Made by a program: the position numbers and the translations under genes
Notes under the pieces: model-generated
Database searches by the model: none
Told to the model about the DNA's origin: nothing
Seen by the model: only the letters and a program-made list of their open reading frames with translations
Assembly: GCA_039815185.1 (NCBI GenBank)
Contig: JBCBZT010000004.1
Location: 128,001 to 192,000 of the forward strand
Source of the DNA: Cyanobacteria bacterium P01_A01_bin.123
Lineage (GTDB): Bacteria > Cyanobacteriota > Cyanobacteriia > Phormidesmidales > Phormidesmidaceae
DNA length: 64,000 bases
Reading direction: 5' to 3'
In this document: positions 1 to 64,000 of the stretch, piece by piece
Position numbering within the stretch: position 1 is the first letter of the stretch
How the letters are laid out: each line of letters begins with the position of its first letter

Positions 1-138
1 TTCGCAGGCATGACAAGAGCCCATCAAACAGCCTGTGGGAATCCTCACGCCAGCCCGCTCAGCTACCGCCAATAGGGGTTCCCCAGCTTCAGCTTGGATG
101 GTGACATTATCGGGTAAGAAGCGGATTTCAACGGCCAT
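1..138 (-). CDS. 2Fe-2S ferredoxin-type protein (partial, runs off window start)
   Basis: Manual translation from ATG 138: MAVEIRFLPDNVTIQAEAGEPLLAVAERAGVRIPTGCLMGSCHACE, with the C-x4-C-x2-C motif. Absent from the ORF track. Confidence 0.85.
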   Translation of the reverse strand, partial: MAVEIRFLPDNVTIQAEAGEPLLAVAERAGVRIPTGCLMGSCHACE

Positions 139-150
139 GGTTTGACAAGA

Positions 151-432
151 CTATTCAGGCTTTTCATCAGAACGAAGCATCGCCACCAGCGTATGGTGAG
201 CATCCCCAGCGTCTTTCAACTGATGGTCAAAACTGATCCGGACGGGCTTTTCACTGCCATCTACTAGGGCCGTCAGATCCATCCCCTCAGCATCAATTGT
301 GTTCATTGTCGCGGCTGTGGCAGCTTGCAACTCACCATAGCGCTGGGCATACACCAGTACCGAGTCAGCATGGTCTTTATTCATATGTTTGCAAATGCGA
401 TCGCTAATGGCAGCAGTAATCGGTTCTGACAT
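151..432 (-). CDS. DUF2470 domain protein (heme/GluTR-binding-like)
   Basis: RICKHMNKDHADS...IDAEGMDL...RISFDH pattern typical of DUF2470. Confidence 0.85.
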   Translation of the reverse strand: MSEPITAAISDRICKHMNKDHADSVLVYAQRYGELQAATAATMNTIDAEGMDLTALVDGSEKPVRISFDHQLKDAGDAHHTLVAMLRSDEKPE

Positions 433-506
433 GGCACTCTATTTAAGCTACGTTTCATTCTGACGGTAGCGTAAAAGAGCAAGAAGTGAGGACAATCTCA
501 AAGTGA

Positions 507-908
507 GACGAAGTTACCAAGATTCACCTCCAGCTTGATCAATACAACTGGCCATCTGTTTATCTCGCTATTTTGATCGCGATTCCTGCTGTTTGCTGGC
601 GAGATTTGGTTTGGCTTTGGCAAGACCACCACCCAATTTTGCTTTGGATCGTGGTCGGTATCAGCATTTTTGTGCTGGGTGGATTTGGGGCCGAAGCAAT
701 CAAACAAGGTTTACATGAAGCGTTTAGCGCAGACACCACCAGTTCTGTGATAGACCAGCCCAGTAGACTGCTATTTTTGAGCGAACACATCAGAATTACC
801 GTTGAGGAGCTTGCAGAGCTACTGAGTGAACCCCTTATATTGTTCGGCATAGCTCAATTTGCATTGGAAAGCCTCTCTTCTTCATCTGGCTCTGCCCTGT
901 CCGTGTAA
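507..908 (+). pseudogene. 5'-truncated fragment of a multi-TM membrane protein
   Basis: Frame opens right after TGA 504-506 with DEVTKIHL (resembling an internal DE..IHE motif), followed by hydrophobic helices and EELAELL. No credible start or N-terminus. Confidence 0.5.
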
Positions 909-916
909 GCAAAATG

Positions 917-1273
917 CTATTGATTGCCAGTTGCAGAGAGATCTTGACAGCCAACGGAAGATTTGACAGCATCCATTAGAGTTGCCCCGCAGAGATTAGC
1001 ATTTTTGAGGGTGACATCATTGAGTCTGGCATTGCGTAAGTTGGCGCCGCGCAGGTCAGCCCCTTCAAGGTTAACGGAAGTCAGATGCGCCCAACGGAGA
1101 TCGGCATTTCGTAAGTCTGCCCCACGGAGGTCAGCCTTGGTCAGCCTTGCTCCAAACAAATGGCAGTCGCCACAGCGTTTAGTTAAGCGCAGTTTCCATA
1201 GATTCAAGGTAATCGGGTCTGGCACTGCGACTGTAAGGAGTAACGTACCTAACAAAATGCGACCAAGCTTCAT
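917..1273 (-). CDS. Pentapeptide repeat protein with signal peptide
   Basis: MKLGRILLGTLLL signal, CxxC (RCGDCHL), A(D/N)Lxx repeats. Confidence 0.85.
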   Translation of the reverse strand: MKLGRILLGTLLLTVAVPDPITLNLWKLRLTKRCGDCHLFGARLTKADLRGADLRNADLRWAHLTSVNLEGADLRGANLRNARLNDVTLKNANLCGATLMDAVKSSVGCQDLSATGNQ

Positions 1274-1380
1274 CGAGCAACCTTTCTCAGCAGTAGGCAT
1301 CAAGATACCAATATTGGATAGTTTAATTTTAGAGAGCCAGGTAAGCAATCAATGTCTTGGTTTTATGGAACTTCAATCCT

Positions 1381-1659
1381 TTATAAACATGTCCGACGGT
1401 ACCAATCCTCACCGTTTTGAATCGCCCATACCAGTAGGCGAACATTGACAATACCGATAATGATCAATGCGATCGCGTAGTAAACCTGACGCCTAAATCG
1501 CAGATTAAACACTCCATTGATTAGCATCGGCATCGAACCAATCACCAAACCCGGCCCCGCACACATCACCACCACAATCGCAACAATGAAATAAAGCGGA
1601 TTTTCAATTAGACTGCCCCATACACCTTCAATACCTTGGCAAAGCATCTGTAGATTCAA
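1381..1659 (-). CDS. Small hypothetical membrane protein (2 TM)
   Basis: Two hydrophobic segments; start overlaps the Uma2 stop. Confidence 0.5.
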   Translation of the reverse strand: MNLQMLCQGIEGVWGSLIENPLYFIVAIVVVMCAGPGLVIGSMPMLINGVFNLRFRRQVYYAIALIIIGIVNVRLLVWAIQNGEDWYRRTCL

Positions 1660-2228
1660 CCCTGATTTCCAAACGAAACTGCTTCATAAAGCAGTCCAAT
1701 CGGGAACTCAAACCCGATGCTTTCTAATTTGATGATGTCTCCAGCCTGATAGGGATAGTAAAGCCACAAACGCCCTTCACCCCGACGATAAATCTCAACA
1801 TTCACCTGGGTTGAGCTAATTAACATATACTCCTCTAGACTCGGCAACGTCCGATATTCCTTAAACTTGTCACCCCGATCTAACGCTTCTGTCCCCTTGG
1901 AGAGAACTTCAACAACCAGCTTTGGAGATTGGATTGCGTTGAGGGCAGTCAGATCACGCTCGTCACAGCTCACAACCAAATCGGGGTAACGGTAAACCGT
2001 GGGGGTAACACTCACCTTGGCATCGGCAATATTGATGCGGCACCCCTGAGCCCGAACCTGTGGACGTAAGGCAGTTAGCAAGTTGATAGCAATATCGTTG
2101 TGAGGCAGCGTGCCCCCTGTCATCGCCAGGACTTCACCATCGACGTATTCAAAGCGAAATTCCTGGCAGGGTTCCCACGCCAGATAAGCATCAACGGTCA
2201 TCTTTTGGGGTTGAGGGGTAGCAATCAT
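1656..2228 (-). CDS. Uma2 family endonuclease-like protein
   Basis: FEYVDGEVLAMTGG, YPDLVVSC, VVEVLS, DRGDKFKEY, SLEEY motifs. Confidence 0.93.
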   Translation of the reverse strand: MIATPQPQKMTVDAYLAWEPCQEFRFEYVDGEVLAMTGGTLPHNDIAINLLTALRPQVRAQGCRINIADAKVSVTPTVYRYPDLVVSCDERDLTALNAIQSPKLVVEVLSKGTEALDRGDKFKEYRTLPSLEEYMLISSTQVNVEIYRRGEGRLWLYYPYQAGDIIKLESIGFEFPIGLLYEAVSFGNQG

Positions 2229-2256
2229 GGACTCAGAATCTGGCGATGGTCAAGGC

Positions 2257-2855
2257 TTAATCCAGAATTAGAAGCTGACTCAGGTCAATCTCAATGTCGG
2301 GAAATATATCAACTGATACATTAGCAGTTGAATCAAAAATCTGTTCTGACCCATAGACATTGTTCTGGGGATGACGGTAAACGATCACTTGGCTTCCCTT
2401 CAAATCAACTACCCAGTATTCGGGAATCCCGGCTTTGGCGTACATTGGGGCCTTATATTTGCGATCGCGTGCAAGGTAGAGTCTGCGACCTCGATGATTA
2501 GATAAATATCTTCAGGTTCAGGATGGCGATCGCGGTAACGATTAGCTTCAATCTGCACAATGGCACAATCAGGCTCCGGCTCAGAATCGGGAGTCAGCGT
2601 TACCGGAAGCTGCACTCTGACCTTGGCTCTGCCCGCAAACAACGCCTTTAAGTAATCGCCCCCCTCATCTGTTGTAGCCGCATGGGGTGGTTCTTGGGGA
2701 ACCATTTCAATAATTTGCCCGTTGATTAGTTCTACTGGTGTATCCGGAGTCAAAATACCGAGTGCAAGCATCTGATGATAGTCATCAGTTGTCCAACGTT
2801 TCACGGGAAAATCTATTTGAGAAGCTGGAGATGACTCTGAAGCCGTACCTACCAT
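2257..2855 (-). pseudogene. Uma2 family protein, frameshifted
   Basis: ORF 2409-2855 (VELINGQI...EPEPD...IEVADSTL) and ORF 2257-2445 (YAKAGIPEYWVVD) join if one G is restored near 2471-2472, giving TL-ARDRKYKAPMYAKAG. Confidence 0.85.
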
Positions 2856-2895
2856 TGCTTATCCTCGGCAGTAAACCCATTTCCATTCTAAAATC

Positions 2896-3219
2896 TCAAG
2901 CTCGCTTGGCCTTAAACAGAGAACTATCACCCCCATGAAACTTGATACGCCCTTCCAATTGATCCGTTGACTTTAAAGTTAACCACCCGCTGCCAGAGGC
3001 TTCATCGCACTCATCATTGCCTCCCCAAGTAAACTCAAACCGCTCAGTGCCACTATCGTTGACGATTTCCCCATCCAGGCCGCCAGCCACTAGGCCAAAT
3101 TGAAACTACCCGGTTCCCCTCTCCCCCACAGTGATATAAGCCTGTACCTCCATGTTGAAATAACTCTCATCCCACATTTCCATGTCATAAATGTGCCAGT
3201 TGCCCTCAAGTGCCATCAT
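2896..3219 (-). pseudogene. Conserved hypothetical protein with internal amber stop
   Basis: From ATG 3219: MMALEGNWHIYDMEMWDESYFNMEVQAYITVGERGTG*FQFGLVAGGLDG...; in-frame TAG at 3106-3108 (probably GAG>TAG). Confidence 0.75.
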
Positions 3220-3371
3220 TGAATATTCCTCTGGTTCTGCAGCATTTATAAAAGAAACGATAGGCTATCGGTTGTGCTCTATTGCAAATTGACAAGTCAG
3301 CGCTGACTCATTTTGCAAGTGATATGTATGGCAAAACCTCTCTAGAGGAGAATTTTGCCTCAGCCTCAATC

Positions 3372-4265
3372 ATGACTCAACCCACGATGTCCAGTCCCTC
3401 ATCTCCTAGCTTTGTTCACATTCCTGTCTTACCGGAAGCGGTGATTCAAGGATTGGCCATTCAGGCAGGGGGAGACTACCTCGATGTCACGGTAGGGGGT
3501 GGGGGTCACAGTCGTTTGATTTTAGAGGCTGATCCCTCCGCCAAACTATTGGCCATTGATCAAGATCCAAGCGCGATCGCGGCTGCCAAATCTACCCTGG
3601 CTTCCTTTAGCGATCGCGTTGAGTTTTGGCATGGCAACTTTGGCGACTTTTCCCCCGGCGAGCGCCGCTTCGATGGTATTGTGGCTGATTTGGGGGTAAG
3701 TTCTGCTCAGTTTGATGTAGCCGAACGGGGGTTTAGCTTTCGGCTAGAAGCGCCCCTGGATATGCGGATGAATCCGCAGCAGGCACTCTCTGCTGCCGAT
3801 GTTGTTAACCACTGGGACGAAACCGACTTGGCTAATGCCATTTATCAGTACGGTGAAGAACGGCTGTCTCGCCGCATTGCCCGCAAGATTGTCGATCAGC
3901 GCCCCTTTCAAACCACGACTGCACTGGCCGACGCGATCGCCAGCTGCGTACCCAAAAAATATCGTTACGGCAGAATTCACCCCGCCACCCGTACCTTCCA
4001 AGCCCTGAGGATTGCAGTCAACCGTGAGCTTGATGTGCTTGAAACTCTCCTTGATCGAGCGCCCCATTGGCTTAAGCCAGGGGGACGCTTGGTGATCATT
4101 AGCTTCCACAGTCTTGAAGATCGCCTGGTGAAGCACGGGTTTCGCAACCATCCTCAGCTCAAAATTATGACCAAGAAGCCCGTTATTGCCTCAGAGACAG
4201 AAGTGGACAGCAATCCGCGATCGCGTTCGGCTAAGTTGAGAGTGGCAGAGCGAGTCGTCATTTAA
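3372..4265 (+). CDS. rsmH: 16S rRNA m4C1402 methyltransferase RsmH
   Basis: [51 protein letters not shown]. Confidence 0.97.
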
Positions 4266-5164
4266 TGCAGCCTTTTCATCTTTTACTTGCCCTGATGACC
4301 ACAGCCCTTTGGGGCTTTACCTTCGTGGTAATCAAAGTTGGGCTCGAGGAATTCCCGCCCCTGTTATTTGCGGCGTTACGATTTATGGTGGTGGCTTTTC
4401 CGGCGGTGTTTTTTGTCAGCCGTCGCGGTATCCCCTGGCGATGGATTGTGGCCGTGGGGTTGGCCATGGGGGTCGTGCAGTTTAGCTTGCTCTATTTAGG
4501 CATGTACAACGGCATGCCTGCTGGGTTGTCTTCCCTGGTGTTGCAGTCCCAGGCAATATTTACGCTGCTATTGTCCACCATCGTTTTAGGAGATGCCCCA
4601 ACGCGACGGCAAATGGCGGGCATGGGGTTGAGTGTGGGTGGCATCGGCGCGATCGCGTTTCAAAGTTTTAGTGAGGCCCGGTTCTTTGGATTATTGCTGG
4701 TGTTGGGGGCAAGCTTGGCTTGGGCCACAGGCAATATCTGCGTCAAAGTGGCCAATGTGGATGGTTTTCGGCTGTTTGTTTGGATGGGATTAATTCCGCC
4801 GCTGCCGCTACTGGCGCTATCATTCCAGTTTGAGACCCATCAGTGGGCTGCGTTGACGAGTTTAAATGGTTGGGGACTCGGGGCTTTACTCTACACCGGG
4901 TTAATTTCATCGGTGCTGTGCTTTGGCATTTGGGGCTTTTTGATGCAGCGTTACTCCCCCAATCGGGTAGCCCCATTTTCGCTACTGGTGCCGATTTTTG
5001 GACTGGGCTTTTCGGCATTGCTGTTGGGCGATCGCTTAGGTCCTGCCGAAATCATCGGGGCGTTGCTCGTGTTTATGGGATTGGGATTAATTGTGACTGC
5101 TAAAAAGGACGCAGCCCGTGCCAAACACACCATTCGATCAATTCGCTTATTACCTCGTCGTTGA
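4265..5164 (+). CDS. EamA/DMT family transporter
   Basis: LWGFTFVVIKVGL, about 10 TM helices, VAPFSLLVP; start overlaps the rsmH stop. Confidence 0.92.
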   Translation: MQPFHLLLALMTTALWGFTFVVIKVGLEEFPPLLFAALRFMVVAFPAVFFVSRRGIPWRWIVAVGLAMGVVQFSLLYLGMYNGMPAGLSSLVLQSQAIFTLLLSTIVLGDAPTRRQMAGMGLSVGGIGAIAFQSFSEARFFGLLLVLGASLAWATGNICVKVANVDGFRLFVWMGLIPPLPLLALSFQFETHQWAALTSLNGWGLGALLYTGLISSVLCFGIWGFLMQRYSPNRVAPFSLLVPIFGLGFSALLLGDRLGPAEIIGALLVFMGLGLIVTAKKDAARAKHTIRSIRLLPRR

Positions 5165-5705
5165 TCTCGAAGCCACCTGTTGCGATCAAAAGCAGATACC
5201 GCGCAAACAAATGGAGATTATTGAAATCGGGGCGGTAATGGTGGCGTCGATTCACCTAGCTGTGGTAGATGAGTTCCAGATGTTTGTTAAGCCTGTCCGT
5301 CATCCCATATTGACTGAGTTTTGCACGCAACTGACCACCATTACTCAAGCTGAGGTGAACCAGGCACCGGGCTTTAAAGAAGCGATCGCGGCCTTTAGCG
5401 ATTGGTTGACGGGTTATGAAAATTGTTTATTTTGTTCTTGGGGCGATTTTGATCGCAATCAGTTTAAACAAGACTGTAAATTTCACGCCGTACCGTTTCC
5501 GGTTCAAAACCATTTCAATCTGAAAAAAGCATTTCTTCGGACGCAAGGCTTGAAACAGCGACGAGGCATGGCGCAGGCGCTGGAGCTAGCTGGAATTCCC
5601 CTCGTCGGCACTCACCATCGCGGCATTGACGACGCCCGTAATATTGCTAAGTTGCTGCCCCATGGATTGGGGCGCAAACGGTTGCAAAGAAGTGAGATGG
5701 GTTAA
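5118..5705 (+). CDS. DEDDh 3'-5' exonuclease (ERI1/KapD-like)
   Basis: VVDLEATC, EIIEIGAV, SWGDFD, HHRGIDDARN. Confidence 0.92.
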   Translation: MPNTPFDQFAYYLVVDLEATCCDQKQIPRKQMEIIEIGAVMVASIHLAVVDEFQMFVKPVRHPILTEFCTQLTTITQAEVNQAPGFKEAIAAFSDWLTGYENCLFCSWGDFDRNQFKQDCKFHAVPFPVQNHFNLKKAFLRTQGLKQRRGMAQALELAGIPLVGTHHRGIDDARNIAKLLPHGLGRKRLQRSEMG

Positions 5706-5712
5706 TGGGTTC

Positions 5713-5745
5713 AGATCCCTGGGTTCTCTAAGAACCCAGGGATCT
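5713..5745. terminator. Perfect 15-bp inverted repeat between convergent genes
   Basis: AGATCCCTGGGTTCT-cta-AGAACCCAGGGATCT. Confidence 0.7.
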
Positions 5746-5747
5746 TG

Positions 5748-7424
5748 TTAATCAGTAAATGTGCGATCGCTGACTGTTGCAACCCCGCTCGCATTTTGGA
5801 ACAGCTTCTCCAAGGCAATGCCTTGCGCTTCCGGCATTTGCCCGTAGGTGAAGCAGTAGGGAACAGTGGCTGGCAACTGTGGCAAAACGCGATCGCGCAC
5901 ATAAGGACTACCATAAATCACAACCCCTTGGAGGGTATTGGATTTAAGCAAAGTCTCCAACCAGGCTTGGGCTAACTGGCTCACATGCGCTGTGCCGCGA
6001 AAGGGGTTGCCGCGAATAAAGAGTTGCAGTAGGGTCGGTATCGGTTCAAGGGCATCCTGAACAGGCATTGGGCTACGGCAATCGGCGATGTGCAGTGTGT
6101 AACCGAGTTGCTTTGGGAGGGCGATCGCAGGGGCTGTGCGTCCCAAAAATCGGCAGTCTAAAATCTCGTCGGTGACGATCAAATTTCTGCCAAAACTACT
6201 GGGATGACTAGACACAGTTTGAATCGTGCCGCGCTGCTGTTGCGCCTCGCGCAAGATAGTAGCTGCAGTTTGTCGGACCTGAGGCTGGGCTAGTTGATCG
6301 AGTTGAATGGCTGGGGGCGGGGTGTGCTCCCAAGCATGGGAGTGGTTCAGACTGGTGGAGTAGGGCGACGTTACTTTCAGTTTGGCCCGCCAGATCCGCT
6401 CTAGGGATGCTTGGATACGCGCTGAAGAAAGGCGGCCAATGGTCACGGCTTCGGCAATCGCCTGGATGGTACCTTCTGGGTCGGCGGGCATCAAGACGAT
6501 ATCGGCACCGGCTTCGACAGCAAGAACAGCGGCTTCGTAGGGGCCGTAAGCTTCGGCGATCGCGCCCATAATCATCGCATCGGTCACGATTAACCCGTCA
6601 AAACCTAGGTCACGACGTAACAGACCCGTGAGAATAGGGGGCGACAGGGTAGCAGGTAAAGCTTTGTCTAGGGCAGGTAGGTTTAAGTGGGCTGTCATCA
6701 CCGCGTCTACCCCGGTCGCGATCGCTGCTTCAAAGGGGGGTAACTCCACAGTCTGGAGCCGCTTCAAATCATGGGAGAGGGTGGGCAACATTAGATGGGA
6801 ATCTATGGCTGTATCGCCGTGCCCCGGAAAATGCTTGGCGGCGGTGAGTACGGGATGGCGCTGGGCACCGCGAATAAACGCACTACCCAGAGCACTGACA
6901 ATCTTTGGCGCATCGCTAAAGGCACGCACGTTGATCACTGGGTTAGCTGGGTTGTTATTGACATCCATCACCGGGGCCAAAATCCAGTTCAAGCCAATCG
7001 CCAGTGCTTCTTGGGCAGTGGCGGCTCCCATGGCTTCGGCTAGGGCGATCGCGCGGGGCAGATCCTGCTGGGCAATTTGTCCCAAAGCCATCGGCGGCGG
7101 GAACCAGGTGGCTCCGCTAAAGCGCTGCCCCACCCCTTCTTCAATATCAGCAGCTATCAGTAGGGGAATGGTCGATTGGGATTGAAACTGCTGCGATCGC
7201 AACCCCACCTCTGCGGCACTTCCGCCCAACAAAATTACGCCGCCAACGCCCAAAGTTTCAAGGCAATGGGTCATAGCCTCATCATCGGCTTCCCAAGCTG
7301 GGTATTGAATTTCGTGGTCAAACAGGTGCCCTGTGGTGCGTACCACTATCATTTGCGCCACCTGAGCCTCTAAACTCAAGTGCTCAATATCGGGCAGCAC
7401 GGGGTGAACGGTTCCAAAACCCAA
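5748..7424 (-). CDS. GH3 beta-N-acetylhexosaminidase (NagZ-like)
   Basis: ADIEEG, APVMDVNNNP, KHFPGHGDTAIDSH, IVTDAM. Confidence 0.92.
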   Translation of the reverse strand: MGFGTVHPVLPDIEHLSLEAQVAQMIVVRTTGHLFDHEIQYPAWEADDEAMTHCLETLGVGGVILLGGSAAEVGLRSQQFQSQSTIPLLIAADIEEGVGQRFSGATWFPPPMALGQIAQQDLPRAIALAEAMGAATAQEALAIGLNWILAPVMDVNNNPANPVINVRAFSDAPKIVSALGSAFIRGAQRHPVLTAAKHFPGHGDTAIDSHLMLPTLSHDLKRLQTVELPPFEAAIATGVDAVMTAHLNLPALDKALPATLSPPILTGLLRRDLGFDGLIVTDAMIMGAIAEAYGPYEAAVLAVEAGADIVLMPADPEGTIQAIAEAVTIGRLSSARIQASLERIWRAKLKVTSPYSTSLNHSHAWEHTPPPAIQLDQLAQPQVRQTAATILREAQQQRGTIQTVSSHPSSFGRNLIVTDEILDCRFLGRTAPAIALPKQLGYTLHIADCRSPMPVQDALEPIPTLLQLFIRGNPFRGTAHVSQLAQAWLETLLKSNTLQGVVIYGSPYVRDRVLPQLPATVPYCFTYGQMPEAQGIALEKLFQNASGVATVSDRTFTD

Positions 7425-7429
7425 CGGCT

Positions 7430-7882
7430 TTAGTCCTCATCGAGGAAATCGCCTGTTGCGTCCTCAACAGCCCAGCTTTCAGGATCGTCGTTATCCCAAC
7501 TATCATTATCGTCTTGGGGCTTTTGATCACGCTCGTGGCTTAACTGATTGAGTAACGTCAACACCTGTGCCCCCCGCTCAAAGGAGCGATCTTCTCGAAA
7601 GATGACTTCTGGGGTGCGGCGTAACCGCACTCGCTGGCCTAACTCACTGCGGACATAGCCCGTGGCAGCCTTGAGCCCTGCCATGGTTTCAGCTCGGGCA
7701 TCTTCGGTGCCGTAGATGCTGACAAAAATTTTGGCGTGTTGTAAATCGCCTGATACAGCCACATCTGTGACGCTAACCATGCCAGCGCCAATTCGATCAT
7801 CCTTGATGCTGCTCATCAGCATTTGACTCACTTCCCGCTTAATTAGGGCGGCGACGCGGGCGACCCTCCGACTTGTTGCCAT
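7430..7882 (-). CDS. rbfA: 30S ribosome-binding factor A
   Basis: [28 protein letters not shown]. Confidence 0.97.
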
Positions 7883-8020
7883 GGCTCAATACTCCTTACT
7901 TGCATCAGTGAAATCTAAAGTCACCGATTTCAATTCGTTAGGGTCTGCTGAGGTAATCCCTAAACCTGCTCCCGATCTTTCCTAATGTCCCAAACCTGAA
8001 GGGCAGCGTCATAGCTAGCG

Positions 8021-8224
8021 TCAGACGGCGTCCAACCCCAACATGGCGCGGAGGGTAAACGTTAAGAAAATAAAGCCCGCGATCACGGCCCCGGCCAACG
8101 CGATCGCCGTTGTGGGACGTTTCAATAAAGGCACCAGCGGCTCAATAGCGTTGAAGAAAATCCCCAAAGAAAAAGAAATCAGATAGCGGGGATAACGAGC
8201 GACGTTATTAAAAAATTCCTGCAT
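8021..8224 (-). CDS. DUF751 family protein
   Basis: FFNNVARYPRYLIS...TLRAMLGL; usual neighbour of cyanobacterial rbfA. Confidence 0.9.
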   Translation of the reverse strand: MQEFFNNVARYPRYLISFSLGIFFNAIEPLVPLLKRPTTAIALAGAVIAGFIFLTFTLRAMLGLDAV

Positions 8225-8376
8225 GGCCTAGCTAAATCCTGGCCCTCATCGGGCACTGAGTAAATGTTGTCGTCAGATTTCAGGAGAACAGTTTTAAAAA
8301 AACTTGCCTCAAAAAGTACCAATTTACGATTCATCTCTTATCTTAGGAGACTAATGCTCACATGAAGGGTTGATTT

Positions 8377-9369
8377 TTGCCAGGTTCAGTTCCCAATCAC
8401 GTCGCCACATCCTTGGGTAACTCAGGAGGCGAGTGGGTTCAATCCGCCGTCGCAGCCCGTCCATTTCTCAAATGGGCGGGAGGAAAAGGGCAGCTAATTT
8501 CACAATATCAGCCCTACTTTCCCACACATTTCAAAACTTACTGTGAACCCTTTTTGGGGGGTGGAGCTATATTTTTTCATTTAGCATCTCAGTCCGCATC
8601 TCCGGAAAATTCCGCCTGCGTTTCTAGCCGCTTAATAGACATCAATGCAGAACTGGTCAATGTCTATTGCTGCGTTCGCGATTATCCCGAAGCGTTGATT
8701 CAGTGCCTCACCCACCATCAAGCCAATCATTGCAAAGCTTATTACTACCAGATCAGAGCAAATTCTTACTCGACACCATTAGAACGGGCTGCCCGGTTGA
8801 TTTACTTGAACAAGACTTGCTTCAACGGTCTATACCGGGAAAACTCCAAGGGGCAGTTCAATGTACCCATAGGACGCTATAAAAATCCTAAAATCTGCGA
8901 TGCTAACTTGCTAAGAGTTGCTGCCTGCGTCCTGAAGTCCGTAGAAATTCTTCAAGCCGGATTTGACATTGTTGAGCAGTACGCCAGAGGCGCTGATGAT
9001 TTTGTTTATTTTGATCCGCCCTATCACCCCATTAGCGCCACCAGCAGCTTCACTGGATATAACCGCTACAGCTTCAAGGTTGCCGATCAAGAGCGACTCC
9101 AGCAAACCTTTGCCACCTTAGCCAACCGTGGCGTGCAGGTGATGCTCTCTAACTCAGACTGTGAGTTTATTCGCCAGCTTTATCATGGCTTTCATATGCA
9201 CGAGATGCAGGCTAGCCGCAGCATTAACGCTAAAGCTAAGCGACGAGGCAAAATTGCAGAACTCCTCATCACCTCTTATCCGGTGAATCATACTCGCATA
9301 CTTGAGGCGTCAAATTCCCAGCCTGTTAGCTGCCAGTCAGTCCCTGCAACTGCGATCGCAGCGACATAA
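8377..9369 (+). CDS. Dam-family DNA adenine methyltransferase (probably GATC)
   Basis: FLKWAGGK, EPFLGGG, YLNKTCFNGLYREN, FVYFDPPY, MLSNSD. Start uncertain. Confidence 0.93.
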   Translation: MPGSVPNHVATSLGNSGGEWVQSAVAARPFLKWAGGKGQLISQYQPYFPTHFKTYCEPFLGGGAIFFHLASQSASPENSACVSSRLIDINAELVNVYCCVRDYPEALIQCLTHHQANHCKAYYYQIRANSYSTPLERAARLIYLNKTCFNGLYRENSKGQFNVPIGRYKNPKICDANLLRVAACVLKSVEILQAGFDIVEQYARGADDFVYFDPPYHPISATSSFTGYNRYSFKVADQERLQQTFATLANRGVQVMLSNSDCEFIRQLYHGFHMHEMQASRSINAKAKRRGKIAELLITSYPVNHTRILEASNSQPVSCQSVPATAIAAT

Positions 9370-10031
9370 CCTTCCCCTGGGGTGAGTTCTCTGAGGGTGT
9401 AGGGATTAAATCCTTGTGAGTGGGGTTGCATGCAGAGCACCGGGTGGGGACAAAATTCTATCTCAATCTCAGTCATGGCTTGGGTAAGGCCGCGGCCTAA
9501 GGCTTTCAAATAAGCTTCTTTACAGGTCCAAAACTTAAGGAATGTCGTGATTTTTGTGGCTTCAGGCTGTTGGTCCCAAGCGGCATATTCTGAGGTGCTG
9601 AGGCAATGGCGAGCCAGATTCTCCAGATGCGATCGCGGTTTGATGTACTCAATATCGATGCCTAAGGGTTGCTGACCGATGGCGTAAAGGGCAATATCCC
9701 CAGAATGGGACAAATTGAATTCCAGCCTTGTGGTCTGAATAGCGAGGGATGGTTTGCCATAAGCGCCGTAGTCAAACGGGATGGCTTCGGCAGCGCAATC
9801 GATATAGCGGCTCAGGATGTGGCGCAAAGTAGCCCGGCTGGCGATAAAGCGATCGCGATCGCGATCAAACCGAAATCGCTTGGCCCGGGCCCACTCGTCT
9901 GAGGATAGGCAAGCACTGATTCGATTAAGCACATTAGGTGACAGTACTAGATTTGCCCGCCAAACATGCACGCTATTGGATGCCAGCGTGAACAGGTCAA
10001 ATGGAGGATGGGGTGGTCTCTGCCAAAGCAT
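9288..10031 (-). CDS. Sfp/HetI-type 4'-phosphopantetheinyl transferase
   Basis: GKP, FNLSHS, GIDIE, WTCKEAYLKALG. Confidence 0.94.
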   Translation of the reverse strand: MLWQRPPHPPFDLFTLASNSVHVWRANLVLSPNVLNRISACLSSDEWARAKRFRFDRDRDRFIASRATLRHILSRYIDCAAEAIPFDYGAYGKPSLAIQTTRLEFNLSHSGDIALYAIGQQPLGIDIEYIKPRSHLENLARHCLSTSEYAAWDQQPEATKITTFLKFWTCKEAYLKALGRGLTQAMTEIEIEFCPHPVLCMQPHSQGFNPYTLRELTPGEGYVAAIAVAGTDWQLTGWEFDASSMRV

Positions 10032-10400
10032 TTCAAGTCTTGTGCCGACATTACTGCATTCCTGTGGGAATTATCCCTGGATTTGGGCATCCTCTCCATT
10101 AGGAGTGCCCAACGGGCATGCACTGATTGAGTCCTTGTAAATTGGGCGACATCCTTACCCCATCTACCCTGGCTAGAGTCAATTCATTGATTTCAAGCCT
10201 GAGTTTATTATTTGTATGAAGTCTCCAGTTGAGGATGCCAACCCTTAAAACCTTATGCCAGTATGCATTGTTAAGTGGAGTAAGTTCCCTCAATCTGTGT
10301 ACTCGATGACTGATGGCCTGTGACTGATGGTTTAGAGATCCCAATAGCTCAATCACCGTAGCGGATATCTGACACTGTCCACCCTTAATTCCCCTGACTT

Positions 10401-12239
10401 ATGGTTCATTCTCCCCCCAGCCCAACCATTCAATTTTCTACCCTCGTTGAGCTACTGCGCCACCGGGCTGCTCACCAGCCAGAGAATTTGGCTTATCAGT
10501 TCCTCATTGATGGCAAAAAAGAAGGAGCTGCTTACACTTATGCATCCTTAGATAGCCATGCTCGCGCGATCGCAGTTCTGCTACAGCAAAAGCAGGCCAA
10601 AGGGGAACGGGCGCTGTTGCTTTATCCTCAGGGGGTTGAAGTGGTGGCTGCATTCTGCGGCAGTCTATATGCTGGGGTGATTGCGATTCCCGTCCCCCCC
10701 CCGGATGCTGGACGGATGAAACGTGCATTACCCCGCTTGAGAGAAATTATCAAGGATGCCAACGCCACCTTCGTGCTCAGCAATGCTCGCATCATTGAGC
10801 TGATGGCAGAGGCTGGGGTTGATTTTCCCGAGTTTGAGACGATGGAGTGGATTGACACCGAAACGGTGGATTTGTCCCTGGCCGATAGCTGGGTTGATCC
10901 GGCAGTGGATAAAGACGTGTTGGCCTACCTGCAATACACCTCCGGTTCTACCTCGACGCCCAAAGGGGTAATGCTAAGCCACTTTAACTTGCTGCATCAC
11001 TCCGCCTATCTGCAACGAGCTTGCGGCTACACTGCCGATGGGGCCAGCGTTACTTGGATGCCTTACTTCCACGACTACGGTTTGGTGGAAGGATTGATTC
11101 AACCCCTCTACAACGGTGCGCCTTGCTACGTGATGTCGCCCTTGGCCTTTGTCAAGCGGCCGATTCGCTGGTTAGAAGCGATTGCTCATTACCGAGCCAC
11201 CCACAGCCAAGCGCCTAACTTTGCCTACGACCAGTGTGTCCGCCGTACCAAGCCCAAGCAGCGCGAGGGCTTAGACCTAAGCTGTTGGAAAGGGGCGGGC
11301 AACGCCGCTGAACCAATCAACCCCAGAGTTATGCGGGAGTTTGCTGAGGCCTTTGAACCTCATGGGTTTGAGTGGACAACTTTTGCACCGGCCTATGGTC
11401 TAGCTGAGGCTACCCTACTGGTGTCTTCTAATCCGGTCGATGAAGCACCCGTGATTTTGCCCTTGGATGCTAATGCCCTAGAGCAAGGCAAGGTCGTCAA
11501 GGCCAAAGATAATACTGCTAGCGTGCGCGATACAGTGGGCTGCGGCAAGCTGGTGTGTGAAACCCAGGTGGTGATTGCTGACCCCGATCAGCTAACCCGT
11601 TGTGCCGACAATGCTGTGGGAGAAATCTGGGTGTCTGATCCCGGTGTCGCCTCCGGCTACTGGCAACGACCTGAAGTCAGTGAAGAGACCTTCCGAGCAA
11701 AGTTGAAGGACGATCCAGAAGCTGGCCCCTTCTTGCGCACGGGTGACTTGGGCTTCCTGCAAGATGGGGAATTGTTTATCACCGGCCGGATCAAAGATTT
11801 GATCATTATTCGCGGCACCAATCACTATCCCCAAGACATCGAGTGGACGGTACAGCAGGTCAATACTGCCATGCGCCCTGACTACGGTGCAGCCTTCTCG
11901 ATTATTGATGATGGGGAGGAAAAGCTAGTGGTGGTGCAAGAAGTGGAGCGATCGCGCCAGCAAGACCTACCCGCTGAAGAAATTCTGACTGAAATCCGCC
12001 AAGCGATCGCAGAGGTACACGAGCTCCAAATTCATGCCATTGCTCTCGTGCGCTCTGGTAACGTGCTCAAGACTTCCAGCGGCAAAATTCAGCGGCGAGC
12101 CTGCAAAAACAGCTTCATGGCTGGCAAGTTGGAGGTGATTGCCGACTGGAGTGAAAACCCTAGCCTGACGGCCAAGGTGCGTGACCTCCAAGGTGATATT
12201 GATTCATTAGTGCAACAGCTTAGCAAGCCCAAGGCATAG
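10401..12239 (+). CDS. Fatty acyl-AMP ligase (FAAL)
   Basis: YLQYTSGSTSTPKG, AYGLAEATL, RTGDLG, GRIKDLIIIRGTNHYPQDIE, KTSSGKIQR. Confidence 0.93.
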   Translation: MVHSPPSPTIQFSTLVELLRHRAAHQPENLAYQFLIDGKKEGAAYTYASLDSHARAIAVLLQQKQAKGERALLLYPQGVEVVAAFCGSLYAGVIAIPVPPPDAGRMKRALPRLREIIKDANATFVLSNARIIELMAEAGVDFPEFETMEWIDTETVDLSLADSWVDPAVDKDVLAYLQYTSGSTSTPKGVMLSHFNLLHHSAYLQRACGYTADGASVTWMPYFHDYGLVEGLIQPLYNGAPCYVMSPLAFVKRPIRWLEAIAHYRATHSQAPNFAYDQCVRRTKPKQREGLDLSCWKGAGNAAEPINPRVMREFAEAFEPHGFEWTTFAPAYGLAEATLLVSSNPVDEAPVILPLDANALEQGKVVKAKDNTASVRDTVGCGKLVCETQVVIADPDQLTRCADNAVGEIWVSDPGVASGYWQRPEVSEETFRAKLKDDPEAGPFLRTGDLGFLQDGELFITGRIKDLIIIRGTNHYPQDIEWTVQQVNTAMRPDYGAAFSIIDDGEEKLVVVQEVERSRQQDLPAEEILTEIRQAIAEVHELQIHAIALVRSGNVLKTSSGKIQRRACKNSFMAGKLEVIADWSENPSLTAKVRDLQGDIDSLVQQLSKPKA

Positions 12240-12291
12240 TCAGCCGTGAGTGGTTTCTTTCTCTGTCCCCCCTTTTTTCCATCGCACGATT

Positions 12292-14118
12292 ATGGCAAGT
12301 CCTACACAGCATCTTAAACAGTACTGGTTGGCAGAAGCGCTAGAGCGAGATCTGGGAGATCCAAATAACCCGGATAATCTAATGTCGTTTCAGCAAACCG
12401 CTGCAATTGATGAAAGCGAGGAATTTCCCCATCAGGAAATTGCCTGGCTCTACAACTGGCAGCTTCAGCGCTACTATATCCCCACTGAATGCGGTGGTGA
12501 ATTTACCTCTTTCGAGGAATTCGTTGCTTTTGTCAGGGTAATGGCTCGTCGCGATCTCAACATCTCCATTGCCTTTACTACCCTGTTTTGGTCCTTCCTG
12601 ACTTGGATGGCGGGTACGGACGAACAAAAACAAAAGCTAATGCACTATATCGTCGAAGATCACGGTGCGATGTGTCTCTCCTATTCTGAGCGGGAACACG
12701 GCAGTGATTTAGTCGGGGGTGACACTGTTGCGGTAAAAGTGCCTGGGGGCTACCGCATGACTGGGGAAAAATGGCCAATCAACCGCGCCACTATCTCGGG
12801 TTTGACCTATGTCCTAGCCCGCACCAATGAGGAAGGGGGCAACCGAGGGCTGTCGCTATTCATGGTGGATAAAAGCGAACTCAACCCCGACGAGTATTCC
12901 AACCTACCCAAGATTAAAACCCACGGCATTCGGGCCGCCGACATGAGCGGCATCAAGTTTGACAACTGTTTTGTCCCCGACAGCGCATTGCTGGGCAAAG
13001 AAGGACAAGGTTTGGAGCTGGCACTTGAAGGATTCCAAATCACCCGTGCCCTATGTGCTGCTTTCTCCCAAGGGGCCGCAGATACGACCCTGCGCACAAC
13101 CCTCAAGTTTGCCATCAACCGTCAGCTTTACGCTAAAAAGACCGTACTAGAAATGCCCCACGCCCGCCGCACGCTGGTTAACGGGTTCTTGGATATTCTG
13201 ACCTGCGATTGTGTCAACATCGGCGCTGCCCGAGGATTTCACGTGGTGCCCGAGCAGTTTAGCGTATGGTCGGCGGTGGATAAATACTTCGTCCCCGTTG
13301 TCTTAGAAAAAATGATGCAGGACATTTCCGTTGTGCTGGGGGCACGGTTTTACATGCGTGATGAGCATGATGCTGGCGTTTTTCAAAAGATGTTGCGCGA
13401 CAGCGCCATCATTAGCGTGTTTGACGGCAGCTCGGTAGTCAACCTGCATGCGCTGATCTTGCAGCGGCGGCAGCTGGCTAAAGCGCGATCGCGTCGTAAG
13501 CCGAACCAGGTTGAGGGGCTACAGGCCCGCCTGAAAAATAGCTTTGCCCTAGACCAACCCCTACCGGCCTTTGCACCCCAAAAACTAGAGCTCATTAGTC
13601 GAGGAGCAGATGATGTGATGCACAGTCTGGAACCGGCTCTCGATCAGTTGAAGTCTTTAGTGGATCAAGCAGATGTGAATCAGGGCACGCTGCAAGAAGT
13701 GATCGCTTTGGTTGAAATCATCCGTGAAGAACTCGATGCCCAAGACGAGCAAATTGCCCAATCTGGCTTTGAGCACGGACACGACCAGTCTTTCGAGTCG
13801 TTTGAAATGGCAAAGCACTATTGTTGTCTGCACTCAGGTCTCGCCTGTGTTCAGATGTGGCTACACAATCGCCATCAGCTTGGTGACTTCTTTGCTAACG
13901 GGGAGTGGTTGGTGCTTTCTCTGCACCGTCTCCTATCTCCCGCTCGACTCGATCTTGCCCAGGTACCTGAGGCATATTACGAGGCAGTTGCCGAGGAAAT
14001 GCTGAAGCTCTACCACGAGGACAAACTGTTCTCGATTGTTCCCTTCCAGTTAGCCCGCGCTAGCAAGTTGGAAGAGATACCCAGTCAAACTGCACCTGAA
14101 TTACAACTGCAAGCCTAG
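12292..14118 (+). CDS. Acyl-CoA/acyl-ACP dehydrogenase
   Basis: SEREHGSDL, GEKWPINRA, THGIRAADMSG, G(K)EGQGLE, VFDGSSVVN. Confidence 0.9.
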   Translation: MASPTQHLKQYWLAEALERDLGDPNNPDNLMSFQQTAAIDESEEFPHQEIAWLYNWQLQRYYIPTECGGEFTSFEEFVAFVRVMARRDLNISIAFTTLFWSFLTWMAGTDEQKQKLMHYIVEDHGAMCLSYSEREHGSDLVGGDTVAVKVPGGYRMTGEKWPINRATISGLTYVLARTNEEGGNRGLSLFMVDKSELNPDEYSNLPKIKTHGIRAADMSGIKFDNCFVPDSALLGKEGQGLELALEGFQITRALCAAFSQGAADTTLRTTLKFAINRQLYAKKTVLEMPHARRTLVNGFLDILTCDCVNIGAARGFHVVPEQFSVWSAVDKYFVPVVLEKMMQDISVVLGARFYMRDEHDAGVFQKMLRDSAIISVFDGSSVVNLHALILQRRQLAKARSRRKPNQVEGLQARLKNSFALDQPLPAFAPQKLELISRGADDVMHSLEPALDQLKSLVDQADVNQGTLQEVIALVEIIREELDAQDEQIAQSGFEHGHDQSFESFEMAKHYCCLHSGLACVQMWLHNRHQLGDFFANGEWLVLSLHRLLSPARLDLAQVPEAYYEAVAEEMLKLYHEDKLFSIVPFQLARASKLEEIPSQTAPELQLQA

Positions 14119-14137
14119 AACCTCTAACCCAAGTCCT

Positions 14138-14437
14138 ATGAACTCAACCACAACTAACCCTCAAACTGCTGCTTCTCCCGTTGAGGCCATCCAAGTTTGG
14201 CTAGTGAATCAACTGGCGGAGGTGCTCTCTCTCGATCCCAGCACCGTAGATGTAAAACAGCCTCTGACTCGCTACGGGCTGGATTCTATTGATGCGGTGA
14301 CCTTGGTAGGCGATTTGGAAGACTGGCTCGATCTTGAATTGCCCTCTACTCTGCTGTGGGATTATCCCACCATTGAGAAGGCAGCTTCATATATGGTCGA
14401 AGAGTTTGAAGTCTCGATTGACCTAGAAGCGGCTTAA
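14138..14437 (+). CDS. Discrete acyl carrier protein
   Basis: YGLDSIDAV phosphopantetheine site, LLWDYPTI. Confidence 0.93.
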   Translation: MNSTTTNPQTAASPVEAIQVWLVNQLAEVLSLDPSTVDVKQPLTRYGLDSIDAVTLVGDLEDWLDLELPSTLLWDYPTIEKAASYMVEEFEVSIDLEAA

Positions 14438-15006
14438 CTACTCTCTCCATTTTCCGATTCCTAGCTCTGCTTGTGGAATCGTAATTAGAGGCGCTGCCTC
14501 CATCCTGAGCTTTAGGATGATTCCCGATGACTTTGGTCGTGTCTTTGCATGCGGCCAAAGTTTGCTTTAAATTTTTATTCTTTGATTCGAGACGGGAACC
14601 CACATCTCCTGAAATTGTAGCTTTGGCGTATCGCTTAACTACATCAGGTGCCGTTGAACCGCCCTGTGCAAGAATCAATGTGATTCGTGACCGCACAGAG
14701 AATTGTGGCAGTTACTCTGGATCTGAGTTCGCAATTGATTCTCCCGAAATATCAGATTAATTTTGCCCGGTAAACCTGTATTTCACCTTGAAGCACTACA
14801 AAAGGACGTAATCGCACTCCAAAGGTTAGATCGCGTTTCTTTATTGATAGGTTGCCCAGGAGCAGTTTGGAACATTCCTTAGCAGCTATCGGTAATTAAG
14901 CAGTAGAGCAGACGCAAGATATTGCGGGGTGTGTCATGATGAACCCTGATAGGTTTTCAGCACCCTAGGAGTCTCTTAGATAAATACGGTGAGTTAAGGC
15001 AGCACC

Positions 15007-15843
15007 ATGGCAAACCAATCACACCTCGATCAACTCCAACAAGGCATCGATCACTGGAATCAATGGCGGCAGGATAATCCGGCTGAAACTTTTGATTTTA
15101 GCGGTGCTGATTTAAGCCAACTCCCACTCAAAGGGGCTAATCTACAGGGGGGCAATTTTGGACGGGCTAAGCTGATTGGCGTTACCCTCACTGGGGCTGA
15201 TTTGCAAAATGCCAGTCTTATAGGCGCAGATTTGAGTGGTGCTGACCTGATTGATGCCAACCTGAAGGCGGCTAATCTCGCAGGTGCCAATTTGCTGGGG
15301 GCTGATTTAGGCAACAGCATTTTAATAGGTGCGAATCTGAGTAAAACGACCCTAAATCGAGCCAACTTGGGCAATGCCGATTTAACCCAGGCTGATTTGA
15401 CGGCAGCCAGTATTATTGGGGCTGATTTAAGTCGGGCTATTTTACATCAGGCCACGTTAGTTGATGCCGACCTGAAGCGGGCCGAAATGCAGCGGACAAA
15501 AGCCAGCCAGGCGAATATGAGCCGCACTAATTTTGCCGATGCCCGATTGATGAGTGCTGATTTGACTGGGGCAACTCTGGATGAGGCTAATTTAAGTGGG
15601 GCGCGCTTAAATCGAGCCAAACTTAACCAAGGACATCTGGGTCAGGCTAATCTATCGAATGCTACGCTGCTGGGTGCAAATCTCAGCGGGGCCGACCTCA
15701 GCGGGGCCGATTTGACTGATGCCAATCTCAGCGGTGCTGATTTGACCGATGCCAATCTCACAGATGTGGTGTTGTCAAATACCAATTTGGAAGGGGCTGC
15801 GTTGAATCAAACTCTGCTGCCCGATGGCGCTCAGCAAGCATAG
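15007..15843 (+). CDS. Pentapeptide repeat protein
   Basis: HLDQLQQG..WNQWR N-cap, then long A(D/N)LxG repeats. Confidence 0.95.
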   Translation: MANQSHLDQLQQGIDHWNQWRQDNPAETFDFSGADLSQLPLKGANLQGGNFGRAKLIGVTLTGADLQNASLIGADLSGADLIDANLKAANLAGANLLGADLGNSILIGANLSKTTLNRANLGNADLTQADLTAASIIGADLSRAILHQATLVDADLKRAEMQRTKASQANMSRTNFADARLMSADLTGATLDEANLSGARLNRAKLNQGHLGQANLSNATLLGANLSGADLSGADLTDANLSGADLTDANLTDVVLSNTNLEGAALNQTLLPDGAQQA

Positions 15844-15849
15844 GCCGTT

Positions 15850-16473
15850 GTGGTAGGGTTAGCACTGCATACGAGTAGTCCAGAGCTAGGGTTGGCTATC
15901 GGTAACAGTGATGGTGGCGCCAGGGTTCAGGTGTGGCCATTGGGGCGATCGCTGTCTACCGAGCTACATCCTCATCTCGCAGAGTTTTTGTCTCCTCAGC
16001 GTTGGTCAGACCTGACTTTCATTGCTGTTGCTCAAGGGCCAGGTAGCTTTACAGGAACCCGAATTGGTGTAGTTGCGGCTAGAACCTTGGCGCAGCAGCT
16101 GGGGGTGCCTTTATTTGGAGTATCGAGCTTGGCAGCGATCGCGCAACAATGCCTAGACCAAGCAAAGCTGATTGCTGATGGGCCTATTGCTGTGCAAATG
16201 CGGGCACAACGAGGTGAATACTATGGGGCAATTTATCAACCTGCCCCAATGGGAGTTGAGTCAATATTAGGCGATGCCGTATTGAGTGCTGAGGACTGGC
16301 AGCATAAACTCGACACTGCCCCTCAATCGTGTCAGGTTTGGAGCGCCGAAGATAATTTGGCGAACTCTGTGGAAGCAGTGCTGAAACTAGCATGGCTCAG
16401 ATGGCACCAGGGCGATCGCCCTGATTGGTCAACAGTGCTGCCCTTTTACGGGCAGCATCCCGTTTCCCATTGA
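15850..16473 (+). CDS. tsaB: tRNA t6A biosynthesis protein TsaB
   Basis: LALHTSS, GPGSFTGTRIG, LPFYGQHPV. Confidence 0.93.
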   Translation: MVGLALHTSSPELGLAIGNSDGGARVQVWPLGRSLSTELHPHLAEFLSPQRWSDLTFIAVAQGPGSFTGTRIGVVAARTLAQQLGVPLFGVSSLAAIAQQCLDQAKLIADGPIAVQMRAQRGEYYGAIYQPAPMGVESILGDAVLSAEDWQHKLDTAPQSCQVWSAEDNLANSVEAVLKLAWLRWHQGDRPDWSTVLPFYGQHPVSH

Positions 16474-16777
16474 ACTGTGATTCTGGGGACGGGTTGAGTG
16501 TGTTAAGGCGCAATTTAAGCGTTCTATAACGGTTCGTAACCATAACCTTAATTTAACCCCGATCCCCTAGATGTAGCGTATGCTTCTACCAGCTAGGGAC
16601 AACATATAGTATTTACCTTTTAACTGGCCCGATTAGAACGTTAAAACTTCTCCACCGAAAAGAACATGATGTTGCGGAGATTTAAGACCTGTATTTGATT
16701 GACCGGCTATGACTTGAAGCGCCCTTAAGGGCGTGGATATCTGATCAATGTGTCGATGCCGTTACTCCACCTAAGCT

Positions 16778-17314
16778 ATGACTCAATTTATTGTGTACGC
16801 TTGCCCCACTGGGCACTTGGCTGAGCAACTCCAAGCTTTTTTGGCAGAGAGCTCAGTTCACTATGGCAAAAATGCTGCCCATAGTTACATGCCCCACTGT
16901 ACTCTGACGGGGTTTTTTGATGATTTTAATCGGGCTGTCCCGATCTACACACGCACCCTAGTGCGAGCTTATAAGCGTGCCCTGCGATCGCGCCCCAACC
17001 CCGCGCTCACGATCAAAGACCTGAGCTTCAAACCTGACTGGCATGGCCTGGAACTTGACTCACCCTGGCTTAAACAATTGGTTCTAGACTTTGCCTGCAC
17101 CGCCAGTTCTCCTAGCCGCAAAAATGCCATTCGACCCAAAAGTTGGCTGCATCTCAGCCTCGCCTACGAATTTGTTGCAGACCAGGCTGAGTCTTTGGCC
17201 CAACTAGCCCAAAGCATGGTGGATCCCAATGCCCCGGCCGATTGGGAACTGCGCTTTTATCAACGGGATCCTGGCAATCGGTGGATTTGTCATCAGGCGT
17301 TGCCACTGTCATAG
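16778..17314 (+). CDS. Hypothetical protein, probable 2H-phosphoesterase fold
   Basis: Two H-x-(T/S)-hydrophobic motifs, PHCTL and LHLSL, about 85 aa apart. Confidence 0.6.
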   Translation: MTQFIVYACPTGHLAEQLQAFLAESSVHYGKNAAHSYMPHCTLTGFFDDFNRAVPIYTRTLVRAYKRALRSRPNPALTIKDLSFKPDWHGLELDSPWLKQLVLDFACTASSPSRKNAIRPKSWLHLSLAYEFVADQAESLAQLAQSMVDPNAPADWELRFYQRDPGNRWICHQALPLS

Positions 17315-17399
17315 GGAGGAGTTAAGGGGGGGAGGAGTTAGGCCTTTATGTTTCTTAAGGCTTCAGGTCTAAGACGTAAGGCGTAAGTCGTGAGAAAAC

Positions 17400-18068
17400 T
17401 TATCTCCTATCTCCTATCTCCTCACTACCCGCCTCAACCCGATACTTGTGATAATTCAAGCAAAACTCGTCGCTATTGACTGCACCATTCCCGTTGACAA
17501 AGGTGCGATGGGCGTCACGCATGATTTCAAAGGCTTCGTCGCAGCTTTGAACCCAAAACAGCAGTTCGTAATCTTCAAAGTTGATCAACTCTTTTTGGAG
17601 TGGCCAGTGGCGTACCCAGCCTAAGAAATCTGCCCACATATCACCCATCAGCACAATCGGCATGTTGCAGATATGTTCGACCTGCATGAGTTGCCAGGTA
17701 TAGGCTAGCTCCAACAAGGTACCAATGCCGCCGGGGGCGACTACCACAGCGTTAGCTAAGGCCATAAATTTGTCTAAACGTTCGGAGAAGCGACTAAATT
17801 CGTGCTTGATGTCTACGTGGGGGTTGGCGGCTTCTTCAAAGGGAAGTTTGATGTTTAGCCCATAGGATTTGCTAGCGGGGTCTGCCCGTCCTTCTCTGTG
17901 GCCACGATTGGCGGCTTCCATCAGACCCGGACCTCCACCAGTCACGACATCCATGCCTTCGCGGCCTAGCAGACGGGCTAGCCGTCTCACCTGTTCGTAA
18001 TTTGAATCGCCGGGCTTGAGGCGAGCTGAACCAAAAATAACGACTCGGAATCGATCGGGATCTGGCAT
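17400..18068 (-). CDS. LOG family nucleotide phosphoribohydrolase-like protein
   Basis: IFGSAR, TGGGPGLMEAAN, PGGIGTLLE. Confidence 0.9.
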   Translation of the reverse strand: MPDPDRFRVVIFGSARLKPGDSNYEQVRRLARLLGREGMDVVTGGGPGLMEAANRGHREGRADPASKSYGLNIKLPFEEAANPHVDIKHEFSRFSERLDKFMALANAVVVAPGGIGTLLELAYTWQLMQVEHICNMPIVLMGDMWADFLGWVRHWPLQKELINFEDYELLFWVQSCDEAFEIMRDAHRTFVNGNGAVNSDEFCLNYHKYRVEAGSEEIGDRR

Positions 18069-18443
18069 GGAGTAACCCTAACTTTGGTGTAACTAACGAC
18101 CGCCAGTGACGATGGTTAACATCCCCATTTGCAGTGAATCGAGGCTGTGAGCTGTGATTGCGATCGCGTAGAGCATGTTAGCAGATTTAGCCAGGCTTAA
18201 GATAACTGGGGAACTGACTATTATCTCTGATGAGAGTTAGATGATCGCTTGAAAACTCAGCACTATTGCGTAGACTGGTGCTGTAGAAGGTTTGGATTGA
18301 AATGTGTCATCTGCGATCGCGAGTGGGTTGAGTCTACTCAACCCTCCAGTTTGTGGTTGTTCTCTGGTGCATTTTGCGAAAGGCCGCACCCTGTTGATGC
18401 CCGGCAGAGCAATGCATAACACCACTCAAGGAACTTTTTTCCG

Positions 18444-18872
18444 ATGACCCAGGCAACTCATGGCAACACCGTAAAAATCCATTACACGGGACGCCTAGAA
18501 GACGGCACTGTCTTTGATTCTTCTGTCGATCGAGATCCCTTAGAATTTACTATCGGCGGTGGTGGAATTATTCCGGGCTTTGAAGAAGCCGTGATGGGCA
18601 TGGCCCCAGGAGAATCTAAAACGACCACCATCGCGCCAGAATCTGCCTACGGCCCTTATCGTCCAGAAATGGTGCTCAAGGTTGAGCGAGAGCAAATTCC
18701 AGAGGATATCCCGCTGTCTGTAGGTCAGCAAATGCAAATCCGCCAACCTGATGGTAGTGCTGTCCCTGTGATTGTCACTGAAATGAACGAAGGCGACGTG
18801 ACCCTGGACGGGAATCACCCTTTAGCTGGGGAAAATCTAGTGTTTGATATCGAATTAGTCGAAATCAACTAA
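18444..18872 (+). CDS. slyD: FKBP-type peptidyl-prolyl isomerase (SlyD-like, no His tail)
   Basis: HYTGRLEDGTVFDSS, IIPGFE, DGNHPLAG. Confidence 0.9.
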   Translation: MTQATHGNTVKIHYTGRLEDGTVFDSSVDRDPLEFTIGGGGIIPGFEEAVMGMAPGESKTTTIAPESAYGPYRPEMVLKVEREQIPEDIPLSVGQQMQIRQPDGSAVPVIVTEMNEGDVTLDGNHPLAGENLVFDIELVEIN

Positions 18873-20524
18873 GGCAGCAAACTTAACTGCTGCACCGGAT
18901 TGTTAGGTTGAGATTTAGCTTGCTTGCGCCGCCTATGCAGCTTAGGCGGCGTAATGTCGACATGGGCTACAAACCAGGTTCGTAAGGTGTTAGCCTGGGT
19001 TTGATCTAGCTCAGTCAAATCTAGACAAGTTGGAAACAGAGGGGTGTCAGAGCGTTTGGCCCAGGCAACTTCGCTATGGTGATAGTCAGCCCCAAAAGGC
19101 GTAATGTCATTAGGGAGTGCGGTGACGTAGGGTACGATGTTGTCAGCCTTGAGAAACCGTTGGCGTTGAAGTTCAAGCTGCTTGACTCGATGCTGGCGGG
19201 CTTGACGGTAGTCCAAAATAGGGGAAGGATAGCCTTTCACTTTAGGCGGTTGCCCCAACTGCTCCGGTGGTAGGTGGGCAAGTTCAGGTACCCAGTGTTT
19301 GATAAAGGCCCCTTCTGGATCACAGCGGTCTACAGCAACCTGGCCTGGATTGTAAATTCGTGTCCAGGTTTTATCGACGCAGTGGGTTACCCCAGCCTGC
19401 ATGGCCCACTGGTAGTGATCAATCGGACAGTCCCCGTCAATCAAATGACGCATAAAGTGCAGAGCACCCCAGCGCCAGTCCATCCCTAGTAGGTTGCTTA
19501 AGAAACTTGAATAAATGGCTCGACTGCGGAAATTGAGCGCTAGCCAACCGCCTGTGGACTGGAGACAGCGCGCTGCCGCATCCACAATTGGAAAACCTGT
19601 ATGGCCTGTTTGCCAAGCTTCATATAAGGCTTTGTCGAAGGGCCAACCATCTTGGTCAAAGATGGCATAGAGCGATCGCAGTTCCAGCTGAGGCAAATAG
19701 CGAAATCGCTGGGTAAATCCGCACCCCCAACGCAAGCGGGCAATCAGCTGATGGTGACTACGCTGGATACGATTGTCTCCTTGGTCGGGAGTTTGCTGGA
19801 TGGTTTGCACACATTCCCGAATGGAAATTGCACCAAATTTAATGTGGGGACTAAGCCCAGTAGTCGCTTCAGCACTGGGATAAGAGAGCTGCCAATAGTA
19901 GCGATCGCTCTTGGCACTCAAAAACGTCTTCAAGAGCTGTCGAGCAGCATCAGTCCCCCCTTTCGGAATTGTTTTACCGTCAGGGTTATGGCTGAGATCG
20001 CTTAGGCACGGCAGAGATAAACTGGTCACATCGGCTGGTACGCGAACACGGGTCGGCGTCGGCACCATCGGTTCAGCCATGTGGGCGTACCAGGTTTCTC
20101 GATACTGGGGATAGGGTACTAAATCCACCAGACTGGCAGGTGGGTCAAACCAGCGAATCTTCATACCTTGAACAGCTAAGGCCTGATTCAACCGGGCGTC
20201 GCGTACTCGACCGTAGATTCGCTCACAGTCTGTGTGGGCGTAAATACCTTCAGCTTGGGTTTCACGTACTAATTGAGGTAGCACCTCAACCGGATCACCG
20301 GCGCGGAAAATGAGTCTTCCGCCGCGATCGCGTAGATCAGCATCCAGGGAAGCTAAACAGTCGAGCATAAAGGCGACTCTGGCTGATCCCGTTTCAGGGT
20401 GGTGCAGCAGGGCGCGATCGAAGACAAATACCGGAATGACTTCACCTCGCCGCGCCGCCCGATAAATCGGGTCGTGATCAACAATGCGCAAATCCCGTCG
20501 AAACCAAACAACGGTGCGGTTCAT
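18869..20524 (-). CDS. Cryptochrome/photolyase family protein
   Basis: VVWFRRDLR..DH, TGLSPHIKFG, GHTGFPIVDAA, RIYNP, FIKHWVPEL. Confidence 0.9.
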   Translation of the reverse strand: MNRTVVWFRRDLRIVDHDPIYRAARRGEVIPVFVFDRALLHHPETGSARVAFMLDCLASLDADLRDRGGRLIFRAGDPVEVLPQLVRETQAEGIYAHTDCERIYGRVRDARLNQALAVQGMKIRWFDPPASLVDLVPYPQYRETWYAHMAEPMVPTPTRVRVPADVTSLSLPCLSDLSHNPDGKTIPKGGTDAARQLLKTFLSAKSDRYYWQLSYPSAEATTGLSPHIKFGAISIRECVQTIQQTPDQGDNRIQRSHHQLIARLRWGCGFTQRFRYLPQLELRSLYAIFDQDGWPFDKALYEAWQTGHTGFPIVDAAARCLQSTGGWLALNFRSRAIYSSFLSNLLGMDWRWGALHFMRHLIDGDCPIDHYQWAMQAGVTHCVDKTWTRIYNPGQVAVDRCDPEGAFIKHWVPELAHLPPEQLGQPPKVKGYPSPILDYRQARQHRVKQLELQRQRFLKADNIVPYVTALPNDITPFGADYHHSEVAWAKRSDTPLFPTCLDLTELDQTQANTLRTWFVAHVDITPPKLHRRRKQAKSQPNNPVQQLSLLP

Positions 20525-20787
20525 AGCTGCTCTAAGGGGGACTTGGGGGACTCTCGACTAACAACACCTTAGCAAAAGTTAATGGTTCTCAGGAACAATG
20601 GGTAGTCAGATAAATACATTTGTACTACTATTGGGTCATGGCCACGGAATGGCTCTAAAGCTCCGGTGTTTGAGGGGTGGTATTGCTGGACTGTCGCGTT
20701 GGTCCAGGGTCATCAGTACTGTCCCTTCTTCCTTTCCAGTTATGCGTGGTAGCAGGTTCGGCTTCAGATCAATGGAGGATGTCAGCC

Positions 20788-21561
20788 ATGACTCAGCAAT
20801 ATGCCAATCAATACTCAACTCATTACCCGCGATCTGGTCATCCGCCGAGCCCCCCAGCCCAGCCAGGTGATGATTGGCAGCAGGGAGCCCAGCATTATCA
20901 GGCCCAGTCGGTCTTAGCGCCAGATCAACAGGCAGCCCAATATTCGAATCACTATCTAAGGCACCCGGCTAGTCCGCCCATGCCATCTCAGCCTCAGGCA
21001 TCTGCGTTTTATCCGCCTCAAAGGCAACAACCAACCTCCTATTCAAAGTCGGCGACTTACGCCAGTCAACCTACTGCCGCAGCTCATTATCCCCCTTCCG
21101 CTACTTTCCCCACTGTTCAACCGGGCGCAATGAATCAGGGAGGCTATGGCGAACCAATGCCGCTTCGGCGTCCAGGGGGTAAGCCTAAAACGGCCAGCTA
21201 TTTCTTGGCTGGGGGTTCGATTTCGATGCTGGCCATGATGGCGCTATTGGTTTTTCCGGGTAAGCAGCAGGCCACTGTTGAGACTGGACCGGCAATGTGC
21301 CAAGAAGTGGTAAAAGAAGACGCCCGTCTGTCTCGCAGTGCTCTCAGTCAGGTACTAGCGGTCGCTGAGCGATCGCCTAAAGAAAAAATCAATGAAATCC
21401 TAGCGGAACCCTATTGCATATTAGAGCCCCTCGCCGTGAGAGAGGGGGCTAATGCCCGACGGGAAGCCTATCCGTTGGAGTTTGATATCGATACCTGGTT
21501 TGTCGTGCTGTACGAAGAGGGTGAATACGCGGGCTATGACTTTAGCTTCCGCGGTCAGTAG
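20788..21561 (+). CDS. Hypothetical membrane-anchored protein (Pro/Gln-rich N-terminus, TM, small C-terminal domain)
   Basis: GGAGG RBS before ATG 20788; low-complexity region, TM FLAGGSISMLAMMALLVF, then a Cys-containing domain. Confidence 0.8.
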   Translation: MTQQYANQYSTHYPRSGHPPSPPAQPGDDWQQGAQHYQAQSVLAPDQQAAQYSNHYLRHPASPPMPSQPQASAFYPPQRQQPTSYSKSATYASQPTAAAHYPPSATFPTVQPGAMNQGGYGEPMPLRRPGGKPKTASYFLAGGSISMLAMMALLVFPGKQQATVETGPAMCQEVVKEDARLSRSALSQVLAVAERSPKEKINEILAEPYCILEPLAVREGANARREAYPLEFDIDTWFVVLYEEGEYAGYDFSFRGQ

Positions 21562-21622
21562 GGTGTCGCTTGTCAAATCTTGATGGGTGTTTTGAGTGAT
21601 TGGAACGATTGAGGGGTGAGGG

Positions 21623-22099
21623 GTGAGGGGTAAATCCAAGCAAGGGCAAAGTTGGCTAGGTGGTGTTCTAGGTAGCCTAGTGTTGGTGGCTTTGGCAGGA
21701 TGTGGTGGTGGCAATGCCGTCGCAACCCGTACGATTCCGATTCATCAAAACTGGGCACTCCAACCGGGTAGTGAGATTGCTGGCTATCGCGTCATCGGTA
21801 GCTTAGGCGATGTGTCGATTGAGTTAGACGGATATCCGGTGCGGGCTCCCTTTGATGGTCGAGTGGAACCGTTGGATGGGGGAGGGGGATGCGTGGTGTT
21901 TTCAACCCCTGAAGTTCCGGCCTACTTGTTTCGTTTGTGTGGCTTGGCGAATCCAGCTTTGGGGGATTTGCGACGCGGCGACAAAATTGGTAAGGGGCAA
22001 AGCCTGCAGTTTGCCGCTATGCGAAAGCAACCTGATGGTACCTGGGCAATTGTGGAACCTGCCTTAGACATTTTGGAACGGACGGTGAAGCAGCCATGA
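21623..22099 (+). CDS. Lipoprotein with degenerate M23/LytM-like domain
   Basis: Lipobox LVALAGC; PVRAPFDGRV, RRGDKIG and LQFAAMRK..VEP resemble the M23 scaffold without His ligands. Confidence 0.7.
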   Translation: MRGKSKQGQSWLGGVLGSLVLVALAGCGGGNAVATRTIPIHQNWALQPGSEIAGYRVIGSLGDVSIELDGYPVRAPFDGRVEPLDGGGGCVVFSTPEVPAYLFRLCGLANPALGDLRRGDKIGKGQSLQFAAMRKQPDGTWAIVEPALDILERTVKQP

Positions 22100-23169
22100 C
22101 CCATTTGCGCACGCTATCTCATTCTCGCGGAGTATTTGGCTTGTTGTCGGCAGCGGTGGGTATCTTTGCGACTCAATCCCAAGCGATCGCAGCTGGAGAG
22201 TTTGCCCTAGACTTTGATCATCCCACGCTGGCGGATGTGGATGTGGCGGTTGCTGAGCAACCCTTAGCTGCGGACGATGCAGCTAACCCGTCCCCCCCAT
22301 TGCTATCTGTCCCGGCGTTACCCTCATTTGTCCCGCTGATAGCGGCAGAATCATCAACTCAACGGCTACCCCCACCGCCACCAACGCTGACACCCCGCGC
22401 CATTACTCAGTCCCCATCGTCTCCAACTTTGAATTCAACATCCAACGAACCTGAACAACCGCCTCAATCCCCTCGTTTAGAAGATTTATTTGTAGGGGGG
22501 TCAGATTCCTTGGTGGCTAAAGCTGTGGGCAATGCTGAGGGCACTCGCACTGATGCCGGGGGGTACACTGCTGCCTACTATGGTCACGTAGATCCTGGCA
22601 ATCGTGCTTGGAACCTCGGCAGCTTTTCTTACCAGCATGGTGCGAATACACCAGAAGAAGCTGATGCCAAACAGCTCCAGCGACTCCAAGGCCAAGTTCA
22701 AACCCTGCAGTCTCAAGCTGTCAAAAAATCCCTGGCGCTAACCTTAGCTCAAACCCTCAACGGTATTGACTTAGCGAATCAAGCCCCGGCAACTGCGTTG
22801 GGCCGGGGGGGCTATATTGATCGCTTAGCGCAAGCTCACAACCTTGGCCTCAGAGGCGATGAGGCAGTGCTGTGGGCTCGAACGCGATCCTTTCTCAATC
22901 CCGATACCCAGCGTTGGAATGCGCCCGGTTTGGGCAACACGATTGAACAGATTACCCAAGACCAATCGCGCCGACAGCAGGCTATTCAAACTGCGATCGC
23001 AGCTACTCAACTTTCCCCTGCGGCTGTCATCCAAGTTGCACAGAAACCTGCAAATCCCAAGGATCCGGCTGTGGTTGATGCAGTTGTGACGCCACCCGAT
23101 GAAACTGAAATTGCGATTCAGGAGGCTTTGGCAGACGATTTGATTTCTTTGGACTTACCGCCGATTTAG
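22096..23169 (+). CDS. Secreted hypothetical protein, possible lysozyme-like domain
   Basis: Signal peptide, Pro-rich linker, then VAKAVGNAEGT...GHVDPGN...NLGSFSYQHG; ATGA overlap with the upstream gene. Confidence 0.75.
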   Translation: MTHLRTLSHSRGVFGLLSAAVGIFATQSQAIAAGEFALDFDHPTLADVDVAVAEQPLAADDAANPSPPLLSVPALPSFVPLIAAESSTQRLPPPPPTLTPRAITQSPSSPTLNSTSNEPEQPPQSPRLEDLFVGGSDSLVAKAVGNAEGTRTDAGGYTAAYYGHVDPGNRAWNLGSFSYQHGANTPEEADAKQLQRLQGQVQTLQSQAVKKSLALTLAQTLNGIDLANQAPATALGRGGYIDRLAQAHNLGLRGDEAVLWARTRSFLNPDTQRWNAPGLGNTIEQITQDQSRRQQAIQTAIAATQLSPAAVIQVAQKPANPKDPAVVDAVVTPPDETEIAIQEALADDLISLDLPPI

Positions 23170-23251
23170 GGATCTCCAGAAGGGATCAATCTTTATCGTA
23201 GATCGGTGTCAAAGCACAAGACCCAATGCGCCAACTTGAAACCTCTAGCTC

Positions 23252-23638
23252 TTACCCCTGTCCTTCTAGTGGTATGTCATTGAGCTTCATATAGCTGAGT
23301 AGCCAGTTGGTCATCGTGGCCCGTCGCGTCAACCTAGGGATCAGCTGATCAACGCTGTAGCCCTGGAAGCTCAACTGCTCCTTCAAAAGCTGCTTGTTCT
23401 CTTTGGGAATGGAGCGTGTCAACTGCACCGTTGCTGGACGACTATCAATAAAATCAGGCGGTTCCGGATATTTTTCAACCCAGGCCGGATCGACAGCTTG
23501 GGTATCCCACTGTTGAGCCGCTTCGTCAAAGCGATAGCCTAAATAGTGCCAAACCAATTGGTTGACCGTCTCATCAGGCAATTCTTCATTCAGGATGGCC
23601 CAGAGGGTGTTGTGGTTGAGGGGAGGGTGAGCGGACAT
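23252..23638 (-). CDS. DUF1823 family protein
   Basis: VNQLVWHYLGYR, PDFIDSRPATVQLTRSIPKENKQLLKE, TRRAT. Confidence 0.88.
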   Translation of the reverse strand: MSAHPPLNHNTLWAILNEELPDETVNQLVWHYLGYRFDEAAQQWDTQAVDPAWVEKYPEPPDFIDSRPATVQLTRSIPKENKQLLKEQLSFQGYSVDQLIPRLTRRATMTNWLLSYMKLNDIPLEGQG

Positions 23639-23724
23639 AGGGGAAAATTGATGGATGTTTAAGGTTGGGACTTTGATGGGGTGATGGCGAGGTGGGGTGA
23701 TGGGGAGGGTGGGGTACCTTACCC

Positions 23725-25446
23725 TCAAATCTCTCCTGCCGACCCTAGCACCTCACAGCGGATCGGCTGCTGCTGCATCAGAAGGCCATACTCCAAGCCT
23801 TCCACGACGGCCTGATAGGAGGCATCAATAATATTGGGGGAGACGCCGACGGTGGTCCAGCGTTGATAGCCATCGCTGGATTCAATCAAGACTCGGGTTT
23901 TGGCTGAAGTGCCGGCTTTGCCATCAAGGATGCGAACCTTATAGTCGGTAAGTTGGCAATGGGCGATCGCAGGGTAGAAATTCATTAGGGCTTTGCGTAG
24001 GGCTTTGTCCAAGGCTGAGACAGGGCCGTTGCCCTCGGCGGCTTCGAGAATTTCTTCGCCATTGACCCGTACTTTAACTGTGGCGAGGGCATGGTTACGC
24101 CAGCGATCGCCGTCGGGGACTTGCTCACAATGCACCTGGAAACCAGGGCGCTCAAAAAACTGGGGGCGTTGATTCATCGCTTCGCGCATCAGCAGCTCAA
24201 AGCTGGCTTCTGCGGCTTCAAACTGATAGCCTTCATGCTCCAGGGCTTTAAGCCGTAGAAGTAATTGACGGCAGGTGGGGTCTGTTTTTTCGAGATGAAG
24301 GCCAAAGCTTTTGGCCTTGGCGATTACGTTGCTCAACCCAGCCTGGTCAGAAATTACGATGCGGCGGTGGTTACCGACTTGTTCGGGGTTGATATGCTCG
24401 TAGGTCAGGGGGTTGCGCTCGACGGCACTGACGTGGATACCGCCCTTGTGGGCAAAGGCGGACAGACCCACAAAGGGCGCGTGATCGTCGGGGGCGAGGT
24501 TGACCACTTCACTGATGAATCGACTGGTTTCAGACAGGGTCGCCAATTGATCTGGGGCGATGCAGTCGTAACCGAGTTTAAGCTGTAGGTTCGGCAGTAG
24601 GGAACACAGGTTGGCATTGCCGCACCGTTCGCCATAGCCGTTGATCGTGCCCTGTACCATAGTAGCTCCAGCCCTTACTGCGGCTAGGGCATTGGCCACG
24701 GCAGTGCCCGAATCATTGTGAGTGTGGATACCTAATTGGGGAAACGGGGCACGATGGCCAAAGGTCTGTCTCTGACTATTGCCAAAGGTCTCGACTAGCC
24801 ACCGTTGCACTTTGCCCGTAATCTCAGAGACTTCGTGGGGCAGGGTGCCACCATTTGTGTCACATAGCACTAACCACTCGGCCCCTGCATTGACCGCCAC
24901 CGCTAGCGTCTGCAGCGCATAATCAGCATTTTGCTTGAAGCCGTCAAACCAGTGTTCGGCATCGTAAATAATCCGACGGTCTTGGCTACGCAGAAAGGCA
25001 ATGGTGTCGGCAATCATCGCCAGATTTTCGTCCAAAGTGGTCTTCAACCCTTCTACGACGTGCAGATCCCAGGATTTGCCAAACAGTGTCACCCAGCGAG
25101 TCCCCGCTGACAAAATCGGTTGCAGCATGGGGTCGGTTGCTGCCGACTGTCCGGGACGGCGGGTCGAGCAAAACGCCACAACTTCGGCCTGGGTCAAGGG
25201 CGTTTCCTTCAGCTGCCAAAAAAACTTGACGTCCTTAGGATTTGCCCCAGGCCATCCCCCTTCAATAAACGGTACCCCTAAGCGATCGAGCTGGCGGGCA
25301 ATTCTCAACTTGTCTTCAGTCGATAGGGACAACCCTTCTCGCTGGGCACCATCGCGAAGAGTCGTGTCGTAAATCCAAAGTCGAGGGTTGGCAGACGGAT
25401 CAAACTGTGACTTTTGCATGGGGTCAGGGGAAGGCATAGGGAACAA
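23725..25446 (-). CDS. cimA: Citramalate synthase
   Basis: YDTTLRDGAQ, IEGGWPGANPKD, HTHNDSG, AFAHKGG, GNGPV, DYKVRI. Confidence 0.93.
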   Translation of the reverse strand: MFPMPSPDPMQKSQFDPSANPRLWIYDTTLRDGAQREGLSLSTEDKLRIARQLDRLGVPFIEGGWPGANPKDVKFFWQLKETPLTQAEVVAFCSTRRPGQSAATDPMLQPILSAGTRWVTLFGKSWDLHVVEGLKTTLDENLAMIADTIAFLRSQDRRIIYDAEHWFDGFKQNADYALQTLAVAVNAGAEWLVLCDTNGGTLPHEVSEITGKVQRWLVETFGNSQRQTFGHRAPFPQLGIHTHNDSGTAVANALAAVRAGATMVQGTINGYGERCGNANLCSLLPNLQLKLGYDCIAPDQLATLSETSRFISEVVNLAPDDHAPFVGLSAFAHKGGIHVSAVERNPLTYEHINPEQVGNHRRIVISDQAGLSNVIAKAKSFGLHLEKTDPTCRQLLLRLKALEHEGYQFEAAEASFELLMREAMNQRPQFFERPGFQVHCEQVPDGDRWRNHALATVKVRVNGEEILEAAEGNGPVSALDKALRKALMNFYPAIAHCQLTDYKVRILDGKAGTSAKTRVLIESSDGYQRWTTVGVSPNIIDASYQAVVEGLEYGLLMQQQPIRCEVLGSAGEI

Positions 25447-25615
25447 AGCATCTCGTCTTATTTATTAAGGCAAGCCCGGGTAGTCAGTACTGGTCAGAGC
25501 CGACATGGGTCTGAGCTGGGAGGATAAACCTGAGGTTAGCAATTCACACAACGCAACCGAAAGAAACCCCTTAAGCTATGACCAGTTCATGCTGTCATCT
25601 ACTTTAGAATCTGCC

Positions 25616-25966
25616 ATGCCCAAAATTATCGCCCAAGGAAAAACCATTGAGTGTGAATCTGGGGCTAACCTGCGTCAGGTCTTGCTGAAGCATGGCATTG
25701 ATTTGTACAACTCAAACGCCAAAATGATTAACTGTCGCGGCATCGGCTCTTGTGGAACCTGTGCGGTAGCCATTGAGGCAGCTGTACCTGAGGCAGCTAC
25801 TCAGAGTGTTTCTGAAGCAAATTGGCGCGATCGCACCCGGCGATCTTTACCCCCCCATAATCCAGACCGCAACCTTAGATTAGCTTGTCAAACCCGTGTG
25901 TTTGGAGATATTAACGTCACAAAATTTGACGGTTTTTGGGGTCAGGGTGGCCAGCAAGTCTGGTGA
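25616..25966 (+). CDS. 2Fe-2S ferredoxin-like protein
   Basis: NCRGIGSCGTCAV...RLACQT. Confidence 0.92.
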   Translation: MPKIIAQGKTIECESGANLRQVLLKHGIDLYNSNAKMINCRGIGSCGTCAVAIEAAVPEAATQSVSEANWRDRTRRSLPPHNPDRNLRLACQTRVFGDINVTKFDGFWGQGGQQVW

Positions 25967-26127
25967 TGCTCTCGGAGTCACCAGACCCCCTGTCCGATTT
26001 GAAAATTTGAGGATTAGCCTCAGGAAAAACGCTGGATTTCGATTTGAACAGCGTTTAATTTCAATAAATGTGTCCCGAAACGCTTGAGCTGAGCGAAGAT
26101 AGAGAAGGGAATTGGGGAGAATATGGC

Positions 26128-26508
26128 ATGAATCGATACGTTTTAGGCGCTGTGCTTGCAGTTTTGGCCTATGTCGGTGCAAGTTCGGGGCAACAATTTG
26201 TCTCTCAACTGATGGACAACTCTGATACCAACGCACAACTATCAGATGGTGTCAGTAATGAAGCACTGACGCCTGTACAGCGGTTGGGACAAAATGCTCA
26301 GCGTGAAAGTGACGAACCGCCTGTCGTGAGTTCGGAGAATTTCGGCGCACCTGTAGAAGAAGCTCCGCAAACTTCACCCGTGCCGAATCCGACTGCGGTC
26401 AGCCCAGATACCACGGGTGGTAGCATCGGCGATTTCCCCCCGGCTCAATCCCAGACTGTTGACCCGACAACGGTCCCTGTAGACAATTCAATTCCCGCCC
26501 TTTGGTAG
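26128..26508 (+). CDS. Hypothetical exported Pro/Thr-rich protein
   Basis: N-terminal hydrophobic helix, disordered tail ending IPALW. Confidence 0.7.
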
Positions 26509-26513
26509 AGAGT

Positions 26514-28568
26514 ATGACAGGGAGCCGTGATGTCCTGATCATTGGTGGTGGCATTATCGGACTCGCGATCGCAGTCGAACTGCAACAGCGGGGTGCCCAA
26601 GTCACTGTGCTAAGTCGAGATTTTGAACAAGCGGCTAGCCGCGCCGCTGCTGGTATGTTGGCACCCCAGGCAGAAGGGATTACGCCTGGGGAATTTCAAG
26701 CTTTGTGTTTGTGCAGCTTGGCGGAATATCCCACCTGGACTAGCAAGCTTGAAAACCTGACTGGAGAATCCACTGGATACTGGCCCTGCGGCGTGTTGGC
26801 CCCCTACTATACCCCTGAGAATTCCAGTCCTTCTCCCTCCCCAAATGGTTCCTTAGCTCATAGTGAACCTCTCGATCTGAGTCCTCCAACGGCTCATTCA
26901 ACCGTACGATACTGGTTCGATCGCACTGCCCTACAACACTATCAACCCGGCTTAGGAGAAGCAGTCACAGGGGCCTGGTGGTTTCCAGAAGAAGGTCAGG
27001 TGGACAATCGGGCTTTGTTCAAGGCGTTGCGCCTAGCGGCTCAAACCTTAGGCGTCGATTTGCAAGCAGGGATTACAGTCGATGCGCTACAACAGCGCGA
27101 TCGCCAGATCACCCACGTGCGTACTTCCGAAGGCGACTTTGAAGCAGGGCATTATGTATTGGCGGCGGGATCGTGGTCTAATGAACTACTACCTGTGCCT
27201 GTGGTACCGCGCAAAGGGCAAATGGCAGCGGTAAAACTGTCGCCGGGTGATTCCCGAGCCTCGTCCCTCCAACGTGTTCTATTTGGCCCAGATATTTATA
27301 TCGTGCCGCGCCAAGATGGGCGGATTCTAATCGGCGCAACGGTTGAAGATGTGGGGTTTACGCCCCACAACACGCCTGCTGGATTGCAACAGCTGTTTGA
27401 GCGCGCCGCACGCCTCTATCCAGATATCCAAACCCTACCCCTACATGAATGCTGGTGGGGGTTTCGTCCGGCGACGCCTGATCAGATGCCGATTTTGGGG
27501 CCGAGCCATTGCACAAATCTGACCTTGGCTACGGGCCATTATCGCAATGGCATTTTGCTAGCCCCGGTCACAGCGTCTGTCATTAGTCAGTGGATTGTCG
27601 ATTATCAAGCCGACCCTTTACTCGATGCCTTTTCGTGGGAGCGGTTTCAATCTCCGATCTCCCCCGTTTCTCAGTCTTTTTCTGCCGCTGTTGTTACCCC
27701 CCCATCCCCGTCTCCTGTTGTTCCTATGCAAGTCTTAGAATCGATCTCAACCCCTCAAACCCCCAGTGCCGCAGCTGATCAACCCCTCACCATTGCAGGC
27801 CGTAAATTTGAATCTCGCTTGATGACTGGATCGGGCAAGTACGACAATTTTGATGTCATGCGGCAGGCAGTTGCTGCTAGTGGCAGCCAAATTGTGACCG
27901 TTGCAGTGCGGCGGGTGCAAACCAATGCCCCAGGGCATGAAGGGCTAGCTGAAGCCCTTGACTGGACAAAAATTTGGATGTTGCCTAACACGGCGGGTTG
28001 CCAAACCGCAGACGATGCGGTGCGGGTGGCTCGGCTGGGCCGGGAAATGGCGAAACTGCTGGGTCAAGAAGACAACAACTTTATTAAGTTGGAGGTGATT
28101 CCCGACGCCAAGTATTTGCTACCGGATCCCATTGGTACGCTGCAAGCGGCGGAGCAGTTAGCGAAAGAAGGATTCGCGGTGCTCCCCTATATCAATGCTG
28201 ATCCGCTGTTGGCTAAGCGCCTAGAAGAGGTGGGTTGCGTCACGGTGATGCCGCTGGGGTCGCCGATTGGGTCAGGCCAGGGCATTCGTAACGCCGCTAA
28301 TATTCAAATTATCATCGAAAATGCCAAGGTGCCTGTGGTAGTTGATGCCGGTATCGGTAGCCCCAGCGAAGCTGCCCAGGCAATGGAGATGGGAGCGGAT
28401 GCATTGCTGATCAACACTGCGATCGCGAAAGCTAAAGATCCCATTGGCATGGGACGGGCCATGGGGCTAGCTGCAGAAGCGGGTAGGTTGGCCTATATGG
28501 CTGGCCGGATCCCGACGAAAGCCTACGCCAGCGCTAGCTCTCCCTTGACCGGCGTGATTAACAGCTAA
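26514..28568 (+). CDS. thiG: Fused glycine oxidase ThiO / thiazole synthase ThiG
   Basis: ThiO motifs [28 protein letters not shown]; linker; ThiG motifs [27 protein letters not shown]. Confidence 0.95.
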
Positions 28569-28726
28569 GACAGCCTGCGTATGATCCCTGATTACAGGTC
28601 GCTTCATCTGTCTCTATCATTGGGCAGATATCTTTACAAAGATCAAAGGTTCGGTTACTTAGCGAAGTAGATGTCTTAATCTTTGTTAAGATTAGTCACA
28701 ATAGAGTTAGTAAAGGATTAATACAG

Positions 28727-28897
28727 ATGCCCTACACCACTGAAGATGGCGGTCGCCTTAACAACTTTGCGGTTGAGCCTAAGATGTATGAAGCTGAGCC
28801 GCCAACGGGTTCACAAAAGCGCAACTATGCCATCTTGGGGATTGCAGCTGTGCTGCTGATTGGTGGTTTGTTTGCCGTTGCGGCATCTGTTTCATAG
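28727..28897 (+). CDS. psb34: Photosystem II assembly factor Psb34 (Ssl1498 family)
   Basis: Manual translation MPYTTEDGGRLNNFAVEPKMYEAEPPTGSQKRNYAILGIAAVLLIGGLFAVAASVS (56 aa; below the ORF-track cutoff). Confidence 0.9.
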   Translation: MPYTTEDGGRLNNFAVEPKMYEAEPPTGSQKRNYAILGIAAVLLIGGLFAVAASVS

Positions 28898-28955
28898 GGG
28901 TAGCTAGCTAGGTTTTTAGCTGAGCCGGATAGCTTGATTGAATAGCTTTGCATTG

Positions 28956-28985
28956 AAAAGAGACGGGGGTTACCTGGTCTCTTTT
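28956..28985 (+). terminator. Intrinsic terminator after psb34
   Basis: AAAAGAGAC...GTCTCTTTT hairpin followed by T-rich sequence. Confidence 0.7.
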
Positions 28986-29004
28986 CTTGTTTTAGGGGTG
29001 GATT

Positions 29005-30417
29005 ATGGCGTCAAGTTTCCAACGATTGCAGCACCATTATCGCCGTTTGCGTCAGGCCAAAGTTTTTAGTCCCTATTTCCCCGTTTCTCCAGCTCAGTTT
29101 TCCTGGTTCTATGGCTGGGTGATTGTGGCAGTAGCGACGATCGGTATTCTCATGAGCATTCCCGGGCAAACCGCTGGCGTAAGCGTCTTTACCGATCATT
29201 TAATTGAGGCCACTGGGTTATCGCGGCTGTCGTTAAGCAATGCCTATCTCGTGGGGACGCTCACTAGCGGATTATTGTTGCCCTATGGTGGCCGGTTGCT
29301 CGATCGGCTAGGCTCCCGATTTACGGTGGTGTTGTCGTCGCTTTGGTTGGCTGGGACGCTAGTATATCTTAGCTTTAGCGATCGCTTGCTCAACCTAATC
29401 AGCTCAGGTTTACCTGGGTTGACGGCCCAACAAATTGCGTTACCACTGTTGATTTTAGGTTTTTTTAGCCTGCGGTTTAGCGGCCAAGGAATGCTGACGT
29501 TGACCAGTCGAACCACCTTGGGCAAGTGGTTTGATCGACGACGAGGCTTTGTGTCTGGGCTCTCAGGCGTATTTGTGTCTTTTGGCTTTGCGGCTGCCCC
29601 GCTGATCTTTAGCCTCTGGATTGGCTTACTGGACTGGCGTGGGGCTTGGCTAAGCATGGCGCTGCTGGTAGGCGTGGGGATGGCGCTGTTGGGTTGGCTA
29701 TTTTTTCGAGATAATCCGGAGGTTTGCGGATTGCGGATGGATGGGGATGGGAGTCGGGAGGCAACGCTGGAAGTGGATTCGATCGGCAGTAGTCAGAAAT
29801 CGGCTTTGGAACCCCGTGCCTTATTGCCCCCATCAACGGATTTTACCCGTGCCCAAGCGGTGACAACGTTAGCCTTTTGGTCAACGACTTTAGCCCTATC
29901 ATCGCAGGCATTGATTATCACCGGGATCACTTTTCACATCGTTGATATTGGGGCCGCTGTGGCGTTGAGTGAAACCAAGACGGTGGCTTTGTTTTTGCCG
30001 ATGGCTATTTTATCGACGGGGGTTGGGTATGCCATTGGTGTGGTGTCTGACCGTATCCCCCTGAAGCGTTTGTATCTGCTGATGATGGGGGTGCAAGCCG
30101 TCGGTATTCTTTGCATGGGACGGCTGGATTTGGTGGGGGCGCGGGTATTGGTGATCGCGGGGTTTGGCATCAGCGGCGGCTGCTTTAGTACGCTGAGTAC
30201 GGTGACGCTACCACGCTTTTTTGGCCGCACTCACCTGGGGGCTATTGCGGGTGTGCAGATGATGAGTATGGTGATCGCTAGCGCGTTGGGGCCATCGTTT
30301 TTGGCATTGTTCCAGGCTCAATTTGGGTCTTATCAAACGGGGTTATATTTGTGTGCGATTTTCCCTGTGATGATTTTTTTGCTGCTGTTGCCGACCCAAA
30401 ATCCTCAAAATTCTTGA
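29005..30417 (+). CDS. MFS transporter
   Basis: FYGWVIV, GRLLDRLGSR, KWFDRRRG, RFFGRTHLG; about 12 TM. Confidence 0.92.
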   Translation: MASSFQRLQHHYRRLRQAKVFSPYFPVSPAQFSWFYGWVIVAVATIGILMSIPGQTAGVSVFTDHLIEATGLSRLSLSNAYLVGTLTSGLLLPYGGRLLDRLGSRFTVVLSSLWLAGTLVYLSFSDRLLNLISSGLPGLTAQQIALPLLILGFFSLRFSGQGMLTLTSRTTLGKWFDRRRGFVSGLSGVFVSFGFAAAPLIFSLWIGLLDWRGAWLSMALLVGVGMALLGWLFFRDNPEVCGLRMDGDGSREATLEVDSIGSSQKSALEPRALLPPSTDFTRAQAVTTLAFWSTTLALSSQALIITGITFHIVDIGAAVALSETKTVALFLPMAILSTGVGYAIGVVSDRIPLKRLYLLMMGVQAVGILCMGRLDLVGARVLVIAGFGISGGCFSTLSTVTLPRFFGRTHLGAIAGVQMMSMVIASALGPSFLALFQAQFGSYQTGLYLCAIFPVMIFLLLLPTQNPQNS

Positions 30418-30590
30418 GGGGTGACCCGTTGAGGAATTGTTCCACTTTGCGTGAGATGGGGCATGATTAGGATGTTAATTTCAGCGCGATCGCTATGAAT
30501 CGGTCTATTAAACCGCGTCCACATCCAGATCCACAGTTTTCCTTCGCAGGGGCTAGAGGCCTCTCGCCCCTACTCAAGGTTTCAAATCGG

Positions 30591-31013
30591 ATGTGGTTTA
30601 TTCTTTCAGTTCTTGCTGTCTGCACGGCTTGGTTCACCCCTGCGGCTGTTTTGGCCGATGAGCCTGAGGAGGTGAATCCGCAAATCCAGGCGCTGCGTGG
30701 CACAATAGCAACTGCCCTGTGTTTGAATGAGTGGGATTTGGCGATGGATCTGACGAGCCAGCTTATGGCCACAGAAGGAGTCAATAGTGTTTATCGTACT
30801 GAACTGGTTCGATTTCGCGGTCAGATTCAAACCTGGGCGTTTCAAAATGAGCCGATTCGGTTTCAGGGCTGTGATGACGAGATTGCCGCGTCGATGGTGT
30901 ATGTGAGCAACCCTCAGCAGGTCGCTGAAGCTGAGGCTGAAGGTGCTAACCCACCGCTAGACTGGGCCGGGGCTTATGAGTCTTATCAGTTGTTGCAGCA
31001 ATCAAGCTTTTAA
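30591..31013 (+). CDS. Hypothetical secreted protein
   Basis: Signal peptide (..AVLA), two Cys residues. Confidence 0.6.
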   Translation: MWFILSVLAVCTAWFTPAAVLADEPEEVNPQIQALRGTIATALCLNEWDLAMDLTSQLMATEGVNSVYRTELVRFRGQIQTWAFQNEPIRFQGCDDEIAASMVYVSNPQQVAEAEAEGANPPLDWAGAYESYQLLQQSSF

Positions 31014-31035
31014 TCCTGGTGATACCTTGCCATAA

Positions 31036-31140
31036 CTGCTTACAGGCACCGACCTCAATCTTTACTACGACAGCCACTATCTGCTTCGCTACAAACGCCC
31101 CGATTGGTTTCTCGCCCTCGGTGTCCCCCGCCTCTACGAC
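31036..31140 (+). pseudogene. Internal fragment of a Uma2-family gene
   Basis: LLTGTDLNLYYDSHYLLRYKRPDWFLALGVPRLYD resembles the DLNLYYD..YKRPDWF..GV.RLY Uma2 subfamily. No start codon; preceded by TAA. Confidence 0.75.
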
Positions 31141-31142
31141 AT

Positions 31143-31787
31143 TCACTGCTGGGTGAACTGGGTCAGTAACCAAGCGCTAACCTTGCCATGATTGGTTTTG
31201 CGACTACGCTGAAACGCAGACCGTAAAATCGCCAAATCTAACCCTGGCAATACCAGAGACTGCTCAATTCTGCGACTGCCCTGATTCTCAACTGCAAACG
31301 CCAGTAGTTGGACATTATCCACATCAATAATCCAATATTCCTTGACCCCAAGCGACTCATAGAGCAAACGCTTTTCACCCTTGTCATCCGCCAAAGAAGA
31401 AACCGCCACCTCAATCACCAAATCTGGAGCCGGATAGCGATCTAAATCGATAATCGTGGCATCCCAGGGAATTACCTCTGCATTGTCCCCCAGATAAAAT
31501 GAAACATCAGGTTGAGCCTCAGAATGGCCCGTTTTGCGATACGTGCAGTTATCGTGGCTATCCAGATTGATTTCCTTTAACCCAGCAAATAAAAAGATCG
31601 CCCCAATAATTACCGCATGATCACGAGAATGAGGGTTACCGAGCGGTGACATCTCTAACCTCATGCGCCCATCGTGATAGTAGCCCTTAGCGCCTTGATG
31701 CTCTGACTGCTCAAGCACTTCCAGGTAGCCCTGCCAGGCAACGTTAACCCAAGTATCGGTTGGAATTTGAGTGGAGAGCTGACTCAT
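31143..31787 (-). CDS. Uma2 family endonuclease-like protein
   Basis: MRLEMSP, AQPDVSFY, PDLVIEVA, DDKGEKRLLYE, EYWIID. Confidence 0.92.
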   Translation of the reverse strand: MSQLSTQIPTDTWVNVAWQGYLEVLEQSEHQGAKGYYHDGRMRLEMSPLGNPHSRDHAVIIGAIFLFAGLKEINLDSHDNCTYRKTGHSEAQPDVSFYLGDNAEVIPWDATIIDLDRYPAPDLVIEVAVSSLADDKGEKRLLYESLGVKEYWIIDVDNVQLLAFAVENQGSRRIEQSLVLPGLDLAILRSAFQRSRKTNHGKVSAWLLTQFTQQ

Positions 31788-31841
31788 AGCTGTAGGCCAA
31801 TAATAACTGTGGGCCAGATGAGACATTGACGTAAGCCTATC

Positions 31842-32243
31842 TTAGCGCTGGAGAGAGTGTTTCTGATTAGATTGACAGGGGCCACAGCATAACCCAATAC
31901 CCCAACCCAGCAAAGGATAAATGGCCCAGGTGATTGCTCCGGCAGTTGCCAGGTTGATCACGATGAGCAGTGTGTTGACCCCAGCATAGGTAATCACCTC
32001 TGAGCGAAATCGACGGCGGCGATCGCGTTTTGCCACCGCTTCAACCTGCTGTTGCTCAGATTCAAGCTGCCAGTCTTGAGTCGCTTGTTGCAAAACCTGA
32101 TCAGAGACGCCCAGTTCAGACGCCATCTCCAACAATTGCGCATCGGTAAACTGGCTACGGTCGCGATAGGTCATTGCTTTTTGCAAAATCTGCTGAACCG
32201 CTTCAGTGGAGTAGGTAGGGCGAGTCTGTGGACTAGGGGACAT
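31842..32243 (-). CDS. 2TM domain protein
   Basis: YSTEAVQQIL, LLEMASELG, YAGVNTLL..INL, WAIYPLLGWG. Confidence 0.85.
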   Translation of the reverse strand: MSPSPQTRPTYSTEAVQQILQKAMTYRDRSQFTDAQLLEMASELGVSDQVLQQATQDWQLESEQQQVEAVAKRDRRRRFRSEVITYAGVNTLLIVINLATAGAITWAIYPLLGWGIGLCCGPCQSNQKHSLQR

Positions 32244-32303
32244 TTCAGAAACCTCCAATCAAAATCACATGGGATAGTGGGGTAAGTCTGCTCATTACGC
32301 ATC

Positions 32304-32342
32304 TATTTGCATATTATATTCAAAATAGTGGATATGCAAATA
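32304..32342. promoter_or_regulatory. 11-bp inverted repeat (putative operator) upstream of the 2TM gene
   Basis: TATTTGCATAT-N17-ATATGCAAATA. Confidence 0.45.
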
Positions 32343-32439
32343 ATTGAATTTTTATCGAACATTTTGCCAAGTGATCACTACCGTTTCACGTTTTGCCCGC
32401 GACAAATGGCTGGTCTTTAGGGCTCTTGTTGCAAAACGT

Positions 32440-32474
32440 CTGCAATCCAAAATCCAAAATCGCAAATCCAAAAT
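32440..32474 (+). repeat. Cyanobacterial heptamer tandem repeat (AAATCCA type)
   Basis: CTGCAATCCAAAATCCAAAATCGCAAATCCAAAAT; related copy at 53149-53183. Confidence 0.75.
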
Positions 32475-32609
32475 AGGCAGCATGGAACACCCTCATAGAA
32501 ATCCAGTTTCTGTGAGGAGCAGTCCTTTTGTTGGGTAAGTTGTCGAGAAGCCCAGTTTCTGGCAATCCTGGTTTAGGATGGGAGCATGATTTTGGCCCAA
32601 GGAGCCGTC

Positions 32610-33041
32610 ATGCAAAACCCCCTACAGCGGTTGAAATATTTGCCCTGGTTGTTGCTGCTACAAGTGGCAGCGCTGACTACCGCGATCGCCGGGGCAACTG
32701 ACATTCTGTTAACGGTTGGGTTGCTGCAACTAGAACAGATAGGCGTAATCTCTACAGGGGTATTTCAGTCGCCCCTCATCGGCCTCATTTTGAGTTTGTT
32801 GATGTTTGGGGTGGCCATGGGGGTCGGAGCGTTGGGGGTTTTGCTAATGCAGCGGTTTTTCACCCAGATTTATATCAACACTGGCGTGCTGTGGGCGCTA
32901 GTGCCTTGCTTGGGATTAACCCTATTCCTATTTGCCCAGATGCGCTTGCCCCAACTGCTGGTGGGTATTAGTTATCCCCAGTTACTAGGCATTGTGTTGG
33001 GCGTATTTTTGTGCGGCAGGCGTTATTGGCGAGCATTCTAA
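32610..33041 (+). CDS. Conserved cyanobacterial membrane protein
   Basis: NPLQRLKYLPW..LLQVA, 4 TM, ends GRRYWRAF. Confidence 0.8.
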   Translation: MQNPLQRLKYLPWLLLLQVAALTTAIAGATDILLTVGLLQLEQIGVISTGVFQSPLIGLILSLLMFGVAMGVGALGVLLMQRFFTQIYINTGVLWALVPCLGLTLFLFAQMRLPQLLVGISYPQLLGIVLGVFLCGRRYWRAF

Positions 33042-33592
33042 TCGTCATTGCGATCGGGATGGCGCTGGTTGAGTGCTTGCCATTCTTCCACCACAAAGGG
33101 GGCTGCGACCAGTTCTGCAATGCCGCCAGTTTGGAGAGGCACCGCAATTTGCAACGGAATTGGCTGCTGGATCTGGTCAAGCACAGGTTGCATGGCATAT
33201 TGCCCGACATTGGGTGGCAGCTGAAGCACTGATCCATCTAAGGCAAAAGGCGCTTGCCAGGATAGGGCTGTGCCCGTGTCGATGGTCAGAGGACGAGTGG
33301 CGTCAACGGCAACCGCACCTGGAAACCCAACCAGTCGTAAATAGAGTCCATCGGGTTGATCGACCCGGTAGCGTTTGAACAGGACAGCTTGCCAAGCGCG
33401 ATCGCGTCGATCGCGCAAACTCTGCTGTGACCGAAACGTTACCTGCCCGGGTTGTTCGCGGTAGGTATGAATAGATGCGATCGCGGGTCGAACCTGACTC
33501 AACCCTGCGATCGCCAGCATCACCGTGGCGATGAGTAGGACTAAGGCGCGCGATCGCCAGCCTACAGTTTTACTGCCCCACGGCTTATTCAT
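33038..33592 (-). CDS. DUF3122 family secreted protein
   Basis: SQQSLRD..DRAWQAVLFKR, LRLVGFPG, NVGQY. Confidence 0.85.
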   Translation of the reverse strand: MNKPWGSKTVGWRSRALVLLIATVMLAIAGLSQVRPAIASIHTYREQPGQVTFRSQQSLRDRRDRAWQAVLFKRYRVDQPDGLYLRLVGFPGAVAVDATRPLTIDTGTALSWQAPFALDGSVLQLPPNVGQYAMQPVLDQIQQPIPLQIAVPLQTGGIAELVAAPFVVEEWQALNQRHPDRNDD

Positions 33593-33611
33593 CCCTAGAG
33601 GCTGCGCATGC

Positions 33612-35057
33612 CTAGAGGCTGCGCATGGTTTCAATGACAACCCGATAGCCTTCAGCATCTCCTTCTTGTAAAAATAACTCAGAGGCTCGCTGCAAGTCGC
33701 TCGTTGCACCCTGACGATTACCCAGCTGGATCAGGCTATAAGCCCGGCCATAATAAACATTGGCTTCTTCCACTTCGCTGCGGATCAAGAACGTGTAATC
33801 GTCGTATGCCCGTTGATAATTGTTCAAAGCAACGTACATTTGGGCCCGAGACTTGTAGGCTTCCAGATAGTCGGGGCGGATGTTAATCGCTTGAGTAAAG
33901 TCAACCAGGGCGCTTTGTGGATCATCTGCAAGCGCATAGGCCTCCCCTCTAGACTTATAGGCTTCAGCATAGTCAGGGTCAAGGGCAATGGCTTCGCTAT
34001 AGTCTCGGATGGCACCCAAGTCATCTTCGAGGGCAAGGCGAGCATCGGCCCGTTTCTTATAGACCTCTGCACTCTCGGGTTCGAGGGCTAATGCACTATC
34101 AAAGTCGTCTAGGGCAGCTTGCACATTCCCGCGGGCAGCATAGATACTGCCGCGATTGACGTAGGCCTGTACGTTATTCGGATCAAGATCTAGGGTGCGA
34201 TCCAAATCTGCGATCGCCAGATTGCCACGGTTCCACAGGGCATACACATGGCTGCGATTGAAATAGGCTTCAGGGTCATCCGCATTGAACTGAATGGCGG
34301 TATCAAAATCCTCTAGGGCAGCTTCGTAGTCTCCCAGTTTGTAGTACGCGACCCCACGGCCCACATGGGCTTCGGGATAACGCTGTCGTTGCTGTTGGCG
34401 GATATCGATCGCATTCGTAAAGTCTTCAATCGCAGACACATCGCTGTCCAGTTCGGCGTAGGCACTACCCCGGTGGAAGTAAGGCTCGGCAGCCTCAGGG
34501 CGGAGGCTAATCGCACTGTTAAAATCCTCAATGGCTGCCTGGTAATTGGCTCTGTCGGCATCCACATAGCCACGATAGAGGTAAGCATTATAGTAGCTTG
34601 GGTCGAGCTGTAAGCTTTGGTTAAAGTCCGCTAACGCTAAGTCAGGTTGGTCAGTGTTGTAGTAGATGTAGCCCCGCAAAAAGTATGCGGGTGCCAACCC
34701 TGAGTTGAGTGATAAGGAACGATTGACGTTGGTAAGGGCGGTCTCCCAATTTTCCATCAGGGCATAGCAAGCCCCTCGATAGCCGTAGGCTTCTGCATAG
34801 GTCGGCTGAATCTGCAGTGCTTGAGTTAGCACGGCAATGCAGTCTTCATAGCGGCCGGCGTTAAAGTGATCCACCCCCTGGTTATATAGATCAATGGGGT
34901 TAGCCTGGGGTAAAGGTTCAGATACGGGGCTGCCTTCCTCTATAGGGCTACCTTCTTCCTCAGTGGGGGCCTCTGTCTGCGCGAAAGCTGCTATGGGAGC
35001 ACCTCCCAACAAGGCAGCTAGGCTAAACACGGTAACGGTTTTATGGATGTATTTCAT
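33612..35057 (-). CDS. Secreted TPR repeat protein
   Basis: Signal peptide (AAFA), more than 10 TPR units. Confidence 0.92.
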   Translation of the reverse strand: MKYIHKTVTVFSLAALLGGAPIAAFAQTEAPTEEEGSPIEEGSPVSEPLPQANPIDLYNQGVDHFNAGRYEDCIAVLTQALQIQPTYAEAYGYRGACYALMENWETALTNVNRSLSLNSGLAPAYFLRGYIYYNTDQPDLALADFNQSLQLDPSYYNAYLYRGYVDADRANYQAAIEDFNSAISLRPEAAEPYFHRGSAYAELDSDVSAIEDFTNAIDIRQQQRQRYPEAHVGRGVAYYKLGDYEAALEDFDTAIQFNADDPEAYFNRSHVYALWNRGNLAIADLDRTLDLDPNNVQAYVNRGSIYAARGNVQAALDDFDSALALEPESAEVYKKRADARLALEDDLGAIRDYSEAIALDPDYAEAYKSRGEAYALADDPQSALVDFTQAINIRPDYLEAYKSRAQMYVALNNYQRAYDDYTFLIRSEVEEANVYYGRAYSLIQLGNRQGATSDLQRASELFLQEGDAEGYRVVIETMRSL

Positions 35058-35360
35058 AGCCGGACCCAGCGGTGATGGAACAATAAATTAGGGCGATCGC
35101 GAAAGTTAAGCCACGGTCTACGCTAAGGCTGAGCTTTTGCCTTATAAACGCTATCGGGCTATTGATATGGTGTAGAACAACCTGCTCTGGCGCTTAATGA
35201 TAGGCCAGCTTCGGTGAACCGACGCAGGAATCCCAGTCAAAATCAATACAAATTCTTAAATTGCCCCGGATTTTCTTTAAGGTTACCCAGACAACGGTTT
35301 GAACTTAACAGGCTTATTCTTGTCTTTAGCTGAGATGTTCCAATCTCTGCAGAGCTAACT

Positions 35361-36224
35361 TCAACGAATGCCCGTGAGGCGATCGCTTTTGGGTAGTTCC
35401 CCTTCAGTCTGGCCTGCTTCGGCGCTCTCCTCAACGATGCCTAGCGTCTCTGCTGTGGTTCCTGTTTTTAAGAGTTCTGTTGTTTTTACCGTGTCTATGC
35501 CCTCGGCAGTTTCTGCTGTCTTTACCGTGTCTATACTCTCTGTAGTAGCTGTATTTTTGCGCTTAGAAAATCCCCAGGTAAACAGCAGCGCAATCAGGCT
35601 TACCATGGCCCACTCGGGCGGCACCCAGTCTTCATTGATCACGCGCACCAGCAGCCGTAACCCCACCAGCCCCACGGTGATAAATCCGGCATCTTCGAGG
35701 TAGACATATTCTTCCAGCCAGCGGATGAATAACCCTGCCATAAATCGCAGGGTAATCACGCCAATCATGCCCCCTAGCATTACCAGCCAAATGTCACGAG
35801 ATAGGGCGATCGCAGTGGTAACACTATCCAGGGAAAAGGCCAGATCGGTCAGGGCAATTAAGGGAATAGCCTGCCACACCGATTTAAATCGGGGACCATG
35901 GTGGCTGTCATCGCCCTCATTTTTAGAGGTGAAATATTGAAACACTAGCCACAACAGATAAGCCGCTCCGAGCACTTCAAATTGCCAAAATTGCAGCACC
36001 CACCCTGCGGTCAAAATCAGCCCCATCCGCAACACAAAAGCCAACACTAAACCAATGTTGAGGGCACGGCCTTCGAGTTCTTTAGACTCTAAACCTTGGG
36101 CGATCGCAGCTAGCGCAATCGCATTGTCAGCCGAGAGGATTGCTTCTAGGGCAATCAGCACTGACAGCAGTAACAGGGTATCGAGCCCGAGGGTGGGCGA
36201 AAATTCAAGCAAACGATCCAGCAT
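35361..36224 (-). CDS. TerC family membrane protein
   Basis: LEAILSADNA, DLAFSLDSV, LEDAG. Confidence 0.92.
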   Translation of the reverse strand: MLDRLLEFSPTLGLDTLLLLSVLIALEAILSADNAIALAAIAQGLESKELEGRALNIGLVLAFVLRMGLILTAGWVLQFWQFEVLGAAYLLWLVFQYFTSKNEGDDSHHGPRFKSVWQAIPLIALTDLAFSLDSVTTAIALSRDIWLVMLGGMIGVITLRFMAGLFIRWLEEYVYLEDAGFITVGLVGLRLLVRVINEDWVPPEWAMVSLIALLFTWGFSKRKNTATTESIDTVKTAETAEGIDTVKTTELLKTGTTAETLGIVEESAEAGQTEGELPKSDRLTGIR

Positions 36225-36377
36225 TAAAAGCCTGTTATCCTGAGTTTTGGTTTACACCAAATTGATCATGCCGCAATGTCATGACACGGGGGTGTCTTTA
36301 CTAGAATAAAGCGAATTCTATAATCCCGTTACCGTCGATACCATTATCACTGTTGGAGTTTCACTACTAGGGGCGCT

Positions 36378-37079
36378 GTGGTTCATTCTTTGTTTAGGCA
36401 ATTCCGCGATCGCTACCCATCGGGTAGCCTCTGCGCCAATTTGCTGACTATTCAAGATGGTGTATATGTTGTACGGGCTGTGGTCACCGTTGAAACTATT
36501 GCCTTGGCCAGCGGTATGGCCGCCGCCGCCAACCTTGAGCAGGCCGAAGATCAAGCCTACCACCGTGCCCTCAGCGCTTTAGGGTTATGGGATGCAGACA
36601 ATCGACAGTTAGAGGTAGCGGCGGCACAATCTCCGGATGCACCTGTGGTGCAATCAATTCAATCCACTGCGTTATCCCCAGCAGTGAGTCCAGATTCAAC
36701 AGAAACAGCGATACAACCGATGTCCCAAACAGTTCCTGTTGCATCACCAGAACACAAGCAGGTCCCATTAGCTCCAACACCTCTAGACTCATTCCCTGCG
36801 GAACTGCCAAACCCAGAACTGCTGGATCCGGCAATTAAGGCAGCTGCAATCGCCCAACTGCCCGATATGAGTGGTGGCCCGGTTGACTTATCAGACATCA
36901 TGGCTCAAACCGATGTGGAACTGCGGCGGCTGGGTTGGGACGTAGTGCAAGGGCGGGACTATCTAGAGAAGACCTACGGCAAGCGATCGCGCCACGAACT
37001 CACCGATGAAGAACTTTTGTCCTTCTTGCTTTATCTAGAAACCTTAAGCGATTCCACTGAATCTCAATTGCATCGTTGA
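36378..37079 (+). CDS. Conserved cyanobacterial hypothetical protein (possible Rad52/Sak-like N-domain)
   Basis: FRDRYPSGSL...ASGMAA..LEQAEDQAYHRALSALGL; C-terminal YGKRSR..LTDEELL. Confidence 0.75.
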   Translation: MVHSLFRQFRDRYPSGSLCANLLTIQDGVYVVRAVVTVETIALASGMAAAANLEQAEDQAYHRALSALGLWDADNRQLEVAAAQSPDAPVVQSIQSTALSPAVSPDSTETAIQPMSQTVPVASPEHKQVPLAPTPLDSFPAELPNPELLDPAIKAAAIAQLPDMSGGPVDLSDIMAQTDVELRRLGWDVVQGRDYLEKTYGKRSRHELTDEELLSFLLYLETLSDSTESQLHR

Positions 37080-37160
37080 AAACCTTATACAACACAATCA
37101 GCGGTGTATCGGACAGCGCAATTGGTAGAGACACCATGAGCCTTGAAAAGTTAGAAGAAG

Positions 37161-37191
37161 GTCTCACTTTTCAACTCAGGAAAAGTGAGAC
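37161..37191. terminator. Perfect 12-bp inverted repeat between convergent genes
   Basis: GTCTCACTTTTC-aactcag-GAAAAGTGAGAC. Confidence 0.6.
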
Positions 37192-37301
37192 ACGGTGATA
37201 ACGATCTTGAGATATTTCTGCAAGCTAACTAGACCGCGAGACTGTATGGATATCCGTGATGGCTTAGGTCCATTGAGCTTGGTGGCATGAGCATTTGGGG
37301 C

Positions 37302-37718
37302 TCAATTGGTTGAAATAATACGGACTAGCCAGACAACTAAGAACATCAGTACCAGGTAAGCGATCATCGCAATCAGTAAATTGATGTCAAAAATGTTGGC
37401 GCTGCCGTTGAAGGTAGGGCTAATAAATAGCGTGGAAAACGGTCTAACAAAGGGTTCAGACAACCCATAAATCACCCCGGCAAATGTATTGGATGTATTA
37501 GCAGCGCTCAAACGCAGGATAAAGCGCAGCCCTAGCAGCAACTCTAGCGCTCCCACCAAAAAATAGATGCCTTGCTCAAACTTTCGCGCGATCGCATTTT
37601 GCTGCACTTGCCCAACCTGGCGTTCCACTTGACGCAGCCTTAAGCGCTCTGCCTCCAACTTTTGCTCGCGGTTGAGCCCGTCTTCATAGTCGCGATCATT
37701 TTGAGGGTGGTTGTTCAC
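37302..37718 (-). CDS. YggT family membrane protein
   Basis: LLGLRFILRL..AN, IYGLSEPFVRPF, LIAMIAY. Confidence 0.85.
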   Translation of the reverse strand: MNNHPQNDRDYEDGLNREQKLEAERLRLRQVERQVGQVQQNAIARKFEQGIYFLVGALELLLGLRFILRLSAANTSNTFAGVIYGLSEPFVRPFSTLFISPTFNGSANIFDINLLIAMIAYLVLMFLVVWLVRIISTN

Positions 37719-38192
37719 AGGGCCTCCGAGTGAATCCTGGCTTGGAACCTCAACCTCATCCAGTTTGAGAACTTAAGTTTTACCTAAGCAGAAACAATAG
37801 GTTTGGATACGGTCAAGGTTTGTACTCAAAATCCTATCAAACGGCATCCGCTTTCCGTCCGGACTGCCTGCGGGCTGCCCCCAACATCTATTCATGGGCA
37901 CCTGGAAATATTGGTAGGAAATCAATGTAGCCTAGGCTTCGGTTTAGCTGAGGCACAATGATTTAAAGTAGGATGCAGAGGCATCTGGTAATTACCCATA
38001 AGTTCATCGTCTACTATGCCGAAAGCCTCTTATCTCATAAGGGTTTAGCGCGTATCAATAAGGCATCTAAGGTGGAAAATGCCTGTAAAAAGCTAGCGTC
38101 AGTGCCTTCCTTATAAATAAAAATATTAATTTTTCATTAAGTTTTGATGCTGTAATTTATGCGCTTCCTGGTCTTTCACCTGAAATCCAATC

Positions 38193-38414
38193 ATGAGTCC
38201 TAACGTTTTACACCAACTCTGGAAGATCATCGATACGGCTGATCCGAGGGTTGTGGCGGTGATGGATGAGCCCAATTTAGTGGATTGGTTGCTCCAACAG
38301 TTGCGCCTTTATCCTGGGCCTGCGGATCCAGGTGATTCAGAAGTCACCCGTTACATTCAGTCTCGATTGCCCATGATTCAAGAGTTGGCCTACGAGCGTT
38401 TGAAGCAATGGTGA
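38193..38414 (+). CDS. Small conserved hypothetical protein
   Basis: LHQLWKII...LVDWLLQQL...YIQSRLPMIQELA. Confidence 0.7.
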   Translation: MSPNVLHQLWKIIDTADPRVVAVMDEPNLVDWLLQQLRLYPGPADPGDSEVTRYIQSRLPMIQELAYERLKQW

Positions 38415-38432
38415 CTTGATAAGCGATTTCCA

Positions 38433-41400
38433 TCAATTATCTTCGGTTCCGGGCGAACAAAGGACGCGATTGTCCTGTTGTTGTTGTACACCATAGCTCA
38501 GGTAGTCTTGTACCCAATCGCAGGCATAGGCCAGCAATCTTTCTTCATTCAGAGCGCGCTCAAGATTCCAAAGTAAGACTTTTCTGTCTTGCCCTGTTGA
38601 GGCTAGATAATCCCCATCAGGGCTGAATGCCACGTCGATGACACTCCCTTCATGGCCCCGCAGTGTGTCTAATAACTGCCCGTCTGACCGTTGCCAGATC
38701 CGAATGGTGTTGTCTTGGTTAGCGGTAGCTAAATATCGACTGTTGGGGCTGATGGCAATCGCATTGACGCCCACTGCGGCTTCTTGAGATTGTTGGCCGC
38801 CCACTTCCTGTTCAAACTGTTCCAGGGCTTGGCGTTCTAGGGTACTGTCCTCTGAGGAAAGATTCACTGACGTTTGCGATGCTGACCCATAGGTCAAGGG
38901 AGGCAATTGCCTTGTGCCATCAGGGTTCCAGACAATCGCACTACCATCCTCGCTGGCAGTGACAATCCAGGCTCCGTCGGGGCCAAAAGCGATGTCGTTA
39001 ACTTGGGCCTGATGGCCTGAAAACTCTTGTTCGACAATGCCGTCTAACGTCAGCAGTCGTGGGATGCTTTTATTGCCTAATACGGCAATCGTCTTGCCAT
39101 CAGGGTTAAAAACGATCTGATTGATCTGCTTTTCATAGCCTCGAAAATCTTCTACGAGTCTGCCATCAGACAGTCTCCAGATGCGCACGCTATTGTCCGT
39201 GCTAGCCGAGGCGATTAGGCGACCGTCTGGGCTAAAGGTAACGCTGGTGATGAGTTCGCTATGGGCTGAACTTGAGTTGGTGTCAGCAGGCAAAGTACGC
39301 AGCAGTCGACCATCCATAACTCGCCACAGCTTGATGGTTTTGTCTTCTCCAACGGTGGCAATTTGCCCCCCGTCTGGACTGAAGACAGCTTGCGACACTC
39401 GTCCGGTATGTCCTGTGAAGGTTTGCAATAATGCCCCATCCCTTTGCCGCCAAAGCTTAGCCGTACTGTCGTCACTGGCAGTTACCAATTTGGCACCGCT
39501 GGGACTAAAATCGACGCTGTTGACTGCGGCACCGTGGCCGTTGAGCGGATTGAGTAGGTCATTGCGAGGTCGCCACAGACGCACCGTGCCATCCTGACTG
39601 GCGGTGGCCAATTGTTGCCCTTGAGTACTAAACGCCACATCCCAAACGGGAGCATTATGACCACTAAACGTAGTCAAGACGGTGCCATCATTGGCCCATA
39701 ATTTAACGGTGGTGTCAGCACTGGTAGACACTAGGGTTTGTCCATCGGGGCTAAAGGCAACGCTGTGAATCGCGGCGGTATGACTCCTAAAGGTGTTCAG
39801 CAATCTACCATTGCGAACGCGCCATTGTTTGAGCGTGTTGTCGCTACTGCCTGAGATTAGGGTAATGCCATCGGGACTAAAGGCCACGGTTTCCACGGGG
39901 CCACTGTGGCCATCGGTGTCTTCTGTGCTGGTTAGGGTGTCCTCTAGGTTGCCATTGCGATCCCAAAGTTTCACAGTATTATCTTCCCCACCCGTGGCTA
40001 TGAGCCGATCATCGGGGCTAATGGCTAGGCCATAGATGGCGCCGGAGTGGGCTTGAATGCTTCTGATTTGAGTGCCATCCGATGACCGCCACAGCTGCAG
40101 TAGGCCATCGTCGCTGACCGTGGCAACCCAATTACCATCGGCACTGTAGAGCACTTCGTTCAGGGGAAGCACGGTATCACCTAGGACGGTATCTCGACGT
40201 TTTCTGTCTGGGTTTCCCCCCAGGTTCCAGAAATTGAGAATGCCGTCTTCGCTCACAGAGGCCAATTGCTGGCCATTGGGGCTAAAGGCCACATCTCTGA
40301 CAGGGGAGACATGGCCGGTCAACGTTGCTAGGGGTTTGCCGTTATCCTGCCATAGTCGAATGGTGCCGTCTTTGCTCGCAGTGGCTAATTGAGTGCCATC
40401 GGGGCTGTAGGCAACCCCAAAAACGGGGTCGGGGGTATTCCCTTCAGATAAGCGGTTGAATTCTACAACGCCAAATAGGGTGCGTTGGAGGGTACTAAGC
40501 ACCTGATTGCGCAGAGCGTTAGGTACTGTTGACGGTTGCCTTAAATGGGTCGATAGCTGTTCTAACTCTTCGAGGCGACGGTGGGCACGAATGGCTTCGA
40601 CTAGGGCATCAAGGGTTTGTTTGGAGGAAAATCGGGTGTCGGCGATCGCCGCGATCGCTTCTATTTCTCGCTCTGTGCTGCGTAACTGACTCGCTACAGC
40701 TTGACGATATTGCCGATGGGCAAACAGCCCTAATCCACAGGCAACTAACAACCCGACGCTAACGGCAGCCAGCAGAAATTGTTGACGTTTAGCACTTTTT
40801 TTCTCGGCGACCAGTTGGGCCTCAACGGCCAAAATCCGCTCAGCTTCAAGCAATCGTTCGCGAATTTTGCTTTCTAAATCCCGACTTGCAGCTAAAAACT
40901 GATAGTCCTCTTCACTGATATTGTGGTTATCAGCCCAGATTTGGGCTCGTTCCAGGGCACTATCGCGCAGTAGGTAAGCATTGTCTGGTTTGCCAGCGTT
41001 TATCCACTTATTCAACTCCCGGCCGTAGGGTCGCAGTTTGGCCAATTGCTCATCGACCCAATCCAGGTTGAAGACTGCTTGATAAATGCGGTTCCTGACC
41101 CGCAGTTGACCATAGCGTCTGGTCACTAAACCTGATAGTTGCAGACTGACCTGACCAGGCCAGGTGGCAATCACATTATCAGCCGGCAAACCTTCTTCAA
41201 GCAGCAAGCGTTTATAAAGACCCAAAATTTGCCCAGAATGCTGTTCGTTATGTAGTAGTAGGCGATCGCGAATAGTGCGCAAATGCTCTGGGATATCTTG
41301 AGCTTCCCAGTTGTTAATGACGTGTTTGCGCACGATGTTGTGGACATCTTGGGGCGACAGCGTGGTTCTTCGAGGTGATTGGGCCCGTGCGGTTTTGTAC

Positions 41401-42179
41401 ACTAGGTTGCACAGCTTTTGGGTTAAGAAGGGTTGTCCCCTGGTCCACTGCAAGATTTGGGTGAGCACCACTTGGGGATTGGTTACCACTTGTGCCAGAC
41501 CTGGTAGCAAGGGCTGGGCTTCGGCTTCGGTAAACCCTTCCAGCTGAATAGCCCCATCTTTGTTGCCGACATTAAATGGCGTCAGATTGGGGTTGCTGAT
41601 CAAATCAGAAGGGGTGGTGACCCCGAATAGGGCAAAACTCAGACGGCGATATTCGGGATTGTCTGAGCGATTGTTGTAGCAGGCACGAATAAACGCAAAA
41701 AAATCGTCTGAAGAAAACGGCAGGTTGAGAATGCCGTCGATTTCATCGATAAAAATCACGATTGGACAGTCATAAGTGCCGAGCAGTTCCTCAACGATAA
41801 ATAGCTGCAATCGTTGAATCGGGCTGAAGTCGCTGCGATCGCGCCACCATTTTCTAAGGTTAAGCGACAACCCAAAACCACCGACCAAGATCCGTAATAA
41901 GCTGGCATACCACTGCTCTGGAGTAAGATTTTGGCTACCAATTTCACTCAGATCAATCACCCCACAGCGCACCCCTGCAGCTTGCAGTCGAGAGGTGGTT
42001 TGCACCCGCAGCGAAGATTTGCCCATTTGGCGTGAATTAAACACGTAGCACAAATCCCCAGCCAACAATTGCTCGTATAGGCCGTTGTCTGCCTTGCGCT
42101 TAACATAGCTCGGGGCATGCAAGGGCAAACTGCCTCCCACGACCCAAAATTGCTCATCATGAGAGTTATAGTCACTCAT
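38433..42179 (-). CDS. STAND-type AAA_35 ATPase with TM and WD40 repeats
   Basis: VGGSL, Walker A SRQMGKSS, Walker B IFIDEID, WTRGQPFLTQKLC, TM segment, about 14 GH..WD repeats. Confidence 0.93.
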   Translation of the reverse strand: MSDYNSHDEQFWVVGGSLPLHAPSYVKRKADNGLYEQLLAGDLCYVFNSRQMGKSSLRVQTTSRLQAAGVRCGVIDLSEIGSQNLTPEQWYASLLRILVGGFGLSLNLRKWWRDRSDFSPIQRLQLFIVEELLGTYDCPIVIFIDEIDGILNLPFSSDDFFAFIRACYNNRSDNPEYRRLSFALFGVTTPSDLISNPNLTPFNVGNKDGAIQLEGFTEAEAQPLLPGLAQVVTNPQVVLTQILQWTRGQPFLTQKLCNLVYKTARAQSPRRTTLSPQDVHNIVRKHVINNWEAQDIPEHLRTIRDRLLLHNEQHSGQILGLYKRLLLEEGLPADNVIATWPGQVSLQLSGLVTRRYGQLRVRNRIYQAVFNLDWVDEQLAKLRPYGRELNKWINAGKPDNAYLLRDSALERAQIWADNHNISEEDYQFLAASRDLESKIRERLLEAERILAVEAQLVAEKKSAKRQQFLLAAVSVGLLVACGLGLFAHRQYRQAVASQLRSTEREIEAIAAIADTRFSSKQTLDALVEAIRAHRRLEELEQLSTHLRQPSTVPNALRNQVLSTLQRTLFGVVEFNRLSEGNTPDPVFGVAYSPDGTQLATASKDGTIRLWQDNGKPLATLTGHVSPVRDVAFSPNGQQLASVSEDGILNFWNLGGNPDRKRRDTVLGDTVLPLNEVLYSADGNWVATVSDDGLLQLWRSSDGTQIRSIQAHSGAIYGLAISPDDRLIATGGEDNTVKLWDRNGNLEDTLTSTEDTDGHSGPVETVAFSPDGITLISGSSDNTLKQWRVRNGRLLNTFRSHTAAIHSVAFSPDGQTLVSTSADTTVKLWANDGTVLTTFSGHNAPVWDVAFSTQGQQLATASQDGTVRLWRPRNDLLNPLNGHGAAVNSVDFSPSGAKLVTASDDSTAKLWRQRDGALLQTFTGHTGRVSQAVFSPDGGQIATVGEDKTIKLWRVMDGRLLRTLPADTNSSSAHSELITSVTFSPDGRLIASASTDNSVRIWRLSDGRLVEDFRGYEKQINQIVFNPDGKTIAVLGNKSIPRLLTLDGIVEQEFSGHQAQVNDIAFGPDGAWIVTASEDGSAIVWNPDGTRQLPPLTYGSASQTSVNLSSEDSTLERQALEQFEQEVGGQQSQEAAVGVNAIAISPNSRYLATANQDNTIRIWQRSDGQLLDTLRGHEGSVIDVAFSPDGDYLASTGQDRKVLLWNLERALNEERLLAYACDWVQDYLSYGVQQQQDNRVLCSPGTEDN

Positions 42180-42241
42180 GGGCTTAATAGTTGCCTTTTT
42201 TATCAACGTTTAAACAATTCTGAAACATCCCAAGATTAAGG

Positions 42242-43390
42242 TCATCGTTTAGCCATTTGTTGATCCACCCAAATTTTGTCAAAGACGGCTTGATAAATGC
42301 GATTGCGCACTTGAAGTTGACCTCTGTGCCTGATTACCAGTCCTGACAGTTGCAGGCTGACTTGCCCTGGCCAGCTATCTAGCCAATCGCCAACTGGTAG
42401 GCTTTTCTTAATCAGTAAGTGCTTGTATAGGCAGAGGATTTGCCCGACTTGTTGCTCGTTATGCAGTAAGCGGTCGCGAATGGTGCGTAAATGCTCTGGG
42501 ATATCTTGAGCTTCCCAATTGCTGATTACCCGTTTGCTCACTATTTGTTGTATATCTTTGGGCGACAGGGCTGCTTTTTGACGAAATCTTACCTGTACAG
42601 TTCTACAGACAAGGGCACAAAGCTTTTGAGTTAGAAACGGTTGTCCCCCAGTCCATTGTAAGATTTGGTTGAGAACAACTTCAGGATTGTTCACTATTTT
42701 TGCTAGTTCAGGGATCAAAGGTTGAGCTTCTTTGGGTGTAAAACCTTCGAGCTTAATGGTTCCATCCTTATTATCCGAGATAAACGGCTTCAGGTTAGGA
42801 TTACTGATCAAATCAGAGGGAGTTGCAACGCCAAATAGGGCAAAACTCAAGCGACGATAAACTGGATTGTCGTCTGAGCAATTTTTACCGCAGGCGCGAA
42901 TGAAGTCAAACAGATCGTCAACAGAAAATGACAGATTGAGAATGCAGTTGACTTCATCGATAAAAATCACGATTGGCTCTTCACACCTATCCAGCAACTC
43001 CTCAAAGATAAACAGCCGCAGTCGTTGAATCGGACTAAGTTCGCGATGATCACGCCACCATTTTCTATGGTTGGGGAATAGCCCAAAGCTGCCAACTAAA
43101 CTTCGCAATAAATCGGCATACCACTGGTCTGGGGTAGCATTTTGACTACTCATTTCACTCAGATCAATGACCCCGCAGCGCACCCCCGCAGCTTGCAGCC
43201 GACGGGTAGTTTGTACCCGCAGCGAAGATTTGCCCATTTGGCGTGAATTGAACACACAACACAGATTGCCAGCTAGCAACTGCTGGTACAAAGCTGTGTC
43301 TGCTTGACGTTGAATGTAGCTCGGCGCATTAGGAGGCAAACTGCCTCCCACGACCCAAAATTGCTCATCATGGAAACTATCGTTGCCCAT
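42242..43390 (-). CDS. AAA_35 ATPase domain-only protein (duplicate of the downstream gene's N-terminus)
   Basis: Long near-identical stretches with 38433-42179; ends at WVDQQMAKR. Confidence 0.88.
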   Translation of the reverse strand: MGNDSFHDEQFWVVGGSLPPNAPSYIQRQADTALYQQLLAGNLCCVFNSRQMGKSSLRVQTTRRLQAAGVRCGVIDLSEMSSQNATPDQWYADLLRSLVGSFGLFPNHRKWWRDHRELSPIQRLRLFIFEELLDRCEEPIVIFIDEVNCILNLSFSVDDLFDFIRACGKNCSDDNPVYRRLSFALFGVATPSDLISNPNLKPFISDNKDGTIKLEGFTPKEAQPLIPELAKIVNNPEVVLNQILQWTGGQPFLTQKLCALVCRTVQVRFRQKAALSPKDIQQIVSKRVISNWEAQDIPEHLRTIRDRLLHNEQQVGQILCLYKHLLIKKSLPVGDWLDSWPGQVSLQLSGLVIRHRGQLQVRNRIYQAVFDKIWVDQQMAKR

Positions 43391-43399
43391 AGGCTTGAT

Positions 43400-44767
43400 T
43401 TAAGAAGCAACAGGGGTCAGGCGATCGCGAAAATAATCACGGTAGAGCTGGCAACTAGGGGTGACCCCAGCATCAGTCAATCGAGTCAAACCTAAACTTT
43501 CGAGTTCAAACGCAAGCCGTTGATCGAGGTCAATGGGGTTAGAAGATCGCACCACTTGTCCATAGGCATCGGCCAACTTTGGGTACTGTTGCAAGTGCCG
43601 CCATCGCCGTTGTAAGTCATGTTGATAAATGCCATTGTCCGTCGGGGCACTGTTCAGCAACGACGCTAGGGTTTGGTTCCCCTGAGCGAGATGATAAAGC
43701 GCCAACCGCACTAAATAGGGGTAGCCCCCAACCATTGTCATTAGGGCATTAACGGCAGCGGTTTCAGTTTCGTTGCTCCAGGTTAATCCATGGCGCTGGG
43801 CCAAAATCTGAACTTGATCGTGGGTAAATTCGGGGAGTTCTACTGAGAATCCCACATTGAATGGAGAACGATGGACGTTTAAAGGAATGTAAACTTCGGT
43901 TGAATGCACAACCACAATCCTCAACCGTTGCCAGATGCTGCTATTACTAACGCCGTACTTGGCTTTCTCATACCAAGCCCGCAGCAACCCTAAAAAATCA
44001 AAAGCTAGCTCCGGATACTTAAAAATTTCATCCACTTCATCGATAGCAAGCACCAATGGCCCGTTCAGGGAAGGCAAAATGTGGTGTTCGAAATAATCGG
44101 TACAGTTGCCATTGCTGCCAAACACGTCATCCCAATACTCTTCAAGTTTGTTGTCTAATCCTAGGTCGCGGGTGACCGTGGCACAAAACCAAGTCAAAAA
44201 CCGATCGAGATCTTTCAAAATGCCCAAATCAGCCTGCTGCAGGCTAAGGGCGACCGTTTGATAATTTTGCTGATGGGCCTGATATAAAATTCGTGCCATC
44301 AGAGAAGTTTTCCCCATTTGGCGGGGTGCTTTAATGCGAATGAGCTGCCCAGGTTGCTGGATATGCCTATAGCATTGGTTTTCAATAAAGAGCGGCTCCT
44401 CGGTTTCGGGATTGATCATTTCGGAGGAGAGACGCTCAATGTAAAACGGAGACTCTAGGGGCACCTGCCCCGTGGGAAACTCAAGCCCGATAGAGGCCTT
44501 AGGTAGGCTGCCATGATGGCGCTGATAATCTCTCAAGGCAGCCTGAAAATTGTTTTTGGTGATTTTTTCTTCCAAAGCTTCGGAAAGCTGCTGCCAGAGC
44601 TGAGAGCCTGCGGTGCGAATGTAGTCATGGGCATAGCCCGCACTCTCGGCGATCGCTTGGTAGGTCTGACCCTCCCAACAAGCCCTAAAGACTAGATCTT
44701 GCACTGTGCTCATACGATGAGGCTTGAGTAACTCATCCACCAATTGCAGGGCTTCTTCGAGGGTCAT
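43400..44767 (-). CDS. N-terminal HTH plus AAA_35 ATPase
   Basis: WEGQTYQAIAESAGY..LWQQLS HTH-like region; APRQMGKTS, LAIDEVD, SPFNVG, GGYPYLV. Confidence 0.9.
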   Translation of the reverse strand: MTLEEALQLVDELLKPHRMSTVQDLVFRACWEGQTYQAIAESAGYAHDYIRTAGSQLWQQLSEALEEKITKNNFQAALRDYQRHHGSLPKASIGLEFPTGQVPLESPFYIERLSSEMINPETEEPLFIENQCYRHIQQPGQLIRIKAPRQMGKTSLMARILYQAHQQNYQTVALSLQQADLGILKDLDRFLTWFCATVTRDLGLDNKLEEYWDDVFGSNGNCTDYFEHHILPSLNGPLVLAIDEVDEIFKYPELAFDFLGLLRAWYEKAKYGVSNSSIWQRLRIVVVHSTEVYIPLNVHRSPFNVGFSVELPEFTHDQVQILAQRHGLTWSNETETAAVNALMTMVGGYPYLVRLALYHLAQGNQTLASLLNSAPTDNGIYQHDLQRRWRHLQQYPKLADAYGQVVRSSNPIDLDQRLAFELESLGLTRLTDAGVTPSCQLYRDYFRDRLTPVAS

Positions 44768-45642
44768 AGCAATGAAAGTATTACAGGGTAAGACAACCAA
44801 AGTGCTAAGGCGAGAGACGATAGTTGTTGGCACAGCTGCCCCAGAGAGTCCAGACTACCCCTAAAAGGCTACTACAAGACTAACGGACATCCCCTAGCAC
44901 CAAAAGTTTAGTCGTAATTGACAGCAGATTCATCGTGACGATTGGATAAAGCGCAGGGAAAATCAGACACAGCTAACCCCATAGCCTATAGAAGGTCAAT
45001 CTGAGCTGCAGGTTCCCACAGTATCTGGAAATGTCGCCGCTGCTTTGATCCTCTTCATTACTACGAAACCCCATAAAACCATCAGGACTGATCTGGCTCC
45101 TTTTTCTCACAGACTATTAATCCCTCTGCCTCGTAGGGTAGCAATGGCACAAATATAAACGTTCCATGAAGTAAATCATTGAGATCTGCTTCCCCGTGTG
45201 TCGGCGTGCACTACCCATCTATCGTCACGATCGCCAACGCTCTCCTTACCTTCAGGAACTTTGCCCAGGGCTAATACTTGTCCTTGAGCTATGCACCAAA
45301 ATCTTTGCCTCTGCTCTAACTTGATCATCTCATTCATGGTTTAGCTTAACCCTCTTCAACCAAGGGTTTCTAGGGGCTGGACTCAATTCTAGTTAATACC
45401 GATTAAGGCTTCAACAGTTGCCCACTGTGCAGCCCATATTGTTATGCCATTTAACTGGTCGTTTGCCGTCTATCGAAAGCAGATCAAGCGGTAGAAACTG
45501 CCACAGTTTCAGCACTTCTAGCACAGGTTTTAGCACTCACGAATGACGGTTGCCAGAAAATCGACTGCTGTTCTTGAGATTCAGCATGTCTGCTAGCTGT
45601 CAGCTAATCAAAAGCAACAATCACCCAAATGGTAAAACAGCC

Positions 45643-47916
45643 ATGAATACAAATACTCGCTCATACTACGTCTCTCCAAGCGGCAACAACAATAATCCAG
45701 GAACAAAAAATCAACCTTGGAAAGACATTGGATATGCGACTGGTCAAACATCTCCTGTACAGGCAGGTGATACGATTTTAGTCCAGTCAGGAACCTACAG
45801 AGAAACCATTACCCTAGGCAAATCAGGTAACAGTCAACAAGGGCACATCACTTTGAAGGCAGCTGGAAACGTTACCCTCCGAGACCCCAACCCTAATAAG
45901 GGCGGTTTTTTTGAAGGGGTTATTCAATCTGCTGAAAAAGGCTATTGGATCATTGATGGTTTCCGCATTGAAAATACATCTTGGGCCGGAATTGCGTTAC
46001 GGGATGCCAACAACATGGTTGTGCAAAACAACCACACCTATGAAACAGGCGCATCAGGTATTATCGTCATGCCTGAACGATACTTCAAGGGTGGCGATGC
46101 AGAAGTAACCAGCTCAGATATCAAAGTCCTTAACAATACGGTAGAGCGCGCCAACTGGAAGTGGAAGACACCAAAGGATCAGGGTTCTCCCCAAGAAGCC
46201 TTAACAATTTGGGGGGTTGATGGGTTCGAAGTTGCTGGCAATCTTGTCAAAGACACGACGAAGGAAGGAATCGATATCAAAACCGGCTCTCGTAACGGTT
46301 CAGTCCACGATAATACAGTGACGGGAACTGCATTGATTTCTGGAACTCCCGCGGCTTATCAAGGAGGGCCTGCCATCTATGTGGACGGTAACAGAGCAGA
46401 TACCTTCAATATAGCTATCCACAACAACACCGTTTACAACAACACAGCAGACGGCATTGTCATCGCGGATGAGGATATTAAGCGTGGTAACGTCTCCGAT
46501 ATCCGTATTTATAACAATGTCGTTTATGACAATGGTCAGCTTGGCATTAATGGAGGCGTTGGCATTGGAGTCTCCAATAATACCGAAGGGGTTGAAATCG
46601 TAAACAACACCCTATCAGGCAATGTTCAGGCCTTTAGAATTGGTGGTAAATCTTCCTCAAAAACGATCAAGGTTGAGGACATCTTAGTACGCAATAATAT
46701 TTTTGCGGATAGTGAGTTTCGCAATGGTTATGTTGGTAATGCCAAAGACATTACTATTGACAATAACTTGTTCACGGATGGGTTTGACAAGCTATATCAG
46801 CAAGAGGCTGTGCAAGACCTTCGTGGCTGGCAAAATGATACGATTTCCTCGGTTGGTTTCGTTGATGCAAAGAAGAAAAACTTTCGTCTGAACAAGTCAT
46901 CCGCAGCGATAGACAGTGGGTCCAATCAGATTCGCAACTATGCTCAAAATGATTTGAGCGGCGTCAAACGTCCCAGTAGCAACAGAGTGGATCAAGGGGC
47001 CTATGAGTTTTTGCAGCAGCGCTCTGGTGTGGCTCCATCTGTATCGACACCCAGTCCGGATCGCGTCGCAACGCCACCTCTTAGCCCTGATGGAAATGCC
47101 ATTGGTGAGTATGGCAACATCAATCTCAATCAAAAATGGCAAACGGTTTCTCTCGATGATGCCTACATTAATCCGGTTGTGATTGTCTCTGACCCTACCC
47201 TCAAAGGGTCAGATCCGGCTACCATTCGCCTCCGCAATGTTACCCAAAATACCTTCCAAATTAGCCTCCAAGAACCCAACTACAAAGACGGCACACACAC
47301 CAATGAGTCGGTTTCTTATCTGGTTGTGGAGGCTGGAGATTGGGAGCTGACGGATGGCACTCGCATCTCGGCGGGCATACAAAACTCCACTCGTCTAACT
47401 CCCCAGGGCTTTAACAAGGTTGACTTAACGGGTTTTGAGTCTGCCCCCACAGTATTGTCTCAGGTGCAAACGTTTAACGGAGGGGATTGGGTCACTACCC
47501 GCACCACGGGGCAGACTTCAAGCGGCTTTAAGCTTGCCATGCAGGAGGAAGAGGCTCTAAATCAGGGGAGTCATGCCCAAGAAGCCATCGGCTGGTTGGC
47601 AGTTGATCAGGGAACTGCCTCTGATGGCGATACCCTGTTGCAAGGGGGGACTACCAGCCGCAGTCACAATCATAATCGATCAAAGGTTAGCTTTAAGGCA
47701 GACTTTGACGCGGCCCCATCGCTGATTGCTAAGCTGGGCTCCTTCCATGGTTCAGACACGGCTAACCTGCGGCTTGATGCTATCACGAGCAATAGCTTTG
47801 GGGTCGGCGTTCACGAAGAGCAGTCCCTCGACGGTGAACTCAATCACACTAATGAATCGGTCTCTTTCTTGGCACTGGAGGGGCAGTCGGGAAGCTTGAC
47901 CGGGCTAAGCGTCTAA
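45643..47916 (+). CDS. Right-handed beta-helix (pectin-lyase-like) protein with C-terminal lectin-like repeats
   Basis: YYVSPSGNNNNPGT..PW, PbH1 repeats, DQGAYE, then three repeats ending H..E.(V/I)(S/G).L. Confidence 0.85.
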   Translation: MNTNTRSYYVSPSGNNNNPGTKNQPWKDIGYATGQTSPVQAGDTILVQSGTYRETITLGKSGNSQQGHITLKAAGNVTLRDPNPNKGGFFEGVIQSAEKGYWIIDGFRIENTSWAGIALRDANNMVVQNNHTYETGASGIIVMPERYFKGGDAEVTSSDIKVLNNTVERANWKWKTPKDQGSPQEALTIWGVDGFEVAGNLVKDTTKEGIDIKTGSRNGSVHDNTVTGTALISGTPAAYQGGPAIYVDGNRADTFNIAIHNNTVYNNTADGIVIADEDIKRGNVSDIRIYNNVVYDNGQLGINGGVGIGVSNNTEGVEIVNNTLSGNVQAFRIGGKSSSKTIKVEDILVRNNIFADSEFRNGYVGNAKDITIDNNLFTDGFDKLYQQEAVQDLRGWQNDTISSVGFVDAKKKNFRLNKSSAAIDSGSNQIRNYAQNDLSGVKRPSSNRVDQGAYEFLQQRSGVAPSVSTPSPDRVATPPLSPDGNAIGEYGNINLNQKWQTVSLDDAYINPVVIVSDPTLKGSDPATIRLRNVTQNTFQISLQEPNYKDGTHTNESVSYLVVEAGDWELTDGTRISAGIQNSTRLTPQGFNKVDLTGFESAPTVLSQVQTFNGGDWVTTRTTGQTSSGFKLAMQEEEALNQGSHAQEAIGWLAVDQGTASDGDTLLQGGTTSRSHNHNRSKVSFKADFDAAPSLIAKLGSFHGSDTANLRLDAITSNSFGVGVHEEQSLDGELNHTNESVSFLALEGQSGSLTGLSV

Positions 47917-48000
47917 ATCCTAAAAACAGAAGACGAATTTGTCACCATAAAATGGCCTCAGGATTTTTGAGGATAGGGCAAATTGGGCCATAGGCATTGC

Positions 48001-49761
48001 TCACAGCACGCTTTGAGGCTGGGGGCTTTGTCTATGGGATTGAATCATGGGGTTAGGCAAATTGAGGGCCCAACGACTGGCAATCGGCATACGCCACCCC
48101 AGGCCAAAGGCACGGTCGGTGACCTTCAACACAGGCGGCGCTTGACGGCGTTTGAACTCAGCCCGTGATAGTAGACCAATGACCCGGTCAACGACAGGTC
48201 GATCATGACCTGCGCTGACAATGTCAGTAGCAGACTCATGGCGTTGAATTAGGCGGTAGAGGATGTCGTCAAGCATTTCGTAGGAGGGGAGCGAGTCGGC
48301 GTCTTTTTGATCGGGTTTGAGTTCGGCGCTGGGGGGTTTGGTGAGGATGTGGGGAGGGATTAAGGGAGAGATAGGAGGCGAGAGACGGGAGGAGAGGGAT
48401 GTTAGAGATTGGTTGAGCCAGTGACAGATGGCGTAGACGCGGGTTTTGGGGACATCGGCGATAACGGCGAGGCCGCCATTCATGTCGCCGTAGAGGGTGC
48501 AGTAGCCGACGGCCATTTCTGATTTATTGCCGGTGGAGAGCAGCAAGTAGCCAAATTTGTTGGCGATCGCCATTAGCAGGTTTCCCCGAATGCGGGACTG
48601 GATGTTTTCTTCAGCGACGCCAAAGTTGGTGCCTGCAAATAAGGTTTCTAAAGTATGGTCGTAGCTGCCCATGAGGTCGCCGATGGCTAGGGTTTCGGTA
48701 TGGATGCCTAGGTTTTCGGCCAGGGCTAGGGCATCTTGCACGGAGTGGTCAGAGCTATAGGGAGAAGGCATGAGCACGCCGAGCACGTTGTCTGGGCCGA
48801 GGGCGGCAGCGGCGATCGCGGCCACTAGAGACGAATCAATGCCGCCGCTGAGGCCTAGCACGGCTTTGGTAAAGCCACATTTTTTAGCGTAGTCGCGGAC
48901 ACCGAGCACTAAGGCAAACCAAATTTCGGCTTCTTCGTTGGGGGGTAAGGGCGCGATGGTGCTGGGTTGAAAGTCTTGCTGATGGTTGTCGTAGTTGAGC
49001 CAGGTGAGGTCGGGGCAGAAGGGACGCGATCGCAGCACGATCTCTCCACTGCGATTCAACGCGACACTGTTGCCATCAAAAATCAAATCGTCGTTGCTGC
49101 CCACCTGATTGGCATAAATGATCGGACAGCGGTAGCGCTGGGCGGCATGGCTAAGCATATTTTCCCGCAAGATTTGTTTGCCGACGTTGAAGGGGGAACC
49201 GGACAGGTTCACCACAAAATCGACGCCCTGCTGGGCTAAGTCGGCAATGGGGTTCGTTTCATACTGGCGTTTGCCCCAAAATTCTTCGTCGTTCCATAGG
49301 TCTTCGCAGATGGTGACGCCGATAGTCACGCCATTAAGTGTGAACACATTCAGCTCATTGCCGGCTTCAAAATAGCGGTCATCGTCAAATACATCGTAGG
49401 TGGGCAGCAACCGTTTGTGAAAGACTTGCCGCACGGTGCCGTTTTGCAGCAGTACAGTGCTGTTGAACAGGGGCTTTTTTCCCTGCTGATCGGCGTTGGG
49501 ATTGGGGGTAGCGATGCCGACGAGGACGGCGAGTTGGGCAGGCAGCGCGATCGCCAGTTGTTTGACTTGGTGTTGCATGGCGGCGATAAAGCCAGGGCGT
49601 AGCAGCAGATCGCGAGGGGAGTAGCCGCAAAGGGAGAGCTCTGGGGTGAGCATTAAATCTGTGCCCTCATTGGCCGCACGGTTCGCCGCTGCTAGAATTT
49701 GGGCGGCATTGCCTTCAAGGTCACCGATGGTGGGATTAAGCTGGGCGATCGCAATTTTCAT
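48001..49761 (-). CDS. nadE: Glutamine-dependent NAD+ synthetase
   Basis: Nitrilase domain (TPELSL, ICEDLW), GLSGGIDS, TGNKSE, PSAEL, EFKRRQ. Confidence 0.96.
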   Translation of the reverse strand: MKIAIAQLNPTIGDLEGNAAQILAAANRAANEGTDLMLTPELSLCGYSPRDLLLRPGFIAAMQHQVKQLAIALPAQLAVLVGIATPNPNADQQGKKPLFNSTVLLQNGTVRQVFHKRLLPTYDVFDDDRYFEAGNELNVFTLNGVTIGVTICEDLWNDEEFWGKRQYETNPIADLAQQGVDFVVNLSGSPFNVGKQILRENMLSHAAQRYRCPIIYANQVGSNDDLIFDGNSVALNRSGEIVLRSRPFCPDLTWLNYDNHQQDFQPSTIAPLPPNEEAEIWFALVLGVRDYAKKCGFTKAVLGLSGGIDSSLVAAIAAAALGPDNVLGVLMPSPYSSDHSVQDALALAENLGIHTETLAIGDLMGSYDHTLETLFAGTNFGVAEENIQSRIRGNLLMAIANKFGYLLLSTGNKSEMAVGYCTLYGDMNGGLAVIADVPKTRVYAICHWLNQSLTSLSSRLSPPISPLIPPHILTKPPSAELKPDQKDADSLPSYEMLDDILYRLIQRHESATDIVSAGHDRPVVDRVIGLLSRAEFKRRQAPPVLKVTDRAFGLGWRMPIASRWALNLPNPMIQSHRQSPQPQSVL

Positions 49762-50054
49762 GGTTTTTGCTGCCAATGGTTAAGTTCTTCGTTAATGAAA
49801 TAGGTGACTAAATCTCGGTACAGTTTTTCGATCACGTCAGCACTAAGCCCTGCGGTTTCAGCCCAAATCCGCCGCTGCTGCAACATGGATTCAAACCGTT
49901 CGGATGCGCGTACGCTGGCCATATCTGTCTTGAACTTTGCTGCTGCTTTGACATAGTCAAATCGTTGGCCTAAAAGGGCAATGATTTGCTGATCGATGTG
50001 ATCAATTTCAGTACGAATGTCCTGAATGTTGGTGCAGTCTTGCGGTGTTTTCAT
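49758..50054 (-). CDS. Isochorismate-pyruvate lyase / AroQ chorismate mutase (PchB-like)
   Basis: MKTPQDC..IRTEIDHID..LGQR..YVKAAAKFK..ER...QRRIWAE..GLS. Confidence 0.85.
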   Translation of the reverse strand: MKTPQDCTNIQDIRTEIDHIDQQIIALLGQRFDYVKAAAKFKTDMASVRASERFESMLQQRRIWAETAGLSADVIEKLYRDLVTYFINEELNHWQQKP

Positions 50055-50060
50055 GGCTGA

Positions 50061-50807
50061 TTAAATAAACACCATGGGTTTGTCTTTACAGGGCTCAAAT
50101 GCCTCTGCATCAAAGCGATATAAGCTAGCCGGACGCCCCGCTCCCCGTGAAGCTTTAACGCCGGTATCTTCTAAAAAACCCAGCTTCAGTAAACGGGCGC
50201 GGAAGTTAGAGTAATCTGAAAATCCATCACCCAAAACTGTCGTGTAAAACTGATACAAATCCCCTAGCGTAAACGTCTCTGGCAACACATCGAACGCAAT
50301 GGGGCTGTATTCCAACTTGTTTTTGAGCCGCTGATAACCGTAGGCCAAAATTTCGTTGTGGTCGAAGGCGAGTTTGGGCACGCGGCTGAGGGGATACCAG
50401 GCAATGCCGCTGACCCCATCGGCAATTAGTTCTGCTTCAGCAAAGCGCACCAAGGCAAAATAGCTGACCGAGAGGTAGCGTACCCCAAAAGCATCTTCGG
50501 CTTCGCGGGGATCACGATCGGGGCCACCAAAGGTATAAAGTTGCTCTAGATAAAGGTTTTTGACTCGAATTTTTTCAGATAACACTCGATAAGCGCCGTC
50601 TTCCAAAGATTCACCCTGCCGCACTAGGGTTCCAGGCAAGCTCCAGTAGCCAATAAAGGGGTCTTCATGGCGCATCACTAGCAACACCAGTAGGCGATTT
50701 TGCTCAATGTCGATTGAGAAAATCACGTTGTCAACGCCCACCTTAAAGTCAGCGAGGGGTGCCTTTACTACCGGGTCGGCAGGGTTTCTCTGGAGTTTGC
50801 CGCGCAT
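50061..50807 (-). CDS. nrtR: Nudix-related transcriptional regulator NrtR
   Basis: WSLPG, LEQLYTFG..RDPR, LAFDH, wHTH ending GRPASLYRF. Confidence 0.92.
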   Translation of the reverse strand: MRGKLQRNPADPVVKAPLADFKVGVDNVIFSIDIEQNRLLVLLVMRHEDPFIGYWSLPGTLVRQGESLEDGAYRVLSEKIRVKNLYLEQLYTFGGPDRDPREAEDAFGVRYLSVSYFALVRFAEAELIADGVSGIAWYPLSRVPKLAFDHNEILAYGYQRLKNKLEYSPIAFDVLPETFTLGDLYQFYTTVLGDGFSDYSNFRARLLKLGFLEDTGVKASRGAGRPASLYRFDAEAFEPCKDKPMVFI

Positions 50808-51370
50808 GGATATAAGTCGTTTTGGTGAATGTAAGCTCGAATAAAAGTGGGGACACCGCTGGCTTCTTCATTTTGGCGGTAGCGGGTAGATGAGACATCA
50901 TGGAGCTCGGGCATGTTGGCGATCGCGATCGCAGCCCCCTGATTTCTCAATTCGGCTAAATCCTCTGAGTTGATCGCATAACCCGGTCTGGGAAATACCA
51001 ACACATTGACCTGCTGCAGGATATCTGTAGACCGATACCAACGAGGCAGTTGCTTTACTAGATCAGCCCCAACCACTAGCACTAACTGGGCATCGGGCCA
51101 AATTTCACGCGCTCGCTCAATGGTAATAACGGTGCGTTGATGGCTGAGGTCGCGGTGCAGTTGCACATTTTGATGGGGCACGGGCAGGTTTTGAATCAGC
51201 AGATCCAACATATTGGAACGCTTTTCTAGGGAAGTTTGGTGCTGCTTAAAGGGATTGTCGGCGGCCCACACTGCCACGTGGTCAAACCGATGGGCCAGCC
51301 AGGTCAAAATAGCCTGGTGTCCCTGATGGGGTGGATCAGCACTGGTACCAAATAATGCAATGCGAGTCAT
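50768..51370 (-). CDS. nadD: Nicotinate-nucleotide adenylyltransferase
   Basis: LFGTSADPPHQGH, VVGADL, VSST. Confidence 0.93.
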   Translation of the reverse strand: MTRIALFGTSADPPHQGHQAILTWLAHRFDHVAVWAADNPFKQHQTSLEKRSNMLDLLIQNLPVPHQNVQLHRDLSHQRTVITIERAREIWPDAQLVLVVGADLVKQLPRWYRSTDILQQVNVLVFPRPGYAINSEDLAELRNQGAAIAIANMPELHDVSSTRYRQNEEASGVPTFIRAYIHQNDLYPCAANSRETLPTR

Positions 51371-51413
51371 AGGCCAGAGTAATGGGGTCAAAATCTGAAG
51401 TCTGGGTCTGGGA

Positions 51414-52787
51414 TTAGGGTGTTGTTGAACGTTGACGTGTTGCTTGGGTGAGCGAGTCGAGACTAGAAGACAGATTTACCGCAAAGGGAGCCGGATTGCC
51501 GATCTGGCGCACCGCTGGGGGTAAGCTGGTCACCGATTTAGCTGTGCGAGCGGCAATGGTGGTCAAATCATCATCGGCATAGAGCTGCTGACCTTGTTTA
51601 ATGACGGGTTGTAGCAGGGAGGTTTCCCTAGGGGCTACTGAGTCGGTGGCTAATCCTAAGCGATCGCTTAGAATTAGCCCATTCTCAACCCGGCGAAAGA
51701 TTTGCTTGCGGCCAGGGTAGGTCAGCTTGCCGCTAGATTCTTTCATCACGGGAATCCCTTCAATCTCTACCAGTTTATAAACGCCGTTGACCGGACGACC
51801 TGTGACCAGCTTCGTACCGATACCGTAACCGTCGATCACGGCTCCGGCTTGTTTTAACCGCAAGATTTCAGATTCATCCAGGTCGCCACTAGCAAAGATA
51901 GGGACTCCCGGCAGTAGCGATCGCACCTGGTTTGTCACCGTTGTCAAATCTCCCGAATCAATCCGCACCCCGGCCAAAGTGCCTTCCCCAGCTTCCAACG
52001 TTTGAGCCAAGTGGCGAGCCGCCGCTAGGGTGTCATAGGTGTCAATTAGCAAGGGGGCACCGGGAAAGTAGCGGTGAAAGGCGGCAAAAGCCTCAGTTTC
52101 GCTACCTTCTAGGGCCGCGATCGCCATGACTAAAGCATGGGCCATGGTGCCGGTAGGGTTTTGCCCCAGTTGTAGCGCTGCTAGGACGTTGGAGGTGGCG
52201 TTGAATCCACCTGCGATCGCGGCCCGCGCGGCCCACACTGACGCTTGAGGACTAAACGCACGACGGGTGCCAAACTCTAAAATTGTAGCCTCGGCCCCGG
52301 CTACGTCTCGCATGCGTGCTGCCCGTGTTGCAATTAGGGTTTGGTAATTGAGAGTGTTGAGTAAGTAGGTTTCCACCAGTTGGGCCTGCCACAACGGCGC
52401 TTCAACTCGCAATAGGGGTTCATTGGCAAACACCGCTGTGCCTTCGGGAACAGCCCACAGGTCTCCCGTGAACTTGGCATCGGTGAGCAATTGCCAAAAG
52501 GCGGCGGGGGCATGGTGAAAAATGCCAGACGCTTGCAGCTGTTCAATTTGAGCTGAGCCAAAGCGTAAGTTTGCTAGATAATCAATCACCTGGGCTAGTC
52601 CCATGGCAATCAGATACCCGAACCCCTCTGGTAGGCGGCGGGTAAACAACTCAAAACTGGCGGGACGCTGATCAATGCCTTCGCCCACATAGCACGCTGC
52701 CATGGTGAGCTGATAGAGATCAGTGAGCAACCCATAATCTTCAGAACAGATATTTAGAGAAGCGGTTGGAGAAGCAGCAGTGTTCAT
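51414..52787 (-). CDS. pncB: Nicotinate phosphoribosyltransferase
   Basis: LLTDLYQLTM, EFGTRR, GTMAH, LIDTYD, RIDSGD, VYKLVE. Confidence 0.95.
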   Translation of the reverse strand: MNTAASPTASLNICSEDYGLLTDLYQLTMAACYVGEGIDQRPASFELFTRRLPEGFGYLIAMGLAQVIDYLANLRFGSAQIEQLQASGIFHHAPAAFWQLLTDAKFTGDLWAVPEGTAVFANEPLLRVEAPLWQAQLVETYLLNTLNYQTLIATRAARMRDVAGAEATILEFGTRRAFSPQASVWAARAAIAGGFNATSNVLAALQLGQNPTGTMAHALVMAIAALEGSETEAFAAFHRYFPGAPLLIDTYDTLAAARHLAQTLEAGEGTLAGVRIDSGDLTTVTNQVRSLLPGVPIFASGDLDESEILRLKQAGAVIDGYGIGTKLVTGRPVNGVYKLVEIEGIPVMKESSGKLTYPGRKQIFRRVENGLILSDRLGLATDSVAPRETSLLQPVIKQGQQLYADDDLTTIAARTAKSVTSLPPAVRQIGNPAPFAVNLSSSLDSLTQATRQRSTTP

Positions 52788-52802
52788 AAATAGCTTGATG
52801 AC

Positions 52803-52823
52803 TTATGGTTATTTTAACCAAAA
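52803..52823. promoter_or_regulatory. NrtR operator
   Basis: 21-bp pseudo-palindrome TTATGGTTATTTTAACCAAAA with GT-N7-AC core, 15 bp upstream of pncB. Confidence 0.8.
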
Positions 52824-53148
52824 ATATTGAGGCGATTCCAGATTTTTTGATCGAATTTAGATAAAGATTCTATGTTGTCACGCAGTTCTGACGGTAGCTA
52901 TAGCAGGGCTAGTGGAATCTAACCACTGTGTTATCTATATTTAGGGTGATTCGATAAAATTAATTTAGTAAGTATTAGTAGATTGGCTTAAAACTAATCC
53001 TTTCCCTATTGCAATACAAACCCTAAACCATTGCTGTGATCTGTTTAACAGTGGGAGTAATTGCAGGATTAAGGGTGCGGTCGATGCTACGCTTTGGCGT
53101 TGCGACGGCTACCAATAGTGGGCCTAAAAGCCCCTTGGGACGTGGCTT

Positions 53149-53183
53149 CTGCAATCCAAAATCGCCAATCTAAAATCCAAAAT
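53149..53183 (+). repeat. Cyanobacterial heptamer tandem repeat (AAATCCA type)
   Basis: CTGCAATCCAAAATCGCCAATCTAAAATCCAAAAT. Confidence 0.7.
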
Positions 53184-53295
53184 TGGTAGCCTAGCGGTGA
53201 GATTGATCTAAGAGGCATCGCAGCCAGAGCGGGATAAATAGAAGCGGTCAAGATATGCTGAGAATAAGCAGTTCCCGTAAGTTTGCAGTGCAACT

Positions 53296-54171
53296 ATGAT
53301 CGGCCAGTCTCAACCCCCAACCTGGATCACTGTGCTTCGTCTCCTCCGTTGGGATAAACCCACGGGGCGATTGATTTTGATGATCCCGGCTTTGTGGGCC
53401 GTGTTTTTAGCAGGGCGCGGAACACCGCCAATGCTGCTGGTGGCTGTGATCATTTTAGGCAGCTTAGCGACCAGTGCTGGGGGATGTGTGGTGAATGATC
53501 TTTGGGATCGCAATATTGATCCCAAAGTAAAACGAACACGAAATCGGCCCTTGGCATCGCGGGCACTCTCCGTCAGGGTTGGGTTAGTTGTGGCCGCGAT
53601 CGCCTTCTTGTGTGCCTATGGACTCTCCCTATTTCTTACGCCCCTGAGTTTTGGGTTGTGCGTGGCGGCCGTGCCTGTGATTGTGTTCTATCCCCTGGCT
53701 AAGCGGGTGTTTCCGGTACCGCAGTTGGTGCTGGCGATCGCTTGGGGGTTCGCCGTACTGATTAGCTGGAGTGCGGTGACGGGTAGTCTGGAACCTGCAA
53801 CTTGGCTACTGTGGGCGGCTACGGTGCTGTGGACGCTGGGTTTTGACACGGTGTACGCCATTCCCGATCGTGACTATGACCGCAAGCTAAAGGTGAATTC
53901 GAGTGCGCTGTTTTTTGGTGATGGAACGCCCTTTGCCATTGGCGTCTTCTTTACGGCGACGGCTCTAATATTGGGATGGCTAGGGATCATGATGGCCTTA
54001 AGTGTGGTTTATTGGATAACTTTGGCGATCGCAGCAGCCCTTTGGATTCGGCAAGTGTGGCGACTCACTCGCCGCAATCCGCCAGGGACGCTCTATGGAA
54101 GCATTTTTCGCGAAAATGTTTATCTTGGCTTTGGCTTACTCGCTGGCATGATTGTTGGCAGCTTAGGTTAA
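53296..54171 (+). CDS. plqA: 4-hydroxybenzoate solanesyltransferase (plastoquinone synthesis)
   Basis: LLRWDKPTGRLILMIP, NDLWDRNID..RTRNRPL, FDTVYA..D. Confidence 0.93.
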   Translation: MIGQSQPPTWITVLRLLRWDKPTGRLILMIPALWAVFLAGRGTPPMLLVAVIILGSLATSAGGCVVNDLWDRNIDPKVKRTRNRPLASRALSVRVGLVVAAIAFLCAYGLSLFLTPLSFGLCVAAVPVIVFYPLAKRVFPVPQLVLAIAWGFAVLISWSAVTGSLEPATWLLWAATVLWTLGFDTVYAIPDRDYDRKLKVNSSALFFGDGTPFAIGVFFTATALILGWLGIMMALSVVYWITLAIAAALWIRQVWRLTRRNPPGTLYGSIFRENVYLGFGLLAGMIVGSLG

Positions 54172-54218
54172 ATCACAAAATCCCAAGCTGGACTTGTTGA
54201 CATCCTAGTTTTCAATTA

Positions 54219-55070
54219 ATGAGCGCTAAAAGCAGCAAAGACAAGGCGCACTTTTGGCGTGATTCGCTGTTAGGCGATTTGGAATTTCTCCATGCTAACT
54301 ATGTCACCCATTCTTTTGTTCGGCACGCCCACGATGAGTTTGCGATTGGTGTTATTTACGCAGGGGTGCAGGCTGTTGGCTATCGGCGCGCGGATCAGCT
54401 ATTGATGCCCGCTGGCAGTATTGCGGCAATTAACCCAGGCGAAATGCATACAGGCTATGCGGCAAATCCGGAAGAGGGTTGGCGATATCGCATGTTTTAC
54501 CCAAAACCTGATTTGTTGAAGCGGGTTTTCGTCGAAATCACAGGCCGAGAACACGATGTTCCCTTTTTGACTCAGCCCGTTATTTTTGATGACCGATTGG
54601 CGCGTAAAATTTATCGGATGCACTGTGTCCTCGAATCACCGGAAACATCAGCGATAGAGCGCGAAACCTACTTGCTTGACGTGCTGGCGCAGCTTGTCAT
54701 TGGCTACGCAGATAGCCGGCCTGTCATCCTACCGCTTCAACCAGAAGATAGTATCGTGCAACGCATCCGCAATTATTTGATGGTCAACTATCGTCACAAT
54801 GTTTCGTTAACGGAGTTGTCTGGTCTAACCAATCTGAGCAAGTTCTACGTCTGTCGAGTCTTCAAGGAAGCAATGGGTCTACCGCCCCATGCTTATCTCA
54901 ATCTCATCCGGGTTCATCAGGCAAAGCAACTTCTGAAACTCGGTATCCCAATTGCAGAAGTTGCCTTGAATGTTGGTTTCTTCGACCAAACCCATTTAAA
55001 CAAACGATTTAAGGGTGTTTTGGGAGTTACGCCCAGACAATATGCCAAAGGCGCCACAAGAACTTACTAG
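54219..55070 (+). CDS. AraC family transcriptional regulator
   Basis: RHAHDEF, INPGEMHTG cupin; C-terminal GFFDQTHLNKRFK..GVTP. Confidence 0.94.
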   Translation: MSAKSSKDKAHFWRDSLLGDLEFLHANYVTHSFVRHAHDEFAIGVIYAGVQAVGYRRADQLLMPAGSIAAINPGEMHTGYAANPEEGWRYRMFYPKPDLLKRVFVEITGREHDVPFLTQPVIFDDRLARKIYRMHCVLESPETSAIERETYLLDVLAQLVIGYADSRPVILPLQPEDSIVQRIRNYLMVNYRHNVSLTELSGLTNLSKFYVCRVFKEAMGLPPHAYLNLIRVHQAKQLLKLGIPIAEVALNVGFFDQTHLNKRFKGVLGVTPRQYAKGATRTY

Positions 55071-55143
55071 AGCTTTACCGAGCTTTCTCCTAAACTCAGC
55101 CTAATCTTTGATTCATGTCGGCAGATCTATCGACTTAGGAAAT

Positions 55144-56061
55144 ATGGGGCGCTTACGCATTTTTTACGCTGCTTATCTAGCACTGGGTATCATCTGGGGA
55201 ACTAACTTCCTTTATATGAAATGGGCCGCCCAGATCATTACGCCATCACAGATTGTTTTTTTAAGAGTCATGTCTGGCTTTTTACCTGTGCTTGCCGTTG
55301 CCATAGTCCAACGCCAAATTCGACTGTCGCACCTAAAACTAGCGCATCACTTTTTTGTGATGTCCCTCTTGGCAACAACGATTTATTTTTATTGCTTTGT
55401 TAAGGGAACGGCGCTCTTGAATTCTGGCATCGCAGGTGCATTAAGTGGTTCCATCCCGATCTTTTCCGCGATCGCAGCACTTTTGTTTTTGAAAGGGGAA
55501 AAGATCAATATTCTGAAATCTATTGGGATTCTGATTGGCTTTGTAGGGGTCTTACTAATTGCCAAGCCTTGGGATGCAGGTGCAACAGAGCTTAATATCA
55601 GTGGTGTGGTGTACATGGTGCTAGGCTCACTAAGCGTTGGTGCGTCATTTGTTTATGCGAAGAAATTCTTAGCAGGGCAAGACATACCCGCAGCAGCATT
55701 AACGTCGTACCAGATGCTATTTGCTTTGGTGAGCATGGCCTTAATCAATGATTTTCAAGGCATTACTTTAATCCGAAGCGATATTCAAGCACTACTGGGT
55801 GTGATTCTAGGGTTAGGTATTCTCGGTACGGGTTTAGCTTATGTGTTGTATTACTTAATTGTTGAAAATCTTGGCGCAATCATGGCATCATCGGTCACTT
55901 ATATTCCGCCTGTGATTGCATTATTCATAGGATTCTTCATCGCTGGAGAAATGATCGTCATTACTGACTGGATCGGGATGTTGATCATTCTATTTGGCGT
56001 TTACATATTGAGATTAGGCTCAAAGCAAAAAAAAGAGCCTTCAACAAGTCAGGATTTTTGA
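55144..56061 (+). CDS. EamA/DMT family transporter
   Basis: LGIIWGTNF, GTGLAY, VTYIPPV; about 10 TM. Confidence 0.92.
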   Translation: MGRLRIFYAAYLALGIIWGTNFLYMKWAAQIITPSQIVFLRVMSGFLPVLAVAIVQRQIRLSHLKLAHHFFVMSLLATTIYFYCFVKGTALLNSGIAGALSGSIPIFSAIAALLFLKGEKINILKSIGILIGFVGVLLIAKPWDAGATELNISGVVYMVLGSLSVGASFVYAKKFLAGQDIPAAALTSYQMLFALVSMALINDFQGITLIRSDIQALLGVILGLGILGTGLAYVLYYLIVENLGAIMASSVTYIPPVIALFIGFFIAGEMIVITDWIGMLIILFGVYILRLGSKQKKEPSTSQDF

Positions 56062-56120
56062 GGCGATCGCCACACCATACAGTATCGTTCAGATGATAGG
56101 GTTCAACGTTATTTTGTGTT

Positions 56121-56456
56121 ATGTCTGATAACTCTGATTTATTCTGCCAGCATTGGTGCCATTCTCAAGCAGAATCCTCGCGTGAAGTCATGGTTTATTA
56201 CACGGCGAGCTATCCACTGCCCGCGTCTAGGGGACGAACCGGACTGATCTTCAAACCAAGTGGTGAATTTATAAAACAGGTGATTGCCCCCACTTGTGGA
56301 TTAGAAGATATACCTGGAACTTGGCAGTGGCAGCCTAACGGCAATGTGTTCATTCAAGTTCCTGACGAGCAAATTAGCACTGAGTTGATTATCGTCTCAT
56401 TAACCGAGCAACAGCTTTGTATTCAGGCGGCGGCATGGTTGCTCTATCGTTTATAG
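56121..56456 (+). CDS. Hypothetical protein (lipocalin-like)
   Basis: WCHSQAE..MVY...YPLPASRGR.G..F; GTW. Confidence 0.65.
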   Translation: MSDNSDLFCQHWCHSQAESSREVMVYYTASYPLPASRGRTGLIFKPSGEFIKQVIAPTCGLEDIPGTWQWQPNGNVFIQVPDEQISTELIIVSLTEQQLCIQAAAWLLYRL

Positions 56457-56637
56457 ATTTTCTGAACTGTGCAGCGTTCATTCTGTTTTTACCCTGGTAT
56501 TTTGGCTGGGAGGTTGGGAGACTATTTTGCTATCTCTACTCCTCGCTACTTAAGCCAAATCTCAAGAGAGCGGACGTGATTTATCGTCTTCTGCGCGCTT
56601 TGTTTGCTAAAAACGCAAACTCCCAATCGGATGTGGT

Positions 56638-57191
56638 TTATAACATTCTGAGTTTTGCAATGACCGGACGATGGTCAGACACGCCGGGAGGCGGTGTAAT
56701 CACTTGATCAACGCTAATACTTTGACTGGTAAAGATGTGATCGATCGGCAATTTAAAGGGTAGCTTTAACCGATCAAGTCGAGACAACGGACGTGCCGAA
56801 CTGCTATAAGACCAAGTCGGATTTAGACCGTGGCCCAAATTCACACTGCGTAGTTTTGACCGACGCATAAAGTCCCGGAAATAAGGAGACCAAGAGGTGA
56901 GGTTAAAGTTGCCCATCATGATTGTGGTGAGCTGCTGTTGCGCTGCATATGCTGCTAACGAAGCCATGGCCTGGTTTCGACTTATAAAGTTGTATTTAGA
57001 GACAGGTGCCAAGGGATGAGCAACCACAACTCGAACGCTTTTCCCTTGAACATCTACGATGGCAAAGCTGAGAACCAGAGGTAGCCTGCGCCTAAAAGTT
57101 CAAACAATCAAAATCGATACCATTGACCTGAAGAAAAGCTGAGCCCCAATAAGATAATTGCAATTGGCCAAAGCAAAATACTCAGGAGCAT
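56638..57191 (-). pseudogene. Endonuclease/exonuclease/phosphatase (YafD-like) pseudogene
   Basis: N-terminus MLLSILLWPIAIILLGLSFSSGQWYRF*LFELLG with TGA at 57108-57110; joined out of frame to a C-terminus AHP..GNFNLTSWS..PIDHIF..SDHRPV; middle region missing. Confidence 0.75.
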
Positions 57192-57286
57192 GGAATCTTC
57201 TTCCGTTGTCTGGTTATCCAAAACTAGAAACCAAAAATGGCAGCTGCAATGGTGTTAGACAATCTTGAAGCAACACTTGTGCGCAA

Positions 57287-58105
57287 TCATGGGCTCTTGT
57301 GAATTTGCTGTTCTAATCGATGAGCTAACCACAGATCCATAAACGGTCTAGGAGACTTTAAGCGCTTCCACAAAAATGCTGCATAGGCTTGCCGTCTCCG
57401 TTCAAGCTTCTGGGCAGACGCTGCTGGAGGTAGCAGCGGTTGGAGAAAACAATCTGGAATTTGTGCAATCACATCCTGCAGAACTTCAGTAGATAGCCTT
57501 GCGGTCAATTCCCTATCCCAGATATCCAAGTTACGAACCTTGTCCCAAAAGAGGTGACGATCCATCGCATACTTCATGCTGCGGGGAGACGATTCTCGAA
57601 CAGCAGACCAGTTATATTGGAAAGGAAGAGAGGCTCCGTGGTCGATCACCCAAAGTTTGTCTCGCCAACGCAGCAGATTTGGATTCCAAGCGGTGCGATC
57701 GACATTCATTACCAAGCTATCGAGCCAAAGCACCTGACAGGCAAGGTTCTCATCAATGGCCTCAATCTCGTTGGCATGGATATCTTTTGCCCCTTTCAGG
57801 TACTGAAAGCCCAAGTTGATGCCGTGGCTGGCCACGAGGAGATCTCTCAATTCATCTTCGCGGTCTTCGATTTTCAGCGAAGTATCGATTGAGATCAGCA
57901 CTCGACTTGGCATCCATAGCCCCAAAGCTTCAGCCAGCGCGGCAACAATGACCTCCGCTACCAGTGCCGATGTGCCTTGAGCTGCACCACGCAGCTTCGT
58001 CAAAAAATATCCGGCATCCGTTTCAATTAAGATGGGCCGTGAACTGCCAAGCTTCTGAGCTGAGACAACCCGGAGCGCAGAGTAGATTGGAATGGCATTA
58101 CCCAT
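57287..58105 (-). CDS. HipA-like (HipA_2 type) kinase
   Basis: GSSRP, KLRGAAQG...LVAEVI, NVDRT.WNPNLL, WVIDHGASL. Confidence 0.85.
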   Translation of the reverse strand: MGNAIPIYSALRVVSAQKLGSSRPILIETDAGYFLTKLRGAAQGTSALVAEVIVAALAEALGLWMPSRVLISIDTSLKIEDREDELRDLLVASHGINLGFQYLKGAKDIHANEIEAIDENLACQVLWLDSLVMNVDRTAWNPNLLRWRDKLWVIDHGASLPFQYNWSAVRESSPRSMKYAMDRHLFWDKVRNLDIWDRELTARLSTEVLQDVIAQIPDCFLQPLLPPAASAQKLERRRQAYAAFLWKRLKSPRPFMDLWLAHRLEQQIHKSP

Positions 58106-58307
58106 ACTTAAAATAGGATGCAGGGCTGGTTTGTGGGGCACACATCAAGGAAAAGTAAACTTGCCCGGCACCCCTACAGGTAAAATTATGGATCTCGGGT
58201 ACAGGCAAGATTGAGGGATTTAGTCTCATTTTTAGTAACCAGAGACAAGGGGAGAAATCTGGTTGCTAGGGTAATAATTGAGTTTCCCTGAGGAGGAGTT
58301 GTTCATA

Positions 58308-59429
58308 ATGCGCGTTCGTTACTTAGGCTTGAGTCTCGTCAGTGTAGTAGCAGTGGCAGGTATCAATCTGCCCATCGTTCAAAGGGCGATCGCAGATATC
58401 GGCCCCATCCCCCCAATGGCCCAGCAATTACCCAATGATCCACCTGGAGATGAATCGTCCTCCAGCCCCTCTAATCTCCCTACCTTAGTACGCAACAGCT
58501 TGCGATTGCACATTGCTCAAAATACTGGTGTCCCTTACTCGTTAGTGCAGGTTGTTAGCGCTACTGCCGAAATCTGGACAGATTCGTGTCTGGGGTTAGG
58601 TGGCCCAGCAGAATCTTGTTTGGCTGCACGCTATCCCGGTTGGCGAGTTGAACTCACTGATGGCAACCAAACCTGGATTTATCGCAGCGATCGCACCGGC
58701 AATATCCTCCGTCGAGAATCGCCACAAAATGAAGCGTCAGGCTTGCCGCCGGAAACCGCTCAACGGATTGTTGATACTGTAGCCAACGATCGAGGCCTGC
58801 TGCCGTCCCAAGTTGAGATTATTGCTGCCGAATCCCGTACCTGGGATGGTTGCTTAGGCATTTATCCCGAAGCCAATACCATTTGCACCCAAATTGCGAT
58901 CTCCGGTTGGCGCGTGATCGTAGCTACCCCAGATCAGGTGCAGGTTTATCACACCAACCAAGATGGCAGCAATAGTCGGCTCAACCCATTGCTGACCCAA
59001 GTGGGGGATGCTAGCATTGCGCCTCGATTTCTCACAGGCCCTTTGCCAACCACCTATGAAGCCCCACCCCAATCCGTGTTGACCATTATCACCAGTGGCG
59101 GAATTGCTGGGCGTATCTATAAGACAGTACTCTACAGCGATCGCTCAATAGTCGGCTTCGACATAATCGGCAATCAAATTAACACACCTGCGGATTTAGG
59201 CCGTTTATCATCCCAAGACTACAACACCTTTTTACGTTTGCTTGAGACCCAACAGCTAAGAACCTTTAATGGCCTCCACTATCCTTCCCCCGAAGGTGCC
59301 GCCGATGATATTACGGTCACTCTAATCTCCGGCACCAATCAAGTCATTCAATATTCCGATATTGCGGTCAATCAACTCCCGTCTAGCCTGCAGCTCATAC
59401 ATCAAGGCTGGTTTGAACTGATTAATTAG
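58308..59429 (+). CDS. Secreted protein with two Cys-containing repeats and a C-terminal domain
   Basis: Signal peptide; twice W.D.CLG....C....GW.V; C-terminal TSGGIAG...GAAD. Confidence 0.8.
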   Translation: MRVRYLGLSLVSVVAVAGINLPIVQRAIADIGPIPPMAQQLPNDPPGDESSSSPSNLPTLVRNSLRLHIAQNTGVPYSLVQVVSATAEIWTDSCLGLGGPAESCLAARYPGWRVELTDGNQTWIYRSDRTGNILRRESPQNEASGLPPETAQRIVDTVANDRGLLPSQVEIIAAESRTWDGCLGIYPEANTICTQIAISGWRVIVATPDQVQVYHTNQDGSNSRLNPLLTQVGDASIAPRFLTGPLPTTYEAPPQSVLTIITSGGIAGRIYKTVLYSDRSIVGFDIIGNQINTPADLGRLSSQDYNTFLRLLETQQLRTFNGLHYPSPEGAADDITVTLISGTNQVIQYSDIAVNQLPSSLQLIHQGWFELIN

Positions 59430-62010
59430 GGTGATGATCTGCCCGGCTAACCAGATCCGCCAGCGATTCTTGCCGCCATAATAGGGCTGTTGCATCCTCA
59501 ACAGGCAGAGGTTTGGCCCAATAGTAACCTTGGCCAAACTCGCAATCCATCGACCGCAGCGCCTCGGCTTGCGCTGGCGTTTCGACCCCTTCTGCAATCA
59601 AATCCATACCCAATGTATGTCCGAGGGAAATAATGGTGCGGATGATTTCGTGGTCCTCTCGACTTTCGTCCATCCTTTGCACAAAAGATAGATCGATCTT
59701 GAGGATATCCACTGGAAATCGACGCAGATGGTTAAGGGACGAATAGCCTGTCCCAAAATCATCCAGCCCCAACGTGCAGCCCAGGGATTTGAGTCGTAAC
59801 ATCAGATCGATCGCCACTTCAACATTACCCATCACCATACTTTCGGTAATTTCGAGTTTGAGCTCTGCCCCTTCGATGCCAGAATCACGAATGCTTTGAG
59901 CCAAGTGACCAATCAATTCGGGTTGTTCAAACTGGCGTCCAGAAATGTTGATGCCCATCATTAAGAGCTGGCTTGGAAATTGAGTTTTCCATTGGCGGAC
60001 TTGATGGCAAGCGGATTGGCAAATCCATTCGCCTAGGGGAATGATCAACCCAGTTTCTTCAGCCAAGGGAATAAACTGTTGAGGTGAAAGCAAACCCCGT
60101 TTAGGGTGATGCCATCGCACCAGTGCTTCAAACCCAACCACATTGCCACCATTGAGGGACATGATTGGCTGATAGTGCAACACAAATTCCTGGTTGTTGA
60201 TACCCTGGCGCAGATCTTTTTCTAGGGTGAATCGATCCACAGACTCTTCTAACATGCCTGCGGCAAATACTTGATAATGGGTCTCACCCAGAGATTTAGC
60301 GCGATACATCGCCGTATGGGCATCTCGCAGCAAATCTTCGGGCGTGTGTCGATATTCATGCTGGGTCAGCGCAATGCCGATGCTAGTGGTGATCACAATA
60401 GGCTGTTGATTAAGCCAGAAAGGATCTGCCAGCACCGTTTGCAGTTGGTCGGCGAGGGTCGTGAGGGTACCGTTATGACGTTGCTTACAGGCAAGCGCAA
60501 ATTCGTCACCACTCACCCTAGCTAAACGAACGGAACCGGGTAAGAGGGTATGCAACCGATCGACGATCAGCAGTAGCAGGCGATCACCCATTTGCCGTCC
60601 AAGACTTTGATTGATCAGTTGAAACCGATTCAGCCCTAGAAACATAACCCCCAAAGCGGATGACGGCTTGTCATGGGGTCGATGGGCTAATGATCGTGTC
60701 AGAGAACGGACAAAAGCACTACGATTGAGCAACCCTGTGAGGGTATCTCGAGTGGTGGCGTATCGCAGTCGGTGGGCCATGACAAAACCCAATCCCGCCA
60801 CAAAGCCCAAGGCAGGCTCCGCCATAGGAATCCAAATCAGCTGGCTAAATGAAATCCATCCGATGCCGCCAATCAGGCCCAGACAGACTGTCCCGGCCAC
60901 GCCAAAGGCTAAAGGATGGCGCAAACTCCACCCCAAACAACCGGCCACCGTTGCCCAACCCCAAAACCAGAGCCACTCTCCCCAACGCGGCCAAAATCGA
61001 AACAATCTCGGATTGTCAGAAGGAATATCGAGCAGTTGGCTGACCATCTGGGCATGGATGATTACCCCTGGCATCTGGAAGATATCTGATTGGGCAGAGC
61101 TATAGGGGGTATAGATCATGTCCTTTAAGCTGGGGGCAAAGGTGCCCACCAGCACGACTTTGTCGCGGATCCACTGAGGATTGACAGTGCCATTCAATAG
61201 TTGACTAAACGTGACGGTGTGGGCCACGTCCCGCCGAGTGCGATAGGGCAACATTACTTGATAGCCCCGAGTATCAGCCGTTTGATACCCCCCATCGGTG
61301 GCCTTTAGGGGAATCACGGGGCGATCGCCCATGAATAACGCATCTGGCGTTACGTCAAAGGTAATCCCCTCTGCTGCCAGATAGGCCAAACTCACCCGCA
61401 GTGCAAAGGAATAGTAATCTTGCTCTGCACCAGCGACAAACAGCAAATTGCGACGCAACACGCCATCTGCATCCAGTGTCAGGTTGTTAAAGCCCACTCG
61501 ATCAGCCTCAACCCCGGACGGCGGCGAAATGTCATGGGCCACATTCGTAATGACAATCAGGTTGTCAGCATGAAGCTGGGTTGCAAAGGCGGTTTGACCT
61601 GGAGGGACGACCATATCCCGGTAAAGATCTAGCCCGATTACTCGCGGTTGGTGCATTTGCAACTGGCTTAACCCCTGGGCCAACTCTTGATCAGATAGCG
61701 GCCAACCATAACGTTGTAAATCGTCTTCATTGATGGTGACAATCAACAACCGGGGATCTAAATCTGCATCGGGTTGCAGTTGAACAAATCGGTCAAAGAT
61801 CTGAAGCTCTAGGGATTCCAACACGCTGAACCGCTGCAGCCCCAAAAACAATCCAGTCAGAAGCGTACTTGAAACCAGCACTGAACGGCCTGCCACCCAA
61901 ATGATGCGAGGTAGGGGGCTTTTGTAAACGCTCAACTGTTGGATTTGCCGCAAACGCGATCGCAGTTGAGTCACTAGAGCAGCGATTGGCAAAGACACTC
62001 CAGACTTCAT
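59422..62010 (-). CDS. CHASE2-TM-GGDEF(degenerate)-EAL c-di-GMP phosphodiesterase
   Basis: CHASE2 (DPRLLIVTI, IGLDLYRD, DADGVLRR, MPGVIIHA), 3 TM, SGDEF, EALVRW, DDFGTGYSSL. Confidence 0.93.
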   Translation of the reverse strand: MKSGVSLPIAALVTQLRSRLRQIQQLSVYKSPLPRIIWVAGRSVLVSSTLLTGLFLGLQRFSVLESLELQIFDRFVQLQPDADLDPRLLIVTINEDDLQRYGWPLSDQELAQGLSQLQMHQPRVIGLDLYRDMVVPPGQTAFATQLHADNLIVITNVAHDISPPSGVEADRVGFNNLTLDADGVLRRNLLFVAGAEQDYYSFALRVSLAYLAAEGITFDVTPDALFMGDRPVIPLKATDGGYQTADTRGYQVMLPYRTRRDVAHTVTFSQLLNGTVNPQWIRDKVVLVGTFAPSLKDMIYTPYSSAQSDIFQMPGVIIHAQMVSQLLDIPSDNPRLFRFWPRWGEWLWFWGWATVAGCLGWSLRHPLAFGVAGTVCLGLIGGIGWISFSQLIWIPMAEPALGFVAGLGFVMAHRLRYATTRDTLTGLLNRSAFVRSLTRSLAHRPHDKPSSALGVMFLGLNRFQLINQSLGRQMGDRLLLLIVDRLHTLLPGSVRLARVSGDEFALACKQRHNGTLTTLADQLQTVLADPFWLNQQPIVITTSIGIALTQHEYRHTPEDLLRDAHTAMYRAKSLGETHYQVFAAGMLEESVDRFTLEKDLRQGINNQEFVLHYQPIMSLNGGNVVGFEALVRWHHPKRGLLSPQQFIPLAEETGLIIPLGEWICQSACHQVRQWKTQFPSQLLMMGINISGRQFEQPELIGHLAQSIRDSGIEGAELKLEITESMVMGNVEVAIDLMLRLKSLGCTLGLDDFGTGYSSLNHLRRFPVDILKIDLSFVQRMDESREDHEIIRTIISLGHTLGMDLIAEGVETPAQAEALRSMDCEFGQGYYWAKPLPVEDATALLWRQESLADLVSRADHHPN

Positions 62011-62053
62011 TCAAACAATAGTAATTATGACGTTCTCCCAGAATCTCATCTTT

Positions 62054-62200
62054 CTATCGGGTGCCGCCCCCAACCTGCCGCCCAGGGAAATTACCGCGAT
62101 CTGAACTGCCACCCTCAGCCCAGGCAGGCATAGCCATTGCCCCCAAAACGACAAAGGTCAGTAGGCCTATGGATACCGTTGCTCGTTTTAGGGAAATCAT
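62054..62200 (-). CDS. Small secreted peptide precursor (signal peptide + EGGSSDRGNFPGRQVGGGTR)
   Basis: Manual translation MISLKRATVSIGLLTFVVLGAMAMPAWA-EGGSSDRGNFPGRQVGGGTR*; purine-rich RBS; canonical n/h/c regions with AWA cleavage site; 43 bp upstream of the CHASE2 gene. Confidence 0.8.
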   Translation of the reverse strand: MISLKRATVSIGLLTFVVLGAMAMPAWAEGGSSDRGNFPGRQVGGGTR

Positions 62201-62810
62201 GAATAGCTCTCTTCTTTACTTATAAGCTCAGCAACAACGCTCAAAACATTTTGTTTGAAGATGGAGGTGTGTCTTCAGCTCAAGATCCCAAACTAACCTC
62301 TGACCCAGTGATGATTGAGGTTTGTTTCTTTAGGGATTTTTATTCCGTCATGTCTAGACTAGAGGGTATTCAACTGAAGAATAACCGTGATGACACCAGT
62401 ATTGAGTTATACCTAATTTAAAGACTGCTAAGTTTATATATAGTTTTAGACAACACCACGACTTTGAAAGGATTAGCGCTGTGCTTACACAATCGAACCC
62501 GGGTTGTTAGGGATTTAACTGATTCAGTATTTTGAGAGAGATTGGTATCATCTAACACATCTTAATGTGATAAAAATATAGGCTGAAATTACTTGGTTAT
62601 TGGGCTGATAACAGCGCTCGATTGAGTCATGAAGGGTGAGTGTTGCATGCTCGGGTCTGATCGACGGACAATTCTGAGAACCAGCAACAGACTCTGCTAA
62701 TAGCTGCTGACCCTCTGCGCAAAAATTCTATCAATCAGCGTTCCTTCTGCGAAGTCTGGGACAACCGTATTATGATGACGAATGAGCAGATTTAAGTTTT
62801 GTAAATTATT

Positions 62811-63434
62811 TTGACTTCAGTCTTTAAGCACACTCAATCTTTTGAGGCGGTTGCCGATTGGTATGCGCTTAATCCGATTTGGCAAGGCGCGGGAGAAGTT
62901 GTTCAGCAAGGCATGCCCCACGATCAGCTTTCCCCAACTTGGCAGATGCTGATGCTGGGGGACGGTTCGCCAACCCGTCACCTACAGTTATTGACACGTG
63001 AGCGTACCGAGGTCGATGTGATTGATATGTCCTTAATCGGCATGGACTTAGACAATGCGCCCAATTCAATTTGTATGGTGCCGGGCCCTAGGCTGAGGCG
63101 GCAAGTGTGGTTGCGCACGGCTTCCGGGCAGCGGCTTGCCTATGCTGCCTCTTGGTGGGAAGCCAGTCATGTAGATGAGTATTTGCAAAATCGATCGCTA
63201 CCCATTTGGGCCAGCTTGGCCCAGTTGCGGACGGAGCTTTATCGGGATATTCAAGGGATTTGCTACGGCTATTCTGCCGAGCTAGAAACTGAATTTGGTC
63301 AGGTGGGGCCTTTTTGGGGTCGTCATTACTTGTTTTGGCATGATGGTAAGCCCTTAACGCTGATCTATGAAGTCTTCTCCCCCTACTTGACCCGATATTT
63401 GGGGCCAACTCGCTTAGAGGTAACCCCTTCATAA
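62811..63434 (+). CDS. Chorismate pyruvate-lyase (cyanobacterial UbiC/DUF98 type)
   Basis: LGDGSPTRHLQLLT, RLRRQVWL, LAYAASWW, WGRHY, LIYEVFSP. Confidence 0.88.
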   Translation: MTSVFKHTQSFEAVADWYALNPIWQGAGEVVQQGMPHDQLSPTWQMLMLGDGSPTRHLQLLTRERTEVDVIDMSLIGMDLDNAPNSICMVPGPRLRRQVWLRTASGQRLAYAASWWEASHVDEYLQNRSLPIWASLAQLRTELYRDIQGICYGYSAELETEFGQVGPFWGRHYLFWHDGKPLTLIYEVFSPYLTRYLGPTRLEVTPS

Positions 63435-63559
63435 AGCCAGCCTAGGCCGGGATTGGGCGTTTCTTTGTAGCCAAAACTTGGGGTCTTGTTAATAATCACA
63501 ACTCATCCGGTAACGCTGGGTAAGACGGTGTTTTCTTGAATAGAGAGCAGGTTGTAACC

Positions 63560-64000
63560 ATGACACATCGTTTCATCCAAAGATTCGGGACTCGATTTGG
63601 GGCATTGCTGCTATTAGGACTGGCGATACCTACTGTGGGGCTGCTCCCAACATCGACAGCGATCGCCCAGGTAAGCACCGACCCCCATCAGCTGCTCCAC
63701 GACGGCATTAACGCCCTCAACCAAGGCAACTATCCCCTTGCGCTACAGCGGTTACAACTGTCTTTGAGTTTGTATCGGCGAGCAGGCGATCGCCTCTATG
63801 AAGGTGTTGTCTACAGTTGGCTGGGTTCGGTCTATGACGAGATGGGGCGCTATGACGACGCGATCGCGGCCCTAGAGCAAGCCTTAGCCATCAGCCAAGC
63901 AGTTGAAGATCGAGTCGGCGAGGGGGTAGCCCTTAATCAAATTGGATTAATTCATCAGCGACGGGGCAATGACGCCGAAGCGCTGGATGCCTACGAACAA
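63560..64000 (+). CDS. Secreted TPR protein (partial, runs off window end; possibly TPR-CHAT)
   Basis: MTHRFIQRFGTRFGALLLLGLAIP... signal, then TPR units GDRLYEGVVYSWLG / EDRVGEGVALNQIG. Confidence 0.85.
   Translation, partial: MTHRFIQRFGTRFGALLLLGLAIPTVGLLPTSTAIAQVSTDPHQLLHDGINALNQGNYPLALQRLQLSLSLYRRAGDRLYEGVVYSWLGSVYDEMGRYDDAIAALEQALAISQAVEDRVGEGVALNQIGLIHQRRGNDAEALDAYEQ

Follow-up and report, generated by a model that had tools for sequence, protein, structure and literature searches.

A DUF928-derived mini-gene beside a cyanobacterial CHASE2 receptor gene and the candidate peptide ligand that it may encode

Peptide signalling systems in which a short leader-bearing precursor carries the active peptide at its C-terminus, and in which the precursor gene adjoins that of the receptor, are exemplified by Phr/Rap and ComC/ComD of Gram-positive bacteria. 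CHASE2 is a widespread sensor domain, the ligand of which was stated to be unknown in the available part of a 2023 report on Dgc2 of Leptolyngbya boryana, a cyanobacterial CHASE2-GGDEF enzyme affecting motility and biofilm (PMC10581220). In Sinorhizobium meliloti, the CHASE2 cyclases CyaD1, CyaD2 and CyaK, with NsrA and uL2, react to a basic protein signal that is sensitive to protease, as described in the accessible portions of two reports (PMC13001267, PMC7529298). The initial annotation of the locus presented here knew of no established CHASE2 ligand, and indeed no direct one is given in the portions available of two of these papers. DUF928 and CHASE2 have been noted once as neighbours in the part at hand of an earlier study (PMC5587647).

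The locus lies on the minus strand of the window, namely the whole stretch of 64,000 nucleotides that was analysed from Cyanobacteria bacterium P01_A01_bin.123. A mini-gene of 48 codons (62054..62200), corresponding to the 5' portion of a DUF928 gene, ends right after the Arg of the DUF928 motif with the stop codon TAG (62054-62056), and its product reads MISLKRATVSIGLLTFVVLGAMAMPAWA followed by EGGSSDRGNFPGRQVGGGTR, with the tail GGGTR-stop. Judged by eye and by alignment with orthologous DUF928 leaders, residues 1-28 (62117..62200) are predicted to form a Sec signal peptide with KR, a hydrophobic core and a P-A-W-A cleavage site. This would leave a mature peptide of 20 residues (62057..62116), the last ten of which (62057-62086) correspond to the DUF928 motif, save that the second Arg is Gln. 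After a spacer of 43 nt (62011..62053) follows, on the same strand, the gene of an 862-residue CHASE2-transmembrane-GGDEF-EAL receptor (59422..62010), the candidate target of the peptide, which was assigned by Pfam, motifs and an orthologue tree. Pfam places CHASE2 at residues 53-357, GGDEF at 420-576 and EAL at 598-834; the EAL motifs are intact and the cyclase motif is SGDEF. This arrangement agrees with the initial annotation, which had also reported a ribosome-binding site. A purine-rich candidate, AAAGAAGAGAG (62207..62217), is present on the same strand 6 nt 5' of the ATG, and it is not the canonical AGGAGG. The description of the ORF as unannotated did not hold, because both the NCBI and the Logan collection already contain the identical protein as a called gene; the mini-gene is therefore unnamed, not uncalled. 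A sigma-70-like site some 525 nt upstream on the minus strand, one of four found where 1.8 were expected, was not used.

The mini-gene descends from DUF928 and has lost the DUF928 body. Full-length DUF928 stands at its position in all 18 other members of the receptor clade in the orthologue tree, with 174-194 codons of body where the window has the 43-nt spacer, which indicates that the mini-gene arose through loss of this body. As the initial annotation had stated, the motif is that found at DUF928 N-termini, with which the mini-gene product aligns at 35-44% over 46-52 residues (tblastn E 8e-5 to 9e-3); of the last 16 residues of the mature peptide, 9-14 are identical with the 18 clade orthologues. 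No Pfam match to PF06051 (26-bit cut-off) was obtained for the product at E up to 1, and the Pfam model starts no earlier than the motif's GGG. The Gln of PGRQVGGGTR replaces a second Arg (PGRR) that is invariant in 18/18 clade orthologues and present in 24 of the 25 rows of alignment A3, and this change may represent decay. Another mini-gene, L214, has Ser at the same position, where its relatives have Arg. No DUF928 body (beta-sandwich plus helical) was found in the 900 nt downstream of the mini-gene, nor was a DUF928 remnant detectable in the spacer, where 119-188 of 200 shuffles aligned as well with four orthologous genes; a likeness of the spacer to the DUF928 3' end was rejected because it did not beat the shuffles. 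The initial annotation had regarded the ORF as motif-only rather than broken. As stated there, the reading frame beyond the stop does not resemble DUF928.

The stated neighbourhood of DUF928 genes with CHASE2 and CHAT genes is likewise borne out in the clade (18/18 and 12/18 loci, respectively). The CHAT proteases whose genes adjoin these 12 loci are exported and 67-74% identical to each other; at the other six loci no CHAT gene lies in the available flank. No orthologue of this partner CHAT was found in the 99.99%-complete genome of the window, in which the best match is 35-38%, and five of five sister genomes tested keep best CHAT matches of 46-50%. A TPR-CHAT gene 1.3 kb away was considered as the cognate protease and rejected (36% over 140 aa). 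Specificity data for exported CHAT proteases were not found in the literature at the level of titles and listings.

The site of truncation appears non-random. For a position test, 401 genomes of the class were scanned with the pattern PGxRxG[GA]G[TS]R and the rows were judged by eye. Twelve rows from nine genomes stop directly after the Arg, and ten of them (seven genomes, four families) are ORFs that stand free and carry a hydrophobic leader. L100 and L103 were excluded, the reasons being a shadow frame and a motif lacking a nearby leader, and L110 lies outside the tight pattern. Stops at -1 (three rows), +1 (one) and +2 (one) all belong to shadow frames inside other genes. Hence free-standing, leader-bearing mini-genes number ten with the stop after Arg and none at -1, +1 or +2 (binomial over 0/+1/+2, 10/10, p 1.7e-5; by genome 7/7, p 4.6e-4; kinship inflates both). 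The class itself is defined by a stop after PGxxxG[GA]G[TS]R, and only this position control is independent of the definition. The window ORF, being free-standing, with a hydrophobic leader and a stop after the motif, belongs to the class, and among 709,553 stop-to-stop segments of its genome the mini-gene alone shows PGxxxG[GA]G[TS]R-stop, which is more than chance.

Motif-only genes that terminate at this Arg recur widely; the initial annotation had proposed a search for such genes upstream of CHASE2 genes. In a GTDB scan of 51 loci, 13 of the 13 titled cyanobacterial, together with L147, are short leader-bearing ORFs, compared with none of the 35 other loci analysed; six Hyphobacterium matches and most other non-cyanobacterial pattern matches were rejected as shadow frames. 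Metagenomes contributed short leader-bearing mini-genes at 15 of 53 loci, and the pooled scans comprise 42 mini-gene loci with 27 distinct tails in 19 groups (<40% identity outside the motif). In full-length DUF928, Gly directly follows the motif Arg in 27/28 cases. The stops of all 21 mini-genes examined are TAA or TAG, none of them a one-step GGA-to-TGA nonsense change, and a decayed DUF928 body lies downstream of L096 only among these 21 (L101, L134 and L156 have little downstream DNA). The free C-terminus is not universal, since in a second conserved family (12 loci) the motif is internal, accompanied by Trp and followed by 38-42 residues beyond the Arg, and P0002 and P0003 likewise extend beyond the motif. 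Several unrelated phage proteins terminate in the same motif. In addition, an alignment search of proteins of 25-91 aa kept three of 570 candidates scored, the motif being too short for the size of the database.

We favour, with about even confidence, the reading that the mini-gene makes a 20-residue periplasmic peptide acting as a ready-made ligand of the adjacent CHASE2 and setting its c-di-GMP output, a peptide that full-length DUF928 would release by cleavage. The mini-gene would be translated and its product exported via Sec; the free ...G[GA]GTR-COOH end would be the active form, and the CHASE2 of the adjoining protein would be the receptor through which the peptide tunes c-di-GMP. In relatives, the exported CHAT protease would cut full-length DUF928 at R|G and free the same peptide, so that the mini-gene would constitute a protease-independent shortcut. 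A periplasmic signal is a simpler reading than a quorum-like one. CHASE2 carries many invariant acidic residues, which would suit an Arg-rich ligand. The proposal that the peptide is the CHASE2 ligand receives weak support from a complex prediction, in which peptide and CHASE2 scored 0.54, in a range where, according to the tool, wrong predictions outnumber right ones except when the pairing was already probable, against 0.01 for the best of three controls. Separate runs gave 0.69, 0.20 and 0.54, with contacts agreeing to at least 67% and a partner pLDDT of at least 51, the 30-residue partner including ten leader residues. Of 157 solved pairs 116 reached the mark for this score, as did 2 of 215 mismatched pairs; those reaching it with scores of <=0.60 comprised no more than 18 solved pairs, along with the two mismatched ones. 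The tool is unlikely to have reproduced a solved complex, because no solved CHASE2 structure was found by PDB sequence or fold search. Counting against the favoured reading are the Arg-to-Gln change, the presence of CHASE2 near few mini-gene groups, the failure to find the allele in another species among the relatives and family genomes searched, the leader changes, the family with an internal motif, the pairing of the motif with the DUF928 body in a model, the six clade loci that show no CHAT gene in the available flank and the range in which the complex score falls.

A wider proposal, tentative and in our view doubtful, is that of a cyanobacterial peptide-hormone circuit. Here DUF928 would be a caged precursor, the caspase-like CHAT would cut after the motif Arg, and PGRRxG[GA]GTR-COOH would be the CHASE2 ligand. 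Lineages would repeatedly have bypassed the protease by means of motif-only genes, of which this locus would be an example, and phages would imitate the C-terminal motif, both on mini-genes and on proteins of the virion region, so as to manipulate signalling in the host.

It is unlikely that the ORF is a neutral remnant. In that case a deletion would have taken the DUF928 body, the protease gene would have been lost, the stop would have fallen after Arg by chance, and the ORF would now be undergoing gradual decay beside a receptor with a different input or with no input at all. Such a history accords with the truncated gene being unique among 19 clade members, with the Gln at a clade-invariant site and with the many receptors of the wider group that have no adjoining DUF928. 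It also accords with a constraint signal that is borderline: in contigs of two other studies, variable sites amount to 3/147 in the ORF, 8/411 in the receptor gene and 28/443 in non-coding DNA (ORF versus non-coding, Fisher two-sided p 0.053). None of these sites alters the mature peptide, and two of the four known ORF changes alter the leader (M22I, A26V). However, leader, frame and stop are intact in every allele compared, and the spacer is devoid of any DUF928 likeness, yet as many as 14 of 16 tail residues persist in the ORF. Moreover, of some 180 possible deletion ends, the one observed hits the very position where mini-genes accumulate (10 against 0, 0 and 0). The allele is common to the strains compared and is species-wide. 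The initial annotation had named full-length DUF928 at orthologous loci combined with a strain-specific ORF as grounds for refutation; the former was found throughout (18/18), and strain-specificity was not borne out. Outside the species, the allele was not found among 61 relatives and 173 family genomes. A single-sequence homologue search with the product returned the variant allele only, and a protein-led metagenome scan for close relatives of the receptor confirmed none of 144 stretches.

A functional peptide with another target is a fairly improbable alternative. It might bind DUF928 bodies and displace their own motif, act on exported CHAT as a product inhibitor or decoy, or address a TpsB- or FecR-like component, CHASE2 being affected only indirectly. 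Modelling of a full-length orthologue yields an ordered motif that pairs with the body through strand bridges (pLDDT 84 for the block), which makes the body itself a candidate binder of the motif, and the genome keeps three other DUF928 genes as well as 26 CHAT-like ORFs identified by motif. Within the available DNA, CHASE2 lies near only 3 of the 19 mini-gene groups (the window, L092 and L134); TpsB adjoins mini-genes in three groups and FecR-like genes in at least two, about as often as CHASE2, and others adjoin RTX or phage genes or stand alone. The position of the mini-gene directly before the receptor gene, as in DUF928, argues instead for CHASE2 as the target, as would the acidic residues and the complex prediction, in which the CHASE2 pair alone was modelled.

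A role only in cis, whereby translating the ORF helps expression of the receptor gene and the peptide is irrelevant, is very improbable. It would fit the shared strand, the 43-nt gap and the lack of any terminator-like site in the mini-gene/receptor region, but such a role requires neither leader nor motif. Moreover, few mini-genes are followed by a receptor gene in the same direction, and the RNA of the spacer region is not folded more stably than shuffled sequence (z -0.59). An artefact collapsing a full DUF928 gene has a negligible probability even though the assembly is a draft one (133 contigs, contamination 5.99%), being refuted by single contigs of three studies (X4 record 6, X5 record 9 and X8 record 10, X4 coming from the study that may be the source of the assembly itself) that span ORF, stop and spacer without a joint, and further opposed by a second allele on record with one residue changed (P0001) and by the absence of other pieces of the lost DUF928 elsewhere in the genome. 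The mini-gene ORF is real. None of the sequencing runs listed as containing the sequence is of RNA, a result that has no bearing on expression. Contigs of X9 were left out as they have no cover over 62042-62143. In X4 record 7, which comes from a relative of about 87% likeness, the sequence passes directly from 61968 to 62364, one side being 33 bases long; this record is too weak to interpret.

If true, the CHASE2-ligand reading would assign functions to DUF928 and to the CHAT proteases that are exported. It would also offer an entry point into how cyanobacteria control motility and biofilm through c-di-GMP, and possibly an instance of mimicry by phages. Genes that keep ten conserved residues and a fixed Arg stop point to a minimal active DUF928 unit, and the peptide is a cheap synthetic candidate ligand for purified CHASE2. 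The class-level result, a stop at a fixed Arg, stands even if the window copy is a remnant.

With DUF928 (PF06051) the mini-gene shares the export leader (predicted by eye and alignment), the N-terminal PGRRxGGG[TS]R motif with one change and the place directly before a CHASE2 gene, whereas it lacks the folded body (174-194 aa) and a Pfam match. In magnetotactic bacteria, the exported protein MtxA (PDB 4Z29) is encoded before a CHASE2 adenylate cyclase receptor, as here; the available part of that report describes no peptide, ligand role or mini-gene (PMC4439547). A model of the DUF928 body resembles the C-terminal domain of MtxA (E 3e-4, TM 0.44-0.52, 13% identity), a domain of which the mini-gene has no counterpart. 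The S. meliloti cyclases likewise are CHASE2 receptors answering a basic protein signal, but that signal is foreign and sensed via an outer-membrane protein, the output is cAMP, and direct binding to CHASE2 is not described in the accessible text (PMC13001267, PMC7529298). Dgc2 differs in having no EAL domain, and the part consulted describes no link to a peptide or DUF928 (PMC10581220). PatX/PatS are small exported cyanobacterial precursors matured by peptidase to an Arg/Gly-rich peptide, whereas, according to the portion available, their core is RG[S/T]GR and their target the cytoplasmic HetR (PMC12756182). Membership in PatS/PatX/HetN was rejected, as the mini-gene peptide has no RG[S/T]GR core. 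No description of this peptide was found in the mainly open-access literature covered. Phr/Rap and ComC/ComD offer a comparison of working principle, in that a small precursor, here predicted to be exported, is encoded beside its candidate receptor; they differ in that no sequence relation is expected, in that the receptor proposed here is the periplasmic CHASE2 domain of an enzyme of c-di-GMP metabolism, and in that the peptide would derive from a larger folded protein.

The 48-codon mini-gene at 62054-62200 (reverse strand) lies 43 nt before the gene of the CHASE2-GGDEF-EAL receptor (59422-62010, reverse strand; 862 aa) and encodes a predicted Sec leader, judged by eye to span 28 residues, followed by a 20-residue peptide ending in PGRQVGGGTR-TAG. 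Endings of this type occur in one of the 709,553 stop-to-stop segments of the genome, namely this ORF. Its exact protein is already a called gene in public collections, where it carries no name. Gene content and relatives point to a cyanobacterium as the organism. A possible alternative TTG start of the receptor (Leu7), at 61992 on the reverse strand, has GGAG 5 nt upstream and agrees with the LP.LAT start region of four related loci (L004, L005, L195 and L198); its use would make the spacer 61 nt.

Two genome sets supplied relatives of the receptor: 61 related genomes, with 59 matches of which 30 were used, and 173 genomes of the family, with 24 matches, all used. In the FastTree tree of 52 receptors, the window receptor belongs to a 19-member clade with support 1.0, in which the receptors of loci L002 and L003 are its nearest relatives (0.97). 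Directly upstream of the receptor, all 18 other members carry a full-length DUF928 gene, whose product extends 174-194 residues beyond the motif, a PGRRxGGG[TS]R-type block. The window ORF matches the N-termini of these proteins at 35-44% and agrees with them at 9-14 of the last 16 residues, the motif region, in which the second Arg of all 18 orthologues is replaced by Gln. Together, the clade, the position of DUF928 and the N-terminal match show that the window ORF is a cut-down DUF928 gene. As a DUF928 protein it fails the Pfam test, and no remnant of the body was found downstream or elsewhere in the genome. In L046, the DUF928 N-terminus carries the motif region in two tandem copies, PPDRGSPGRLVGGGT then PPDRGIPGRREGGGTR, a layout that a multi-peptide precursor might have.

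A gene for an exported CHAT-domain protein adjoins 12 of the 18 clade loci, downstream in L002 and L003 and upstream in L182-L191, and these proteins are 67-74% identical. Their best match in the window's genome, whose marker completeness is 99.99%, does not exceed 38%, whereas sister genomes with full DUF928 but no adjacent CHAT gene gave best matches of 46-50% (5/5 tested). DUF928 body and partner protease therefore appear to have gone in one and the same lineage. On the strand opposite the mini-gene, 1.3 kb away, lies the gene of a 978-aa TPR-CHAT protein that has a leader and retains its His/Cys motifs (63536-64000, forward, continuing to G000:C35:194472 of the same genome); sequence comparison ruled it out as orthologue of the clade's CHAT protein. 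By motif, the genome has 26 CHAT-like ORFs, and it has 15 CHASE2 matches.

We propose, at about an even chance, that the CHASE2 domain of the adjacent receptor binds the window peptide as a ready-made ligand once the peptide has been exported and signal peptidase has trimmed it. In relatives, the same peptide would be freed in two steps, by a CHAT protease cutting DUF928 at R|G, and the mini-gene would replace this route. The residue after the motif Arg is Gly in 27 of 28 full-length DUF928 proteins. Arg-specific cutting is known in other clan CD proteases, including separase, metacaspases and gingipain R. The CHASE2 domain has a confident predicted fold (pLDDT 90), for which neither sequence nor Foldseek searches found a solved relative. 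Co-folding with the last 30 residues of the ORF protein scored 0.54 versus 0.01 for the best control; single runs reached 0.69, 0.20 and 0.54, their contacts agreed to at least 67%, and the pLDDT of the partner was 51 or higher. Of 157 solved pairs, 116 passed the mark, compared with 2 of 215 mismatched ones; only 18 of those 116 but both mismatches scored 0.60 or lower. The models hint weakly at a CHASE2-peptide complex.

The foremost alternative, unlikely but of some weight, is that the ORF is a neutral remnant of a DUF928 gene. Counting every difference in contigs of two other studies (26 and 24 sites), variable sites number 8/411 in the receptor gene, 3/147 in the ORF and 28/443 in non-coding DNA (ORF versus non-coding, p 0.053, two-sided). 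The three ORF changes, two silent and M22I, leave the mature peptide untouched, and the counts are at most suggestive of constraint. Also improbable, a functional peptide might have another target: in the model of an orthologous full-length DUF928, whose body resembles MtxA, the motif is ordered against the body, an arrangement as compatible with a caged ligand as with a peptide binding DUF928 bodies. A role of the ORF in cis seems very unlikely. Artefact can practically be dismissed, because ORF, stop and spacer lie together on single, joint-free contigs from three studies and a second allele (A26V) is on record; for the same reasons the ORF is not private to one strain. The initial annotation would have abandoned its signalling hypothesis if orthologous loci carried full-length DUF928 and the ORF were strain-specific; the former holds at 18/18 loci, the latter does not.

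Stop position was examined in the same 401 class genomes with motif and stop at four offsets, rows being judged by eye and kept if they had Arg, Thr/Ser and a true stop. The window gene is absent from these counts because its Gln fails the patterns. A stop right after Arg gave 12 rows in 9 genomes, 10 of them free-standing short ORFs with a hydrophobic leader (7 genomes, 4 families; L100 and L103 left out). Stops one codon before, one residue after and two after gave 3, 1 and 1 rows, all five being shadow frames inside other genes. The GTDB-wide scan, whose pattern admitted Gln, yielded 51 loci; among the 49 read, leader-bearing mini-genes were all 13 loci titled cyanobacterial plus L147, and none of the other 35. 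Mini-genes were present at 15 of 53 metagenome loci. Pooled scans give 42 loci, 27 distinct tails and 19 groups, which need not be independent origins given how rapidly the linkers diverge. The window mini-gene alone is shown to descend from DUF928; the same is suggested for L096, where a decayed DUF928 body follows (E 1e-7). All 21 stop codons examined are TAA or TAG.

At 12 loci (L083-L087, L090 and L104-L109), an unnamed, conserved small exported protein has a leader, PGRR[VS]GGG[TS]RW and 38-42 further residues that close with an AFASR-type tail. In several cases its gene sits between the same two housekeeping-like genes, and the L109 copy is divergent from a CHASE2-GGDEF-EAL gene. Two further proteins, P0002 and P0003, also continue past the motif Arg. 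Both the Trp-continued family and this pair speak against a strict need for a free C-terminal end. The genome from the same genus contains ERRGAGTRW in a short ORF with a leader (L021:4314-4724) downstream of a CHASE2-GGDEF-EAL paralogue, but this ORF overlaps an opposite-strand frame of 258 aa. L221:239-880 is an unrelated protein with the motif at its C-terminal end: a frame of 214 aa without Pfam match, it opens with a leader-like stretch and closes with PPNRGIPGRREGGGTR-stop.

Three unrelated kinds of longer frame (206-367 aa) in viral contigs have FPG[RN]R[VIR]G[GA]GTR-stop as their exact ending. They lie beside a head-morphogenesis gene (L163:1504-2604 and L165:1504-2574), after a portal gene (L164:1135-2127, with a metagenome relative at L235:1151-1768), or, as tail-lysozyme proteins, beside a T7-like terminase (L168:775-1530 and L171:1504-2259). 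Between L164 and L235 the final residues are conserved while the stretch directly before them differs; L168 has an S-CBP2 relative whose gene is longer (425 aa). A fourth set with a looser ending comprises a basic ORF, ending IPGFK[GS]G[AG]GTR-TGA, in eight contigs of about 43% GC (L261-L264, L271, L274, L275 and L277); that of L261 has no Pfam match. With the stop shifted to +1 as a control, viral contigs yielded 4 loci, and the 3 read were all shadow frames. These endings could represent mimicry of the motif.

Within 0.6-5 kb on each side of the mini-genes, CHASE2 occurs near 3 of the 19 groups (window, L092 and L134). An ShlB-type TpsB gene adjoins three (L091, the L093 group and L129), RTX proteins adjoin two, and a FecR-like exported protein with SLH-porin follows two (L098, a weak Pfam match, and L099, 42% identical to it); three groups lie in phage DNA (L095/L156, L147 and L166). 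In the window, the gene at 58278-59429 (forward strand) is convergent with the receptor gene, overlapping its stop by 8 nt, and encodes a leader-bearing protein of 383 aa in which a Cys-containing unit (W.D.CLG ... PGWRV) is present twice; no Pfam family passes the cut-off for this protein. A HipA_2-family kinase gene (Pfam) occupies 57287-58141 on the reverse strand.

Membership of the window ORF in PatX/PatS was considered and rejected. Our literature search turned up no publication on the motif, on the mini-genes or on a peptide ligand of CHASE2. One paper calls the CHASE2 ligand unknown (PMC10581220), and in two others the signal described for S. meliloti is a protein that acts indirectly (PMC13001267, PMC7529298). 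The window ORF and its receptor would work like a peptide-receptor pair, itself a known kind of system, in a form so far undescribed.
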